From assembly GCF_027482425.1 (NCBI RefSeq), contig NZ_JAIXWA010000022.1:3111-67110 (forward strand): a stretch of DNA of 64,000 nt. The letters are read 5' to 3'. Below the pieces are notes generated by a model that saw only the letters and a list, made by a program, of their open reading frames with translations, was not told the DNA's origin and ran no database searches. This DNA comes from Flavobacterium sp. Its GTDB lineage: Bacteria; Bacteroidota; Bacteroidia; Flavobacteriales; Flavobacteriaceae. Position 1 is the stretch's first letter. Each line of letters begins with the position of its first letter. This document shows positions 1 to 64,000 of the stretch, piece after piece. A program made the position numbers and the translations under genes.

Positions 1-2
1 AC

Positions 3-1163
3 CCTAATAACGGGATTTCATTAGGGGAAGAAGAGCATAAATTAGGGATTCGCTCCTCCTCTACCCGTCAAGTTTTCTTTAATGAAACCTTGGTGCCCGT
101 TGAAAATATGTTGGCCGGTCGTGGTGAAGGCTTCAAAATCGCCATGAATGCCTTGAATGTAGGTCGTATCAAATTGGCCGCGGCTTGTCTTGATGCGCAA
201 CGTCGTTTGGCCAACAATGCGGTAGGCTATGCCAACGAGCGTTTCCAATTTAACGTTCCGATTGCTTCATTTGGTGCGATTCGTCAAAAATTAGCCAACA
301 TGGCCACTTCAGCTTTTGCTGGAGAAAGTGCGACTTATCGTGCCGCATACGATATTCAAAACCGTATTGCCATTCGTGAAAGCGAAGGCGCTTCTCATCA
401 AGAAGCCGAATTGAAAGGCGTTGAAGAATTTGCTATCGAATGTTCGATTCTAAAAGTTGCCGTTTCTGAAGATGCTCAAAACTGTGCTGACGAAGGAATC
501 CAAGTTTATGGTGGTATGGGATTCTCGGAAGATACGCCCATGGAAAGTGCGTGGCGTGATGCCCGTATTGCCCGTATCTATGAAGGAACCAACGAAATCA
601 ACCGCATGCTTTCGGTAGGAATGTTGATCAAAAAAGCGATGAAAGGTCATGTGGATTTGATTACGCCTGCCATGAAAGTGCAAGAAGAATTAATGGGCAT
701 TCCATCCTTTGACACGCCTGATTATTCAGAATTGTTTAGCGAAGAAAAAGAAATCATTGGCAAATTGAAAAAAGCCTTTTTGATGGTGGCGGGGGCAGCC
801 GTTCAAAAATACGGTCCCGATTTAGAGAAACACCAGCAACTATTGATGGCCGCTTCCGATATGTTGATTGAAATCTATATGGCTGAAAGTACCGTATTGC
901 GCGTAGAGAAAATGGCAAAGAAAAACGGAGCTGACACGTGTAAAGAACAGATTGCAATGGCGCAATTGTATTTGTACAATGCTGTTGATACAGTGTATAC
1001 CAAAGGAAAAGAAGGAATCATTTCTTTTGCTGAAGGCGATGAACAACGCATGATGTTAATGGGCTTACGTCGTTTCACCAAATACACCAACATGCCCAAT
1101 GTAGTGGCGTTACGAGAAACTATTGCCGAAAAATTAATTGCCGCCAACGGCTATTGTTTTTAA
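3..1163 (+). CDS. Acyl-CoA dehydrogenase family protein, 5'-truncated by the window edge
   Basis: The frame is open from position 3 (PNNGISLGEEEHKLGIRSSSTRQVFF...). It carries ACAD motifs GEGFKIAMNALNVGRIKLAA, IQVYGGMGF and RIYEGTNEI. Confidence 0.95.
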   Translation, partial: PNNGISLGEEEHKLGIRSSSTRQVFFNETLVPVENMLAGRGEGFKIAMNALNVGRIKLAAACLDAQRRLANNAVGYANERFQFNVPIASFGAIRQKLANMATSAFAGESATYRAAYDIQNRIAIRESEGASHQEAELKGVEEFAIECSILKVAVSEDAQNCADEGIQVYGGMGFSEDTPMESAWRDARIARIYEGTNEINRMLSVGMLIKKAMKGHVDLITPAMKVQEELMGIPSFDTPDYSELFSEEKEIIGKLKKAFLMVAGAAVQKYGPDLEKHQQLLMAASDMLIEIYMAESTVLRVEKMAKKNGADTCKEQIAMAQLYLYNAVDTVYTKGKEGIISFAEGDEQRMMLMGLRRFTKYTNMPNVVALRETIAEKLIAANGYCF

Positions 1164-1191
1164 TATAATTAGTTACGTTAAATTGTTTGAA

Positions 1192-1234
1192 AACCGTCTT
1201 TCTTTGGAGAGGCGGTTTTTTTTTTTTTTTTTTT
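1192..1234 (+). terminator. Intrinsic terminator
   Basis: Stem AACCGTCTTTC / GAGAGGCGGTT with a 4-nt loop, followed by a T run (19 T, 1216-1234). Confidence 0.85.
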
Positions 1235-1258
1235 AACGAAGAACATGGAGGGAATTAA

Positions 1259-1266
1259 TATCTTTG
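1259..1266 (+). promoter_or_regulatory. Bacteroidota sigma-70 -7 element (TAnnTTTG) for sodC
   Basis: TATCTTTG lies 12 nt upstream of the ATG. Confidence 0.55.
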
Positions 1267-1278
1267 AAATAAAAAAAG

Positions 1279-1800
1279 ATGAAAATCACGATACTTCGCT
1301 CGTTGGTATTAATAAGCTTACTATTTTCATGTAAGTCATCAACCGAACCCGACAAAACCGTAACAATAGCTTTGCAACCCAAAAGTAAAAGTACAGTTGC
1401 GGGATCAGCTCTTTTTACCGAAAAAAAAGGAACCGTTCTGTTGAAAGTGACCCTCAGCGGACTCCAACCGGGGGTGCATGCTATTCATATCCATGAAAAA
1501 GCCGATTGTTCGTCGGCAGATGCCACTTCGGCGGGAGGCCATTGGAATCCAACGTTTTCCAAACACGGGAAATGGGGTGAAGGCGACTATCATAAAGGAG
1601 ATATTGGCAATTTTACCGCGGATATCCAAGGGAATGCTACCGTTGAATTTGCCACCGATCAATGGTGTATTGGCTGTGGAGACCCGAATAAAGATATCCT
1701 CAACAAAGGCTTAATTGTTCATGAAAAAGCCGACGATTTTGTATCGCAACCTACCGGAAATGCGGGTGGTCGCGTGGCTTGTGCAGGAATAATAAAATAA
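1279..1800 (+). CDS. sodC: Cu/Zn superoxide dismutase, lipoprotein
   Basis: Lipobox LFSC. Metal-ligand motifs HAIHIHE, GGHWNP, HG...HKGDIGN and IVHEKAD, and the C-terminal GGRVACA. Confidence 0.93.
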   Translation: MKITILRSLVLISLLFSCKSSTEPDKTVTIALQPKSKSTVAGSALFTEKKGTVLLKVTLSGLQPGVHAIHIHEKADCSSADATSAGGHWNPTFSKHGKWGEGDYHKGDIGNFTADIQGNATVEFATDQWCIGCGDPNKDILNKGLIVHEKADDFVSQPTGNAGGRVACAGIIK

Positions 1801-1864
1801 GTCTCAAAAATCGACTGCTATATAATTCGCCTATTTCAAATGCTTTCCCAAATGCAATGGCCAA

Positions 1865-3061
1865 ATGATTAACCCTTCGGTACACGGTTGGATTGAAAAG
1901 TATTTCACTGAAGTGTCCCCACCACACTTGAGCGAAAACCTCACTGCGGAAGATTGGTACGAGGAACTGCGAGAAACGGGTTTCATTTACGGACACACCC
2001 TACAATTGCCAGGTATTCCCACAGAGACCAATATTCTTTGGTCGACAGAGGAACGTTCCAAAATTGCGCTTCTGTACGCCTTGCTTGCCGTGTATCAATT
2101 TACCACAAAACAACAAGATCAAATCGATTTTACCCAAAGGGCCAGTGCGTTTTACCAAGAAATGTCACCTGCTGGAATTGGTCAATTATGGAAAAATCTA
2201 CTCCCCGCTTCACCTTCACAAAAGCTCGAAAGTTTTATCGATGGTCGAGTACAAACGAATAAAGATATTTTTCGTAAAAACTTTTCCCATATCGTAACCA
2301 ATGCGCTACTATTTGTCGATGTCCTTGCGTTTCGGCATTTCCTCCTCAAAGGAAGTATCCCCGATAAGTATTTGAAGCGCATCGAGGAAACTTTAATGGG
2401 ACTTGTTTCGTTGGCGTTACGCGTTAAGGGGGAAAAAACAGTGCATGATGATTTGTTGATCAAACTTTTTGACGCCTCGGTGCGGTATACCAAATTTTCA
2501 AAAATCAACATCACAGGAATTCATCAACTACCTTTTGAAGAATTTAAAGACCCGCTTGAATCCTATTATTTTCTCGATATGGTTTCTTTAGCCTTGTGGA
2601 ATGATGGAAAGATTGAAAATGAAGAAAAGTATTTTGTGTATGCCTTGGGACAGTATTTACAAGTAGAGGATTCCTTTACCGAAACGGCCTTGGCTTTTAC
2701 CCATCAATTTATCAGTACGCATCGTTCGGAAATGCATTATTTTAACTATTCGCATCCGGTGAAGCACTTCTATGATCAAACGGCACAAAGCGTCATTTTT
2801 TTGATTAAACGGAACAAGAAACGGCTGACGAAAGAAATTCGGGAAAGCAAGGAACTTATGCAATTGTTGGCCCAATCTACGCAACGCGATTTGGATGCCG
2901 AAGAAAAAAAGAAAATCAAAAAACAACTCTTGGATGTGTGTAAAACCATCCCTTCGTTAACAATTTTTTTGTTGCCCGGCGGTAGTTTGCTGCTCCCGTT
3001 GTTGATAAAATTTATTCCGCAGCTCCTTCCCTCGGCTTTTAATGAAAACTTGGAGGATTAA
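1865..3061 (+). CDS. LETM1-related protein with an internal TerB-like segment
   Basis: The C-terminus DVCKTIPSLTIFLLPGGSLLLPLLIKFIPQLLPSAF resembles the LETM1 proline-containing TM segment. LALWNDGKIENEEK resembles the TerB DG-x3-E motif. Confidence 0.7.
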   Translation: MINPSVHGWIEKYFTEVSPPHLSENLTAEDWYEELRETGFIYGHTLQLPGIPTETNILWSTEERSKIALLYALLAVYQFTTKQQDQIDFTQRASAFYQEMSPAGIGQLWKNLLPASPSQKLESFIDGRVQTNKDIFRKNFSHIVTNALLFVDVLAFRHFLLKGSIPDKYLKRIEETLMGLVSLALRVKGEKTVHDDLLIKLFDASVRYTKFSKINITGIHQLPFEEFKDPLESYYFLDMVSLALWNDGKIENEEKYFVYALGQYLQVEDSFTETALAFTHQFISTHRSEMHYFNYSHPVKHFYDQTAQSVIFLIKRNKKRLTKEIRESKELMQLLAQSTQRDLDAEEKKKIKKQLLDVCKTIPSLTIFLLPGGSLLLPLLIKFIPQLLPSAFNENLED

Positions 3062-3696
3062 AACTTCAAACGGTAGACTTCATCCAAATCGACGTTGGAT
3101 GTCAAATTAACATCCAAATCGGTTACATATCCTGAATTAAGTCCATAGACCCAACCATGAAGGGTCAAATCCTGCCCGTTTCGCCAAGCGGCTTGTACAA
3201 TAGACGTTTTGGCCAAATCAAAAACCTGCTCTTGCACATTGATTTCCACAAAACGATTAAACCGTTCTTCCTCATCGACAATGGCATTGAGATAGTCCTC
3301 ATGCATGCGATAAACATCTTTAATGTGGCGAATCCAATTGTCTATAATTCCAATCGATTGGTTGCCCATAGACGCTTTTATTCCTCCGCAACCGTAATGT
3401 CCACAGACCAAAATATGTTTCACTTTCAACACATTGACGGCATAATCCAAAACACTCAACATATTCATATCGGTATGCACCACCATATTGGCGATATTAC
3501 GATGAACAAATACTTCACCCGGTTTTGCCCCAATAATTTCATTGGCAGGCACCCGACTATCCGAACAACCGATCCAAAGTAAAGGCGGCTGTTGTCCTTT
3601 GGATAAATCCTTGAAGTAATCGGGATCTAAGGCTAACTGGGTTTCTACCCACTTTTTGTTGTTATCTAAAATCTTTTTATAAAAATCTTGACTCAT
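3058..3696 (-). CDS. can: Beta-class carbonic anhydrase
   Basis: GCSDSRV and HYGCGG zinc motifs, plus FVHRNIAN. Confidence 0.95.
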   Translation of the reverse strand: MSQDFYKKILDNNKKWVETQLALDPDYFKDLSKGQQPPLLWIGCSDSRVPANEIIGAKPGEVFVHRNIANMVVHTDMNMLSVLDYAVNVLKVKHILVCGHYGCGGIKASMGNQSIGIIDNWIRHIKDVYRMHEDYLNAIVDEEERFNRFVEINVQEQVFDLAKTSIVQAAWRNGQDLTLHGWVYGLNSGYVTDLDVNLTSNVDLDEVYRLKF

Positions 3697-3725
3697 GAGT
3701 AAGGTTGGTTAGTTTGGTTGCGTTG

Positions 3726-5369
3726 TTACGATTCTTTTTTCTTGATGACAGGTTCCATTCGACGTCGTAATACATTGTAGCGTTGTTCGATAGTCACAAA
3801 ATTCTGGTCTTCAAAATTCTCAATATCGTAATGTTCTTTAAATCCTATTAATTTTAATTTAATGTGGCGACTGGGTGCAATGACATCCCGAAACTCTTTT
3901 ATCAAATCCTGCACATCGTGGGCAATGTATACCGTTTGCGACGCATCAATTACCACATGAGCGCCCTCGGGAAGTTGGCGCAACGTCGTTTTGATTGATG
4001 TTTTGTTGAGAAAAGAAACTTCCTGTGCCAAATCAATATGAATAATATCGCCCGGTTGGTAATCGGTGGCACGAAAAACATACGACCGTTTCATATTGCC
4101 CCAAATGATAAAAAGAACATTGATGAGCAATCCCAGCGCAACTCCTTTTAACAAATCGGTAAAAACCACTCCGATAAAAGTCGCTACAAAGGGAATGTAT
4201 TGAAATTTTCCACGGTGGTAAAAATGCAAAAACATCTTGGGATTGGCCAATTTGTAACCGACCAACAACAATACCGCCGCGAGCGTCGCTTTGGGAATCC
4301 AGTTCAAGATATGAGGAATGGTCACCGCGCAAAGTAATAACAACAACCCATGAATGATGGCAGCCATTTTGGTTTTAGCACCAGCTGCTTGATTGGCCGA
4401 AGTTCGCACCACTACCGATGTCATAGGTAAACCACCTAGTAAACCACTTACGATATTTCCAACGCCTTGCGCTTTTAATTCCAAATTGGTATTGGTAAAT
4501 CGTTTTTCGGTATCCATTCGATCTGCCGCTTCAATACACAACAAGGTTTCGATCGAAGCGACAATGGTTATCGTAAAGGCAATCATCCATAATTTGGGGT
4601 GACTCAATTGGGTAAAATCAGGAAAAATAAACGTCTTTTTCCATGCGTCAAAAGAATCGGGAACAGGAAGTTGTACCAAATGATCCATTTGTAAGGCCCA
4701 AGGATGGTGGATGTTATTCCAGTAGCTGTTAAGAAGTATTCCCATCAATACGGCAATCAGAGCGGGTGGTACGAAGGATATTTTTTGTACAGCCTTAATT
4801 TTAGGCCAAGCGATTAAAATCACTAGGGATAACAATGTAATCCATAGCGCTCCGGGTTCAATATGCTGATTTAATGCCCAAAGTTCGCTCAATGTATTTT
4901 GCCCGTCGTTTTGCAAAAAAGCTTCATCCCCTTCAAAATCAGGATCGTAACCAAAAGCGTGTGGCAATTGTTTGAGAAAAATAATAACACCGATACCTGC
5001 TAACATCCCTTCAATAACATTGTTAGGGAAATAGTTGGAAAGGGTTCCCGCTTTTAGATATCCTAAAATAACTTGAAAAATACCGGCTATAACGACCGCT
5101 GCAAAAAATAAGGGCAAGGACCCCAAATCGTGAATCGCAGCAAAAACGATGGCGGTGAGACCCGCCGCTGGCCCCGAAACACTTAAATGGGAATTGCTAA
5201 TAGTAGCCACCACAATGCCGCCTACTACGCCTGAAATTATGCCTGAAAATAAGGGTGCTCCACTAGCTAAGGCAATACCTAAACACAACGGTAAAGCAAC
5301 CAAGAACACCACCAAACCTGCGGCAAAATCGGACTTTAAATGGGCGAATAGTGAAGTGGTTTTAGACAT
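3726..5369 (-). CDS. SulP/SLC26 family anion (probably bicarbonate) transporter with a STAS-like C-terminus
   Basis: DFAAGLVVFLVALPLCLGIALASG, VSGPAAG and GGLPMTSVVVRT, with many TM helices. ATG at 5369 is preferred over the ORF-track start at 5384. Confidence 0.92.
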   Translation of the reverse strand: MSKTTSLFAHLKSDFAAGLVVFLVALPLCLGIALASGAPLFSGIISGVVGGIVVATISNSHLSVSGPAAGLTAIVFAAIHDLGSLPLFFAAVVIAGIFQVILGYLKAGTLSNYFPNNVIEGMLAGIGVIIFLKQLPHAFGYDPDFEGDEAFLQNDGQNTLSELWALNQHIEPGALWITLLSLVILIAWPKIKAVQKISFVPPALIAVLMGILLNSYWNNIHHPWALQMDHLVQLPVPDSFDAWKKTFIFPDFTQLSHPKLWMIAFTITIVASIETLLCIEAADRMDTEKRFTNTNLELKAQGVGNIVSGLLGGLPMTSVVVRTSANQAAGAKTKMAAIIHGLLLLLCAVTIPHILNWIPKATLAAVLLLVGYKLANPKMFLHFYHRGKFQYIPFVATFIGVVFTDLLKGVALGLLINVLFIIWGNMKRSYVFRATDYQPGDIIHIDLAQEVSFLNKTSIKTTLRQLPEGAHVVIDASQTVYIAHDVQDLIKEFRDVIAPSRHIKLKLIGFKEHYDIENFEDQNFVTIEQRYNVLRRRMEPVIKKKES

Positions 5370-5616
5370 ATGCACGATTAACAAGCGAAAGGGTTGAGGA
5401 ATATAGAATCGTTGTTAACCGTTTCATGAAAAACGAAAGGGCTTGATTGAACCAGTATATTTTCATGCGCATGTTGTGAATGCAGCGCACCAACGCTGTG
5501 GGAAATCCCAACTGCATTAACTGAAAAAGTCTAAAAGCAAAGTCAAAGCGAATCACTAAACAAAAATAGCCATTCCGAAAGAATACGAAAGACTATTTTG
5601 AAAAATTAAACATGAC

Positions 5617-6094
5617 TTAAATTTCTCGCTCCAACCAAGCGCTCAACATCCAAATGGTTTTTTCCTGTTCAACGATAAAATCACTCATCATACTGCTTGT
5701 ACCCACGTCACTGATAGCATCGGCCAGTTTTTAAATCACCCGTTCCATTACCAATAATTGAGGTAAACTCTCCAATAGTAACGCAATGGCCGCTTCATCA
5801 CTCGAAATATTACGCCCCACAGGCAATTGATTTTGTAACGTATAGTCCTCAAAGGTATGCAAAGGCGTACTTCCTAAAGTGAGTACTCGTTCGGAAATCA
5901 AATCAATTTTCAACCGGCTATCGTTGGAGGGTGCTTCAAATGTTAGATACATATCAAAAAAAGTTACCCAAGAATGTTCCAATGTAAGCCGCTTATTTTT
6001 TGATAATACACTTAAAATTAGTGAGTAAGCAATTCAGCTTAGACGCAATGATTTCGGTTTCTTTGTGGGGCAAACCCAAGCTGTTTTGTTTTAT
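5617..6094 (-). pseudogene. dps: Dps (DNA protection during starvation) pseudogene
   Basis: Dps-like pieces across three frames: IKQNSLGLPHKETEIIASKLNCLLTNF / VYYQKISGLHWNILG / FFDMYLTFE...KIDLISERVLTLGSTPLHTF...ERVI*KLADAISDVGTSSMMSDFIVEQEKTIWMLSAWLEREI. It has ATA in place of ATG, two -1 frameshifts and an in-frame TAA. Confidence 0.88.
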
Positions 6095-6205
6095 AAAGGG
6101 GTATTTATGTAAGAATAGAATTTGTGTAAAAAAAGATGTGCTGTTTTGTTTGTTAAAAGTATCTCCTTTTATAGGCGAATAAATATAAGTTAAATTGATA
6201 GTTTT

Positions 6206-6213
6206 TATATTTG
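6206..6213 (+). promoter_or_regulatory. TAnnTTTG -7 element for oxyR
   Basis: TATATTTG lies 18 nt upstream of the ATG. Confidence 0.55.
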
Positions 6214-6231
6214 CATCAAATTTCATTATAA

Positions 6232-7173
6232 ATGACCATCACACAATTGCACTATGTGCTCGCAGTAGCGGAATACCGAAACTTTACGTTGGCGGCCGAA
6301 AAATGTTTTGTAACCCAACCGACGTTGAGTATGCAGATTCAAAAGATTGAAGAAGAATTGGGCGTACTGATTTTTGACCGCAGTAAAAAACCGATTCAAC
6401 TCACCGAAATTGGACAGAAAATTGTGCATCAAGCTAAAAATATCGTCAATGAAGCCGATCGAATTCAAGATATCGTAGACCAGCAAAAAGGTTTCGTAGG
6501 GGGCGAATTCCGTTTAGGAATCATTCCAACCATCATGCCAACACTATTGCCTATGTTTTTGACCAATTTTATCAAAAAATACCCCAAAGTGCAGCTGATT
6601 ATTGAGGAATTGAATACGGAAGATATCATTTTCAAACTCAATAACGGTCACTTGGATGCGGCTATTGCAGCTACCCCATTACACGAAGAAAAAATCAAAG
6701 AAATCGTATTGTATTTTGAACCCTTTGTGGCGTACATACCTGAACATCATAACCATTTTGCCAAAAAAGAGATTCAAATTGAGGACTTGGATGTGGATGA
6801 GTTACTCTTGTTGCAAGATGGACATTGTTTTCGGGATAGTGTGTTGAATTTGTGCAAACGAAATGCTGACGATAAACGGGCGCATTTTCAATTGGAGAGC
6901 GGCAGCTTTGAAACGTTGATCAAACTGGCAGACGAAGGTTTAGGTACAACCTTACTCCCGTATTTGCACACTTTGGACCTAAAGGAAAGTGATCAAGCTA
7001 AATTGAGGCACTTTGTCGAACCCAAACCGGCGCGTGAGGTGAGTCTAATTTACCCCAAAAACGAATTGAAAATTCACCTTATCGATGCCCTTCGCACTTC
7101 GATTTCGGGGGTTGTTCGCGGCGCTATTGCCTTTCAAAATGTACAAATCGTAAGTCCCAAACCCACAAAATAA
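6232..7173 (+). CDS. oxyR: LysR-family H2O2-responsive regulator OxyR
   Basis: LysR HTH (NFTLAAEKCFVTQPTLSMQIQKIE) and redox motif LQDGHCFRDSVLNLC with both cysteines. Divergent from dps. Confidence 0.9.
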   Translation: MTITQLHYVLAVAEYRNFTLAAEKCFVTQPTLSMQIQKIEEELGVLIFDRSKKPIQLTEIGQKIVHQAKNIVNEADRIQDIVDQQKGFVGGEFRLGIIPTIMPTLLPMFLTNFIKKYPKVQLIIEELNTEDIIFKLNNGHLDAAIAATPLHEEKIKEIVLYFEPFVAYIPEHHNHFAKKEIQIEDLDVDELLLLQDGHCFRDSVLNLCKRNADDKRAHFQLESGSFETLIKLADEGLGTTLLPYLHTLDLKESDQAKLRHFVEPKPAREVSLIYPKNELKIHLIDALRTSISGVVRGAIAFQNVQIVSPKPTK

Positions 7174-7201
7174 AAAAAGGTGTCTCAACAGACACCTTTT
7201 T
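7172..7201. terminator. Bidirectional intrinsic terminator
   Basis: A7-GGTGTCT-caac-AGACACC-T5 between convergent genes. Confidence 0.85.
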
Positions 7202-7400
7202 GATCAAAGGGAACCTCGGTCAGACATTGCCTGAGTTCTGGTCGGTTATCGGTATAAAATTGCAGCCACTTGTGCAGCAATTCAATTTCGTAAGGCAATA
7301 AATTACTTGCGGCCTTTTTTAACTTTCTTTTGAAACGTTCGGGACTGAGGCTTACACGCTCCAATTCTGATTTCGTGTAATCGTAAATCAATCTGGGCAT
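7185..7400 (-). CDS. Small uncharacterised protein, paralog 1
   Basis: 71 aa with an ATG start; 32 of 60 aligned residues are identical to 7611..7808. Confidence 0.8.
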   Translation of the reverse strand: MPRLIYDYTKSELERVSLSPERFKRKLKKAASNLLPYEIELLHKWLQFYTDNRPELRQCLTEVPFDQKGVC

Positions 7401-7577
7401 AGCATTTAGGGTTTAAAAGGTTAAGTTACTGATAGATTGGGATAGTAAAAGTAACTTGTTCTTTTGAATTGACCAAACATTTTTCAAAAAAAATATCGTT
7501 GAAATACTTTTTTTGTCGTTAAAAAGCATTTACGAGCAAATATTATATATTTTTCTTACAAATAAATAATTGGTTAT

Positions 7578-7606
7578 AAAAAAAGGGAGCCGTTTAAACT
7601 CCCTTT
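7578..7606 (-). terminator. Intrinsic terminator after paralog 2
   Basis: Stem AAAGGGAG / CTCCCTTT with an A run that gives a U tract on the minus strand. Confidence 0.7.
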
Positions 7607-7610
7607 AGTT

Positions 7611-7808
7611 TTATCCGTTAATACTCCGTATACATTGGCGTAATTCCGGTTTACCTTCCGTAAATCGAAGGACCCATTCGGTGAGTTCTTCGAGTTCGTA
7701 AGGCAATAAAACCCGAACCGCTTTTTCTAATTCTTTACAAAAAAGGGTTGCATCAAAGCTGACACGCTCGAGCACCGATTTTGTAAATTCATAAATAGCT
7801 CTTGGCAT
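7611..7808 (-). CDS. Small uncharacterised protein, paralog 2
   Basis: 65 aa, sharing TKSxLERVS, LLPYE and PELRQC with 7185..7400. An upstream TAAATTTG motif lies on the minus strand (7882-7889). Confidence 0.82.
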   Translation of the reverse strand: MPRAIYEFTKSVLERVSFDATLFCKELEKAVRVLLPYELEELTEWVLRFTEGKPELRQCIRSING

Positions 7809-7920
7809 AGTCTGACAATTTATGGGTTAGACTTCAGATAGCGTTGGGGTAAGAACGTGTACAAATCAGAAATTCGTATATCAAATTTATTAAATTTTTG
7901 TCAGGATTACCAATTTTAAC

Positions 7921-8583
7921 TTAGTTTTTAAAAGCCCTTAACATTTCCCGTTTGCCAGGAGCTCCTGGAAGTTTTTCCACAGTAAATCCCGCTTCCAACA
8001 TGGCTTTCTTAATACTGGTTCGGCAGGCATACGTTACGAGTACCCCACCCTTTCGCATGGCGGCATATAATTTTTGAAACATCGCATTGTCCCACAACTC
8101 AGGCTGTACACGAAATCCAAACGCATCAAAATAGACCAAATCATAGCGATCGTTTTCGTTTAGGTCTTGAAAAAATTGTTGTCGTTTGGTGAGTGTAAAA
8201 TGAACGCTGATTGCCGTGGGTTGGTTCCATGGAAGTTGATGCATCGTATCGAAAATGGATTGATGCTGTACAACATTTAATGCCGAAGGATAATTCATTT
8301 GCGCCACTTCCTCTTGCGCCACCGGATAGGCTTCGAGTCCCACATAATCAATCGACTGTCCGCGCTTTTCGTGCTCCAACCAAGTAATAAACGCATTGAG
8401 TCCCGTGCCAAAGCCCATTTCTAAAACAGCAACGGACTTCCTCTCAAAAAGAGAAAGTCCGCTGTGGATAAAAACATGATACGCTTCTTGTATCGCGCCG
8501 TGTTTCGAATGGTAGCTCTCCTCCCACTCGGGAATATGGAGGGTTGTCGAACCGTCAGCGGTATATATAATTTGACGTTTCAC
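7921..8583 (-). CDS. mnmD: tRNA (5-methylaminomethyl-2-thiouridine)(34)-methyltransferase, MnmD type
   Basis: ESYHSKHGAIQEAYHVFI, VLEMGFGTGLN, YFDAF and PGKREML. The likely GTG start at 8583 overlaps the upstream stop. Confidence 0.88.
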   Translation of the reverse strand: MKRQIIYTADGSTTLHIPEWEESYHSKHGAIQEAYHVFIHSGLSLFERKSVAVLEMGFGTGLNAFITWLEHEKRGQSIDYVGLEAYPVAQEEVAQMNYPSALNVVQHQSIFDTMHQLPWNQPTAISVHFTLTKRQQFFQDLNENDRYDLVYFDAFGFRVQPELWDNAMFQKLYAAMRKGGVLVTYACRTSIKKAMLEAGFTVEKLPGAPGKREMLRAFKN

Positions 8584-9059
8584 TAGGGAATGTACAACTT
8601 TTTGATACGCACCAGAGGCCCTCCACATTTTTGCTCATGGCATTGCACACAAGCATCAATCCCAGCATTGAAATGCACTTTGGCATTCTTTGGGTCGGCA
8701 TACAATTGCTTTTGCGCTTCGATGTAGGCTTTGGCACGCGCTTTAAAAAAGGCATCGTTTTCGGAGGGATCAGTCATTTCAGCCGTATGGATTTTCAGGT
8801 AATGCTCTGGAAAACTCCCTACCGCTTCTCTTTTAATGATTCGTTCGCGTAATCGTTTGTTGTCGACATACATCTGTTCCATCAAAGCAGCCATTTCGGT
8901 CATCTGATACATTTCAAAACCATCCGCATCCTTGACGGTTTTGGGTTTCTCACAGGCTTCTTTTGGAGTCGATTCCTTTTTAGCTACTGGAGGAGTTTCT
9001 TTTTGTTGACAGGAAACTATCGCTAGAGAAAAGACTACTCCGAATACAAATCGTTTCAT
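8583..9059 (-). CDS. Lipoprotein with a C-terminal CxxCH heme-binding motif (cytochrome c'-like)
   Basis: Lipobox IVSC, a helical Met-rich body and CVQCH near the C-terminus. Confidence 0.7.
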   Translation of the reverse strand: MKRFVFGVVFSLAIVSCQQKETPPVAKKESTPKEACEKPKTVKDADGFEMYQMTEMAALMEQMYVDNKRLRERIIKREAVGSFPEHYLKIHTAEMTDPSENDAFFKARAKAYIEAQKQLYADPKNAKVHFNAGIDACVQCHEQKCGGPLVRIKKLYIP

Positions 9060-9060
9060 A

Positions 9061-9576
9061 CTATTTTTTCAAATAAACGCCAGTAGCCGTGAACGCATAG
9101 GTGATTTCAGGCTTAGTAATTTTTGCGATTTCTTCTTTCGATTTCCCACCGTCTTTGGCGTAATGCTTCAACTCATCAACAGAAACCACATCGACAAAGG
9201 CTTTTCCACGAACAATTGCTTCGGCATTATCGGCATTCAAAGGAACAAAAAAACCATAATCTTGAAAACGCACAAAGGATTCTTCCGAACCGCCAAGATC
9301 CAAACGCATCCAACACCCTTTCTTTTTACAAACGGAATTGATTTTGGACTTAAAAATGACTGTTAACGTATCGCCTTTTTTCAAGCCTTTGTATTTTTTC
9401 AACATTTGCTTTTCAGTCAAAACCTTTTTGATTTCAAATTTTTCACCAAATAATTTATAATCATTGGCGTTGTAGGCAGCGGTTGCTTTTTTTACTTGCT
9501 TTTTTTGCTCTTGGGCTTCAATAGACACGCCTACAATAAGTAAGACAACAACGAATAAGAATCCTATTTTCTTCAT
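9061..9576 (-). CDS. DUF4920-type exported protein
   Basis: Signal peptide and VCKKKGCWM...FxDYGFFVP motif, with a C-terminal FTATGV. Confidence 0.8.
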   Translation of the reverse strand: MKKIGFLFVVVLLIVGVSIEAQEQKKQVKKATAAYNANDYKLFGEKFEIKKVLTEKQMLKKYKGLKKGDTLTVIFKSKINSVCKKKGCWMRLDLGGSEESFVRFQDYGFFVPLNADNAEAIVRGKAFVDVVSVDELKHYAKDGGKSKEEIAKITKPEITYAFTATGVYLKK

Positions 9577-9792
9577 TTTTGAGAATTTAATTGGATACAA
9601 AGTTATAATCTTCTCAGTAATGGGCGGTATTTCAACGCTTTTTTTTCAACAAATCAAACAAAATCAAACGTATAATGAAAATGCGTGATGTTTTCATTCA
9701 AAAGCCGTTCAACCTATATTTTTTTTTAGTAGTTTAGCCAAAAACCAAAACATCACACCAACTTCTTTTATCCCAGCATTGATGCGGGCTTT

Positions 9793-10869
9793 ATGACAAT
9801 AATGGATGCAGCAAACACCCCTGAAATTACCCTTTTAAAGGCGTCAACTTCCAAAATTGATACAGTAGATTTTGAAAATCTTACGTTTGGCAATATTTTT
9901 ACCGACCACATGCTGGTTTGTGACTTCAAAGATGGACAATGGCAAACCCCGGTAATCAAACCTTATGAGCCTTTTCTAATTGATCCCTCAGCCAAAGTTT
10001 TTCACTACGGACAAGCGATTTTTGAAGGGATGAAAGCCTATCGCGATTCTGACGATCAGGTTTGGTTATTCCGACCCGATCAAAATATGGATCGCTTTAA
10101 TAAATCGGCTATACGCTTGGCGATGCCAGAAGTTCCCGAGTCCATTTTTATTGGCGGACTCAAACAACTCGTGGCTTTGGAAGAGGCTTGGGTGAAAGAC
10201 GGCAAAGGAAATTCCCTGTACATCCGTCCGTTTATGATTGCGATTGGTTCGGGTGTTATTGCTCAACCTTCGACGCAATACCGATTTATGATTATTCTTT
10301 CACCTGCGAAGTCATACTATTCGGGCGAAGTGAAAGTGATTATTGCCGAACATTACAGCCGTGCCGCCAATGGTGGAATCGGTGCCGCCAAAGCCGCAGG
10401 AAACTATTCGGCACAGTTTTATCCCACCAAATTGGCGAACGAACAAGGGTTCCAACAGATTATTTGGACCGATGATGCAACCCATACCAAATTGGAAGAA
10501 GCGGGAACCATGAATGTGTTCTTCCGAATTAATGATACGTTAATCACGGCTCCCACTAGCGAACGTATTTTGGACGGCGTTACCCGTAAATCACTAATCG
10601 ATTTGGCACAAAAAGAAGGTATTGCCGTTGACGTGCGATCGCTGACGGTGCAAGAACTCATTCAGGCAGCCCAAGACGGCTGTTTGAAAGAAATCTTCGG
10701 AGCAGGAACCGCCGCCGTAGTGAGTCCGATTAAAGGCTTTCAATACCAAGAGTACTATCACGAACTCCCCCCGCAAGAGCAACCGATGGCTTTATTCTTG
10801 AAAGACAAACTCACGAATATTCAATACAAACTAGAAGACGATCCGTTTGGATGGACGGTTAAAGTATAA
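9793..10869 (+). CDS. ilvE: Branched-chain amino acid aminotransferase
   Basis: FHYGQAIFEGMKA, AKAAGNY (PLP lysine), EEAGTMN, ILDGVTR and GTAAVVSP. Confidence 0.95.
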   Translation: MTIMDAANTPEITLLKASTSKIDTVDFENLTFGNIFTDHMLVCDFKDGQWQTPVIKPYEPFLIDPSAKVFHYGQAIFEGMKAYRDSDDQVWLFRPDQNMDRFNKSAIRLAMPEVPESIFIGGLKQLVALEEAWVKDGKGNSLYIRPFMIAIGSGVIAQPSTQYRFMIILSPAKSYYSGEVKVIIAEHYSRAANGGIGAAKAAGNYSAQFYPTKLANEQGFQQIIWTDDATHTKLEEAGTMNVFFRINDTLITAPTSERILDGVTRKSLIDLAQKEGIAVDVRSLTVQELIQAAQDGCLKEIFGAGTAAVVSPIKGFQYQEYYHELPPQEQPMALFLKDKLTNIQYKLEDDPFGWTVKV

Positions 10870-10873
10870 AATA

Positions 10874-10894
10874 GGCAGCTTCGGCTGCTTTTTT
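10874..10894 (+). terminator. Intrinsic terminator
   Basis: GGCAGC-TTCG-GCTGCT followed by a T tract. Confidence 0.85.
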
Positions 10895-11026
10895 AGTGGA
10901 TGATTGTTTGGTTGATGGTGTTTTACGAATAATTGAAAAACTGATTTCTGTTAATTGCTTACTGACGAATGACTACACTCAATAATAACCCCAAAGAAAG
11001 AATTGTACTTCCTTAATCGCATTGCC

Positions 11027-11620
11027 ATGGAAAATACAATGACGACTAACCCAATTGGAGAACAATTATGGCAAGGAGCAGCCGCTTTTTGGAAACATGA
11101 ACAAACGCATGACGGAAGTATCGTCGACGGGTTGGAGATCTTCGGTAAATTGTCGGAAGAGGAATATCACTTCAATGCAATCAGTTTGGTTTATATCCTA
11201 GCAAACGCGGAAGAAAATCCGAACATAAAAGGCTTAAAAGACACTTTATTGCATGCTATTACTTCTATTATCGGGGCAAATTATAAAAAAGAGCATCTCC
11301 ATTTTTTAGAAGAACGAGCGCAAACCGAAAAAACAGGTCAAGGCATACACGCTTTAGACTACTACCTTCGCTTGGGGAGTTATCATGAATCGCTTCGACC
11401 GCAAGTCATTGATTTTGTGGTGGATCATTATACTACATTTTCAAGTGAACAACTCAATCTAACGGGGTTTTACCTTTACAATGTTTACCCCAAAACCCAA
11501 GAATATTTTTCGCTTTTTCAAACCATAGTCAACTTCCATAAAGGAATTGCTCCTGAAAACAACGAAAATCCGATGGGCTTTCTCGAACCCGAAACCAAAC
11601 CTTGGTGGAAGTTTTGGTAG
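11027..11620 (+). CDS. Hypothetical helical protein ending in KPWWKFW
   Basis: Open frame of about 197 aa with no recognisable catalytic motif. Confidence 0.65.
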   Translation: MENTMTTNPIGEQLWQGAAAFWKHEQTHDGSIVDGLEIFGKLSEEEYHFNAISLVYILANAEENPNIKGLKDTLLHAITSIIGANYKKEHLHFLEERAQTEKTGQGIHALDYYLRLGSYHESLRPQVIDFVVDHYTTFSSEQLNLTGFYLYNVYPKTQEYFSLFQTIVNFHKGIAPENNENPMGFLEPETKPWWKFW

Positions 11621-11660
11621 ATTATTGTAAATTTAGAATTTGAAAATTAATGCATCGCTT

Positions 11661-12191
11661 ATGAAACGTATCCTTTTAGTAGTCACCCTTATCAGTTTTG
11701 CCACGGCTTGTGAGCAAAACAAAAAAGCCGAAGCCACAGGCAATTTACCTTTTTACACCTTCGATGAAGTCATTCATTATTCCGTACCTGTTTCCAAAAG
11801 CGAACTGGATAGCATCATTGGAAAATCTGAAAAATCCAGAAAAGAATTGGGCTTGCTGCAAATAGTAACGGGAAATATTCCGGTTTCGACGCAAGATTCA
11901 TTATTCATTAGCAATATGGATATTCTTGGCTTTGAAAAACAAGTTATCGATCCCAAAAAATACGAGGCATTAGAAAAACTATTCTCCAAACGCGAACCTA
12001 CTCAACCAATACAACCCTCCTGTAAAACGGGTTACACCGACATTTTAGTTTTTCGAAAAAAGGGAAAATTCATGGGATCAGTCAAACTGAATTTTGAATG
12101 CCAACGCCATCAAATGGTGGGACAACGCTACAACGATGCCGATTTTGGACAATCGGGAGAATATGAGGCGTTGAAGAAGTTGTTGCAATAG
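11661..12191 (+). CDS. Hypothetical lipoprotein
   Basis: MKRILLVVTLISFATAC signal peptide and lipobox. Confidence 0.72.
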   Translation: MKRILLVVTLISFATACEQNKKAEATGNLPFYTFDEVIHYSVPVSKSELDSIIGKSEKSRKELGLLQIVTGNIPVSTQDSLFISNMDILGFEKQVIDPKKYEALEKLFSKREPTQPIQPSCKTGYTDILVFRKKGKFMGSVKLNFECQRHQMVGQRYNDADFGQSGEYEALKKLLQ

Positions 12192-12224
12192 CTTCTGAGA
12201 TTCTGAGCTGCTGAGCTCCTGAGC
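12190..12224 (+). repeat. Octamer-periodic repeat tract (CTGAG core)
   Basis: AGCTTCTGAGATTCTGAGCTGCTGAGCTCCTGAGC; 32/35 identical to the reverse complement of 13844-13878. Confidence 0.9.
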
Positions 12225-12262
12225 CTCTTTCATTCAACATTTATAATTTAAAATTTATAATT

Positions 12263-13747
12263 TCAAACAAACCAACTTTGCACCATCGCCTTTTCCACGG
12301 CTACTGCTTTCTTGTGCGTAAAGTCGTTTTTCTTTGGGTTGTACTGATAATCCGAAGCCCATTCCTGGTGATGTGCCGCCAAGGCAATAATGCTCTGACA
12401 TACATATTCAATCTCTGCTGAAGTGGTGGTGGGGTGAATCGACATGCGAATCCATCCCGGTTTTTGGGTTAAATCGCCTTCGTCAATCGAGCAGGTCAAA
12501 TGATGCGAGGTTTCTTGATCCACATGCAGTAAATAATGACCGTACGTTCCTGCGCAACTGCATCCGCCCCGGGTTTGAATCCCAAATCGGTCGTTCAATA
12601 TTTTCACCCCCAAATTGTAATGCAAATCATGGATATAAAACGAAATCACGCCCAAACGATCGCGATGCTGTCCCGCCAATAGGGTAAGATTTTCAACGGG
12701 CGCTAAGTGATCAAAAATATAATCAACCAACTCATGCTCCCGCTTCATGATATTCTCCACCCCCATCGTTTCTTTCAACTGAATGGCTAAGGCCGTCTTG
12801 ATTACTTGTAAAAAACCGGGCGTTCCTCCATCTTCACGGTCTTCGATATCATCGATGTATTTGTGTTCCCCCCACGGATTGGTCCAACTCACGGTGCCGC
12901 CTCCTGGGCAGTCAGGAACATTATTTTTGTATAAGTTTTTATTAAAAATCAACACGCCAGAAGTCCCAGGTCCCCCTAAAAACTTATGCGGCGAGAAGAA
13001 AATAGCATCCAAATACGCTTCGGGATCGGCGGGATGCATATCGATGTGAACATACGGACCCGAACAGGCAAAATCGACAAAACAAACCCCGTTATTTTGG
13101 TGCATGATTTTTGCCACTTCGTGATACGGTGTACGAATTCCTGTTACATTAGAACACGAGGTGATCGAAGCGATTTTAAAACTTCGGTCGGCATACTTGG
13201 CCACCATTTTTTTGAATTGCTCCAAACAAAACAAACCTTCGTCATTCGCGGGAATAATCACCACATCCGCAATGGTTTCAATCCATGAGGTTTGGTTGGA
13301 ATGATGTTCCATGTGCGATACAAAGACTACGGGTTTGATTTCAGTCGGCAAGCTCAGATAGTCCTTCAAATTTTCAGGAACTTTCAATCCTAAAATGCGT
13401 TGAAACTTATTGACCACTCCCGTCATTCCTGTACCCGTGTTAATTAACACATCGTTGGGACTCGCATTGACATGACGCTTGATGATTTGTTTTGCCTCAT
13501 GATAGGCTAACGTCATAGCGGTTCCAGAAACCGTTGTTTCGGTATGCGTATTGGCTACAAAAGGTCCGAAGGTATCCATCAATTTTTCCTCAATCGGACG
13601 GTACAAACGACCGCTCGCTGTCCAATCGGTATAAATCAAAGGTTTTGTCCCAAAAGGCGTTTCAAATTCTTGGTCAATGCCAATAATTCCGTTGCGAAAA
13701 GACGCAAAATACGCTTCTAATTCGGTTTTTACAGCCGTGGTAATCAT
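12263..13747 (-). CDS. Class V PLP-dependent aminotransferase (cysteine desulfurase-like)
   Basis: YTDWTASG, MEHHSN, SCSNVTG, FSPHKFLGGPG (PLP lysine), GGTP and RGGCSCA. Confidence 0.9.
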   Translation of the reverse strand: MITTAVKTELEAYFASFRNGIIGIDQEFETPFGTKPLIYTDWTASGRLYRPIEEKLMDTFGPFVANTHTETTVSGTAMTLAYHEAKQIIKRHVNASPNDVLINTGTGMTGVVNKFQRILGLKVPENLKDYLSLPTEIKPVVFVSHMEHHSNQTSWIETIADVVIIPANDEGLFCLEQFKKMVAKYADRSFKIASITSCSNVTGIRTPYHEVAKIMHQNNGVCFVDFACSGPYVHIDMHPADPEAYLDAIFFSPHKFLGGPGTSGVLIFNKNLYKNNVPDCPGGGTVSWTNPWGEHKYIDDIEDREDGGTPGFLQVIKTALAIQLKETMGVENIMKREHELVDYIFDHLAPVENLTLLAGQHRDRLGVISFYIHDLHYNLGVKILNDRFGIQTRGGCSCAGTYGHYLLHVDQETSHHLTCSIDEGDLTQKPGWIRMSIHPTTTSAEIEYVCQSIIALAAHHQEWASDYQYNPKKNDFTHKKAVAVEKAMVQSWFV

Positions 13748-13843
13748 GAGTTTGTTGGTTTGTGGCACAAAGATAATTAAAATTAATGTCTGAATTATTC
13801 AAAGAAGTTTTGACTATCATTTAATTTTTACACACTCCCAAAA

Positions 13844-13878
13844 GCTCAGCAGCTCAGCAGCTCAGCTTCTCAGAAGCT
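13844..13878 (-). repeat. Octamer-periodic repeat tract (GCTCAGCA)n
   Basis: GCTCAGCAGCTCAGCAGCTCAGCTTCTCAGAAGCT, an inverted copy of 12190-12224. Confidence 0.9.
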
Positions 13879-13888
13879 CAAAAAAACC

Positions 13889-13896
13889 TATCTTTG
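13889..13896 (+). promoter_or_regulatory. TAnnTTTG -7 element for selO
   Basis: TATCTTTG lies 4 nt before the ATG, implying a very short leader. Confidence 0.5.
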
Positions 13897-13900
13897 CACC

Positions 13901-15469
13901 ATGAAAAAGCTCCATTTCATCCCTCGTTTTCAAAAAGCACTTACTCCTGATCCCGAAACCGCCAATTTTGTGCGGCAAGTTCCCCAAGCCCATTATTCCT
14001 TCGTTCGACCTAGTGTTCCCTCACAACCCTATTTGATCCATGCGGTTCCTGAGGTGGTAGCGTTTCTTGGGCTAGAGCGAGATGATGTTAATACATCGGA
14101 CTTCCTACACTATTTTTCAGGAAAAGAAATCTATCGCGACACCCAACCCTTTGCGATGAATTATGCGGGCCATCAGTTTGGCAATTGGGCGGGACAGTTG
14201 GGCGATGGACGTGCGATAGTTTTGGGAGAAGTGGAACACAAAAATCAAATTTGGACGCTCCAACTTAAAGGTGCGGGGCAAACGCCTTATTCCCGTCGTG
14301 GCGATGGATTGGCCGTCTTGCGCTCCTCCATTCGCGAATATTTGTGTGCCGAAGCCATGCATCATTTAGGTATACCTACCTCGCGTTCGTTGTCCTTGAT
14401 AGGTACTGGTGATGAAGTCCTCCGCGATATGCTGTATGATGGCAATGCCGACTATGAAAAAGGTGCTGTGGTATGTCGGGTAGCGCCCACATTTATCCGA
14501 TTTGGTAGCTTTGAAGTCCACGCCGCTCGGCAAGAGTTCGAACAACTGCAACAGTTGGCCGATTTTGTGATCAAAGAATACCATCCTGAAATAACTTTGG
14601 AAGGGCCAGAAAAGTATACCGCCTTTTTCAAAACTGTCTGTGAGCAAACCTTGCAGTTGATGGTGGAATGGCAACGAGTGGGATTTGTACACGGAGTCAT
14701 GAATACCGATAACATGTCGATTCACGGCATTACCATCGATTACGGACCGTACGGATGGCTCGAGGATTTTAATCTGAATTGGACGCCCAACACCACCGAC
14801 AGTCAGCACCATCGTTATGCTTATGGGAACCAACCCGATGTGGCGTTGTGGAATTTAATTCAGTTGGCCAATGCACTTTATCCCTTGATTGGAGCGGTCG
14901 AACCCTTGGAAGCAGTGTTGAATGCTTATGGGCGTCTATTTGATGCCGCATTTTTACGTATGAACCGCAATAAACTCGGACTTGAATTGGAACAAGATTC
15001 CGATGAAGCACTCGTTCATGAAGTCATGACCGTTTTGGAACGCATCGAAACCGATTACACGATTTTCTTCCGTTTGTTGTCCCACTTAAAGAAAAACGAT
15101 AGCCCTGAAGCGGCTTTGACTAAAGTAAAAGACGCATTATATTCACCTAGTCAATGTACGGGTGCTGTGGAAACCGCTTGGTTGGAAATGCTTCAACACT
15201 ATCTTCAACGACTTTCCATCGAATCACAATCGGATGCTGAACGTGCCGAAGCGATGAACCGTGTAAATCCCAAATATGTGCTGCGAAATTATATGACGCA
15301 ATTGGCCATTGAGGCTGCCAATCAAGATGATTTTAGTTTGGTGCAGGAATTACATGAACTCCTAAAACACCCCTACGACGAACAACCTGAACAAGATAAA
15401 TGGTTTGCCAAACGTCCGGATTGGGCCCGCACTAAAGTGGGATGCTCTATGTTGTCCTGTAGCTCGTAA
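13901..15469 (+). CDS. selO: Protein adenylyltransferase SelO (YdiU family)
   Basis: YAGHQFG...QLGDGRA, LKGAGQTPYSRRGDG, HGVMNTDN, IDYGPYG and the C-terminal SCSS. Confidence 0.95.
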   Translation: MKKLHFIPRFQKALTPDPETANFVRQVPQAHYSFVRPSVPSQPYLIHAVPEVVAFLGLERDDVNTSDFLHYFSGKEIYRDTQPFAMNYAGHQFGNWAGQLGDGRAIVLGEVEHKNQIWTLQLKGAGQTPYSRRGDGLAVLRSSIREYLCAEAMHHLGIPTSRSLSLIGTGDEVLRDMLYDGNADYEKGAVVCRVAPTFIRFGSFEVHAARQEFEQLQQLADFVIKEYHPEITLEGPEKYTAFFKTVCEQTLQLMVEWQRVGFVHGVMNTDNMSIHGITIDYGPYGWLEDFNLNWTPNTTDSQHHRYAYGNQPDVALWNLIQLANALYPLIGAVEPLEAVLNAYGRLFDAAFLRMNRNKLGLELEQDSDEALVHEVMTVLERIETDYTIFFRLLSHLKKNDSPEAALTKVKDALYSPSQCTGAVETAWLEMLQHYLQRLSIESQSDAERAEAMNRVNPKYVLRNYMTQLAIEAANQDDFSLVQELHELLKHPYDEQPEQDKWFAKRPDWARTKVGCSMLSCSS

Positions 15470-15693
15470 GTCTCTAAATTACTTAAATTCTATCCTCAAA
15501 AGTTACAGGTTGATGACCGATTGCAAGGCCCATTGGAGCAATCGATCGGCGAGGCAAGGCAAAAACACGTCGCGTCCTGAAATACTAAAAGCTGCGCCTT
15601 GTGTTGGAAGACTACAAAAAGGGGCGGGAACATTTTGTATGGAAAATCGCAAACCGAATCCAACGGTGGGATTGATTTTCCAAGTACGGGTAT

Positions 15694-17313
15694 CTAAAGG
15701 CGGTACTTCCGTGCTGCATCTTTCACCACCCACTCCATCTCAACATCACGGGCTTTGACCCGATCTTCGCGGGTAGGGATAATCGTTGTATCAGGGAAAA
15801 CCCCACGCCCCATCGATTCCGACTGCGCTACGGGTTGGATATGCATCAACCCCAAGCGAACCGAAATTTTAGAGTGGGGCAAACGAACCACCGGCATGAT
15901 CCCCGCCACAGTTCCGTTGAAGGCCCCGCCCGTTTCTTCGCCTACAAAATGGGTATTTGGACGTTGTTTTAAGCCCGCCGACTCAATACAGGCTGCCGAA
16001 AAACTGCCACCATTAATCAATACATACAACTTACCTGTATAAGCTTGACTTGCAGGCGTTACAGGTCGACTTCCTGTGAGTTTGTATTGATAATCCCCTT
16101 TGGAGCTTTGGGTGGTACGGAGATAGGTAAACGCCATGTAAAACGGATACCCAACAAAGAAAAAAGGATAAGCCACGGGCGACATAGAAGATATCGCTCC
16201 AAGCTTCCACAAACTCGTTTTGGACGTGACCTCTGCGGGTTGCAAAAGGGTAAAGGGTTGATCGATAAAATAACGGTATAAATTGACCGCATCCGCTACT
16301 CGTCCCCCTGGGTTGTCACGCAAATCCAGCACCAAAGTGTTGAGTTCCATTTTACGAATGGAGTCAAAAAGAATAGGATACGCTTTGCGGTGACTACTCG
16401 CTGAGAAATTTTTAATCCGTAACACGTAAAGCGTTGAATCCAACTCCGAACGTTTTAAACTCACCGCACACTCTTTAGTTGTCGGGTCGTACCCAAAAAT
16501 GCGACGTTCTTTGCGTGTAAGGGTTCGCATTTTTAGCGCTGATTTCTCTGGCTTCTTGGCGGCCACTGCGCTATCGGTGGGTATTTCTTTGGCTGCTTTT
16601 TGAACGGTTTTTTTCGTCGGTTTAGGTTTGGGTTTGCGTTTCACCCACAATTGATATAGCGAATCATTTTGCTTAAATACATACTGTAAACTGTCGCGAA
16701 CCCCAAATTCAGCCGTAAAATAGGTAGGCAATCGACGACCAAAACCCTTGCGGATATACGTTTCATTGAATCCATCCGAGGTTAGCGTCGGGCGGTATTG
16801 CGCATACAACGTTTGTGGTGTAATGCCATTAATGGATACGATGGAAGCACCTGGACGGATGTTTTTGTGTTCGGATTTGTTTTTGAGTACCACCATTTCA
16901 CCCCCAATCCACTCCGAAGTAACCTGTGACAAGGGTCCCTCGCCAAAACCTTTGAGGTGTTTTCGTTGTGCGCGGGTCAGAGACAGTTGTGGAAAACTGG
17001 TACTCATATGCCCTTGCCGAACCGATGCGATAACGGGAGCAATAACAAAATAAAAATCCTTAGGCGTCATTGGCTGTTGGATCACACGACGAATGCTGTC
17101 AAATTTATGATGTAGCGTTTGTTCCGCGATGTACCCATGCAAATGCGGATACAATCGCTTCAACTTTTTTTGGATAAAATCAATATCTTCCTGCAATTGC
17201 GCTACGGGAATGGGTTGGGCAATTCGCTTATTGTATCGTTCCACCGAGGTACAAGAAACACTTATCCCCAGGATTCCTATAAAAACAAGCAACAATCTAA
17301 ACGTTTGGGTCAT
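15694..17313 (-). CDS. S41 family (C-terminal processing-type) peptidase, lipoprotein
   Basis: Lipobox SVSC, LVLDLRDNPGG, LINGGSFSA, VGEETGG and GVFPD. Confidence 0.88.
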   Translation of the reverse strand: MTQTFRLLLVFIGILGISVSCTSVERYNKRIAQPIPVAQLQEDIDFIQKKLKRLYPHLHGYIAEQTLHHKFDSIRRVIQQPMTPKDFYFVIAPVIASVRQGHMSTSFPQLSLTRAQRKHLKGFGEGPLSQVTSEWIGGEMVVLKNKSEHKNIRPGASIVSINGITPQTLYAQYRPTLTSDGFNETYIRKGFGRRLPTYFTAEFGVRDSLQYVFKQNDSLYQLWVKRKPKPKPTKKTVQKAAKEIPTDSAVAAKKPEKSALKMRTLTRKERRIFGYDPTTKECAVSLKRSELDSTLYVLRIKNFSASSHRKAYPILFDSIRKMELNTLVLDLRDNPGGRVADAVNLYRYFIDQPFTLLQPAEVTSKTSLWKLGAISSMSPVAYPFFFVGYPFYMAFTYLRTTQSSKGDYQYKLTGSRPVTPASQAYTGKLYVLINGGSFSAACIESAGLKQRPNTHFVGEETGGAFNGTVAGIMPVVRLPHSKISVRLGLMHIQPVAQSESMGRGVFPDTTIIPTREDRVKARDVEMEWVVKDAARKYRL

Positions 17314-17408
17314 ACCTGAATTTTTCGCAATGATACACATTTCATTGGAAGCGTTCAAAATTCTTAACAATCTCTTGCCAAAAAACGAAAAACGGATACC
17401 TTTACGCC

Positions 17409-17789
17409 ATGTACTTCAACCGTTCTGCTTTTCGCCTTTTTTTATACTTCTTGGCTGTTGAAATTGCCATTGCGTTGTGGGTACGTGATCGTTTTGTACG
17501 GCCTTATCTCGGTGATGTATTGGTGATTTTTTTGCTTTTCTATGCCCTAAAAAGTATACTGCAACAAACAACCCCTGTCATCGCGACAGCGGTCCTCTTT
17601 TTTGCGTTCCTAATTGAATATTTACAGTACGTAAAAGCCATTGAATGGTTGGGATTATCCCACAACCACATCGCCCAAACCATGCTTGGCAGCTCCTTTT
17701 CGGTCCACGACTTGCTTTGTTATGGCCTCGGATTTTTGGCTCTTTTTCCCCTTGAACATTTACGAAAAAAACAAAGCCACTCCAAATGA
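17409..17789 (+). CDS. DUF2809-type membrane protein
   Basis: FVRPYLGDVL, FxIEYLQ and LGSSFSxxDLLCYxLG. Confidence 0.8.
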   Translation: MYFNRSAFRLFLYFLAVEIAIALWVRDRFVRPYLGDVLVIFLLFYALKSILQQTTPVIATAVLFFAFLIEYLQYVKAIEWLGLSHNHIAQTMLGSSFSVHDLLCYGLGFLALFPLEHLRKKQSHSK

Positions 17790-17820
17790 AGTGGCTTGGT
17801 AATTAGAAAATTATAGGTTT

Positions 17821-19209
17821 TTACACACCCGCTATACTTTTTAATTCGCTCACAAAACGACTGGCCAACGCATCGGCAGCCGCTTGAGAAGGTGCTTCGG
17901 TATAGATGCGTATGATGGGTTCGGTATTGGACTTGCGCAAATGCACCCATTCGGTCGGGAAATCAATTTTTACCCCATCAATCGTCGACAAGGGTTCATG
18001 GGCATAACGCTTTGCAATTTCGGTCATAACCCCATCAACATCAATTTGCGGGGTGAGTTCAATTTTATTCTTACTCATAAAATACTCAGGTAAACCTGCC
18101 CGAAGTTCGGCTACAGTTTGCTCTAAGCCCGCCAAATGAGTTAGAAACAAGGCCACACCAACCAAGGCATCACGACCATAGTGCAATTCTGGATAAATGA
18201 TTCCGCCATTGCCTTCGCCACCAATAATCGCCTGGGTGGCTTTCATCAATTCCACGACATTAACCTCCCCTACCGCGCTGGCTTGATACGATCCGTTATG
18301 AAACTCGGTCACATCGCGCAAGGCACGAGAGGAACTCATATTGGATACGGTATTTCCAGGGGTTTTACTCAATACATAATCGGCTACAGCAACCAAGGTA
18401 TACTCTTCGCCAAACATTTCTCCTTCATTGGTGATAAACGCCAAACGATCGACATCAGGATCGACTACAATTCCAAAATCGGCCTGTTCTTCGACTACTT
18501 TTTGACATATATCGCCCAAATGTTCCTTCAAAGGTTCAGGGTTGTGTGGAAAATGACCGTTGGGCGTACAATATAATTTGACCACCTCAACACCCATTTG
18601 TTCGAGTAATTTCGGAATAATGATACCACCCGAAGAATTTACCCCATCGACAACGACTTTAAATTTGCGTTTCGCTACGGCTTCTGCATCGACCAATGGT
18701 AAATTGAGTACCTCATCAATGTGAATATCCATGTAGGCATCGTTCTCCGTTACTGTGCCAAGCGTATCTACATCGGCAAAATCAAAGGCCGCAGTTTCGG
18801 CAATTTCTAAAATCATGGCACCGTCGGCTCCACTCAAAAACTCTCCTTTTGCATTCAAGAGTTTCAATGCATTCCACTGCTTTGGATTGTGTGAAGCGGT
18901 AAGAATGATTCCTCCGTCGGCTTGTTCTAAAGGCACGGCAATTTCTACTGTTGGGGTAGTCGACAGTCCAAGATCGATAACGTCAATCCCCAAACCAACA
19001 AGCGTGTTGACGACCAATTGATGAATCATCGGCCCCGAAATTCGGGCATCACGACCAATGACGACTTTTAACGTGGACTTTATCGTATGTTGTTTTAAAA
19101 AAGTTCCATAGGCAGCAGCAAATTTTACAGCATCAATAGGTGTTAAATTTTCACCCACGGCGCCTCCTATAGTGCCGCGAATACCTGAAATGGATTTAAT
19201 AAGTGTCAT
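17821..19209 (-). CDS. glmM: Phosphoglucosamine mutase (phosphohexomutase family)
   Basis: SISGIRG, ILTASHNP (phospho-Ser), DPDVDR and GGEGNGG. ATG at 19209. Confidence 0.9.
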   Translation of the reverse strand: MTLIKSISGIRGTIGGAVGENLTPIDAVKFAAAYGTFLKQHTIKSTLKVVIGRDARISGPMIHQLVVNTLVGLGIDVIDLGLSTTPTVEIAVPLEQADGGIILTASHNPKQWNALKLLNAKGEFLSGADGAMILEIAETAAFDFADVDTLGTVTENDAYMDIHIDEVLNLPLVDAEAVAKRKFKVVVDGVNSSGGIIIPKLLEQMGVEVVKLYCTPNGHFPHNPEPLKEHLGDICQKVVEEQADFGIVVDPDVDRLAFITNEGEMFGEEYTLVAVADYVLSKTPGNTVSNMSSSRALRDVTEFHNGSYQASAVGEVNVVELMKATQAIIGGEGNGGIIYPELHYGRDALVGVALFLTHLAGLEQTVAELRAGLPEYFMSKNKIELTPQIDVDGVMTEIAKRYAHEPLSTIDGVKIDFPTEWVHLRKSNTEPIIRIYTEAPSQAAADALASRFVSELKSIAGV

Positions 19210-19478
19210 GCTTTTTAATTTTTTTAGAGTTGAACAAAAATACAGTTTAAGGCGTATAAGCGGTACGAAGGTAAAAAAAGTAATGATTTCTTCATAGAAC
19301 ACTTGGATAAACAACCGAATAAATCGCTGATTTACATTGGATTTATCAAAAAGTAAAATTAATCGAGTTTTTATACCCTACAGCGATTTTTTTTGAGTTC
19401 GCCCAGCATCCCCAGTACTTTTGTACCGTTAAACCCTAGTTAAAAACCCCAACAACAGGTCTGTTGTTTATCATTGAA

Positions 19479-19850
19479 ATGAAAAAAGTACTCGTAATTG
19501 AGGATGATAAAATGATCAAAACCATTCTCAACCACTTACTGGGTAAAGAAGGATACCTGATTGATTTTGCCATGGATGGCGAAGAGGGTGCCCGAAAATT
19601 ACTCCACACCAACCCCGATGTTGTAATCACCGATATTCAATTGCCGCATGTCTCCGGAATAACGTTGGTGACGTTGAGTAAAAAATTGAACCCCAACCGA
19701 CCTGTTTTTGTGGTTTCCTCTTTGGGAAGTGAAGCTGAAATTGTGGAGGAAGCCCTTGCACAAGGCGCCAACGAAGTATTGACAAAGCCCATCGCTTTTG
19801 AAGATATCGCTGAAAAAATTAGAAACGTATTACTTTTAGAAGCGGTATAA
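19479..19850 (+). CDS. Single-domain response regulator (receiver only)
   Basis: VIEDD, VITDIQLP (phospho-Asp), VVSS and LTKP, with no output domain. Confidence 0.88.
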   Translation: MKKVLVIEDDKMIKTILNHLLGKEGYLIDFAMDGEEGARKLLHTNPDVVITDIQLPHVSGITLVTLSKKLNPNRPVFVVSSLGSEAEIVEEALAQGANEVLTKPIAFEDIAEKIRNVLLLEAV

Positions 19851-19852
19851 CT

Positions 19853-20233
19853 ATGGCACAATCACCAACAGCCCTTCCCTCCTTACATTTTCCTACGTTT
19901 GCGTTTGTATTGCTCTGTTGGTCATTTCCTTTAGGAATACTCTCTGTTTCAGTTGGGCCAATATATTGGGTGTGCTATGGAACACAGTATTATGCTTGGT
20001 CACCCCTACTTTTTTATACTTTCCAAACGTTACTCCTTTCGTTTCTTATTGGATTTCTACTACTCCTTTCTCAACGTACTACGCTCGTATTGATTAATCC
20101 TATAGAGGGTCTTTTGCAACGAGCCCTTTGGATCTTACTTACCCTACTATTTATAGTGGCTTTGGGCGGGTTAATTTTAGAGCCCGAGTTACTTCTTCGT
20201 ATGCAACACAACCTGACCTTTCCAAATAGATAA
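19853..20233 (+). CDS. Small integral membrane protein
   Basis: 126 aa with 3-4 hydrophobic segments; starts 2 nt after the receiver gene. Confidence 0.55.
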   Translation: MAQSPTALPSLHFPTFAFVLLCWSFPLGILSVSVGPIYWVCYGTQYYAWSPLLFYTFQTLLLSFLIGFLLLLSQRTTLVLINPIEGLLQRALWILLTLLFIVALGGLILEPELLLRMQHNLTFPNR

Positions 20234-20377
20234 GCTACTCGTTTTCAGTTGTTTTTTGCACAGTAAAAGACCTTCACCGTACTTTTTTCGACCGTTATCG
20301 AGTTTTTTGTCGTTATACCGATAAAATTTTATTACTGATTCCTATTACAATACATTTGATTTGTTAAAATAAAACCC

Positions 20378-21319
20378 ATGCGCGCCTACACGCTACTTTC
20401 TTTTTACCAACAAATTACAGCCACCGATTGGGGCGCTATAATCTTGCCTATTTGTGCAGGTTTGGCGGTATTGTATATGGTGTATGCGTTTTTCTTTCGC
20501 CCAAAATCAACGGCGGAGGCCCTTCCTGATCGGCCCGAATTGAATGTGGCACTAAGCAATTTCCTTTCTGCCTATTTTGCTGGAGAATGGGATGCGGTGG
20601 AATCACAAATAGAATTCGACCATTTTAAACATACGTTTTTAGACCAACCCGATGCTTGTCGCGTGGTTTTGCACAAACTTTTAGCACCGGCTTCACCCTA
20701 CCGTAACAAAGCCAATCAACCCAAATTGACGGCACTTGTCAAAGAGTGGAATTTAGATGCCTTTGTCGTGAAAGAATTATCAAGCACCAACGAATCATTG
20801 AAGCTGGAAACGTTGGAATATGCCAAAGCGATTCCCAGCCTTCAATTAAAAGATACTGTAACACAACTTGCCTTCTATAGCACAGCGGCGATGCGCATCC
20901 CCGCTTTGGTCACTTTGATTGAGTTGTGTAATTACCAACCCGAAACGTTACGCATTTACCCTCACGCTTTAACCGAAGAGGATGTGCAAAAATTGGTAGC
21001 CTTATATGGCAATCAAACCCAATGGGTCGCCGAGCAATTACCGACTTGGCTTGAGGCTACAGAACCTCAGTTTTTATGGTTTTGTTTGGCCTTGGCGCAA
21101 GAGTATAAGCTTCCGGTAGAGATGCGTACCTTGCAACAATTGGCATTTCACACACACAAGTCTCTTGGGGCCATTGCGATCCGTTTATTGGATGGATATT
21201 TGCAACCCGAATCTACAACAGGTGCTTTGCAACAATACCGAAAAAAAATGGTCTTAGAACAACCCTTGCCCGAAGCTCCCACTGCGAATGAAAATTCGTT
21301 TCAACAAGCAATCAATTAA
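20378..21319 (+). CDS. Membrane-anchored helical (HEAT-like) hypothetical protein
   Basis: An N-terminal TM helix followed by Leu-rich amphipathic helical repeats. Confidence 0.6.
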   Translation: MRAYTLLSFYQQITATDWGAIILPICAGLAVLYMVYAFFFRPKSTAEALPDRPELNVALSNFLSAYFAGEWDAVESQIEFDHFKHTFLDQPDACRVVLHKLLAPASPYRNKANQPKLTALVKEWNLDAFVVKELSSTNESLKLETLEYAKAIPSLQLKDTVTQLAFYSTAAMRIPALVTLIELCNYQPETLRIYPHALTEEDVQKLVALYGNQTQWVAEQLPTWLEATEPQFLWFCLALAQEYKLPVEMRTLQQLAFHTHKSLGAIAIRLLDGYLQPESTTGALQQYRKKMVLEQPLPEAPTANENSFQQAIN

Positions 21320-21380
21320 CAAATCTATACTATCAATTCTTTGAAAAGTTGCTATCTTTACCTGAGAGCAACTTTTTTTT

Positions 21381-21992
21381 ATGAATTTCCTCGCCCACAT
21401 TTACCTTTCTGGCGCCTCCGATTTATTGCGGATTGGAAATTTTATGGCCGACAGTGTGCGGGGATCACAATACAAAAATCTTCCCCAAGAGTTGCAAAAA
21501 GGAATTCTTTTGCACCGCTTCATAGATAGTTTTACCGATACACATCCGTTGTACCGCCAAAGCAAGCATCGACTACATGCAAAGTACGGACACTATTCGG
21601 GGGTAATTATGGATATTTTTTACGATCATTTTTTAGCAAAAAACTGGGAACGTTACTCGGCCACTTCACTCGAAGAATATGCTGCCGATTTCTATGTCTT
21701 ACTTAAAGAAAAACACAGTTGGCTCACCGAAAAAGCACAACATATGGTGCCTTACATGATAGCTCGAAACTGGTTGGTAAGTTATGCTTCATTAGAAGGC
21801 TTAGAGAAAATTTTATTTCAAATGGACCGCCGCACCCTACAACGTGTGCAAATGCATGAAGCTATAATCGAATTGAAACAGTTTTATACCGAGTTTGAAA
21901 ACGAATTTTTTGCTTTTTTCGACGAATTGGAACTCGCCTGTCGGGAAAAACGAGAAACCTTAAACCAACAATTTAACCATGCCTCCGCTTGA
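21381..21992 (+). CDS. acpH: Acyl carrier protein phosphodiesterase (AcpH family)
   Basis: MNFLAH, GNFMADSVRG, GILLHRFIDSFTD and DIFYDHFLA. Confidence 0.9.
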   Translation: MNFLAHIYLSGASDLLRIGNFMADSVRGSQYKNLPQELQKGILLHRFIDSFTDTHPLYRQSKHRLHAKYGHYSGVIMDIFYDHFLAKNWERYSATSLEEYAADFYVLLKEKHSWLTEKAQHMVPYMIARNWLVSYASLEGLEKILFQMDRRTLQRVQMHEAIIELKQFYTEFENEFFAFFDELELACREKRETLNQQFNHASA

Positions 21993-22647
21993 CGAATTGG
22001 TGCACCTATTTAAACAGTACCAAAACCCAGAAAACGCCCTATCTATGAAGGCGTATATGAAAGACCATTTTGAATTCTTAGGGATCAAAGCCACCCCACG
22101 CAGAGACTTGTTTAACCGATGGTATGAAAAAAACAAAGAATCCATTCAAAATAATTTCCGCAGCTATACAGTAGCACTTTTTGAGCAACCCTATCGGGAA
22201 TTGCACTATTGTGGGATGGAACTTTTTTATAAAGCGGTGAAAAAAAAGTACCTCCCCGAAGACATATACCTTATTGAACATTTGATTGTGACCCATTCTT
22301 GGTGGGATACAGTTGACTTTATCGCCAAATATTTGTTGGGTGGGTATTTAAAACAATTTCCCGAAGTCATACCGTCGGTAATCGAACGGATATCGGCGGC
22401 TCCATCGCTTTGGTTAAACCGCAGTGGCCTCCTTTTTCAATTGGGATACAAAACCCAAACGGATTTTGACCTGCTAAAAGCCGAATGTTTCAAACACAAA
22501 GATTCCAAAGAATTCTTTATCCAAAAAGCGATTGGTTGGGCACTGCGTGATTACAGTCGTTTCAATCCAAACGGCGTAAGTGATTTTGTAGAAAATACCG
22601 ATTTAAAACCCTTAAGCAAACGCGAAGCCTTACGAAACTTACCGTAA
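21979..22647 (+). CDS. DNA alkylation repair protein (AlkD-like)
   Basis: MKAYMKDHFEFLGIK, SWWDTVD, WLNRSG and EFFIQKAIGWALRD. Confidence 0.88.
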   Translation: MPPLDELVHLFKQYQNPENALSMKAYMKDHFEFLGIKATPRRDLFNRWYEKNKESIQNNFRSYTVALFEQPYRELHYCGMELFYKAVKKKYLPEDIYLIEHLIVTHSWWDTVDFIAKYLLGGYLKQFPEVIPSVIERISAAPSLWLNRSGLLFQLGYKTQTDFDLLKAECFKHKDSKEFFIQKAIGWALRDYSRFNPNGVSDFVENTDLKPLSKREALRNLP

Positions 22648-23196
22648 CTCCATCGCACCCAAACGGTACTGATAGGTTTGTTGTTGGTTGGCGCCAAACT
22701 GTTGGGGGAGTAATTGAAAATAGACCACCTGCGTAAGCACACATTCCCAAGTACGTTCGTTTTGTATACAATTAATCGTGAAGCCACTCTTCCAACTGCG
22801 GTAGGTTACCGTTTTGTATTTCACAAGTGCTGATACTGTTATTTGTATTGGATCGGATTGTGCCAATTTTTGAAGCAATTTCGCAATTGGAATAAGTGTT
22901 GGCGTAGGTGAAGTAAGGTCTACTACCAAGGTTTCTTCATTTACAAATAAAGCCAAACAGGCGGTTTCCATTTCGTTGCGCAACGATGGGTCGAGTCCAG
23001 GTTGTGTGAGCTGCTGCAGGTAAAAAAACAATTCTTGGATTTTTACATCCGAATTCTCTTGATAGGCTTGCAAAACCGGCGCTGCAAAAACCTGTTGCAA
23101 CGATTGTTCGTTGGTGGTTTTCATAGATTCTGTAGCGGCCTGACTCCACACCGAAGCACTCCATAGAAAAACGATACCTACTAACCATCTGCGCAT
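22639..23196 (-). CDS. Exported hypothetical protein
   Basis: Sec signal MRRWLVGIVFLWSASVWS-Q; starts 2 nt after the 23199..24122 stop. Confidence 0.7.
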   Translation of the reverse strand: MRRWLVGIVFLWSASVWSQAATESMKTTNEQSLQQVFAAPVLQAYQENSDVKIQELFFYLQQLTQPGLDPSLRNEMETACLALFVNEETLVVDLTSPTPTLIPIAKLLQKLAQSDPIQITVSALVKYKTVTYRSWKSGFTINCIQNERTWECVLTQVVYFQLLPQQFGANQQQTYQYRLGAMELR

Positions 23197-23198
23197 AG

Positions 23199-24122
23199 TT
23201 ATTCTTGTTTGATACGGATTGCTTTGAGCCTTCCGTCGGGTTCATTTTTTATATCTACAATCTCCCACCGTTTTAGTACGGGCGTGGGAATAGTAAGCTT
23301 TTGAACAAATTGGGGTTTATTGTAAAACTCCGTCCCCAATCCGTCTTTCAACATCACCATCACTTGCAACTCATCGGAAAGAATGTGTTGCAATTGTATC
23401 TTTCGTTTTTGCCAATCGGTAATATCGGCTTTCAAAAAGGCTTTCACCATCATGGCGTAATCGTCGGGTTGCAACGTTATTACGGGCGGTGTTTGAACCG
23501 AGGAACTTGGGGGAATTTGCACGATGGTATCTTTATAAAATGGACTTTTCACTAACACCTTTAGAGGCTTTTCTCTCACTTTTGCCTCAAATTGTTGTGG
23601 AGTCATCGGTTTGACCGCAGTGGTATTGGTCGCATCAAAGACTTGAACTTCTGTACTGTCCACGGTTTCTTGGGTATATTGATTTTGCAATTTTACAGGA
23701 GGCATTTTCGTTACTTTTTTTTCTGGCCAAAGATAATAGGCTACCGCCAACAGCAAGAATCCTATCCCTATTCCCCAGAAATATCCTCGTTTTGAACGAT
23801 TCGTTACTTCTTTTGAAACTACTGTTGTGTTCGTTGCGAGGGGTTCAAAAATAAATTCATCCCAACTCGACACGCCCACAAAACGACACAACACATGGAG
23901 CATGTTTTTTCGGGGCAACTTCGTATTTGTCTCGGGTTTCAAATGAGTATAAATCCACTTTTCGCTCACCGTTTCCTTGCATTCCTTTTCCAATAAAGCA
24001 ATCAGATTCAAAATATCCTGCGATGAAAAGGTTTTCCAGTCCCCTTGAAAATACGGATAATCCTGACGGTAGCGCTCAAGCACTCGTCGTTTCAATTCCT
24101 GAAAATGTTGCATTTCATTCAT
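23199..24122 (-). CDS. Putative membrane-anchored regulator: N-terminal HTH-like domain, one TM helix, periplasmic domain
   Basis: N-terminal ETVSEKWIYTHLK...LPRKNMLHVLCRFVGVSSWDEF, TM segment YFWGIGIGFLLLAVAYYLW and a C-terminal soluble region of about 170 aa. Confidence 0.65.
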   Translation of the reverse strand: MNEMQHFQELKRRVLERYRQDYPYFQGDWKTFSSQDILNLIALLEKECKETVSEKWIYTHLKPETNTKLPRKNMLHVLCRFVGVSSWDEFIFEPLATNTTVVSKEVTNRSKRGYFWGIGIGFLLLAVAYYLWPEKKVTKMPPVKLQNQYTQETVDSTEVQVFDATNTTAVKPMTPQQFEAKVREKPLKVLVKSPFYKDTIVQIPPSSSVQTPPVITLQPDDYAMMVKAFLKADITDWQKRKIQLQHILSDELQVMVMLKDGLGTEFYNKPQFVQKLTIPTPVLKRWEIVDIKNEPDGRLKAIRIKQE

Positions 24123-24167
24123 GCCGCGGTTCAAAGGTAGGAGAACAATGAAAATTGCTGTAGAAAT

Positions 24168-24211
24168 TTCACTGTAAATTCACTGTAAAAATAACCAAAT
24201 AACTTTACAGT
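24168..24211. promoter_or_regulatory. Candidate operator: tandem TTCACTGTAAA plus an inverted TTTACAGT
   Basis: 11-bp direct repeats at 24168-24178 and 24179-24189, with an inverted half-site at 24204-24211 in the divergent intergenic region. Confidence 0.5.
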
Positions 24212-24289
24212 AAAGAGAAAGTCGATTTGCTAAAGGTTGGAAATCCGGCCCACTACTTTTGGGTCATCAAATTTTAAAAATCAAATCAC

Positions 24290-25309
24290 ATGAACACAAA
24301 AGTAATTTTAGCAGCAGCCCTATGCACCACTTTATGGGCCACCGCACAACATTCAGGCAATGCGAATTATAACGAAGCATCGGGCAATGCCAACTACGAA
24401 CTTCAAAAAGGTAATGTCAATTACGGCAATAATTCGTATTCGGTCAATAGGGTCAATACCTTACAAACCACGTCGAGTACCGAAAATGAGATGGTAATAG
24501 TCATTAAAGGAATTTACAACGAAAAAGCGACCACACAAGTCGCCACCTTTAGCGTATTACAATTGGGAAAATCGGCCGAAGAAGCCACCAATTTAATGGA
24601 TGAACGCATCAACAATGTCATCAAAGAATTGGATGCGTATAGTAAAGATATTGTAGTGATGACCGACATGATTTCGTTTGTCCCCACGTATGAATATGCG
24701 GTAGAGAAAAAAATCTTCAATCCCAAAACCTACAATGAGAAACCCTCGGGCTTTGAGTTGAAAAAGAACCTCATCATTCGCTTTCGCACCAGTCGCGATA
24801 TGGATAAAATCATTTCTATTTGCGGTAAAAATGAAATTTACGATTTGGCCAAAGTCGATTATGTCACGGTCAATTTTGATCAAATTCGCGCCCAAATGCA
24901 GCGCAAAGCCTTGGAACAATTCAAAGAAATGACGGCCAACTATTCATTATTGATGAACATGGACTTGAGTAAAAAAGAAAAAATATTGCAAGAAGGTTTC
25001 AACGTGTCATACCCCATGGAAAGTTACCGCAAATACACGGCTTATGCCCAAGCTTCGGCCAATTTTGACCCAAAAAGTTCAGTAAACGATATTAAGAAAA
25101 ACAGCACCGAATACTACAATCCCGCACTCATGAAAGACCACAGTTTTGTGATCAATGGCGATATTGCCGAACCTTCTATTCAGGCTTTTTACGATTTGAC
25201 CGTTCGTATCAAACTCAAAGAAGACCAACTACCGAAAAACACCATTATTCGCAACAACCGCTATTACATTGTGACACCAGCGGGTGATATTAAATTATTG
25301 AATTTATAA
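24290..25309 (+). CDS. SIMPL (DUF541) domain exported protein
   Basis: Signal peptide and SIMPL-type layout (A-E-A--L-DERIN, GFELKKNLIIRF, IYDLAKVDY). TACTTTTG promoter motif at 24254-24261. Confidence 0.72.
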   Translation: MNTKVILAAALCTTLWATAQHSGNANYNEASGNANYELQKGNVNYGNNSYSVNRVNTLQTTSSTENEMVIVIKGIYNEKATTQVATFSVLQLGKSAEEATNLMDERINNVIKELDAYSKDIVVMTDMISFVPTYEYAVEKKIFNPKTYNEKPSGFELKKNLIIRFRTSRDMDKIISICGKNEIYDLAKVDYVTVNFDQIRAQMQRKALEQFKEMTANYSLLMNMDLSKKEKILQEGFNVSYPMESYRKYTAYAQASANFDPKSSVNDIKKNSTEYYNPALMKDHSFVINGDIAEPSIQAFYDLTVRIKLKEDQLPKNTIIRNNRYYIVTPAGDIKLLNL

Positions 25310-25315
25310 GAAGTA

Positions 25316-25822
25316 ATGATGAAAGTATTTTTTGCATGTATTCTTTTCTCCCTCCAGAGTTGGAGCCAGGCATCGGGTTCAAGCGCATTTTCCTTTACCC
25401 TATTGTTTGATTGGAAATTTCCCGTAGAAAAGATCAAAATGTATGTGTATGAGAAAAATGGTAATTACATCGAAAATGTCCATTGTATGACGGATAAAGA
25501 AACCAATTCCATCACCGTTACAGGTGGAAACCATTACATTGTAGGGGTTAAATTTCCCTCCTTGGTATGCGTTTATGAAGGGGTGGTTTATCGTAGCGAT
25601 ACGGTTCTAGAAAAAAACACACTATTTTACCTCATCACCAACGGCATGGAATCACTTTCGCTTGAGGAACCTTTGTTTTTTTCAGATAAAAATAAAATTA
25701 TCGAAGTCAAAAGAAGACTGAAAGGCGAATCATTTCAAACAGAAATCCTCAAACATGACGATTTGCAATTTCTCCCCATGTCAAGTGTCCATATTTCAAC
25801 AGAAATGGTACGATTAAACTAA
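25316..25822 (+). CDS. Exported hypothetical protein
   Basis: Signal peptide MMKVFFACILFSLQSWS-Q, 6 nt downstream of the SIMPL gene; beta-rich sequence. Confidence 0.62.
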   Translation: MMKVFFACILFSLQSWSQASGSSAFSFTLLFDWKFPVEKIKMYVYEKNGNYIENVHCMTDKETNSITVTGGNHYIVGVKFPSLVCVYEGVVYRSDTVLEKNTLFYLITNGMESLSLEEPLFFSDKNKIIEVKRRLKGESFQTEILKHDDLQFLPMSSVHISTEMVRLN

Positions 25823-25824
25823 AC

Positions 25825-25853
25825 AAAAGGGAGCTACGGTTCCCTTTTTTTTT
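25825..25853 (+). terminator. Intrinsic terminator
   Basis: AAAA-GGGAGC-TACG-GTTCCC-T9. Confidence 0.85.
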
Positions 25854-25895
25854 GTTCCCAACGAAAAAGAATACCTTTGCAGTTCAACAAAAACT

Positions 25896-27716
25896 ATGAG
25901 CAATCGGAAAACAGCCAAGGTATTGCTTTGGATACGAAAAAGAATGCGTCAATTCGAGACGGTTTTCTTTATGGCCAAAGCCGTATTATCCGAAGGGAAT
26001 TTCATCTACCTTTCGAGTGTGGCCGTAGCGATTTCTTGTGCCTTGGCGGTGATTGTTTTGAAAAACTTTGCCCACAATGTATTCTTATTTGCCAATTACG
26101 TTAACCAATACCTCAAACTCCCTTACGCCAACAGTATCTTCCCGATTATCGGAATCCTGCTGACCGTTATTGTGATTCGTAAATTCTTGGACGGTTCACT
26201 CGAAAAAGGAAGCTCACAAATTCTCTACGCCGTGGCCAAAAAAGGGGGCATTTTACCCAAAAAACAAATGTATGCTCAAATCATTACGAGTTCATTGACC
26301 GTAGGTCTGGGTGGTTCAGCCGGTTTAGAGAGTCCTATTACCATTACCGGTGCCGCCTTTGGGTCCAATTACGCCCAAAAGTACAAACTCTCGCAAAAAG
26401 ACCGCATCCTATTGTTGGCTTGTGGTGTAGCTGCCGGAATTGGTGCTGCCTTCAATGCTCCCATTGCTGGGGTATTGTTTGCCATCGAAGTGGTATTGAC
26501 CGACGTGAGTATATCGGCTTTTATCCCGATTATGATTTCAGCCGCCACAGGAGCTTTGGTATCCAATATCTTATTGAGTCAGGATATTTTGCTGAGTTTT
26601 AAAGACATCAAACCTTTTGATTACCATAACATTCCTTATTACATTCTACTCGGATTAGCTGCCGGATTTGTGTCCGTGTATCACGCGCGTAATTTTAGAC
26701 GGGTCGAACATTTTTTCAACCGCTATAACCTCAATTCGTACCGCCGTGCATTAGTAGGAGCTTTTCTTTTGGCGGTTTTGATTTTCTTTTTCCCAACATT
26801 GTTTGGAGAAGGATACGAAAGCATCAAATCCTTATCTTCTGCCCATCCCGAAGTATTGCTGGACAATACCTTATTGGAACAATTCAAATTCAGCGAATGG
26901 ATTGTACTCGGGTTCGTCGGACTCATCGTTTTTTTAAAATCAACCGCAACGGGACTTACGCTGGGTTCGGGAGGTAATGGTGGAAACTTTGCCCCATCGC
27001 TTTTCGTTGGGTCGTATTTGGGCTTTGTGGTGGCCAAAACCATGGCCCTTACAGGCATCAACCACCACTTACCGATTGCCAACTTTACCATGGTGGGAAT
27101 GGCAGGAATCTTGAGCGGTCTCTTTCATGCGCCTTTAACAGCCATCTTTTTGATTGGCGAAATTACGGGCGGTTATGATTTAATGGTTCCCTTGATGATG
27201 GTGTCGTCAATCAGTTTTGCCGTGTCCCGAAAATTTGAAAAGCATTCGATGGATGTCAAAGCCTTAGCCGACAAAGGCGAAGTGTTTACGGGCGATAAAG
27301 ACAAAAACGTACTGTTGAGTATTGACTTTTTATCCCATATCCAAACCCACACCAAAACCTTTCAATTGACCGATTCTGTAGAAGCAGTTATCGAAGCCCT
27401 CCAAACGTCCTCACAACCTGTATTTGCTGTATTGGACGATAAGAAGAAAGTTATCGGTGTACTTGACCTCAACCATTTAAAAACGATGGTATTTAATCCC
27501 TACCGCGTGAAATTTGGCAGCATCGAAGAATGGATGCAACCCCTAGAATATGTGGTCAATCATGATGACGGTATGGAGTTGATTATGGAAAAATTTGATC
27601 AATCCCAATGCCCTACGCTAATCGTTTTGAAATCAGGAAAATACTACGGCTTAGTCGACAAATGCGCCTTACTGGAAACCTACCGCAGTACGTTGAAAGG
27701 ACTGGTGATTGAGTAG
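25896..27716 (+). CDS. CLC chloride channel/transporter with C-terminal CBS domains
   Basis: GGSAGLESP, GxAAAFNAPIAGVLF, GGNFAPSLF and HAPLTAIF, plus a soluble CBS-like tail. TACCTTTG at 25872. Confidence 0.92.
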   Translation: MSNRKTAKVLLWIRKRMRQFETVFFMAKAVLSEGNFIYLSSVAVAISCALAVIVLKNFAHNVFLFANYVNQYLKLPYANSIFPIIGILLTVIVIRKFLDGSLEKGSSQILYAVAKKGGILPKKQMYAQIITSSLTVGLGGSAGLESPITITGAAFGSNYAQKYKLSQKDRILLLACGVAAGIGAAFNAPIAGVLFAIEVVLTDVSISAFIPIMISAATGALVSNILLSQDILLSFKDIKPFDYHNIPYYILLGLAAGFVSVYHARNFRRVEHFFNRYNLNSYRRALVGAFLLAVLIFFFPTLFGEGYESIKSLSSAHPEVLLDNTLLEQFKFSEWIVLGFVGLIVFLKSTATGLTLGSGGNGGNFAPSLFVGSYLGFVVAKTMALTGINHHLPIANFTMVGMAGILSGLFHAPLTAIFLIGEITGGYDLMVPLMMVSSISFAVSRKFEKHSMDVKALADKGEVFTGDKDKNVLLSIDFLSHIQTHTKTFQLTDSVEAVIEALQTSSQPVFAVLDDKKKVIGVLDLNHLKTMVFNPYRVKFGSIEEWMQPLEYVVNHDDGMELIMEKFDQSQCPTLIVLKSGKYYGLVDKCALLETYRSTLKGLVIE

Positions 27717-27717
27717 T

Positions 27718-27751
27718 TAGGAGTTATGAATTATGAGTTATGAATTATGAG
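27718..27751 (+). repeat. Heptamer tract (TTATGAG/TTATGAA)n
   Basis: Begins immediately after the clc stop. 27727-27751 is the exact reverse complement of 32627-32651. Confidence 0.88.
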
Positions 27752-27846
27752 AAGGGAAATAATGAACTCTAATCAGACTATTTAGAATTGACAATTAGCA
27801 AATTCTAAATCTCACACGTTTCTTCAAATAGTTAGCACTGCTGATC

Positions 27847-27875
27847 ACTAATTCCCCCTTTGGGGGCTAGGGGGC
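27847..27875 (+). repeat. REP-like palindromic repeat, copy 1
   Basis: ACTAATTCCCCCTTTGGGGGCTAGGGGGC, identical to 29585-29613. Confidence 0.9.
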
Positions 27876-27878
27876 TTA

Positions 27879-28400
27879 CTACTTCGTCTTCTCCCCTACA
27901 AAATAATCACTCTGACTTTTGAATAATACATTAAACGTAGTCAAACTGCCATAAATGCGGGTGATGTATTGTTGCAATTCTACTTTTTCAGCATCGTCGA
28001 GGGTACTCGCATTAATTTTTTGTTCCATGACCCGCAGGCGATCGCGTACCATGACAATTTTATGAAAAAAGGTATCGATAGGCACCTCTTTATTTTGAGT
28101 GGGCGTTCCGGGTTCCATGATTAGCTTCCCACCTTTCCATTTGTCGGCAATCGCAACCGCCGGTGTCAAGTCGCTCCAACGTTGCAACAAATTCTTCATC
28201 ACTTTCTCCACCTCATAAAAACTCACCGTATCCACTTCACCATCAATCGCTTCAATCACTTCTACGGTCGAATCTAAGTCGATGGTTTCCAAGCCGCTCT
28301 CGATAAACGTTACCCAATAATGTTTGGTCGTGACATTGGTGACTACGCCCAAACCGTGCTCGGGATGCTTGATACGGGAACCGATACCTAATAATTTCAT
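27879..28400 (-). CDS. Hypothetical cytoplasmic protein (SH3-like N-terminus, helical C-terminus)
   Basis: 173-aa ORF with an ATG start; GSRIKHPEHGLGVV N-terminus and FFHKIVMVRDRLRVMEQKIN helix. Confidence 0.8.
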   Translation of the reverse strand: MKLLGIGSRIKHPEHGLGVVTNVTTKHYWVTFIESGLETIDLDSTVEVIEAIDGEVDTVSFYEVEKVMKNLLQRWSDLTPAVAIADKWKGGKLIMEPGTPTQNKEVPIDTFFHKIVMVRDRLRVMEQKINASTLDDAEKVELQQYITRIYGSLTTFNVLFKSQSDYFVGEKTK

Positions 28401-28695
28401 GGTGTTTTGTTTTAAAAGTACAAGTCAAATATAGCGAAAAGCGTACAGTTTGGAAATCCCATTTTTTTTAATTTTCATCCCCTCACTTCAGGAATTCACA
28501 TAAAAACACCACCCTTTTAGAACAGCACAACCGTTTTTTGTAGGCCATCCAAATTTTATAATTTGGAATCACCCCAAAAAAAACAACCGCACTAACCCCG
28601 TAGTTTCGGGAGTTTAAACGAGGGTGTTTTTTATGAGTTTTATGATTGGGGGTTGGGAGGGGTTGTGTGACACGTATGGCTGTTACCAGCAGTAT

Positions 28696-29232
28696 TTACG
28701 ATATCCACGTTTTTTCTATCTTTACAACTTTCCATTTTCCTTTTTCCTTTTTCAAATAAACTTTGTAACCAAGCCCACATTTTCCGCCACAATCATATGA
28801 AACATTTAGTGTTCCATTTTCTTTTTTAGCGTCAAACTTGATTTTAGAAAATGACATTACACCAATAAACTTTTTATATTTTTCTGACCAGTTTTCTAGT
28901 TCAATTTTCTTTGGAAGTTCAGCAAAGTCTTTAAAAATGAACTTTGGGTTGGTGAACTTATTTAAATCAATTTTTCTTGTTTTCTCTACGGCGACAACCA
29001 ATTCCGCTGTGTCTTTTTTCAATTCCCTTTCTACAGCTAAAAAGGCAGAATCATTTTCTTCACCTTTTCTAGGAATATGTGTGTAAAGTCTTTTATCAAT
29101 ATAGGTTTTGTTTACAACCTGCAAAAAAACTTCATCAAAAACCTGCTGTTCAGTTTCTGTTTCGGATTGTTTTTTATTGCAACTAATAATTACAAAAAAA
29201 AGAAGAAAAAGTAGTTTTGCGGTTTTCGTCAT
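28696..29232 (-). CDS. AT-rich hypothetical lipoprotein (cassette-like)
   Basis: Lipobox IISC and a C-terminal YDCGGKCGLG motif. About 33% GC in four 60-nt lines counted. Confidence 0.75.
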   Translation of the reverse strand: MTKTAKLLFLLFFVIISCNKKQSETETEQQVFDEVFLQVVNKTYIDKRLYTHIPRKGEENDSAFLAVERELKKDTAELVVAVEKTRKIDLNKFTNPKFIFKDFAELPKKIELENWSEKYKKFIGVMSFSKIKFDAKKENGTLNVSYDCGGKCGLGYKVYLKKEKGKWKVVKIEKTWIS

Positions 29233-29472
29233 AATATTGATACCAACATCACCCTGTGAAAAAACAGCACAGCCTGCCAAACAAATATATGAAAATGTTG
29301 ATAAGGAATAGTACTACTGCAACACCCTCAAATTGTTTTCCTTTAACAGGAGAAACACGTAACGATGATAAAACCCTCTTTTTTGACTTAAAAAACGTCC
29401 TGATAAACAATCCAAATTTTACGATTTTGAACTACCACTAAAAAACCTCGCTTTCCCCTTAGTTTCAAGGCT

Positions 29473-29587
29473 AGTCACTCATCACTTGTCACTCTAAAAT
29501 CTAAAGACTAATCACTAGTTACTAGTCACTAGTCACTAATCACTCTAATCTCAAATCTCAAATCTCAAATTCTAACAACCAACAACT
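29473..29587 (+). repeat. Degenerate heptamer tract, about 16 units, nearly all ending in CT
   Basis: Units include AGTCACT, CATCACT, TGTCACT, AAAATCT, AAAGACT, AATCACT, AGTTACT, CTAATCT, CAAATCT and AACAACT. Confidence 0.85.
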
Positions 29588-29613
29588 AATTCCCCCTTTG
29601 GGGGCTAGGGGGC
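29585..29613 (+). repeat. REP-like palindromic repeat, copy 2
   Basis: Identical to 27847-27875; lies just before the TACCTTTG motif (29627-29634) of uvrA. Confidence 0.9.
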
Positions 29614-29651
29614 CAACCAAATTCCTTACCTTTGCACTTTCCCTAAAAATC

Positions 29652-32483
29652 ATGAGCGAACAACTCGAATCCATTGAAATCATTGGTGCCCGCGCCCATA
29701 ATCTCAAAAACATTGACCTGACTATTCCGCGGGAGCAACTCGTGGTCATTACCGGACTCTCGGGTTCGGGAAAATCGTCCTTGGCCTTTGACACCATTTA
29801 TGCGGAAGGACAACGCCGCTATATCGAAACCTTTTCGGCTTATGCCCGGCAGTTTCTCGGGGGACTCGAACGTCCCGATGTCGATAAAATCGACGGACTC
29901 TCCCCTGTTATTGCGATCGAACAAAAAACAACGAGCAAATCGCCCCGCTCCACCGTGGGAACCATTACCGAGATTTACGATTTCTTGCGCTTACTCTTTG
30001 CCCGAGCGGGAGAAGCCTACAGTTACAACACCGGAGAGAAAATGGTATCCTACTCCGACGAACAAATCAAAAACCTCATTATTGAACAGTTTTTAGAGAA
30101 ACGCATCAACATCCTCGCGCCAGTCATTCGGGCACGGAAAGGACATTATGCTGAACTGTTTCAACAAATCGCCAAACAAGGTTTTGTCAAGGTTCGCGTC
30201 AACGGGGAAATCAAAGACATTACTCCTGGCATGAAACTCGACCGCTACAAAACCCATGATATCGAAATCGTCATCGACCGAATGGTACCCTCCCACGACG
30301 AGGACACCCACAAACGCCTCGCCGAGAGTATTAAAACCGCCATGTACCACGGCGAAAATGTTATGATGGTTATCGAACAGGAACAACAAGACGTACGCTT
30401 TTTTAGCCGCACGCTCATGTGTCCCACCACGGGCATCTCCTACCAAAATCCTGAACCCAATCTGTTCTCGTTCAACTCCCCCAAAGGAGCCTGCGAAAAA
30501 TGCAACGGTCTCGGAACCATACATGAAAAAAAAAAAAAAAAAATCATTCCAGACCCTCGAATTTCGATTGCCAAAGGCGGATTGGCCCCACTGGGCGAAC
30601 TCAAAAACTCGTGGATGTTCAAACAGTTGGAAGCCATTGGTGAAAAATTTGGGTTCAAACTCACCGACCCCATCGAAAAAATTCCCGAAGAGGCCATGGA
30701 CATGATGCTCAATGGCGGCAACGAACGTTTTACCGTAAAAGCCAAAGCTGCGGGCGTCACCAAAGAGTATAAAATTGAATTTGAAGGCATTGCCGCCTTT
30801 ATCAAAAACCAATATGACGACAACGCCTCGGCATCGTTAAGACGCTGGGCCAAAGACTTTATGGATGAAGTGGGTTGCCCCGAATGCCATGGGGCCCGCT
30901 TGAAAAAAGAATCGTTGTATTTTAAAATCAATGATAAAAACATTGCCGAGCTCTCCACCATGGACATCGCCGAATTGACCGCATGGTTTCAGACATTACC
31001 TCAAACCCTCTCGGAAAAACAAAAGGTGATTGCTACTGAAATCCTAAAAGAAATCAATGACCGATTGAAATTCCTCATGGACGTTGGCCTCAATTACCTA
31101 TCCCTACACCGCAGCTCGAAGTCACTCTCTGGCGGTGAAGCGCAACGCATTCGCTTGGCAACCCAAATCGGGTCGCAATTGGTTGGTGTGCTCTATATTT
31201 TGGACGAACCCAGTATTGGATTGCACCAGCGCGATAACGAGCGGTTGATCAATTCGTTAAAAAGTTTGCGCGACATTGGCAACTCGGTCTTGGTGGTCGA
31301 ACACGACAAAGACATGATTGTAGAAGCCGATTATGTAATTGACATCGGACCCAAAGCAGGGCGGTTTGGCGGAGAAATCATTAGCAAAGGAACCCCCAAA
31401 GCGTTATTGAACGAAACCACCATTACCGCACAGTATTTAAGTGGAAAAATGGCAATTCCAGTGCCCAAAAAACGTCGGGAAGGCAACGGTAAATCGATAA
31501 AATTGGTGGGCGCTTCTGGAAATAACTTGAAAAATGTGACCGCGGAATTCCCGTTGGGGAAATTAATTTGCGTAACCGGAGTTTCAGGCAGTGGCAAATC
31601 GACCTTAATCAACGAAACGCTCTACCCCATTTTAAATGCCCATATTTACGATGGCGTGAAGCGACCGATGCCGTATAAAAAGATTGAAGGACTCGAACAT
31701 GTAGACAAAGTCATCGACATCGACCAAAGTCCGATTGGCCGCACCCCGCGTTCCAATCCAGCCACGTATACCGACGTATTTTCAGAAATACGTTCCCTAT
31801 TTACCCAAACTCCTGAAGCAATGATTCGTGGGTATAAGGCAGGACGCTTCAGTTTTAACGTGTCGGGCGGCCGTTGTGAAACCTGCGAAGGGTCGGGCGT
31901 GCGCACCATTGAAATGAGTTTTTTACCCGATGTGTATGTGGGATGTGAAACCTGTCAGGGCAAACGCTTTAACCGCGAAACCTTGGAAATTCGCTACAAA
32001 GGCAAATCCATTTCCGATGTATTGAACATGACGGTCGATGAAGCGGTGGACTTTTTTGAAAACATTCCGAAGATTTACCGTAAAATCAAAACCATCCAAG
32101 ATGTAGGATTAGGGTATATTACATTAGGACAACAGAGTACAACCCTTTCCGGTGGAGAAGCCCAACGGATTAAACTGGCCACCGAATTGTCCAAAAAAGA
32201 TACGGGTAATACGTTTTACATTATGGACGAACCCACTACGGGCTTGCATTTTGAAGACATTCGGGTATTGATGGAAGTGATTCAAAAATTAGTGGATAAA
32301 GGCAATACGGTATTGATTATCGAACATAATTTGGATGTCATCAAATTAGCGGATCATATTATTGATGTCGGACCCGAAGGCGGAAAAGGCGGTGGACAAA
32401 TACTATGTGTCGGCACCCCTGAAGAAGTCAGTAAACACAAAAAAAGTTATACTGCACGTTTTTTAGCGAAAGAACTAAAGTAA
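29652..32483 (+). CDS. uvrA: Excinuclease ABC subunit A
   Basis: Two Walker A motifs ([16 protein letters not shown]), two LSGGEAQR signatures and Zn-finger cysteines. Contains an A18 run at 30526-30543. Confidence 0.97.
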
Positions 32484-32484
32484 A

Positions 32485-32651
32485 GTTCAGTGTTCAGTGT
32501 TCAGCCCCGAAGGGTCGGGATCAGTGTTCAGTGTTTAGTGTTAGTAAAACTAAATTATAGTACCTAACGAAAGTCTAACGTCCGAAGTCTAGTCACTAGT
32601 CACCCCCGAAGTTTCGGGACTAGTCACTCATAATTCATAACTCATAATTCA
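32485..32651. repeat. Bipolar heptamer-repeat element with two nested CCCCGAAGnnTCGGGA hairpins
   Basis: Left arm (TGTTCAG)n and right arm (AGTCACT)n/(CATAACT)n, with hairpins at 32505-32520 and 32603-32618. Confidence 0.85.
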
Positions 32652-33384
32652 CACCACCCACATATCCCCCTTCCCCAACCGTCCCACTATCGTATTCTTG
32701 CACGATTCGTTGGGGTGTATCGAACTCTGGCGTGATTTTCCGGAGCGGTTGGCGGCGGCCAACCAATGCAATTATTTGGTATACGATCGGTTGGGGTATG
32801 GAAAATCGGGACCGTTTAAAAATCCAACCCGCGACAAACAGTATTTGGAGGCTGAGGCAGCTATTTTACACCAACTTTTAGTCGAACACAACCTCGAGAA
32901 AGTCATTCTCTTCGGACACAGTGATGGGGGTTCGATTGCCCTATTGACGGCAGCCCTATTCCCCGAGCGCATTCAAGCCCTCATTACCGAGGGGGCCCAT
33001 GTTTTTGTAGAGGAAGTGACGCTGGAAGGCATCCGGGCGGCACAAGAAGCCTATACTACCACCGACTTACCCCAACGCTTAGCCAAATACCACGGTGCCA
33101 ACACAGATGCCCTGGTTAAGGCGTGGACCGAAACGTGGCTATCTCCAGCCTTTCGGGATTGGAACCTTACCGCTTTTTTACCTCAAATCACTTGTCCCGC
33201 CCTCATTATTCAAGGTGAAGACGACGAATTTGGGACACCAGCGCAAGTCGAAGCTGTAGTGGCCGGTTGTTCAGGACCTGCCCAAGCGTGGCTGATTCCG
33301 GGCGTGCAACACAACCCCCATAAGGATGTGCCGGAGGAGGTTATTAAAAAAGTAGTGGTTTTTTTGCAACAATCTTTACCTTAG
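32641..33384 (+). CDS. Alpha/beta hydrolase with no canonical start upstream of the conserved N-terminal strand
   Basis: PTIVFLHDSLGC, VYDRLGYGKS, GHSDGG (nucleophile) and HNPH. The frame is open back to a TAA at 32638-32640 with only ATA/ATT codons available. Confidence 0.75.
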   Translation, partial: LIIHTTHISPFPNRPTIVFLHDSLGCIELWRDFPERLAAANQCNYLVYDRLGYGKSGPFKNPTRDKQYLEAEAAILHQLLVEHNLEKVILFGHSDGGSIALLTAALFPERIQALITEGAHVFVEEVTLEGIRAAQEAYTTTDLPQRLAKYHGANTDALVKAWTETWLSPAFRDWNLTAFLPQITCPALIIQGEDDEFGTPAQVEAVVAGCSGPAQAWLIPGVQHNPHKDVPEEVIKKVVVFLQQSLP

Positions 33385-33408
33385 GTGTATATTTACTTAT
33401 TGAATCGC

Positions 33409-34332
33409 ATGAACATACGCTTTCTTTTATTGTTATTGTGTATAACACCTAAATTGGATGCCCAAACCCTTTACTCCAAAGCCTTTGGGAATCCGCAGCA
33501 CCCGGCGTTACTTTTTCTGCATGGTGGCCCTGGGTACAATGCCGCGAGTTTTGAACTATCGACAGCGCCCATCTTAGCCGAACAAGGATACTATGTTATT
33601 GTGTATGACCGACGTGGCGAAGGACGAAGTGTGGATCCCAATGCTGAATTCTCCTTGGCCGAAGCCGCTGCCGATATCCAAGGGGTGCTCGAAAAATATG
33701 CCATTACTAAAGTGCATTTACTAGGGCACAGCTTCGGAGGAATCCTCGCCCTGAAGTTCGCCCGCACCCATCCCGAAAAGGTACACTCCGTAGTTTTAAT
33801 CAGCGCTCCCCTCGATTTACAGGAATCCTTTCAACACATTATTGCGCAATGCAAAACGATATATGAAACCAAAGTAGATTTGGTCAACTTAAAGTATGTA
33901 GGACTTTTACAAGAAATGGACCCGCATTCGATGCTGTTTGCCTCCTATTGTTTCCTACATGCGATGCGCAACGGATTCTATACAACGCCCAACCCCACTC
34001 CCGAAGCCCAACAACGGTATGCTGCCCTGTTGGAACATCCCGAATTCAAACGTTGGGGCAATACCATGACCGAACAAGCCCCGTTGGGATTTCACCAAAA
34101 TGATGCCTATACCCAATTGAAATTATATGATTTAATTGAGCAAGTACTTCAAAAAAAAGTACCCGTTTTCGGGTTTTATGGCGAAAATGACCGATTGTAC
34201 CCCAAAACCCAACGGCAAACCCTAGAAGCACTGCTTCCGCAAGGGCATTTTAAAACCTGGGAGCGCTGTGGCCATGCGGTGTTTATCGATCAACAGGCAC
34301 TATTTGTAGAAGCGCTGCGTCAGTTGCCTTAA
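33409..34332 (+). CDS. Exported alpha/beta hydrolase (proline iminopeptidase-like)
   Basis: Signal peptide, LFLHGGPG, VYDRRGEGRS, LGHSFGG and CGHAVF. Confidence 0.85.
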   Translation: MNIRFLLLLLCITPKLDAQTLYSKAFGNPQHPALLFLHGGPGYNAASFELSTAPILAEQGYYVIVYDRRGEGRSVDPNAEFSLAEAAADIQGVLEKYAITKVHLLGHSFGGILALKFARTHPEKVHSVVLISAPLDLQESFQHIIAQCKTIYETKVDLVNLKYVGLLQEMDPHSMLFASYCFLHAMRNGFYTTPNPTPEAQQRYAALLEHPEFKRWGNTMTEQAPLGFHQNDAYTQLKLYDLIEQVLQKKVPVFGFYGENDRLYPKTQRQTLEALLPQGHFKTWERCGHAVFIDQQALFVEALRQLP

Positions 34333-34469
34333 CGTTCAGAATTAATTTTAAAAAAAATTAAGAAGAAAGCTACTACTTTGTGTGGTTTTTTTGATGTTTG
34401 CAATATTCCTTCTATTTTTGCGGAGGATTAAAATTTTTGTATTTCTAGATTGTAATTTAAATTTCTGCC

Positions 34470-34841
34470 ATGAAGCACTTCTTTCTAAAAACCCATTTAT
34501 TCTGGATTCTTTCCAAATTTATGTTGGCCATTGCGGGTATTGGCGGATTCATTAGTATGTGGTCGTTGGGAATTTTTCGGGATCATTTTACCTTGATGGC
34601 CAATGGTCTTTTGGTACTCTACGGTTTATTATTGGGCTACAGTGGCTATGCCGACATTCGCAGTATTCCTCCCAATACGGTAATTCGCCTCATCACAGGT
34701 ACCTTGTCTGTGGTCTCTGGACTGGCGTTGTTGTTGCTTATCTTTTTGCAACATGTTCGCAACCCTTTTATGACCTTATTTATGGCATTGTGGGTAATTA
34801 TGTTGGGCCTTTACGAATGGGCACAACTAGTTCGTGAATAG
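34470..34841 (+). CDS. Four-TM hypothetical membrane protein
   Basis: 123 aa with four hydrophobic segments and an ATG start. Confidence 0.65.
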   Translation: MKHFFLKTHLFWILSKFMLAIAGIGGFISMWSLGIFRDHFTLMANGLLVLYGLLLGYSGYADIRSIPPNTVIRLITGTLSVVSGLALLLLIFLQHVRNPFMTLFMALWVIMLGLYEWAQLVRE

Positions 34842-34986
34842 CAGCTAAGAATTTCTTTTTTTATAAAATAGACCGCTGCAACGAATTGTAATTACCTTAA
34901 TTTTTAAACATTCGTTAAAGTCGCCGCACGTTATTCTTTCCCTTGTATCTTTGGGTGCAAACCATAAAATTTCTCACTTACACAGC

Positions 34987-35343
34987 ATGGATACATTAAA
35001 AATTGCCTTAGACTGGACGCCCAACGTCAATCACCTTGGCTTTTTTATCGCCAAAGAAAAAGGATTTTATCAAGAATTGGGAGTAACGGTTTCATTCCTC
35101 AACCCACAAGAAGATGATTACCAAACCCATACCTATCTGTTGAAGTGGATTGATGCCGATTCTTTTATCATTATTGGCTACACCCAACCTGCCGAACCTA
35201 CGGCTTTGGAGAGCGAAATGCTGAAAGGGTACACCCCATCGTTTAATCTCACGGGCGCTGACAACGGCACCTTTCGATTTGTCTTGGGCGATCAACACCA
35301 AGCCGATTGCATTTACCGCGGGAGCTTGATTCCCATTCCATAA
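34987..35343 (+). pseudogene. Chimeric remnant: N-terminus of an NMT1/THI5-like substrate-binding protein fused to an unrelated C-terminus
   Basis: The first 47 aa (LKIALDWTPNVNHLGFFIAKEKGFY) match the THI5/SsuA-type N-terminus. Similarity ends at 35127, and the ORF is only 118 aa. Confidence 0.65.
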
Positions 35344-35452
35344 AATTGGAATTTGAGTTCTTGAGGATAGAAATCCTTACTTTTGTGGATAGACTATTTT
35401 TCGTAATTAAATCAATTATAGTTTTTACGACGAGATAAGCTGTTCGATTCCA

Positions 35453-36673
35453 ATGAGATTCTCCAAACGAAAAACAACACGACACTTTAACCCTTCACTT
35501 TTTTCAGCGCTACAATTCCTAGGCTTTGTAATCGGAATCGGTGTGCTGTTGAGTATCCCTATTGGGAGTAGTGCTGCTTTTTTTCTTTGGGCTTTGGAGG
35601 AAGTGACCCATATGCGAATGGCCCATTTCAATCTAATATTCGGGTTGCCCTTTGCGGGCTTGGGAATGGGGTATCTCTACCACCGTTGGGGAAAACAAGC
35701 CAACTTGGGTAATTCCGTGATTCGTTCGTCGCTAGTGGATGCCCAAACTCCTATTCCGATGCGCATGGGTCCCATGGTTTTGGGAAGTACGCTTGTCGCC
35801 CATTTATTTGGGGCTTCTGTCGGGCGGGAGGGTACTGCGTTGCAAATGGCTGCGGCGATGGTACGGCCAATCACTCGTTCTTTCAATTTTACTGATAAAC
35901 AGTATCGTATCGCATTGACCGCGGCAATCGCGGGAGGATTTGGAGCTGTTTTTGGAACGCCTTGGGCGGGGTTGGTTTTTGCCTTGGAATGGAATCGGAA
36001 ACAACCATTTTGCTGGGAAGCAATCGTCACGGCTTGTATTACGGCACTTTTGTCAGATACGGTTTGCACTGCTTGGGGAATTTCACACGGTACGTTTCCA
36101 ACGCTCCAAATCCCTAAATTCACTGTAGCCTATATCGGTTGGATGTTGGTGTCGGGAGTATTGTTTGGACTCCTTGCTCGAAGTTTTGTGCTGCTGCAAT
36201 TGGGCGTTCGAAAAGTAGCCACCACATGTATTCCTTTACCGCCCTTACGTTTGTTTTGGGGAGGAGTTCTTTTCGTGATTACGGTCAGTTTGCTTCACAC
36301 CGATCGCTATTTAGGATTGGGTTTACCTGTTATCGAAGAAGCATTTTTAAAAACCCTCTCTTGGGAGGATGCGTTTTGGAAATTGGTGCTTACCGCTTTG
36401 TTGCTTGGGGTAGGTTTTAAAGGAGGGGAAGTTACCCCATTTTTTTTCATAGGAGCTACGATGGGCAGTGCTTTAACGCAAGTTTTTCCCTATCCCCCAG
36501 GATTATGGGCCGCAGTAGGTTGGGTAGCCGTATTTGCAGGTGCCACGCACACACCCGTGGCTTGTATCATTATGGCGGCCGAACTTTTTGGTCCCGAAGT
36601 CCTTCCCGGGGCTGCGATAGCTTGTGCAGTGGCCTATAGCGTTTCGGGGAAAAAATCAGTGTATGCCGAATAG
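35453..36673 (+). CDS. CLC-family protein with fluoride-exporter (CLC-F) signatures
   Basis: GNSVI, GREGT and GGEVTP motifs; no CBS domains. Confidence 0.82.
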   Translation: MRFSKRKTTRHFNPSLFSALQFLGFVIGIGVLLSIPIGSSAAFFLWALEEVTHMRMAHFNLIFGLPFAGLGMGYLYHRWGKQANLGNSVIRSSLVDAQTPIPMRMGPMVLGSTLVAHLFGASVGREGTALQMAAAMVRPITRSFNFTDKQYRIALTAAIAGGFGAVFGTPWAGLVFALEWNRKQPFCWEAIVTACITALLSDTVCTAWGISHGTFPTLQIPKFTVAYIGWMLVSGVLFGLLARSFVLLQLGVRKVATTCIPLPPLRLFWGGVLFVITVSLLHTDRYLGLGLPVIEEAFLKTLSWEDAFWKLVLTALLLGVGFKGGEVTPFFFIGATMGSALTQVFPYPPGLWAAVGWVAVFAGATHTPVACIIMAAELFGPEVLPGAAIACAVAYSVSGKKSVYAE

Positions 36674-36677
36674 CACT

Positions 36678-37058
36678 TTATGAGTTTTCCTCTTCGGCAA
36701 ATACCATTGCTGGATCAGGGAAAATCGTTTCTTGATCTGAAAAATCCAATACTTCGGCTATGGCAATAGAGCGCGTGATTTCTTCTATTCCTTTTTGCAA
36801 CAAGCGTTCCGTGGTATATTTCCGGCTGGTAGCCAGTACCAGACCGTCTTTGGTGAGTCTAAAAATGAATTTTCCGCCTGAGGCTTTGCTTTGGGTAAGG
36901 GTAAATCGCTCCCATTGCGTTTGAAAAGCCTGAATCATTTCTTCGCAATCGCTTTTTTGTTTACAAGTTAGACTCGTAAAAATGGGCTTACCTTTACGAG
37001 AAGCGAAGATAAATTTATAGGCACCGTTTACCCGTTTACTAATGACAAATGCACCCAT
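36678..37058 (-). CDS. YegP/DUF1508 family protein
   Basis: Two repeats of the F-F----G--I-TS--Y/C pattern (YKFIFASRKGKPIFTS; FIFRLTKDGLVLATSRKY). Confidence 0.78.
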   Translation of the reverse strand: MGAFVISKRVNGAYKFIFASRKGKPIFTSLTCKQKSDCEEMIQAFQTQWERFTLTQSKASGGKFIFRLTKDGLVLATSRKYTTERLLQKGIEEITRSIAIAEVLDFSDQETIFPDPAMVFAEEENS

Positions 37059-37295
37059 TATTTCACGTTTTTTTTCTTTTTTCAAAAATATAACGTGCTT
37101 TCATGGTAGAAAAGCGCCAATCAAAAAGTTATAAAGAAGTTACCAAAATAAAATAAAAAATGTAAGTGATTGAATATCAATATGTAAAGACCTACTCGCA
37201 GATGATTGGGAGTTTTTCCAAGATGTAAATAGGATTTTTCCTTTACACCAAAGGAAAAAAACTTATTAAAAGTAGGAAAAATATGTACTGTAAAG

Positions 37296-37315
37296 TGTTT
37301 TACAATTGTAAAACA
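37296..37315. promoter_or_regulatory. Perfect 20-bp palindrome, candidate operator
   Basis: TGTTTTACAATTGTAAAACA between divergent genes. Confidence 0.45.
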
Positions 37316-37356
37316 TTTCTTAACTTTGATATTATTAAGCCCCAATTTAATAGCGT

Positions 37357-37854
37357 ATGACTTACAAGGATTTTGAAATTAACCAAAATTTCATTGTGAA
37401 AGCCCAGGATTTCCTGGAGAAAATGGATCCGGTGCACTACACCCCTTTCCCCGAAATGAATGTACATTTGTACAACATGTTCAGTCAAAATCGGGAGAAA
37501 ATTAAGAAAACCTATTTCCGCGAATTGATTCATGACCTGAAAGCCGGCGATTACAAAAATTTAAATCGCTACGTGTTATTCATCGTTTTAGACCCTTTTG
37601 AGGAAAATGATGCGAACTATTTTCTTGAGATTTTTAAATCTATCGCAACGGCTATAGAGACGTTTGGGTGTACTACTGATTTGTTGGAATTCCTTTGGTG
37701 GCAACTAGATTTTACAGCCAATGAGGGATTATACATGAATCAGTTGGAACAATTTCAAACTGTATTCTCGACGTTACAAAACCAAGTTTCGGAACATGAT
37801 CCGTTGGATGATTATCAGATTCGAAAGAAAATTTATGAGATTCTAATCTTTTAA
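37357..37854 (+). CDS. Hypothetical protein
   Basis: 165-aa acidic helical ORF with an ATG start, followed by a terminator. Confidence 0.65.
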   Translation: MTYKDFEINQNFIVKAQDFLEKMDPVHYTPFPEMNVHLYNMFSQNREKIKKTYFRELIHDLKAGDYKNLNRYVLFIVLDPFEENDANYFLEIFKSIATAIETFGCTTDLLEFLWWQLDFTANEGLYMNQLEQFQTVFSTLQNQVSEHDPLDDYQIRKKIYEILIF

Positions 37855-37863
37855 AGCAAAAGC

Positions 37864-37890
37864 AAGCCGGTTTGAAAACCGGCTTTTTTT
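37864..37890 (+). terminator. Intrinsic terminator
   Basis: AAGCCGGTT-TGAA-AACCGGCTT followed by a T tract. Confidence 0.88.
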
Positions 37891-37944
37891 ATGTTTTTCT
37901 TATCGATTCCCATGTAAAATATATTGTATCTTAGCACGCTTTTC

Positions 37945-38014
37945 TAGCCCGGATAGAGCCATTGTTGGAGCTCGCCCGGAGGGAAGCGACTGGCGAAAGC
38001 CGGAAATAGCTCCC
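37945..38014 (+). repeat. REP/MITE-like GC-rich intergenic element
   Basis: Begins TAGCCCGGATAGA, contains GAAAGCCGG and an internal GGAGCT/AGCTCC inverted pair. Related to 60750-60804. Confidence 0.6.
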
Positions 38015-38040
38015 TAAAAAACAGTAAAAATTGATGTGTT

Positions 38041-38766
38041 ATGGCATTTGAAGATTATCAAAACGAAGAAGAGCGTATCCAGGATAAATTGAAGCAAAAA
38101 ACCTGGAACGAGATTCGCACCAACGATTCTTGGGCAATTTTTAAAATCATGTCCGAATTTGTAAACGGCTATGAAACGATGGCTCGAATTGGTCCTTGTG
38201 TTTCTATTTTTGGATCCGCGCGAACCAAACCCGATCATAAATACTACCAACTTGCTGAGCGTATTGCTTACAAAATAAGTAAAGCCGGCTATGGAGTAAT
38301 TACGGGTGGTGGTCCTGGAATTATGGAGGCCGGAAATAAGGGGGCACACCAAGGCGGAGGTACCTCGGTAGGATTGAATATTGAGTTACCGTTTGAGCAG
38401 CATTTTAATCCGTATATTGATAAAGACAAAAACCTAAACTTTGATTATTTCTTTGTGCGCAAAGTAATGTTTGTAAAATATTCGCAAGGTTTTGTGGTCA
38501 TGCCTGGTGGATTTGGAACGTTGGACGAACTTTTTGAAGCATTGACCTTAATTCAGACGAAGAAAATTGGGAAATTCCCTATCATTTTGGTGGGTTCTGA
38601 ATTCTGGTCGGGACTTTTGGATTGGATTAAAACGGTGATTATTGAAAAATACCACAATGCCAACCCCGAAGATATGAAATTGATTCAGGTGGTTGACAAT
38701 GAAGATGAAGTCGTCGAGGCCTTGGATACATTCTACAAAAAATACAATTTAAGTCCAAATTTCTAA
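38041..38766 (+). CDS. LOG family (TIGR00730-type) nucleotide phosphoribohydrolase
   Basis: VSIFGSAR, ITGGGPGIMEA, FFVRKVMF and PGGFGTLDELFE. Confidence 0.92.
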   Translation: MAFEDYQNEEERIQDKLKQKTWNEIRTNDSWAIFKIMSEFVNGYETMARIGPCVSIFGSARTKPDHKYYQLAERIAYKISKAGYGVITGGGPGIMEAGNKGAHQGGGTSVGLNIELPFEQHFNPYIDKDKNLNFDYFFVRKVMFVKYSQGFVVMPGGFGTLDELFEALTLIQTKKIGKFPIILVGSEFWSGLLDWIKTVIIEKYHNANPEDMKLIQVVDNEDEVVEALDTFYKKYNLSPNF

Positions 38767-38965
38767 TTCCATTCGGTTTCCTTCTCATGCCCAGATGAAT
38801 AGTATCGTGGGCGTTTTTTATTTGAAAAATGAAATGAAGTACTAAGTTGATGCGTTTTACATACAAAAAAGCAACCTTTTACATGGTATTGCAACGAATT
38901 CTATATCTTTGGTTGGTAGGGTACCCAATCGTGAATTGATACTCGTATTTCCCAAATTGCCTCGT

Positions 38966-41779
38966 ATGAATAACGTTTTTTTTTGGTGGTTAGGCCTTTT
39001 TTTCTGCGGATTTTCTGCAAGCGTTTTGGCGCAACACCAAACGAAACTCACCGTGGATTACCTTCCTGAGAAACAAACCTTAAATGTTTATCAAGAACTC
39101 ACTTTTCACAATACAACAGGAACAACCTTGTCGGTGTTGGTACTCAACGATTGGATTCATGCGTATTCGGACCGAAATACACCGTTGGCCGAACGTTTTG
39201 CCGATGAATTTGTACGTAGTTTTCACGTTGCTACGGCCAAAGAGCGTGGAGCTACCCATGGACTTTCGGTGATCGATGACCAAAAAACGCTGTTGGATTG
39301 GTCGCGTTTGCCGAATCATCCCGATTTGATTGCCATTCCTTTGCGTGAACCTTTGGCACCCCTTGCCACTACCACTTTAACGCTCTCTTATCATTTAAAA
39401 CTTCCTGACCAGCGATTTACGGGTATTGGCTTTAATTCGGACAACGAAGTCATATTGGACCAATGGATACTGACCCCGGCACGTTGGGAAAATGGCGATT
39501 TTTTGAAGTATAGCAATTTAAATATTGATGATGCTACCAATGCCCCGATGGAAGTAGAACTGCTCATCCGTCCCGCTGGATTTCAGGTTGTCAGCGACTT
39601 GACTTTGGTAGCGCAAACCGATACAGCCTATCGCTTTGTAGGAAAGAACAGAATTCAGGTGCATTTGTACCTCTCCCGTATAAACGACTTCCAGAGTTTC
39701 AACAACGAACGCGGCAGTATCGTCACAAATTTGCAGGAAAAACGTATTAATTCGGTGCAGAAAGCCATCTTGATTGAGAAAATTGAGAATTACGTCACGG
39801 CATTTCTCGGCAACAATCCACTCCCAAAAACAACCGTTACTCAAGACGACTATGATCGGAATCCATTTTACGGGTTGAATCAATTGCCCAATTTTATTCG
39901 CCCGTTTCCGGATGACTTTGTATTTGAATTAAAGTTTCTTAAAACCTATATATATAACCGATTAAAGACGACCTTATTGATTGATCCTCGCCAAGATAAT
40001 TGGCTTTTTGATGCGATTCAAATTTACATCATGATGCAATACATCGATGAGCATTATCCTGAAATGAAAATGATGGGCGCTTTGGGGAAAATTAATTTAT
40101 TGAAAGGATATCGTTTGCTCTCTTTGGATTTCAATGAGCAATACAGTTATTTCTATATGCTGATGGCGCGAAAGAATTTGGACCAGCCCTTGGGGGATTC
40201 AAAGGATAAGCTGTTAAGATTTAATGAAAAAATTGCCTCTAAATACCGCGCAGGATTGAGTTTTCGTTACCTTTCGGAGTATATTGGTAAAGACCAACTT
40301 GGGGAAGCCTTGGACCAGTTTTTAAAACAAGCGCTAGTTCAACCCGCTTCTACCGCCGATTTTAAACAAATCGTAGCCCAAAAAACAGAAAAAGACGTCC
40401 ATTGGTTTTTTGACCATATAATTCAATCCAGAAAGATTATTGATTACAAACTAGACCTGCTCTCCAAAACCAAAGATAGTGTTACCTTTCAATTAAAGAA
40501 CCGAACTGGTGTCGAAGTGCCGATTCCGATTTACGGCATCAAGAAAAAGGAAGTGGTGTTTAAAACGTGGCTGGAGCCACAAAATCAAAATCAAGTGTTT
40601 ACCATACCCCGAAAAGAAGCGGATAAATTGGTTTTGAATTACGAAAATACCGTTCCTGAGTTCAACCAACGAAACAATTGGAAATCTTTAAAGTCGTTTT
40701 TTATTAGTAATCGACCGTTGAAGTTTCGTTTTTTGAAAGATTTGGAGGATCCCAATTACAACCAAATCATGTACTTACCCGTCATGGGATTTAATTACTA
40801 CGATGGAGTGATCTTAGGATTGAGTTTAAACAACCGAACCGTTTTGGACAAACCCATCAACTTTGATGTGATTCCATCTTTCTCGACCAATTCGTCGTCG
40901 CTTTCGGGGAGTGCCAACATCACGTTTAACCAGTTTTTACGAAATTCCAATTTGTTTTCCATCAAATACGGTGTTGGAGGTAGTCATTTTCGGTATGCCC
41001 CAGATGCTACGTATCAAAAGCTCACGCCGTTTGTTCAGATGCGTATTCGCGAAAAAGACTATCGTAAAAACCACATTCAGATTATTAATTTTCGCAATGT
41101 GTATGTTAATCGGGAACCCAGTTTATTTGTGCAAACTCCTGGAGAAAACCGGTATTCGGTAACGGATTTTCGTTATACTAATACCGATATGACCATTACA
41201 CATACGTTTTCCTACAGTGCAAATTTTCAAATTGCCTCCCAGTTTTCCAAAACCTCAGCAGAAGTGGTGTACCGCCACTTATTTCAAAACAACCGACAGG
41301 TGAACATTCGTTTTTTTGGCGGCATCTTTTTGCGTAATAATGACACCAAAGACTTCTTTAGTTTTGCTTTAGAGCGACCTACGGACTATTTGTTTGATTA
41401 TCCCTTTTTAGGGCGATCAGAAAGCACGGGTATTTTCCGTCAACAATTTATCACCGCTGAAGGAGGCTTTAAGTCGCGGTTTGCCAACCAATTGGCCAAC
41501 GAATGGTTGGTGAGCACCAATTTAAGTGGTAGTATTTGGAATTGGATTGAGGCTTATGCTGATTTTGGGGTATTGAAAGACCATGGACAAGAAGCCGTAT
41601 TCCGTATGGATTCGGGAATTCGCTTTAATTTGATCACCGATTATTTGGAATTTTATTTTCCCATCTACTCCAGTATGGGTTGGGATTTTGGTCGACCCAA
41701 TTACCATGAACAGATTCGCTTTGTGTTTACTATTGATCCGCGTTCTTTGGTTGGACTTTTTACACGAAAATGGTTTTAA
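38966..41779 (+). CDS. M1 aminopeptidase-like protein lacking HExxH, fused to a putative C-terminal outer-membrane beta-barrel
   Basis: Signal peptide; M1-like order of segments with KTYIYN...WLFDAIQIY at the expected zinc site; an alternating beta-strand C-terminal third ending in WF. Confidence 0.7.
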   Translation: MNNVFFWWLGLFFCGFSASVLAQHQTKLTVDYLPEKQTLNVYQELTFHNTTGTTLSVLVLNDWIHAYSDRNTPLAERFADEFVRSFHVATAKERGATHGLSVIDDQKTLLDWSRLPNHPDLIAIPLREPLAPLATTTLTLSYHLKLPDQRFTGIGFNSDNEVILDQWILTPARWENGDFLKYSNLNIDDATNAPMEVELLIRPAGFQVVSDLTLVAQTDTAYRFVGKNRIQVHLYLSRINDFQSFNNERGSIVTNLQEKRINSVQKAILIEKIENYVTAFLGNNPLPKTTVTQDDYDRNPFYGLNQLPNFIRPFPDDFVFELKFLKTYIYNRLKTTLLIDPRQDNWLFDAIQIYIMMQYIDEHYPEMKMMGALGKINLLKGYRLLSLDFNEQYSYFYMLMARKNLDQPLGDSKDKLLRFNEKIASKYRAGLSFRYLSEYIGKDQLGEALDQFLKQALVQPASTADFKQIVAQKTEKDVHWFFDHIIQSRKIIDYKLDLLSKTKDSVTFQLKNRTGVEVPIPIYGIKKKEVVFKTWLEPQNQNQVFTIPRKEADKLVLNYENTVPEFNQRNNWKSLKSFFISNRPLKFRFLKDLEDPNYNQIMYLPVMGFNYYDGVILGLSLNNRTVLDKPINFDVIPSFSTNSSSLSGSANITFNQFLRNSNLFSIKYGVGGSHFRYAPDATYQKLTPFVQMRIREKDYRKNHIQIINFRNVYVNREPSLFVQTPGENRYSVTDFRYTNTDMTITHTFSYSANFQIASQFSKTSAEVVYRHLFQNNRQVNIRFFGGIFLRNNDTKDFFSFALERPTDYLFDYPFLGRSESTGIFRQQFITAEGGFKSRFANQLANEWLVSTNLSGSIWNWIEAYADFGVLKDHGQEAVFRMDSGIRFNLITDYLEFYFPIYSSMGWDFGRPNYHEQIRFVFTIDPRSLVGLFTRKWF

Positions 41780-41954
41780 TTGCTATTTTTTATTTATTTA
41801 TCGCACTGAATTATGCTGTTTAATGTTTAAAATGAAATTATTTCGTAAAAAAACGGGGTTAAATTAGAGATTGTTCAAAACTAAATTATATCGCACAATA
41901 CCAACCAATCTTTTTTTTAGTTAATTTTGTTTTTTTGATGTTTACTTGAACGCT

Positions 41955-44357
41955 ATGACGACAGCACAAACCAATACTGCCATCAGTTTTGAAGATTTCA
42001 AAGCAGAAGTACTTAACGATTATAAGATTGCACGTATCAGTCGCGAATGCAGTCTTTTGGGACGCAAAGAAGTTCTTACGGGTAAGGCGAAGTTTGGCAT
42101 TTTCGGTGATGGAAAAGAAGTGCCGCAATTGGCGATGGCCAAAGCCTTTCAAAATGGGGATTTCCGTTCGGGCTATTACCGCGATCAAACCTTTATGATG
42201 GCCATTGGTGCGCTTACCATTGAGCAATTTTTTGCCGGTTTATACGGGCACACCGATTTGCAACACGATCCGATGAGCGCAGGCCGACAAATGGGAGGAC
42301 ATTTTGCTACCCATTCGTTGGATGAAAAAGGGCAGTGGAATGATTTGACAGCACAAAAGAATTCCAGTTCAGATATTTCCCCCACAGCGGGACAAATGCC
42401 TCGTTTGTTAGGTTTAGCACAAGCCTCCAAAATTTACCGTCATGTATCGGGAATGGATACCCGACTTTTTTCCAAAGAAGGAAAGGAAGTCGCTTGGGGA
42501 ACGATTGGTAATGCCTCAACCTCGGAAGGTTTGTTTTTTGAAACGATGAATGCAGCGGGAGTACTTCAAGTTCCGATGGTCATGAGTGTCTGGGATGATG
42601 AATACGGGATTTCGGTTCACGCCCGTCATCAAACTACCAAGGAGAACATTTCGGCTTTATTGGCTGGTTTCCAAAGGGATGAAAATCAAAATGGTTTTGA
42701 AATTTTCACTGTCATGGGGTGGGACTATCCTGCTTTGGTCGAAACCTATCAAAAAGCCTCGACTATCGCCCGCGAATCGCATGTTCCCGTGCTTATCCAT
42801 GTACGTGAATTGACACAACCGCAAGGCCATTCTACCTCGGGAAGTCACGAACGCTACAAAGACGAAACCCGTTTGGCATGGGAAGCGGAATACGATTGTT
42901 TGGCGCAAATGCGACAGTGGTTGATTGACAACAATCTGGCTACTGAAACGGACTTAGATGCGCTAGATTCTTCATGTAAAAAGGAAATTTTGGAAGGAAA
43001 AAAAGCGGCATGGAATGCGTTTATTGCTCCTTTTAAAGCGGAGCAAAACGAATTGTGTTCACTTTTGAATGACTTGGCCCAAGGCAGCAATCAAAAAGTT
43101 TTTATCGAAAAATACAGTAGCGATTTGGCAGCTATTAAAGAGCCGATTCGAAAAGATATTTTAAGTACAGCGCGTAAGGTAGTACGATTACTCATCGGTG
43201 AGTCAGGACAAGCTACTTTAGCGCAATGGATTCAATCGTATACGGCTAGAATCCAACCCAAATACAGTTCCCATTTATTTTCTGAATCGGAGAACAATAT
43301 CGCAACGATACAGGAAGTAGTACCTCAATTTGACGTCTCCTCCGAACTAGTGGATGCGCGTTTGGTGTTACGGGATAACTTTGATGCCTTATTTACCAAA
43401 CATCCCAACACATTGATTTTTGGGGAAGATTCTGGAAATATCGGCGATGTCAACCAAGGATTGGAAGGCATGCAAATTAAATATGGGGAACAACGTGTAG
43501 CCGATGTGGGGATCCGTGAAGCTACCATTTTGGGTCAAGGCATTGGCATGGCGATGCGTGGCTTGCGTCCCATTGCTGAAATTCAGTATTTGGATTACCT
43601 TTTGTATGCGATTCAAATAATGAGTGACGACTTGGCAACTTTGCAATACCGAACCCAAGGACGTCAAAAAGCACCCGTAATTATTCGTACCCGAGGACAC
43701 CGTTTGGAAGGCATTTGGCATTCTGGATCTCCAATGGGTATGATTATTAATGCGGTTCGAGGAATCCATGTATTAGTCCCACGAAACATGACCAAAGCTG
43801 CTGGTTTTTACAATGCTTTATTGGAAAAAGATGAACCCGCTTTGGTGGTAGAGTGTTTAAATGGTTACCGTTTGAAAGAAAAAATGCCTACCAATTTAGG
43901 TGATTTCAAAACCCCGCTAGGCGTTGTGGAAACCTTAAAAGAGGGATCCGATATTACTTTGGTTTCCTATGGTTCAACCTTGCGTTTGGTGGAACAAGCG
44001 GCCAACGAACTGGAAGCGGTGGGCATCAATGCTGAAATTATTGACATACAGTCGTTATTACCCTTTGATTTGGCGCATGATATTGTAAAAAGTATTGCCA
44101 AAACCAACCGTCTTTTGGTGATTGACGAGGATGTTCCGGGTGGAGCCAGTGCTTTTATTTTACAGCAAATTGTAGAAGTACAAAAGGCATATACCTATTT
44201 GGACAGTGCCCCTGAAACCCTAACCGCCAAAGCGCACCGCCCTGCGTATGGAACTGACGGCGATTATTTTTCAAAACCCTCGGTAGAAGATATCTTCGAA
44301 AAAGTATATGCGATGATGCACGAAGCCAATCCCAATCGCTACCCTACCTTGTTCTAA
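41955..44357 (+). CDS. Fused E1 alpha/beta subunit of a 2-oxoacid (probably branched-chain) dehydrogenase
   Basis: FGIFGDGKEVPQ, GYYRDQ, GNASTSEG...N, IFGED, GIREATI, EIQYLDY and HS. Confidence 0.92.
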   Translation: MTTAQTNTAISFEDFKAEVLNDYKIARISRECSLLGRKEVLTGKAKFGIFGDGKEVPQLAMAKAFQNGDFRSGYYRDQTFMMAIGALTIEQFFAGLYGHTDLQHDPMSAGRQMGGHFATHSLDEKGQWNDLTAQKNSSSDISPTAGQMPRLLGLAQASKIYRHVSGMDTRLFSKEGKEVAWGTIGNASTSEGLFFETMNAAGVLQVPMVMSVWDDEYGISVHARHQTTKENISALLAGFQRDENQNGFEIFTVMGWDYPALVETYQKASTIARESHVPVLIHVRELTQPQGHSTSGSHERYKDETRLAWEAEYDCLAQMRQWLIDNNLATETDLDALDSSCKKEILEGKKAAWNAFIAPFKAEQNELCSLLNDLAQGSNQKVFIEKYSSDLAAIKEPIRKDILSTARKVVRLLIGESGQATLAQWIQSYTARIQPKYSSHLFSESENNIATIQEVVPQFDVSSELVDARLVLRDNFDALFTKHPNTLIFGEDSGNIGDVNQGLEGMQIKYGEQRVADVGIREATILGQGIGMAMRGLRPIAEIQYLDYLLYAIQIMSDDLATLQYRTQGRQKAPVIIRTRGHRLEGIWHSGSPMGMIINAVRGIHVLVPRNMTKAAGFYNALLEKDEPALVVECLNGYRLKEKMPTNLGDFKTPLGVVETLKEGSDITLVSYGSTLRLVEQAANELEAVGINAEIIDIQSLLPFDLAHDIVKSIAKTNRLLVIDEDVPGGASAFILQQIVEVQKAYTYLDSAPETLTAKAHRPAYGTDGDYFSKPSVEDIFEKVYAMMHEANPNRYPTLF

Positions 44358-44368
44358 AAGTTTATTGC

Positions 44369-44400
44369 AAAAAAAATTCGGCTCAGAGCCGAATTTTTTT
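44369..44400. terminator. Bidirectional terminator
   Basis: A-tract-ATTCGGCT-cag-AGCCGAAT-T-tract between convergent genes. Confidence 0.88.
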
Positions 44401-46274
44401 TATCTCAAGATCCTGAATTCACAACGTCGGTTGATAGAATGTTCCGCCTCAGTACATTTATCCCCACAATTGACTAGTGGAGTGCTTTCTCCAAAACCTT
44501 TATGACGCAAACGTGAACGGTCGATTCCTTGGTTGACAATATACTCTAATGTAGAAGAAGCACGGTTATTGGAAAGCATCAAGTTATAGGTTTCTGATGC
44601 CCGGGAATCGGTATGTGCCCCAATTTGAATTTCCATACGCGGATACTTTTTCAACAATCCAACCAGTACATCGAGTATTTTAGCCGCCTCGGGTTTGATA
44701 TTCCATTTATTCAAATCAAAATAAATGTTTTCCAATTCGATATATACATACCCGTCATTTTTTGTCACGACAATATCTTCGGCATCGTCATAAGATTCAA
44801 CTTCCAATTCGATGGAATACCGCGCATTTCCTTCATCATTGGTGGAAAATTGCTCACTGTGGGGAATATATAAGTCTCGAATAGCCTCCAAACGATAGGT
44901 CTTGTTGGGATTGGTGTTGAAAAAGTAATCGGCGTTTGAACCTACTATCATTTGCCCAACCAATACTTCTTTTTCATCATATAAACTCACCTGAGTACCT
45001 GGCAATAATTGCTTGGTTACCTTATCGCGAACGTCTCCTTCTACTAAGTAACGACGCTCGTTGTCTTTGCGCTTAAAGCTATACAAATTGTCATATCCTT
45101 TGCGGTTGGAAGAGAAAAATCCTTCTTGTGTTTTTTCATTCAACACAAAACCAAAATCATCTAATCCGCTGTTGATGGTTTGACCCAAATTAAGGGGTTT
45201 AGCATAGTTATCTTGGTATTTTTTGGTCATAAACAAATCCAAACCGCCCATACCTTCATGGCCGTTGGAAGCAAAGTATAGGGTTCCATCGGTGGTGATA
45301 AAGGGAAATTGCTCTAAATGTTCGGTATTGATAACATCGCCTAAATTTTGGGGTTCCCCAAAAGTGCCATCGGGACGGACTTCCACTACATACAAATCGA
45401 AGGAGCCTTTACCACCTGGACGGTCGCTTGAAAAGTAAAGTTGAGTTCCATTTGGCGATAGATAAGGATGCTGGGTAGAAAATGTGTCGCTACAAAAAGG
45501 CAATTCAGTAATGTTTTTCCAATCGTTGTCCACCCATTCGGCACGGAATAACTTCACGGATGCAAACTTTTCATCGCCAACTTTGACGCGTTTACTATTG
45601 GTTCTACTGAAATACATAATTTTCCCATCCGTGGAAAAGACAGCATTACTTTCGTGTGTCTTGGTATTGATCGATTTTGGAAAGGGTTGAATGTTTTCCA
45701 ATTGATTTTCTGCGTTTAACGTAGCTTCAAAAAGATCCAAATAGGGCTTGTCATTCCAACTAAATAGGGGTTGTTCTGTACTTCGCAGCGAGGCAAAAAC
45801 TACCTTATCGCCGCGATACGCTATCCCGAAATCCCCCGTATTATTGGTTTTGGTCATCAATTGAATCTCATAATCATAGGGAACTATGGTATTCAAATTA
45901 TTGATGAATTTTTGGGTGTCAACGGGATACTTAAGATACTCTCCCATAATTTTATCGGCCTTTTCGTAGTCTTTGATTCCTTTTAAGGCATGGGCATAGC
46001 GAAAATAATACTCGGGTTTGACCGAATCTTTGTACTGAAAAAACAACTGTCCATAATTTTTTACCGCGGCATCCATTTGCGCATTGTAATAAAAACAATC
46101 GCCAAGGTTGGATAAAATCACACGATTGGGTTTGAGTGTTTCATAGACCGAAGCCGCTTGAACATAAGCTTTATTGGCAAACAATTTATTGGCAAACTTA
46201 ACGGAGGGTTTCTTTTGGGCCGAAACGCCGAAAGTTCCCAATATCAAAAAGAGGTAAAATATACGCATAGCCAT
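44400..46274 (-). CDS. PorE-like OmpA-family protein (TPR, PD40 propeller, carboxypeptidase regulatory-like and OmpA domains)
   Basis: YFSSDRPGGKGSFDLY, FASNGHEGMGGLD, IYFDLNK, HTDSR, LSNNRA and NRRCEF. Confidence 0.88.
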   Translation of the reverse strand: MAMRIFYLFLILGTFGVSAQKKPSVKFANKLFANKAYVQAASVYETLKPNRVILSNLGDCFYYNAQMDAAVKNYGQLFFQYKDSVKPEYYFRYAHALKGIKDYEKADKIMGEYLKYPVDTQKFINNLNTIVPYDYEIQLMTKTNNTGDFGIAYRGDKVVFASLRSTEQPLFSWNDKPYLDLFEATLNAENQLENIQPFPKSINTKTHESNAVFSTDGKIMYFSRTNSKRVKVGDEKFASVKLFRAEWVDNDWKNITELPFCSDTFSTQHPYLSPNGTQLYFSSDRPGGKGSFDLYVVEVRPDGTFGEPQNLGDVINTEHLEQFPFITTDGTLYFASNGHEGMGGLDLFMTKKYQDNYAKPLNLGQTINSGLDDFGFVLNEKTQEGFFSSNRKGYDNLYSFKRKDNERRYLVEGDVRDKVTKQLLPGTQVSLYDEKEVLVGQMIVGSNADYFFNTNPNKTYRLEAIRDLYIPHSEQFSTNDEGNARYSIELEVESYDDAEDIVVTKNDGYVYIELENIYFDLNKWNIKPEAAKILDVLVGLLKKYPRMEIQIGAHTDSRASETYNLMLSNNRASSTLEYIVNQGIDRSRLRHKGFGESTPLVNCGDKCTEAEHSINRRCEFRILR

Positions 46275-46278
46275 CCTT

Positions 46279-47232
46279 TTAAAAGAAACGGGGTGATTTA
46301 TCATAGCCATTGCCGGCGCTATTTTTACCGGATTTACTGATGTTAAACAAAACCATGATTTCATGTGAACCTGAATTAAAGCGACTTAAATTGGATAAGG
46401 TGTAATCGTAAGCGTATCCAATACGTAGATTTTGTGTGACACGAAAATTTACTAACCCACTTACAGCATCTCCCACACGGTAACCTACGCCCATTTCTAA
46501 CATGTTATTGTACAAAAAATTTGCTGTAACATCCAAGGAAATCGGTGATCCTGAGACCGCTTTGGTCATAAATGCGGGTTTAAACTTGAATTGATCGTTC
46601 AAATCAAATACATAGCCTCCCGTAAGAAAGTAATGTATCTCCTCCACTCCGGTTCGCGTTAAGCCATCCCGTGTTTCAAGATGTTTGGTGCGTAACAAAT
46701 TGGGAGCCGACAGTCCTACATAATATTTTTCACCAAAATAAAAAGTGCCCACCCCAATGTTAGGATAGGTGCGACTCAAGTTATTAGCAAAAGCCTGATC
46801 GGGTAAATTATCGGTGAACACAAATCCATTGAAGTTAGTACTAAAAAAAGTAGCCCCCGCTTTAATTCCAAAGGATAACTTTTGTTTTTCACCAAGAGGT
46901 AAAACATAAGCCACATCGGCAAAGACATTACTTTCTTTGACCACATCGCCAATTTCATCATGCATGATGGACATTCCCACTTCAATCCGTTTTTTTAAGG
47001 GCGTATGCACAAAAAACGTTCCTGTTGTAGGTCCACCCACAGCACCCACCCACTGAGCGCGGTACAAACCACCCAAATTAATGGCATCGGCATCATCGGT
47101 AGCGTAGGCAGGATTTAACACACTCATGTTGTACATGTATTGTGTATACTGCGGATCTTGTTGCGCGCGCGTTCGGGTTAAACACAAGAGTAAAACCGCA
47201 ATGAGTATATATTTTATTCTAATAGCTTTCAT
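46279..47232 (-). CDS. T9SS PorP/SprF family outer-membrane protein
   Basis: QQDPQYTQYMYNMSVLNPAYA, YRAQWVG, IGYAYDY and GSHEI. Confidence 0.95.
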   Translation of the reverse strand: MKAIRIKYILIAVLLLCLTRTRAQQDPQYTQYMYNMSVLNPAYATDDADAINLGGLYRAQWVGAVGGPTTGTFFVHTPLKKRIEVGMSIMHDEIGDVVKESNVFADVAYVLPLGEKQKLSFGIKAGATFFSTNFNGFVFTDNLPDQAFANNLSRTYPNIGVGTFYFGEKYYVGLSAPNLLRTKHLETRDGLTRTGVEEIHYFLTGGYVFDLNDQFKFKPAFMTKAVSGSPISLDVTANFLYNNMLEMGVGYRVGDAVSGLVNFRVTQNLRIGYAYDYTLSNLSRFNSGSHEIMVLFNISKSGKNSAGNGYDKSPRFF

Positions 47233-47241
47233 AGGCGAATG

Positions 47242-50200
47242 TTATCTGCTTAAATAAAGACGTCCTTGTAGGGGAGCACGGACACCATCATTAAATTCTA
47301 AAATAAAGAAATAAACTCCAGCGGGTGCTAAACCACCCCCCACGGAACCTTCGCCAGAACGACCATTCCAATGGGGATTTGAACGATTCCCCTTAAACAA
47401 TACGTTGCCATAACGATTGAAAATTTCAATTGTAAAGTTGGGATACAGTTCAAGTAGATTCTGAATAATAAACGCGTCGTTTACCCCATCGGTATTGGGT
47501 GAAAATCCGTCGGGTATAATAATATCGTCGGGGGTACAAGACTCGAGTACAACGGTCAACTCAAGACGAGTACTTTCACATCCTGCATTGGATTGAACTG
47601 CACCATAATACGTTATTCCATCCTGCAATACCGTCAAAGCATCCAAAGGTGTTCCTCCTGAAGCCGAACTATACCATACAATAGTTCCTGACCCTGATAA
47701 TTGAGCACTCAAATCGGAAAGCGTGGCATTGCTATCATTACAAAATGTAGTAGAACCTGTCAATACAGGAGGCTGCGGATTTTGTACTTCAAAAGTAACT
47801 GGTGTAAAATTTAAAGTACTGTTACCACAAGTTGTGATTTGACTGATGATTGAAGTTAAAATTAGATTCACTGTTCCTTCATTCACCAGATCACTAGCTG
47901 GAATGACAAACGATGCTGCGCCATTGCTAAAGGTTACCGTGTTGGTAAATACTCCTGTATTGGCTCCTGCAAGTTGGTATTCTAAAGTATAATTGCTATT
48001 TGTTAAGCCCGATGCACCAGTTATTGTTACCGTAGCTTGTTCGCCCAAGCAAAGCGAGGCAACCAATACAGTAGCATTACTTAACGTAGGTTGTGGAAGT
48101 ACCGTTATTGTGGTCGAAGTTGTTGAAATGGTCGAAGTACAATTGCCGTTCAATGCGGTAACTGCTGTTAAAGAAATCGACACATTACCCGATGTTTGAA
48201 AATACGAAGCTGGTATGGTAAATTGACCATTTCCACCCGTTATTGTTACAGTTGCTGTGGTCCCTGTGGATGGATCCGCATTAGTTACCGAGTAAGTGAA
48301 TGTATAGTTCCCATCAGCTAAGGTTGTCGCCCCGCTAATAGAAACAATTATAGCCGAATTTTGACATACGTTTGGTGCTGTTATGGTTCCTAAACCAAAA
48401 TCAGGGGGTGCTATTAAGTTGACCGTTAGGGTAGCTGTATCGGGGTTACATGTTCCTATTCCAGCTATAGTATAAATATAAGAACCTGCGGGATCAAAAG
48501 CTGGATTAAAAACACCCGTTCCACTAGCCAACGGAGGAGACCAAGTTCCTCCAGACTGCGCAGAAGTCCCTAAACTCAAAAATAAATCAATAGGTGTTGC
48601 ATTGGAACATAGCGTCACTGTGGCATCTACACCTGCATTAGGCCCAGGTGTCAATGTTATGACTACCGTGGCGGTATCGCTTCCACATGGTGCGCCGCCT
48701 ACTACGGTGTAGGTATAGGTTCCCGCTGGATCCACCGCAGGATTAAAGAAGCCCGTGCCACTAGCTAAAGCGGGTGTCCACGTTCCTCCTGCTTGAGGCG
48801 TTCCTCCTAAACTTAAAAATAAATCGGTCGGTGTGGCATTGGAGCATAAGACTAGCGTACCGTCATTTCCTGCGTTGGGAATCGGATTCACCGTTACCGT
48901 AGCCGAAGCCGTTCCATTGGCACAAGGCGTGTTACCCGTGACAGTATAGGTATATACCCCAGCTGAATCCACCGTTGGATTGAAAACTCCTGTCCCACTG
49001 GCCAAAGCCGGAGACCAAGTTCCTCCTGCTTGAGGGGTTCCTCCTAAGAAAGTAAATAAATCCGCAGCAGCACTATCCGCACAAAAAGTAGCTACGCCAT
49101 CCGTTCCCGCATTGGGTGCTGGAGTAATGCTCACGCTTACCGTGGCGGTATCGCTTCCACATGGTGCGCCGCCTACTACGGTGTAGGTATAGGTTCCCGT
49201 TGGATCCACCGCAGGATTAAACAAGCCCGTGCCACTAGCTAAAGCGGGTGTCCACGTTCCTCCTGCTTGAGGCGTTCCTCCTAAACTTAAAAATAAATCG
49301 GTTGGTGTGGCATTCGAACACAAGACTAGCGTACCGTCATTTCCTGCGTTGGGTTGCGGTACAATTGTAATTGTCATTGTTGTAACGACTTCACAATTCA
49401 AACTTGTACTTGGCGTAAAGGTATAGGTAGTCGTAGCCGTATTGTTTAACGCCGGCGACCACGTTCCTGTGATGCCATTGTTGGAGGTAGTCGGTAAGGC
49501 CGTTAGTGTTGCTCCCTGACAAATCGGGGGCACTTGCGTGAAGGTAGGCACGATATTCGGATTTACCGTAATGGTCATCGTGGCCGTGGTCGCACACTGT
49601 CCTGCGCTTGGCGTAAAGGTATAGGTGGTCGTAGCCGTATTGTTTAACGCTGGTGACCACGTTCCTGTGATGCCATTGTTAGACGTGGTCGGTAAGGCCG
49701 TTAGTGTTGCTCCTTGACAAATCGGGGGCACTTGTGTGAAAGTCGGAACGATATTCGGATTCACCGTAATGGTCATCGTTGCCGTGGTCGCACACTGTCC
49801 CGCTGTTGGGGTAAAGGTATAGGTGGTCGTAGTCGTATTATTTAACGCCGGTGACCAAGTTCCTGTAATACCATTGTTGGAGGTGGTCGGCAAGGCCGTT
49901 AGTATTGCTCCCTGACAAATTGGGGGAACTTGCGTGAAGGCAGGCACGATATTCGGATTCACCGTAATGGTCATCGTTGCTGTTGTCGCACACTGTCCTG
50001 CGCTTGGCGTAAAAGTATAGGTGGTCGTAGCCGTATTGTTTAAAGCTGGTGACCACGTTCCTGTGATGCCATTGTTAGACGTGGTCGGTAAGGCCGTTAG
50101 TGTTGCTCCTTGACAAATGGGGGGGACTTGCGTGAAGGTAGGCACGATATTCGGATTCACCGTAATGGTCATCGTTGCCGTGGTCGCACACTGTCCTGCG

Positions 50201-51879
50201 CTTGGCGTAAAAGTATAGGTGGTCGTAGCCGTATTATTTAACGCCGGTGACCAAGTTCCTGTAATACCATTGTTGGAGGTGGTCGGCAAGGCCGTTAATG
50301 TTGCTCCTTGACAAATTGGGGGAACTTGCGTAAAAACGGGAGTTATACCAGGTGTCAACGTTACTGTAACATTAGCAGAAGCATCAGTACAAGGTGGTAT
50401 TCCTGTAACCGTATAGGTGTAGATTCCAGGCGCATCCACTAAAGGATTAAAAATTCCAGTACCACTAGCCAATGCAGGTGACCAAACACCACCCGATTGC
50501 GGCGTTCCACCAAGAATAGTAAAAAGATTAACGGAAGGACCTAAAGCACATACGGTTGTATTGGTTGAAGTACCAGCATTAGCAGCTGTATTTACGGCAA
50601 CCGTAACAATCGCCGTGTCATTACCACAGGGGTTGGGACCTGTGACGGTGTAGGTATACGTTCCCGATGGATCTAGTGCTGGATTAAAAACTCCAGTACC
50701 GCTTTCTAACGGAGGAGACCAAACACCACCTGCTTGTGCAGATGTTCCTAGCAAAGGAAACAAATTAACAGAAGGGTTATTAGAACAAACCGTTAGCGAC
50801 GCATCATTTCCAGCATTTACAGGGTTAGAAACCGTGATGGTAACGGTCGCTGTATCGGGCGGGCAAGCCGCATTGGTAACAGTGTAGGTAAAAACATACG
50901 GACTTCCAGCAGCAGTTAATGTACTTATATTCACCGTTCCGAGATGACCATTGGAGGTAGGTAGAGGTCCGCTCCATGTTCCCGTCGTTTGTGGACTCCC
51001 GCCTAATATTGAAAACAAATTGCGATTGGGATTTACGGTCAATGCGTTGGAACATAAGGCTAATGTCCCATCAGTTCCGGCATCGGAAGGTAATAATAAT
51101 TGGACGGTTATTTCTAAACGATTGACACTTTCGCAAGGTGGGTCAACAGTGGTTGCGTAATAAGTTTCTCCATTAATCAGCGGTGTGGATGGGTCTAAAA
51201 CAACCGCCGAAGAAACCGTAGCATACCAATTGTTTATGCCACTCGCTTGTAAATTGGCTACGGTAGGCGTATTTCCAGGTGAAAGACAAAAAGATTGTAT
51301 CGTAGGACCTATGGGAACAGGAACCACACCTACATTAACAAAAACTGCCAAACGTGAAGTCTCACATCCCGTATCAGGATTGGTTTGACTCGCATAATAA
51401 ATGGTGTTGTCTGTTAATATGGTAGTCGTTGGCAATGGCGTGCCTCCTGAAGGAGTTGTATACCAACGAATATTATTTCCATTGGCAATCAAGTTGGCAA
51501 TAGTTGCTTCAAGTGGATTATCTACACAAACCCCTTGAAAATTTTGTCCCGTGGGTGCTGCGTAAATGGTTACTGTGACAGGTTGGCGTGTGCCACAATT
51601 CCCAGCAGCATTATCGGCATAATAGGTTGCGCCATTAACCAAACCTGCTCCGGGAGAAAAGGGTGTTGTTGATGTGGTCGAACTGAACCATGCTACCCCT
51701 CCCCCATTATTAATCGCATTTAAATTAGCAATTGTGGGCGATTCTGTATTACAAAAAGATTGTGAGGTATTGTTTACCGTAGGACATTGCGCGTATGCCC
51801 ATTGGGAAAAAATGAATATAAAAATCCCTAACCCTTTATAGAGAGATTTGAGTGTAAAACGTTGTAAAGAACGATTCAT
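47242..51879 (-). CDS. Large repetitive T9SS substrate with a type-B (gliding motility-associated) C-terminal domain
   Basis: C-terminal IPDGFSPNTDGVNDAF...IFNRYG...W.G...GVYFF...GRLYLSR; Thr/Gly/Pro-rich Ig-like repeats; adjacent to a porP/sprF gene. Confidence 0.93.
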   Translation of the reverse strand: MNRSLQRFTLKSLYKGLGIFIFIFSQWAYAQCPTVNNTSQSFCNTESPTIANLNAINNGGGVAWFSSTTSTTPFSPGAGLVNGATYYADNAAGNCGTRQPVTVTIYAAPTGQNFQGVCVDNPLEATIANLIANGNNIRWYTTPSGGTPLPTTTILTDNTIYYASQTNPDTGCETSRLAVFVNVGVVPVPIGPTIQSFCLSPGNTPTVANLQASGINNWYATVSSAVVLDPSTPLINGETYYATTVDPPCESVNRLEITVQLLLPSDAGTDGTLALCSNALTVNPNRNLFSILGGSPQTTGTWSGPLPTSNGHLGTVNISTLTAAGSPYVFTYTVTNAACPPDTATVTITVSNPVNAGNDASLTVCSNNPSVNLFPLLGTSAQAGGVWSPPLESGTGVFNPALDPSGTYTYTVTGPNPCGNDTAIVTVAVNTAANAGTSTNTTVCALGPSVNLFTILGGTPQSGGVWSPALASGTGIFNPLVDAPGIYTYTVTGIPPCTDASANVTVTLTPGITPVFTQVPPICQGATLTALPTTSNNGITGTWSPALNNTATTTYTFTPSAGQCATTATMTITVNPNIVPTFTQVPPICQGATLTALPTTSNNGITGTWSPALNNTATTTYTFTPSAGQCATTATMTITVNPNIVPAFTQVPPICQGAILTALPTTSNNGITGTWSPALNNTTTTTYTFTPTAGQCATTATMTITVNPNIVPTFTQVPPICQGATLTALPTTSNNGITGTWSPALNNTATTTYTFTPSAGQCATTATMTITVNPNIVPTFTQVPPICQGATLTALPTTSNNGITGTWSPALNNTATTTYTFTPSTSLNCEVVTTMTITIVPQPNAGNDGTLVLCSNATPTDLFLSLGGTPQAGGTWTPALASGTGLFNPAVDPTGTYTYTVVGGAPCGSDTATVSVSITPAPNAGTDGVATFCADSAAADLFTFLGGTPQAGGTWSPALASGTGVFNPTVDSAGVYTYTVTGNTPCANGTASATVTVNPIPNAGNDGTLVLCSNATPTDLFLSLGGTPQAGGTWTPALASGTGFFNPAVDPAGTYTYTVVGGAPCGSDTATVVITLTPGPNAGVDATVTLCSNATPIDLFLSLGTSAQSGGTWSPPLASGTGVFNPAFDPAGSYIYTIAGIGTCNPDTATLTVNLIAPPDFGLGTITAPNVCQNSAIIVSISGATTLADGNYTFTYSVTNADPSTGTTATVTITGGNGQFTIPASYFQTSGNVSISLTAVTALNGNCTSTISTTSTTITVLPQPTLSNATVLVASLCLGEQATVTITGASGLTNSNYTLEYQLAGANTGVFTNTVTFSNGAASFVIPASDLVNEGTVNLILTSIISQITTCGNSTLNFTPVTFEVQNPQPPVLTGSTTFCNDSNATLSDLSAQLSGSGTIVWYSSASGGTPLDALTVLQDGITYYGAVQSNAGCESTRLELTVVLESCTPDDIIIPDGFSPNTDGVNDAFIIQNLLELYPNFTIEIFNRYGNVLFKGNRSNPHWNGRSGEGSVGGGLAPAGVYFFILEFNDGVRAPLQGRLYLSR
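49357..50346 (-). repeat. Five tandem 198-bp (66-aa) intragenic repeats
   Basis: The anchor CGATATTCGG recurs at 49551, 49749, 49947 and 50145. Confidence 0.95.
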
Positions 51880-51968
51880 AGGCGAAATCAAATTAGGGTA
51901 TTACTACTTCTTTTTGATTTTCCCATTCCGAGTTCATCAAAGATACAAAAAAACAATCATCGCTTTTA

Positions 51969-54407
51969 TCAAGGTTTGATTTCTTTTATAGCACCATTAA
52001 TTTCTCTTTGAAAAAGGAAAATAGTACGATTCTCGTAGTGATCTAGACTCTTTGAATCATACTCAAATTGAAGAAGTGTTTGTTTTGTTTTATCGTGTTG
52101 CAATGAATGGGACAACCCTTGCGCTTGCGCCATTCGTAAAGCGGTATCAAATACAATATCAAATCCTTGCATGTAGACTGAATCGGGATCATCGCGATAT
52201 ACTTTTCGGTAGTTCGCTACAAAATTTAAATAGGACTGATTTTTATCTACTGGAGCGTAAGTTGGATACAAGGTTCGCAAAATATTCATGCGAAGCGGGG
52301 AAATGTTTTTATAGTAATCAATCAAATTTGGTTCCAACAAAGCTACTTGAATATTGTAATCGGTTACGGCATTGAGCAAGGTATTGGTTGCGCTAATAAT
52401 CATGCTATTCTTGGTGGTTTCCAAGATAATTATATTCATTTTGCCTTTCACCAACAACCGTTTTAAATCCTCATTATCCAATCCTGTTCGTTCAGAAACC
52501 ATTACGTATTGGGCTAGAGGCAATTTTTTGAGCACTTGCTGTTTTTTATTTTCATCCGTAAAACTGCTCACCACAATCACATTGGCATTTAAGGGCACTA
52601 ATACATCAAGCACCCGATCTCTCACTTTCATTTCGGGTTGAATGGCTACAACTTTTTTGGATTTTAACCCTTCTACTTCTACCTCAGTAATCAATGGTAT
52701 TGGCAGAAATGCCATTTTTTCAATAGAACAATTACCACTTAAAAAAGCAGCATCCATTCCTTTCCAAACGCGATCAGCGGTCATTTTCTTTAAATCAAAA
52801 GATTTTTTAGCTCCTTCCGCATGAATCATTTTTGAAGAAATCGTATATCCTAATGTATTTAATGAATCCAGTGCTTTTTGAACCCCCATATTATACATAA
52901 TCTCGAGTCGGGAACTTTCATCACTAATTTGAATATCGGGAAATGTTTGCTTCGCACGTTGCCAATCGGCTTCGGAAAAAGAAACCATAAAAGCAAATCG
53001 CTTCACCAAAGTAAGATCAGCTGTTTTTAGCACATCCTTATACTCAATTATTGCGGAGATCTCTTTTGTGCCGACACTTTCTTGGGGCGGACTTGGCACT
53101 TCTTTTGATGAAACTACCCCTGAAACTGGAGCATCTTCAGCCGCTGAGGATGCAACTGTGTTTGGGGTATCTTGAACGATTGCAAGAGCGCCTTTAGGCA
53201 TTTTTATCACCATACCAATTTGTACTCCTTTGGCAAGCAAGGGATTCAGCTCTAAAAAATCCATGATCTTCATATTGGCTCGTTTCGACAAACCAAATAA
53301 AGTCTCTTTAGGTTGAATCGTATAATCCTCCAAATCATCACGATTTAAGCGCCCTGAAGTTTCCACAGGATGGGACACAGTTTCCATTGGAACAACATCA
53401 GTTGCTTTAACAGTTTCGGTGGTGATTTTGGTTTCCGCGGGAGCAGAAATCGGATTTTCAGCAACGATTGTTTTAACTTTTGGGGAAATAACATCCTTTT
53501 TTGAATCTTGTTGTACAGTTTCAACAACTGTATTTTCTATTGCTTCAGCAACACCTGTCGCTGATTCAACCGGAATACGTATGCGCTGTCCCGTTTGTAA
53601 CATGCGTACAATTTGCGGATTAGTTGACTCAAGAGCAATTATGGTCACCTTATAACGACGCGACAATCCAAACTTAGTTTCGCCAGCTACTACTTCATGC
53701 CATATCTGCTTGTCATTTGTATTTTGGTCAGCAGGAACATACAGCAACTGCCCTTCTTTTAAAACCCCCACAATCCGCTCCTGATTCATCGCCATCAAGT
53801 CAGCCAACGAAATAGCAAACCGCTTCGATAAGCCAAACAGCGTCTCCCCTTTCAACACGGTGTAATCACGAAGGTTCTTACTTTGAGCCTGACGTCGGTA
53901 CGAAGACAAATCTTGCTGATACGAAGTCGTCCCTTTCACTTTTAACACATGCCCCGCTTGGAGTCCCTGAACAATATGCGAATTTTGCTCCTCTAAAGTC
54001 GAAATACTAATCCCATACAACTTCCCTAAACCAAACTTAGTTTCTCCAGGCTGTACAATATGACTTTTGAATTCACTTGAAAGATTTTGTGACTTCCCCT
54101 CAATAGTAGTTGATTTTTGTGAAAGAATATTCTTGCTTTCCTCGACATTCTTGACTTCTTTGGAGCTCTCAACAACTACCGATTTAGGGATGACCAACAC
54201 ATCATTAACCTTCACTCCTTGCGCTGCATTGGGATTTAATTTGATTATATCATAAGGGGTCACCTTGTACCGCTGCGCTACTTTGGCAAGTGTCTCACCC
54301 TCAGCAACTACATGTGTTTTTTGGCTCTCTTGCGCAATCACCAATTGGCCTGCAAAAAGCAATGTTATTAACAACCGATGAAGAGTGTGTTTTTTAGGGT
54401 TTTTCAT
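51969..54407 (-). CDS. Five-LysM peptidoglycan-binding protein with a C-terminal periplasmic-binding-protein-like region
   Basis: Five H/Y-x-V-x-x-GET-x-x-x-(L/V) motifs and a signal peptide. Confidence 0.85.
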   Translation of the reverse strand: MKNPKKHTLHRLLITLLFAGQLVIAQESQKTHVVAEGETLAKVAQRYKVTPYDIIKLNPNAAQGVKVNDVLVIPKSVVVESSKEVKNVEESKNILSQKSTTIEGKSQNLSSEFKSHIVQPGETKFGLGKLYGISISTLEEQNSHIVQGLQAGHVLKVKGTTSYQQDLSSYRRQAQSKNLRDYTVLKGETLFGLSKRFAISLADLMAMNQERIVGVLKEGQLLYVPADQNTNDKQIWHEVVAGETKFGLSRRYKVTIIALESTNPQIVRMLQTGQRIRIPVESATGVAEAIENTVVETVQQDSKKDVISPKVKTIVAENPISAPAETKITTETVKATDVVPMETVSHPVETSGRLNRDDLEDYTIQPKETLFGLSKRANMKIMDFLELNPLLAKGVQIGMVIKMPKGALAIVQDTPNTVASSAAEDAPVSGVVSSKEVPSPPQESVGTKEISAIIEYKDVLKTADLTLVKRFAFMVSFSEADWQRAKQTFPDIQISDESSRLEIMYNMGVQKALDSLNTLGYTISSKMIHAEGAKKSFDLKKMTADRVWKGMDAAFLSGNCSIEKMAFLPIPLITEVEVEGLKSKKVVAIQPEMKVRDRVLDVLVPLNANVIVVSSFTDENKKQQVLKKLPLAQYVMVSERTGLDNEDLKRLLVKGKMNIIILETTKNSMIISATNTLLNAVTDYNIQVALLEPNLIDYYKNISPLRMNILRTLYPTYAPVDKNQSYLNFVANYRKVYRDDPDSVYMQGFDIVFDTALRMAQAQGLSHSLQHDKTKQTLLQFEYDSKSLDHYENRTIFLFQREINGAIKEIKP

Positions 54408-54443
54408 TAATGAAAATAGGTGAAAATCACCCTAAAATTAAAG

Positions 54444-54476
54444 AAAAAACCGCTGTCGGACATCCCCAACAACGGT
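54444..54476 (-). terminator. Intrinsic terminator of glyA
   Basis: 11-bp stem with G-U pairs (ACCGTTGTTGG / CCGACAGCGGT on the minus strand) followed by a U tract. Confidence 0.75.
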
Positions 54477-54477
54477 A

Positions 54478-54540
54478 GTTATTAACACGTTATTAACATT
54501 AAAATAAAAGTTATTAATAAATTTATGATAGTTATTAATA
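54478..54540. repeat. Four phased GTTATTAA(C/T)A motifs, DnaA-box-like
   Basis: Copies at 54478, 54489, 54510 and 54531 (spacings 11, 21, 21). Confidence 0.7.
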
Positions 54541-54541
54541 A

Positions 54542-55816
54542 TTAGAAGACGAACATAGCGCGTTCCCCCATCAAGGCATTTACCTCTTCAGCTACTTTCG
54601 CAATAACAGCTTCATCAGTTGGGTTCATCAAAACGCGATCTATAAAATCAACCACATTTTCCATATCAGCCTCTACCAAACCACGAGTAGTGATAGCAGG
54701 AGTTCCCACACGTATTCCAGAGGTTACAAATGGGGACTTATCGTCAAAAGGTACCATGTTTTTATTTACCGTGATATCGGCTTTTACCAATGCATTTTCG
54801 GCATCTTTTCCGCTGATTCCTTTGTTGCGCAAATCAATCAACATCATGTGATTGTCGGTACCCCCTGAAATTAAATGATACCCTCTTTCAACAAAGGCAT
54901 TAGCCATGGCTTGGGCATTTTTTTGAACTTGTAAAGTATATCTAAAAAATTCGTCAGTCAACGCTTCCCCAAACGCAACCGCTTTGGCTGCAATGATATG
55001 CATTAATGGACCGCCTTGGTTTCCAGGAAAAACGGACATGTCCAGCACATGCGACATCATACGAATCTCCCCTTTTGGAGTGGTCAAGCCCCATGGATTT
55101 TCAAAATCGTTCCCCATCATAATCATCCCGCCACGAGGTCCGCGTAAGGTTTTGTGGGTTGTCGTCGTCACGATATGGCAGTGTGGAATCGGATCGTTTA
55201 ATAAACCTTTGGCAATCAAACCCGCGGGATGTGAAATATCGGCCAATAATAAAGCACCAACACTATCGGCGATTTCACGGAACCGCTTGAAATCCATATC
55301 TCTCGAATACGCTGAAGCACCTGCAATAATCATTTTGGGTTTCTCTCTTAAGGCAATCTCTTGAATTTTATCGTAATTCAATAATCCCGTTTCTTGGTCC
55401 ACACCATAAAAAACGGGGCGGTATAACTTTCCTGAAAAATTCACTGGAGAACCATGCGTCAAGTGCCCTCCATGCGATAAATCAAATCCCAAAATTGTAT
55501 CTCCGGGCTTTAAACAAGCGGCAAAAACTGCGGTATTCGCTTGCGAGCCCGAATGCGGCTGTACATTCACATAGGCGGCACCAAACAAGGCTTTGGCACG
55601 ATCAATTGCAATTTGCTCCACAATATCAACAACTTCACATCCTCCATAGTATCGTTTTCCAGGATAACCCTCAGCATATTTATTGGTCAAACAGGAGCCT
55701 GCTGCCTCCATCACTTGATCACTTACGAAATTCTCGGAAGCAATCAGCTCAATTCCATGTACTTGTCGGTCCTGTTCGTCCAGGATTAAATCGAAGATTT
55801 GTTCGTCTCGTTGCAT
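54542..55816 (-). CDS. glyA: Serine hydroxymethyltransferase
   Basis: [40 protein letters not shown] and [14 protein letters not shown]. Confidence 0.98.
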
Positions 55817-55929
55817 TTTTTAAGGGTTTTTCATTAAAGCTCCCCAAAATTACAAATTCTGTTGGTCAAATAGATTGGAACATCTATATTTGGTTGTAAA
55901 TTTTTCAACAACAAATCAACATCGTACTT

Positions 55930-57216
55930 ATGCCGCATTACGCAAATAACCCCGATCGAAAAACTTGGCTTACTGTTCCCGAAAACAGCGACTTTCCCAT
56001 TCAAAATATTCCTTTTGGTGTTTTTTTAACCAAAGAAGATGTCATCACTATTGGAACACGAATTGGGGATTTCGCTATAGATATGGGTGCGCTGCAGCAA
56101 TTAGGCTATTTTAACGACTTGGGACTCCCCGACGATATGTTTCTACAAGACTCCTTAAATGATTTTATTTCTTATGGAAAAAAGACTTGGCGTCAAGTAC
56201 GTAACCGTATCTCTGATTTATTTGAAATTAACAATCCTACCTTACGTGACAATGTTGAACAGCGCAAGATTGTGATTTTTAATGTGCAAGATGTAGAAAT
56301 GTTGCTTCCAGTACAAATTGGTGATTACACCGATTTTTACAGCAGTAAAGAGCATGCCACCAACGTAGGAAAAATGTTTCGCGATCCCGAAAATGCATTG
56401 CTCCCCAACTGGCTTCACATCCCAGTAGGATACCATGGACGCAGTTCCACCATCATTCCTTCAGGAGTACCCGTGCACAGACCATTAGGTCAAACGCTTC
56501 CCGCCGAAGCGACTACGCCTGTTTTTGGCCCTTCCAAATTGGTTGATTTTGAATTAGAAATGGCATTCATTACTACCGATGCGAATATAATGGGAGAACC
56601 CGTACCTGTAAAAGAAGCTGAAGATTATATTTTTGGAATGGTACTTTTCAACGATTGGAGTGCGCGCGATATCCAAAAATGGGAATATGTACCGTTGGGC
56701 CCCTTCTTGGCCAAAAACTTTGCCTCCTCTATTTCACCTTGGATTGTGATCATGGATGCGCTTGAACCCTTTCGCGTAGCCAGTCCAGCACAAAACCCAA
56801 AACCGTTACCCTATTTGCAGCAAGAAGGAAATCATGCTTTCGACATTCATTTGGAAGTGGCTTTGCAACCTGAAAACAGCAGTGAAACTGTTATTTCCCG
56901 TTCCAATTTTAAATTTATGTATTGGACCATGGCACAGCAACTCGCGCATCATACCATCAACGGATGCCGCGTCAATTCTGGCGACATGATGGGAAGCGGA
57001 ACTATTTCAGGCCCCAAAGAAGATAGCTTCGGCTCTATGTTAGAACTAACCTGGGGTGGAAAAAATCCATTACGCCTCAACGATGGTTCTGAACGAAAAT
57101 TTATTCAAGATAACGATACCGTCATCCTTCGCGGGTATTGTCAAAATGAACGGGTTCGAATAGGCTTTGGAGAATGCAGCAGTAAACTTTTACCTGCGTT
57201 GCCTTTTAACGTATAA
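55930..57216 (+). CDS. fahA: Fumarylacetoacetase
   Basis: DFPIQNIPFG, DYTDFYSSKEHATNVG, DFELE, NDWSARDIQKWEYVPLGPF and GSMLEL. Confidence 0.96.
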   Translation: MPHYANNPDRKTWLTVPENSDFPIQNIPFGVFLTKEDVITIGTRIGDFAIDMGALQQLGYFNDLGLPDDMFLQDSLNDFISYGKKTWRQVRNRISDLFEINNPTLRDNVEQRKIVIFNVQDVEMLLPVQIGDYTDFYSSKEHATNVGKMFRDPENALLPNWLHIPVGYHGRSSTIIPSGVPVHRPLGQTLPAEATTPVFGPSKLVDFELEMAFITTDANIMGEPVPVKEAEDYIFGMVLFNDWSARDIQKWEYVPLGPFLAKNFASSISPWIVIMDALEPFRVASPAQNPKPLPYLQQEGNHAFDIHLEVALQPENSSETVISRSNFKFMYWTMAQQLAHHTINGCRVNSGDMMGSGTISGPKEDSFGSMLELTWGGKNPLRLNDGSERKFIQDNDTVILRGYCQNERVRIGFGECSSKLLPALPFNV

Positions 57217-57221
57217 AAACC

Positions 57222-58406
57222 ATGAAAAAAATTAGTGCATTTTTTATTACCTTCTTTTTAGTTGTAAGTTGTGGTGTTCGCCAAACGGAAAACGCTTTAG
57301 CCGAGGGAAATTACGATGAAGCTATTACTATTGCAATAGACAACTTACGCCAACGAAAAGACGCCAAAGAAAAACAAGACTATGTACTTTTTCTCGAAGA
57401 AGCCTTTGCCAAAGCCAAAGCACGCGATTTGCAACAAATAGAACTTTGGTTTAAAGAGGCCAATCCTTCCAATACTGAAAAGATTTACAACACCTATGTC
57501 GCCTTGCACCAACGGCAGGAACGCATCAAACCCTTATTGCCACTACGAGTAATCAGTCAAAACCGAAATGCCACCTTTGATTTTGATAACTACAGTGATG
57601 AAATCGTGAGCAGCAAAAATGCGCTAGCCAAACACCTTTATGACAATGCTAAAGCACTGCTTGCAACTCGAGATAAAATCAATTTTCGTCGGGCTTTCGA
57701 CGACCTTATCTATTTACAAGAACTTAGCCCCGGATTTAAAGACAGCGCCCAATTAATCGACGAGGCGCGTCAAAAGGGAACCGACTACGTTCATGTATAT
57801 ACAAAAAATGAAACGCAAATGGTCATTCCAATTCGCTTGGAAAATGATTTGTTGGACTTTAGCACCATGGGGCTCAATGATCCGTGGACAGTATACCACA
57901 GTAATCGCGTGAAAGGAATTACCTATGATTATGGAATTTTGGTCAATTTTAGAGCCATCAACATTTCTCCTGAACAAGTGAAAGAACGCGAATTTGTAAA
58001 GGAAAAGCAAATTAAAGACGGGCAAAAAAGACTTTTGGATGCCAATGGCAATCCCGTGAAAGACCAACAAGAAAATTTCGTGATGGTCGATAATATGAAA
58101 AACGTATCGATTACGATTTTTGAATTTCGTCAGTTCAAAACGGTTCAAGTCACTGCCAAAATTGACTATTTGGACCTAAAAACCAATCAATTGCTCAACA
58201 CCTATCCGTTGAGTAGTGAATTTGTCTTCGAACATATTTATGCCCGTTACAAAGGCAACAAACAAGCCTGTGAAAACAACTATCTTCCCTTTTTCGAACG
58301 GGTAGCGGTTCCTTTTCCAAGTAATGAACAAATGGTTGCTGATTCGGGACAAAATCTAAAAAACAAATTAAAAGAAATTATCAGTCGCCATCGTTTGCGA
58401 AACTAA
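57222..58406 (+). CDS. Hypothetical lipoprotein with a TPR-like N-terminus
   Basis: Lipobox VVSC, a helical N-terminal half and a beta-rich C-terminal half. Confidence 0.8.
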   Translation: MKKISAFFITFFLVVSCGVRQTENALAEGNYDEAITIAIDNLRQRKDAKEKQDYVLFLEEAFAKAKARDLQQIELWFKEANPSNTEKIYNTYVALHQRQERIKPLLPLRVISQNRNATFDFDNYSDEIVSSKNALAKHLYDNAKALLATRDKINFRRAFDDLIYLQELSPGFKDSAQLIDEARQKGTDYVHVYTKNETQMVIPIRLENDLLDFSTMGLNDPWTVYHSNRVKGITYDYGILVNFRAINISPEQVKEREFVKEKQIKDGQKRLLDANGNPVKDQQENFVMVDNMKNVSITIFEFRQFKTVQVTAKIDYLDLKTNQLLNTYPLSSEFVFEHIYARYKGNKQACENNYLPFFERVAVPFPSNEQMVADSGQNLKNKLKEIISRHRLRN

Positions 58407-58420
58407 TCCAAAAAATCCCT

Positions 58421-58660
58421 TTGATACGAAAAATCATCATCAGCGGCATTACTTTCTCCGTATTACAAGTACTAAATTTTGTACTATGCACGGAAGTTTT
58501 TTGTGGCACCTGTGCTTATGATGCTACCCATTTCTTGTTTCAATTCTTTTTTGAAATAGATGCCCTAAATGAGTTCAGCGTTTCGCCTTCCCCAATGAAT
58601 ATTATTATGTGCATAGCAGTTAGCTTGTTGATGGGACTCATCTATCCTGACCGAAAATAA
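58421..58660 (+). CDS. Small two-TM hypothetical protein
   Basis: TTG start and two hydrophobic segments; fills the gap between flanking genes. Confidence 0.4.
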   Translation: MIRKIIISGITFSVLQVLNFVLCTEVFCGTCAYDATHFLFQFFFEIDALNEFSVSPSPMNIIMCIAVSLLMGLIYPDRK

Positions 58661-58729
58661 ACACAAAAGAAAAGCTTCCCCGATTCACGTTTTATTTTTA
58701 GCTATTTTTGCAAAAATTTTTCAAATACT

Positions 58730-59605
58730 ATGGCAAATGTAAATGTAGGTTTGGTACAAATGTCGTGTACGTACGATAAAGCGGCCAACCTTGAAAAAGC
58801 AATTCGCGAAGTGCGTGTGGCCGCCGAAAAAGGCGCTCAAATTGTTTGTCTTCAGGAATTATTTACTTCCTTATATTTTTGTGATGTCGAAGATTACGAC
58901 AACTTCCAATTGGCCGAAGCCATTCCAGGACCTAGTACCGATGCGCTTTCTGAAGTAGCTAAGGAGCTTGGTGTCGTCATTATCGCTTCTCTATTTGAAA
59001 AACGCACCCACGGTATTTACCATAATACAACAGCTGTATTGGATGCCGACGGAACCTACCTCGGAAAATACCGCAAAATGCATATTCCCGACGATCCTGC
59101 TTTTTACGAAAAATTCTATTTCACACCAGGCGACTTAGGATACAAAATATTCCAAACGAAATTTGCCAAAATCGGTATCTTAATTTGTTGGGACCAATGG
59201 TACCCCGAAGCGAGTCGTATTACGGCATTGATGGGTGCCGAAATCTTGTTCTACCCCACTGCCATCGGTTGGGCCACCGATCAAGACGAAGAAATCAACC
59301 AAGACCAATACAACGCTTGGCAAACCATTCAACGTTCGCATGCCGTAGCCAACGGTGTTCCCGTAGTCAGCGTTAACCGTGTAGGCTTTGAACAAAATGG
59401 CGCCATGAAATTCTGGGGCGGAAGTTTTGTCGCCAACGGTCAAGGAAAATTATTGTACTTAGGGACACACGACCAAGAAGAAACTACGGTCGTACCTTTA
59501 GATTTAAACCAATCCGATTATTTCCGCATGCACTGGCCATTCCTAAGAGACCGCCGCATTGATAGCTATGCTCCGATAACCAAACGTTTTATCGATGAAG
59601 ACTAA
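58730..59605 (+). CDS. aguB: Carbon-nitrogen hydrolase, N-carbamoylputrescine amidase type
   Basis: Nitrilase triad CLQELF, YRKMHIP and ICWDQWYPE; overlaps the agmatine deiminase gene. Confidence 0.88.
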   Translation: MANVNVGLVQMSCTYDKAANLEKAIREVRVAAEKGAQIVCLQELFTSLYFCDVEDYDNFQLAEAIPGPSTDALSEVAKELGVVIIASLFEKRTHGIYHNTTAVLDADGTYLGKYRKMHIPDDPAFYEKFYFTPGDLGYKIFQTKFAKIGILICWDQWYPEASRITALMGAEILFYPTAIGWATDQDEEINQDQYNAWQTIQRSHAVANGVPVVSVNRVGFEQNGAMKFWGGSFVANGQGKLLYLGTHDQEETTVVPLDLNQSDYFRMHWPFLRDRRIDSYAPITKRFIDED

Positions 59606-60680
59606 TTTGGAGACCCCAAAAGCATTAGGCTATTACTTTCCTGCGGAATTTGAACCTCAAGATGCCCTTTGGCTCTCGTGGCCGCATAAAGAAGAATCGT
59701 GGCCGGGTAAAATGCATACCATTTTTGATCCTTATGCGGAATTTATTTTGCAAGTAGCTTCGCACCAACGCGTCTGTATTAACGTTGCCGATGCGGTCAT
59801 GCAAGCTTTCGCCGAACAAAAAATTAAAACTTCTACATACGCCCAAACCATCAGCGATTTCGCCAACCGTTGGGCACGCATCTCTTTTTACCACCATCCT
59901 ACCAACGATGCATGGTGCCGCGATCACGGTCCGGCCTTTCTTTTGCATAAAACAGAAGCCAAAAAAGCCGTTGTCGATTGGGGGTATAATGCCTGGGGCG
60001 GTAAATATCCTCCGTTTGATTTGGATGATGTGATTCCGACAAAAATTGGAGAAAAATTAGGCTTACCTGTCTTCAATCCCGGTATCGTCATGGAAGGTGG
60101 CAGTGTGGAATTCAATGGTCGTGGCACGTTAATGACGACCACCGCTTGTTTACTAAACGAAAACCGCAATCCGCATTTGAACCAAGCGCAAATTGAAGAA
60201 TACCTTCACAACTATTACGGTGTGGACCATATTCTTTGGCTCGGTGATGGCATCATCGGTGACGACACCGACGGCCATATTGACGACATCACGCGCTTTG
60301 TCAATGAAGATACCGTACTTACCGTTGTGGAAGAAAATAGAAACGATGCGAACTACGAAATTCTGCAAGAAAACCTTAAACTGTTACACCAAATGCGTTT
60401 GGAAAATGGCAAGCAACTGAATGTAGTCGAACTCCCTATGCCGAAACCGGTGATTTATGAGGATCAAATTCTACCCGCTTCGTACGCCAATTTCTACATT
60501 TCCAACGAAACCGTCATTGTACCTACGTTCCAAGACTTGAAAAACGACGATCGCGCGTTGGACATCATTCAGCAGTGCTTCCCAACCCGACGCGTCGTGG
60601 GCATCAACTCTGTGGATCTGATTTGGGGTCTCGGTAGTTTTCATTGCTTGAGCCAACAAGAACCTTCGATTATTTTATAA
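59595..60680 (+). CDS. aguA: Agmatine deiminase family protein
   Basis: PAEFEPQ, WCRDHGP, MEGGS, DDTDGHIDD, ASYANFY and GSFHC. Confidence 0.93.
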   Translation: MKTNLETPKALGYYFPAEFEPQDALWLSWPHKEESWPGKMHTIFDPYAEFILQVASHQRVCINVADAVMQAFAEQKIKTSTYAQTISDFANRWARISFYHHPTNDAWCRDHGPAFLLHKTEAKKAVVDWGYNAWGGKYPPFDLDDVIPTKIGEKLGLPVFNPGIVMEGGSVEFNGRGTLMTTTACLLNENRNPHLNQAQIEEYLHNYYGVDHILWLGDGIIGDDTDGHIDDITRFVNEDTVLTVVEENRNDANYEILQENLKLLHQMRLENGKQLNVVELPMPKPVIYEDQILPASYANFYISNETVIVPTFQDLKNDDRALDIIQQCFPTRRVVGINSVDLIWGLGSFHCLSQQEPSIIL

Positions 60681-60684
60681 AACT

Positions 60685-60708
60685 AAAGCTCTTCGTTGGG
60701 CTTTTTTT
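60685..60708 (+). terminator. Intrinsic terminator
   Basis: AAGCTC / GGGCTT stem followed by T7. Confidence 0.6.
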
Positions 60709-60749
60709 ATTTTTGGGAGCAAGAACCCCATAGCTTTTAGCGCACCCCA

Positions 60750-60804
60750 CCCGCTTTCCGTTCTATCCCCGATAGCTCGGGAGATGCCACTTCAATCGGG
60801 GCTA
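60750..60804 (-). repeat. REP/MITE-like intergenic element
   Basis: On the minus strand it begins TAGCCCCGATTGA and ends GAAAGCGGG, with an internal CCCGATAGCTCGGG hairpin. Confidence 0.65.
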
Positions 60805-60832
60805 AAAAAGAACGCATGTACTTCGAAACCAC

Positions 60833-61216
60833 TTACCCAAACGGTGCCAAAGCCGCTACAGCTATGCCTTCATGCGATGCATCATACACCGCTTGCCCGT
60901 CCTTAATTACAATCACTTGCGGCGATTGATGTACGACACCCAACCGCTCCGTAATCGCATTGGATATCGGTCGGTATTCCAACAAATCCAAAAAATAAGG
61001 TGTGATTTTTCCGTCCAAGTTCCAATCCGATTCAAATTGACGCAACGCCATCCGACTGATACTGCAACGGGTACTGTGCTTAAAAACCACTACAGGATGC
61101 TCGTGTGAATCTTGTAGCATCATTTCTAAATCCTTAAGATCGGTTAAGGGATTCCAATGGATTCCTGAAGACGACTCAGTGGAATTTCCATCAAATAAAG
61201 ATCCGAATAAACTCAT
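60833..61216 (-). CDS. ytxJ: YtxJ-family thioredoxin-fold protein (monothiol bacilliredoxin-like)
   Basis: FKHSTRCSIS, YFLDLL...ISN and VVHQSPQ. Confidence 0.88.
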   Translation of the reverse strand: MSLFGSLFDGNSTESSSGIHWNPLTDLKDLEMMLQDSHEHPVVVFKHSTRCSISRMALRQFESDWNLDGKITPYFLDLLEYRPISNAITERLGVVHQSPQVIVIKDGQAVYDASHEGIAVAALAPFG

Positions 61217-61424
61217 AGTTGCTTTTTTTCAAAATTACAAAAAATCAAGCAATACGGGCACTGTCATTGGAAACCCTGTTTCACGCCAAAAAGACAGCTT
61301 TAAACGTAAAAAACATTGATTATCAGCCAACTTGACAGCCAGTCCGACTTGGAACACTTATTGACTCACTTATCATAGCGTTTTCAAAACGTTTAATCCA
61401 CAACACACACAAGAGGACCCTATT

Positions 61425-64000
61425 ATGAATTTAAAAAACTTAACCATCAAGTCCCAAGAAGCCGTGCAACAAGCCCAACAAATTGCACAAACCTACGGAC
61501 ACCAACAACTCGAAAACGAACATCTTTTCAAAGGAATTTTGGAAGTCGATGAGAACGTGACGCCTTTTCTTTTGAAAAAGCTGAACGTCAATGTCGAGTT
61601 GTTTCAACGCATTTTAGACAGTACCTTACAAAGCTTCCCCAAAGTAACAGGAGGTGAAATCATGCTGTCCCGTGAAGCCAATACTGCTTTAACCGAAGCG
61701 GGTATCATTGCCAAAAGAATGAACGATGAATATATTTCCATCGAACATTTAATCCTAGCCATTTTTAAAACCAAGAGTAAAATCGCTCAAATCTTAAAAG
61801 ACCAAGGCGTTACTGAAAAAGGTCTCGAAACCGCTATTGCTGAATTACGCAAAGGCGAACGCGTTTCTTCAGCTTCTGCGGAAGAAACTTACAACGCCTT
61901 GAATAAGTATGCCAAAAACCTGAATGAGTTAGCCCGAACAGGAAAACTCGACCCCGTGATTGGTCGCGATGAAGAAATCCGTCGTGTACTGCAAATTCTC
62001 ACCCGTCGCACCAAAAACAACCCGATGTTGATTGGGGAACCCGGGGTGGGAAAAACAGCGATCGCCGAAGGACTCGCCCACCGTATTGTCGATGGCGATG
62101 TACCCGAAAACTTGAAAGATAAAATCGTCTATTCCCTCGACATGGGTGCCCTAATTGCAGGAGCAAAATACAAAGGCGAATTTGAAGAACGCCTGAAATC
62201 TGTGGTAAAGGAAGTAACCTCTGCCGAAGGTGATATCGTCTTGTTTATTGACGAAATCCATACCTTAGTCGGAGCCGGCGGTGGCGAAGGCGCTATGGAT
62301 GCTGCCAACATATTAAAGCCGGCTTTAGCCCGTGGCGAACTCCGTGCCATTGGAGCGACAACCTTAGACGAATACCAAAAGTATTTTGAAAAAGACAAAG
62401 CTTTGGAACGCCGTTTTCAAAAAGTCAATGTCGACGAACCCGATACGGAAAGTGCCATCTCTATTTTGCGCGGGATCAAAGAGAAATACGAAACCCATCA
62501 CAAGGTTCGTATCAAAGACGACGCGATTATTGCCGCGGTAGAACTGTCTCAACGTTACATTACCAATCGTTTCCTTCCCGATAAAGCCATTGACTTAATG
62601 GACGAAGCGGCTTCAAAATTGCGTATGGAAATCAATTCGAAACCCGAAGAATTGGATGTGCTCGATCGTAAAATCATGCAATTAGAAATCGAGATTGAGG
62701 CGATTAAACGCGAACAAGACGAAACCAAATTAAAGTCGTTAGGCTTGGATTTGGCCAACTTAAAAGAAGAGCGCAATAAAATATTTGCCCAATGGAAGTC
62801 GGAAAAAGAAGTTGTAGAAAACATCCAAAGTGTAAAACAAGACATCGAGGATTACAAATTGGAGGCCGAGCGAGCTGAACGGGAAGGCGATTACGGGAAG
62901 GTAGCCGAATTGCGTTATGGAAAAATCAAAGAAGCCCAAGAACAACTCAATGCTTTACAACTTCAATTACAAGAAAATCAGAAGGGTAATTCCTTGATTA
63001 AAGAGGAAGTTACCCATGATGATATCGCCGAGGTGGTGGCCAAATGGACAAGCATTCCCGTGACCAAAATGCTGCAAAGCGAACGCGATAAGTTGCTGAA
63101 ATTGGAAGACGAACTTCACAAACGGGTCGTTGGTCAAGAAGAAGCCATTGCTGCCATCAGTGATGCCGTACGCCGCAGTCGAGCCGGATTACAAGATGCC
63201 AAAAAACCGATTGGCTCCTTCCTATTTTTAGGAACTACAGGTGTCGGTAAAACCGAATTGGCAAAAGCGCTTGCCGAATACCTTTTTGACGATGAAAATG
63301 CGATAACCCGAATCGACATGAGTGAATACCAAGAACGCCACAGCGTGAGCCGTTTGGTAGGTGCCCCTCCGGGTTATGTAGGCTATGATGAAGGGGGGCA
63401 ATTAACCGAAGCGGTGCGCCGAAAACCCTATAGTGTGGTGTTGTTGGACGAAATTGAAAAAGCGCATCCCGATACCTTCAACATCCTATTGCAAGTCTTG
63501 GATGAAGGGCGTTTAACCGACAACAAAGGACGCTTAGCTGACTTCAAAAACACGATCATCATCATGACTTCAAATATGGGCAGTGCGATTATCCAAGAGA
63601 AGTTTGAAAACCTCAAAGGAAACCTAGAAACGGCAGCCGAGTTGGCCAAAGTCGAAGTCTTAGGACTTTTGAAACAAACGGTGCGCCCCGAATTCTTGAA
63701 CCGTATTGATGAGATTGTAATGTTCACACCTTTGACCCAAGATAACATTCGTCAAATCGTGCATTTGCAATTGAAAAACGTCACCAAAATGTTGGCGCAA
63801 CAACACATTACCATGGATGCCACTCCCGAGGCTGTCGATTATTTGGCGACCAAAGGGTATGATGCCGAGTTTGGTGCTCGACCTGTAAAACGGGTGGTCC
63901 AACGCGAAGTCTTGAATCAATTGTCTAAAGAAATATTAGCCGGGACCATCACCACCGACAGCATCATCCTATTAGATAGCTTCGATGGAAAATTAGTCTT
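61425..64000 (+). CDS. clpB: ClpB disaggregase, 3' end just beyond the window (absent from the ORF track because there is no stop)
   Basis: Read by hand from ATG 61425 ([14 protein letters not shown]). Contains [30 protein letters not shown], the coiled-coil M domain, [17 protein letters not shown] and FGARP. The frame is consistent to the last base. Confidence 0.97.

What the first reader, a model, noticed from the sequence alone, without database searches (positions are those of the whole stretch)
22639..25822. Candidate novel transmembrane one-component signalling system controlling a SIMPL operon
Seen: a divergent four-gene locus. The minus strand encodes a protein with an approximately 90-aa cytoplasmic HTH-like domain (ending LCRFVGVSSWDEF), one TM helix and a periplasmic domain, followed 2 nt later by a secreted protein. 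The plus strand encodes a secreted SIMPL/DUF541 protein and a second secreted protein, closed by a terminator. The 167-nt intergenic region carries phased repeats. Known: ToxR/ToxS and CadC-type systems use a DNA-binding-TM-sensor protein plus a co-transcribed periplasmic partner. Inference: an analogous but non-homologous (XRE-like) envelope-sensing system regulating SIMPL proteins, whose bacterial role is poorly defined. This is the best candidate for an undescribed system in the window.
Basis: partly seen in the sequence, partly recalled or inferred. Interest (0 to 1): 0.72.

Follow-up and report, generated by a model that had tools for sequence, protein, structure and literature searches.

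The report
Membrane-anchored regulator module beside SIMPL gene
A Flavobacterium locus carries a widely conserved, uncharacterised three-gene module: a single-pass membrane protein with a helix-turn-helix-like cytoplasmic domain, a coupled secreted partner, and a divergent SIMPL gene behind near-invariant phased DNA repeats, which looks like a new type of membrane-bound gene switch but has not been tested at the bench.

Summary

Three parts form a conserved module: the membrane protein REG, its secreted partner, and a divergent SIMPL gene. At least 569 Bacteroidota genomes encode a REG relative. In the 80 loci fetched, SIMPL was present in 77 and a partner ORF in 76. The fourth gene occurs only in close relatives.

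The intergenic architecture is also conserved. CTGTAAA-N4-CTGTAAA is followed 20-21 bp later by TTTACAG, at a fixed distance from TAnnTTTG promoter boxes. This repeat pair occurs once in the genome. In related genomes it lies beside REG only when REG is present.

The REG N-terminal domain has no Pfam, NCBIfam or PDB sequence match. AlphaFold2 models it confidently as five helices. Its nearest structural neighbours are mostly XRE/CI-type HTH repressors, but every match is below significance. The periplasmic part looks NTF2-like.

Best reading (about 0.6): a ToxR/VtrA-like "co-component" transmembrane transcription regulator built from non-homologous domains. DNA binding, topology, signal and the sign of regulation are all inferred.

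The parts
23199..24122 (-). REG: 307-aa single-pass membrane protein and candidate transmembrane transcription regulator. The ORF list starts it at TTG 24134; homologues support ATG 24122.
   Evidence: 696 homologues in the protein database, 457 clusters at 50% identity, at least 569 genome loci. No Pfam or NCBIfam family.
23841..24122 (-). REG N-terminal cytoplasmic domain (about 95 aa). Five helices. Invariant residues include S-E-K..Y...K in the third helix and P-R before the fourth. Candidate HTH-like DNA-binding domain.
   Evidence: AF2 pLDDT 90, pTM 0.81. Mean column identity 68%, the most conserved part of the protein. Foldseek neighbours are mostly XRE/CI HTH proteins but E>=0.46. No significant sequence match.
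23727..23783 (-). REG transmembrane helix (YFWGIGIGFLLLAVAYYLW).
   Evidence: Hydrophobic segment read from the sequence. Helix 118-134 in the AF2 model. N-in topology is inferred.
23202..23726 (-). REG periplasmic region: a beta-rich linker followed by an alpha+beta domain with NTF2/SnoaL-like neighbours. Candidate sensor.
   Evidence: AF2 pLDDT 70-90. Foldseek PDB hits to SnoaL/NTF2-like/ketosteroid-isomerase folds: E 5e-3 to 0.2, prob up to 1.0, target-normalised TM 0.4-0.5.
22639..23196 (-). PARTNER: 185-aa secreted protein starting 2 nt after the REG stop. Candidate periplasmic co-sensor.
   Evidence: An ORF with a signal-peptide-like N-terminus sits at this position in 76 of 80 loci. The annotated start lies within 4 nt of the REG stop, or overlaps the REG 3' end by 25-47 nt, in all but two of them. 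It evolves fast, with mean column identity 34%. No Pfam or PDB match.
24132..24139 (-). Candidate -7 promoter box for REG (TACCTTTG on the minus strand), 9 nt upstream of the ATG. This implies a near-leaderless mRNA.
   Evidence: A TAnn[TA]TTG match is present at fixed offsets (-51/-52 or -40/-41 from the last repeat) in 65 of 76 distinct loci. The promoter consensus is from my own knowledge of Bacteroidota promoters.
24172..24189 (+). Two direct CTGTAAA repeats, 11 bp start to start. Candidate operator.
   Evidence: At least 2 exact copies in 72 of 81 loci; spacing 11 bp in 73 of 74 pairs. The pair is unique in the genome.
24204..24210 (-). Inverted copy (TTTACAG on the plus strand), 21 bp after the last direct repeat.
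   Evidence: Of the 61 loci with an exact TTTACAG, 58 have it 20-21 bp after the last direct repeat.
24254..24261 (+). Candidate -7 promoter box for the SIMPL operon (TACTTTTG), 28 nt upstream of the ATG.
   Evidence: Present at +71/+72 from the last direct repeat in 61 of 76 distinct loci.
24290..25309 (+). Secreted SIMPL/DUF541 protein (339 aa). It has GNANY-type repeats after the signal peptide. Candidate regulated output.
   Evidence: PF04402 E=1.1e-11. Divergent from REG in 77 of 80 loci. Two subtypes both match PF04402.
25316..25822 (+). ORF4: 168-aa secreted protein of no known family. A lineage-specific second gene of the output operon.
   Evidence: Found in only 7 of 80 loci, all close relatives. 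No family match.
25825..25858 (+). Intrinsic-terminator-like hairpin plus T run that closes the SIMPL-ORF4 operon.
   Evidence: 10-bp stem, 4 GC pairs, T tail.

Best explanation
REG is proposed to be a membrane-anchored one-component transcription regulator. Together with its translationally coupled periplasmic PARTNER it would form a 'co-component' sensor.

In this model the N-terminal five-helix domain sits in the cytoplasm. It binds the phased CTGTAAA repeats and the inverted TTTACAG between the two divergent promoters. That binding would control the SIMPL operon and probably REG's own operon. The periplasmic NTF2-like domain plus PARTNER would receive an envelope or extracellular cue.

Shown here:
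- gene order and tight coupling of REG and PARTNER
- module conservation across distant genera
- operator-like architecture at fixed distance from both promoter boxes
- exclusive association of the repeats with REG

Inferred:
- N-in topology
- DNA binding by the N-domain
- interaction between REG and PARTNER
- activation rather than repression. This is guessed because the sites lie upstream of both -7 boxes and overlap neither. The SIMPL promoter also lacks a -33 TTTG at canonical spacing.
- the nature of the signal, which is unknown. An NTF2-like fold suggests a small hydrophobic ligand or a protein contact.
For: 1. Module conservation. At least 569 genome loci encode a REG relative. In the 80 fetched loci a divergent SIMPL gene was found in 77 and a downstream signal-peptide ORF in 76, while the flanking genes vary. 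The loci include Flavobacterium, Pedobacter, Chryseobacterium, Epilithonimonas and Apibacter.

2. Cis-element conservation. 72 of 81 loci have at least 2 exact CTGTAAA copies, 11 bp apart in 73 of 74 pairs. TTTACAG follows 20-21 bp later in 58 of 61 loci. The -7-like boxes sit at fixed offsets.

3. Specificity. The repeat pair is unique in this genome. In 61 related genomes all 3 Flavobacterium genomes that have REG carry the pair within 60 bp of REG. In the other genomes hits occur at the rate of the reversed-pattern control and none lies beside a REG or SIMPL homologue.

4. Distant homologues. REG relatives at 26-28% identity keep a related TGTAAA/TTTACA motif upstream.

5. Only candidate. 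The N-domain is the only cytoplasmic domain in the module and its most conserved part: 68% mean column identity against 34% for PARTNER.

6. Fold. AF2 models five helices at pLDDT 90. 19 of 28 PDB Foldseek neighbours are HTH DNA-binding proteins, including TP901-1 CI, EspR, DdrO, ClgR, Stl and PrgX. Most of the named BFVD hits are also HTH, XRE or CI repressors.

7. Retained control region. The repeats are kept upstream of REG even where extra genes precede SIMPL or where a VWA protein replaces it.

8. Precedent. Transmembrane regulators with overlapping periplasmic partners are established (PMC9214523, PMC10269533).
Against: - No statistically significant similarity of the N-domain to any DNA-binding family. 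Pfam and NCBIfam give nothing, PDB sequence search gives nothing, hhalign against 30 local HTH_3 domains gives P=0.086, and all Foldseek matches have E>=0.46 with TM<=0.5.
- The N-domain is roughly charge-neutral by my count of the sequence.
- XRE-type proteins usually bind palindromes, not 11-bp direct repeats.
- Lys residues flank the TM on both sides, so the positive-inside rule does not settle topology.
- RodZ shows that an HTH-TM-periplasmic architecture need not be a transcription factor.
- No expression, TSS or binding data exist.
Confidence: 0.6

Rival explanations
1. REG and PARTNER are envelope proteins that work physically with SIMPL, for example as an assembly, anchoring or scaffold complex in the manner of RodZ or VirB8-type bitopic proteins. 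They do not bind DNA. The conserved repeats are the operator of a different, unlinked transcription factor.
For: No significant match of the N-domain to any DNA-binding family. A bitopic protein with a periplasmic NTF2-like domain is an architecture also used by structural proteins (the VirB8 comparison is from my own knowledge). Divergent gene pairs can reflect shared function rather than regulation.
Against: The repeat pair occurs once in the genome and follows REG presence and absence. An unlinked factor would therefore need the same patchy distribution. The N-domain is the most conserved part of REG, matching the near-invariant DNA motif. The repeats stay with REG when the output gene changes to a VWA protein. 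The nearest folds are HTH repressors.
Confidence: 0.22
2. REG is an anti-sigma-like or anti-activator membrane protein. Its cytoplasmic domain would sequester a soluble sigma factor or transcription factor that recognises the repeats, and release it on a periplasmic signal.
For: The single-pass N-in architecture with a periplasmic sensor is typical of anti-sigma factors. One homologue is labelled 'Anti-sigma factor' by a source database (P0084).
Against: No sigma or regulator gene is conserved next to the module. The flanks here are ACP phosphodiesterase, a DNA alkylation repair enzyme and a ClC channel, and the flanks vary between genomes. There is no zf-HC2, RskA or FecR match. The promoter boxes look like the housekeeping TAnnTTTG type rather than an ECF type (consensus from my own knowledge).
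Confidence: 0.12
3. The repeats are promoter-associated sequence conserved by descent or by chance, with no regulatory protein binding them.
For: The loci compared are homologous, so some conservation is expected from shared ancestry.
Against: Exact heptamers, their 11-bp spacing and their offsets to the promoter boxes are kept where the surrounding intergenic sequence and the proteins have diverged to 42-48% identity. Background frequency is 0.29 per kb.
Confidence: 0.03

Closest known systems
VtrA/VtrC, ToxR/ToxS, TcpP/TcpH and PsaE/PsaF 'co-component' transmembrane transcription regulators (Kinch et al. 2022, PMC9214523)
   Same: N-terminal cytoplasmic putative DNA-binding domain, one TM helix and a periplasmic domain. 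A small secreted or periplasmic partner is encoded immediately downstream, often overlapping. The periplasmic parts evolve fast. Control of adjacent exported-protein genes is proposed.
   Different: No OmpR-type winged-helix domain: there is no Pfam match and the model is all-helical. The periplasmic domain looks NTF2-like rather than VtrA/ToxR-like. The partner has no detectable relation to the lipocalin-like VtrC/ToxS and its fold was not modelled. The host phylum is Bacteroidota, not enteric Proteobacteria. Not a member of that superfamily on present evidence.
XRE / Cro-C1 type HTH repressors (e.g. TP901-1 CI N-terminal domain, DdrO, ClgR)
   Same: Five-helix bundle of similar size. These are the top Foldseek neighbours. 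hhalign places the conserved SEKW.Y.HLK helix on the recognition helix.
   Different: No significant sequence or structure score. Helices 1 and 2 are longer and there is a 10-residue loop after helix 3. The candidate operator is made of direct repeats plus one inverted copy, not a simple palindrome. REG is membrane-anchored.
RodZ (XRE-type HTH, TM helix, periplasmic domain)
   Same: Same overall topology, with a helical HTH-like cytoplasmic domain.
   Different: No HTH_25 or DUF4115 match. RodZ is a near-universal cytoskeletal factor, whereas this module is patchy, found in 6 of 301 Bacteroidota genomes. This module is also tied to a dedicated cis-element and a divergent operon.
SIMPL/DUF541 proteins (Brucella BP26, E. 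coli YggE)
   Same: The output gene matches PF04402 above the curated cut-off.
   Different: No PDB sequence match. It has an N-terminal GNANY-type repeat region and a C-terminal extension. The function of bacterial SIMPL proteins is itself poorly defined (my own knowledge). BP26 self-assembles into a barrel-like particle (PMC12915080).

Membership tests
XRE / Cro-C1 HTH (Pfam HTH_3 and clan) | Significant profile match to an HTH_3-type model | tested here: not met
   No Pfam hit at E<=1 for REG. None among 27 N-domains at E<=10 except scattered noise. hhalign against 30 HTH_3 domains from related genomes gives P=0.086.
XRE / Cro-C1 HTH (Pfam HTH_3 and clan) | Five-helix fold with helices 2-3 forming the HTH | tested here: inconclusive
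   AF2 model has five helices at pLDDT 90. 19 of 28 PDB neighbours are HTH proteins, but the best E is 0.46 and TM is 0.38-0.46. BFVD gives the same pattern with E>=0.7.
XRE / Cro-C1 HTH (Pfam HTH_3 and clan) | Sequence-specific DNA binding | not testable with these tools
   Needs EMSA, footprinting or ChIP. The only evidence here is indirect: co-conservation with the CTGTAAA repeats.
ToxR/VtrA-type co-component transmembrane regulators | OmpR-type winged-helix (Trans_reg_C) DNA-binding domain | tested here: not met
   No Pfam match. The model is all-helical with no wing.
ToxR/VtrA-type co-component transmembrane regulators | Architecture: cytoplasmic N-domain, single TM helix, periplasmic domain | tested here: met
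   AF2 model and sequence show the N-domain at 1-95, a hydrophobic helix, and a folded C-terminal region. The N-in orientation is inferred.
ToxR/VtrA-type co-component transmembrane regulators | Adjacent or overlapping gene for a periplasmic partner | tested here: met
   A 2-nt gap here. A downstream signal-peptide ORF is present in 76 of 80 loci, abutting or overlapping the REG 3' end in all but two.
ToxR/VtrA-type co-component transmembrane regulators | Lipocalin-like partner forming an obligate heterodimer with the regulator's periplasmic domain | not tested
The partner has no Pfam or PDB sequence match and no hhalign similarity to the REG C-terminus.
Anti-sigma factor (ECF-linked) | Co-transcribed ECF sigma gene and an anti-sigma domain | tested here: not met
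   The neighbours are ACP_PD, DNA_alkylation and Voltage_CLC. Flanks are not conserved across loci. No zf-HC2, RskA or FecR match.
RodZ | HTH_25-type N-domain plus a DUF4115 periplasmic domain | tested here: not met
   No such Pfam matches. Patchy distribution.
SIMPL / DUF541 (PF04402), for 24290-25309 | Profile match above Pfam's gathering score | tested here: met
   45.8 bits against a cut-off of 25.2, E=1.1e-11, covering residues 84-261. Orthologues of both subtypes also match.
NTF2-like / SnoaL-like fold, for the REG periplasmic domain | Structural match to the alpha+beta cone fold | tested here: inconclusive
   Foldseek hits to SnoaL-like, NTF2-like and ketosteroid isomerase structures have prob up to 1.0 but E of only 5e-3 to 0.2 and target-normalised TM of 0.4-0.5. 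Model pLDDT is 70-90 in this region.

The most novel reading that the evidence does not exclude
REG founds a previously unrecognised family of transmembrane transcription regulators in Bacteroidota. It would combine a new, highly diverged HTH-like DNA-binding domain that domain-based censuses cannot see, an NTF2-like periplasmic sensor and a dedicated periplasmic co-sensor. This would be an independent invention of the ToxR/VtrA 'co-component' logic. It would bind phased CTGTAAA repeats to switch on SIMPL proteins in response to an envelope cue.
Probability: 0.5. Interest if true: 0.7.

Novelty: new variant of a known kind. Interest (0 to 1): 0.55.

Why it matters
If REG binds the repeats, three things follow.

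- It adds a new DNA-binding domain family and a new sensor pair to the transmembrane and co-component regulators. Surveys based on known DNA-binding domains (PMC10269533) would miss it, because REG has no Pfam domain.
- It shows that the co-component layout arose outside enteric Proteobacteria from unrelated parts.
- It gives a simple handle on bacterial SIMPL/DUF541 proteins, whose role is poorly defined. The system has one dedicated regulator, one operator and one output operon, so the inducing signal can be sought with a promoter-reporter screen.

The compact, near-invariant operator and promoter (about 130 bp) could also serve as a regulatory part for Flavobacterium genetics.

Tried and rejected
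- Sequence-level identification of REG, PARTNER and ORF4 found nothing in Pfam, NCBIfam or PDB sequence profiles.
- Pfam on 27 N-domains at E<=10 gave only noise. The most frequent match was Myb_DNA-bind_6, in 4 members with best E=0.007.
- My first hhalign against local HTH_3 domains used wrongly oriented loci. I redid it and the result was not significant.
- PARTNER as a paralogue of the REG periplasmic domain: no similarity.
- Riboswitch or sRNA in the intergenic region: no Rfam family near its threshold.
- LexA/SOS box: rejected. The CTGT...ACAG halves are 20-21 bp apart and are accompanied by direct repeats (my own knowledge of the SOS box).
- A wider regulon: the repeat pair has no second exact copy in the genome. 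There is one 1-mismatch site at G000:C59:17224, which I did not follow up.
- Tandem-repeat hits in genomes without REG turned out to be background. Several lie inside ORFs and none is near a REG or SIMPL homologue.
- Literature: no paper links SIMPL/DUF541 to such a regulator in Bacteroidota.

Full report
**What is there**

The window comes from a Flavobacterium close to F. fontis; the best named homologue of the central protein is 87% identical.

- REG is listed at 23199-24134(-). Alignment with 24 homologues shows the family starts at the ATG at 24122 (MNEMQ...), giving 307 aa. This leaves exactly the reported 167-nt intergenic region.
- PARTNER (22639-23196, -) begins 2 nt after the REG stop. 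It has a signal-peptide-like N-terminus.
- On the other strand lie a SIMPL gene (24290-25309; PF04402, E=1.1e-11, above the curated cut-off) and ORF4 (25316-25822).
- A terminator-like hairpin with a T run follows at 25825-25848.
- The flanking genes are an ACP phosphodiesterase, a DNA alkylation repair enzyme and a ClC channel. There is no sigma factor or other regulator nearby.

**The module is conserved, but it has three genes**

REG has 696 homologues in the large protein database and 457 clusters at 50% identity, nearly all about 300 aa. At least 569 species genomes encode a relative.

I examined 80 fetched loci, from Flavobacterium, Pedobacter, Chryseobacterium, Epilithonimonas and Apibacter.

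| Feature | Loci with it |
|---|---|
| Divergent SIMPL gene (tblastn) | 77 of 80 |
| PARTNER by tblastn | 68 of 80 |
| Downstream ORF with signal-peptide-like N-terminus | 76 of 80 |
| ORF4 | 7 of 80, close relatives only |

- The partner ORF abuts or overlaps the REG 3' end in all but two of the 76 loci.
- Flanking genes vary between loci.
- Two SIMPL subtypes both match PF04402.
- In some loci a small secreted protein or a second SIMPL gene precedes SIMPL. In two loci a secreted VWA protein replaces it.
- The distribution is patchy: 6 of 301 sampled Bacteroidota genomes and 3 of 142 genera.

**The intergenic repeats are the strongest result**

In the window, CTGTAAA lies at 24172-24178 and 24183-24189, and TTTACAG at 24204-24210. 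Across 81 loci (the 80 plus the window):

- 72 have at least two exact CTGTAAA copies upstream of REG.
- The copies are 11 bp apart in 73 of 74 pairs.
- TTTACAG follows 20-21 bp after the last direct copy in 58 of 61 loci.
- The background frequency of the heptamer is 0.29 per kb.

When loci are anchored on the last repeat, a TAnn[TA]TTG box sits at +71/+72 on the SIMPL side in 61 of 76 distinct loci. A reverse-complement box sits at -51/-52 or -40/-41 on the REG side in 65 of 76. TAnnTTTG is the Bacteroidota -7 promoter consensus (my own knowledge).

In the window these boxes are TACTTTTG at 24254-24261 and TACCTTTG at 24132-24139 on the minus strand. The second is only 9 nt from the REG ATG, which implies a near-leaderless mRNA.

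The repeat pair is specific to REG:

- It is unique in the 2.6-Mb genome.
- In 61 related genomes, the three Flavobacterium genomes with REG each carry exactly one copy within 60 bp of REG.
- Hits in the other genomes occur at the rate of the reversed-pattern control. None lies next to a REG or SIMPL homologue.
- Distant REG homologues (26-28% identity) keep related motifs. One has TTTACAAG twice at 11-bp spacing, and another has a TTTGTAAAA-CTG-TTTTACAAA palindrome.
- The repeats stay with REG even where the output gene differs.
- No Rfam family explains the region.

**What REG looks like**

AlphaFold2 on the full protein (mean pLDDT 78.5) gives three parts: a confident N-terminal helical domain, a TM helix, and a beta-rich stretch followed by an alpha+beta domain.

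- Foldseek on the whole model is dominated by the C-terminal domain. It returns SnoaL/NTF2-like folds with E from 5e-3 and probability up to 1.0. I take this as suggestive rather than firm.
- The N-domain modelled alone (pLDDT 90, pTM 0.81) has five helices.
- Its PDB neighbours are all weak (best E=0.46, TM 0.38-0.46). However, 19 of 28 are HTH DNA-binding proteins, including TP901-1 CI, EspR, DdrO, ClgR, Stl, PrgX and other XRE proteins.
- The viral library shows the same enrichment, with E>=0.7.
- Sequence methods do not confirm this. Pfam, NCBIfam and PDB profiles find nothing.
- hhalign against 30 HTH_3 domains taken from related genomes puts the conserved SEKW.Y.HLK helix on the recognition helix, but with P=0.086.

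So 'HTH-like' is plausible but unproven, and membership of the XRE family is not supported.

The N-domain is the most conserved part of the module, at 68% mean column identity. PARTNER is the least conserved at 34%. This pattern matches a conserved DNA-contacting output paired with a fast-evolving sensor.

**Most likely mechanism**

I propose that REG is a transmembrane transcription regulator. Its cytoplasmic domain binds the phased repeats between the two divergent promoters. Its periplasmic NTF2-like domain, with PARTNER, senses an envelope or external cue.

[quoted passage not shown] Those systems also have overlapping partner genes and fast-evolving periplasmic parts (PMC9214523). Here, though, the parts are unrelated: there is no OmpR-type winged helix.

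Domain-based censuses of such regulators (PMC10269533) would not detect REG.

Activation seems more likely than repression, for two reasons:

- The sites lie upstream of both -7 boxes and overlap neither.
- The SIMPL promoter has no -33 TTTG at canonical spacing. The nearest is 24 nt from the -7 box.

This point is inference only.

**Rivals**

- REG and PARTNER may be non-DNA-binding envelope partners of SIMPL, with an unlinked factor binding the repeats. This fits the lack of significant HTH similarity. It fits poorly with a single-copy motif that follows REG presence and absence.
- An anti-sigma or anti-activator role lacks any conserved partner gene.
- Chance or purely inherited conservation is very unlikely given the exact spacing kept at 42-48% protein identity.

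**Limits**

- There are no expression or binding data.
- Topology is inferred. Lysines flank the TM helix on both sides.
- The literature searches found no description of this system.

**Verdict**

This is a new variant of a known kind of system, supported so far only by computational evidence.

Noticed in passing
L045:3476-4837 and L055:3471-4826 (loci): In two Flavobacterium loci the divergent output gene is a 451-453 aa secreted VWA-domain protein instead of SIMPL. The CTGTAAA repeat architecture upstream of REG is kept.
   Followed up: partly
L032:1797-2405, L054:4245-4847, L062:4275-4844, L081:4287-4844, L031:4397-4837: Small secreted proteins (146-202 aa, no Pfam family) sit between the operator and SIMPL. 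Four of the five share a YxCISCG motif. They are not similar to the window's ORF4.
   Followed up: partly
L012:5048-6211(-) (G058); also G042 and G326: Distant REG homologues of 389-398 aa carry an acidic, Pro-rich linker of about 80 aa between the N-domain and the TM helix. In G058 a 112-aa Ala/Asp/Lys-rich lipoprotein is the divergent neighbour instead of SIMPL, and a TTTGTAAAA-CTG-TTTTACAAA palindrome lies upstream.
   Followed up: partly
window 24350-24440: After its signal peptide the SIMPL protein has three GNANY/GNVNY-type short repeats (SGNANYNEASGNANYELQKGNVNYGNNSY). Similar G/N/Y-rich stretches occur in orthologues.
   Followed up: no
window 22639-22647: The 3' end of PARTNER (stop at 22639-22641, minus strand) overlaps by 9 nt the 3' end of the convergent DNA alkylation repair gene (21979-22647, plus strand). 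No terminator lies between them.
   Followed up: no
G000:C59:17224-17241 (outside the window): This is the only other near-match in the genome to the tandem repeat (CTGGAAATGCGCTGTAAA, 1 mismatch). Its context was not examined.
   Followed up: no
window 20378-21319 and 27879-28400: Two ORFs near the module (313 aa on the plus strand, 173 aa on the minus strand) have no Pfam family. The 313-aa one is conserved only in close relatives.
   Followed up: no
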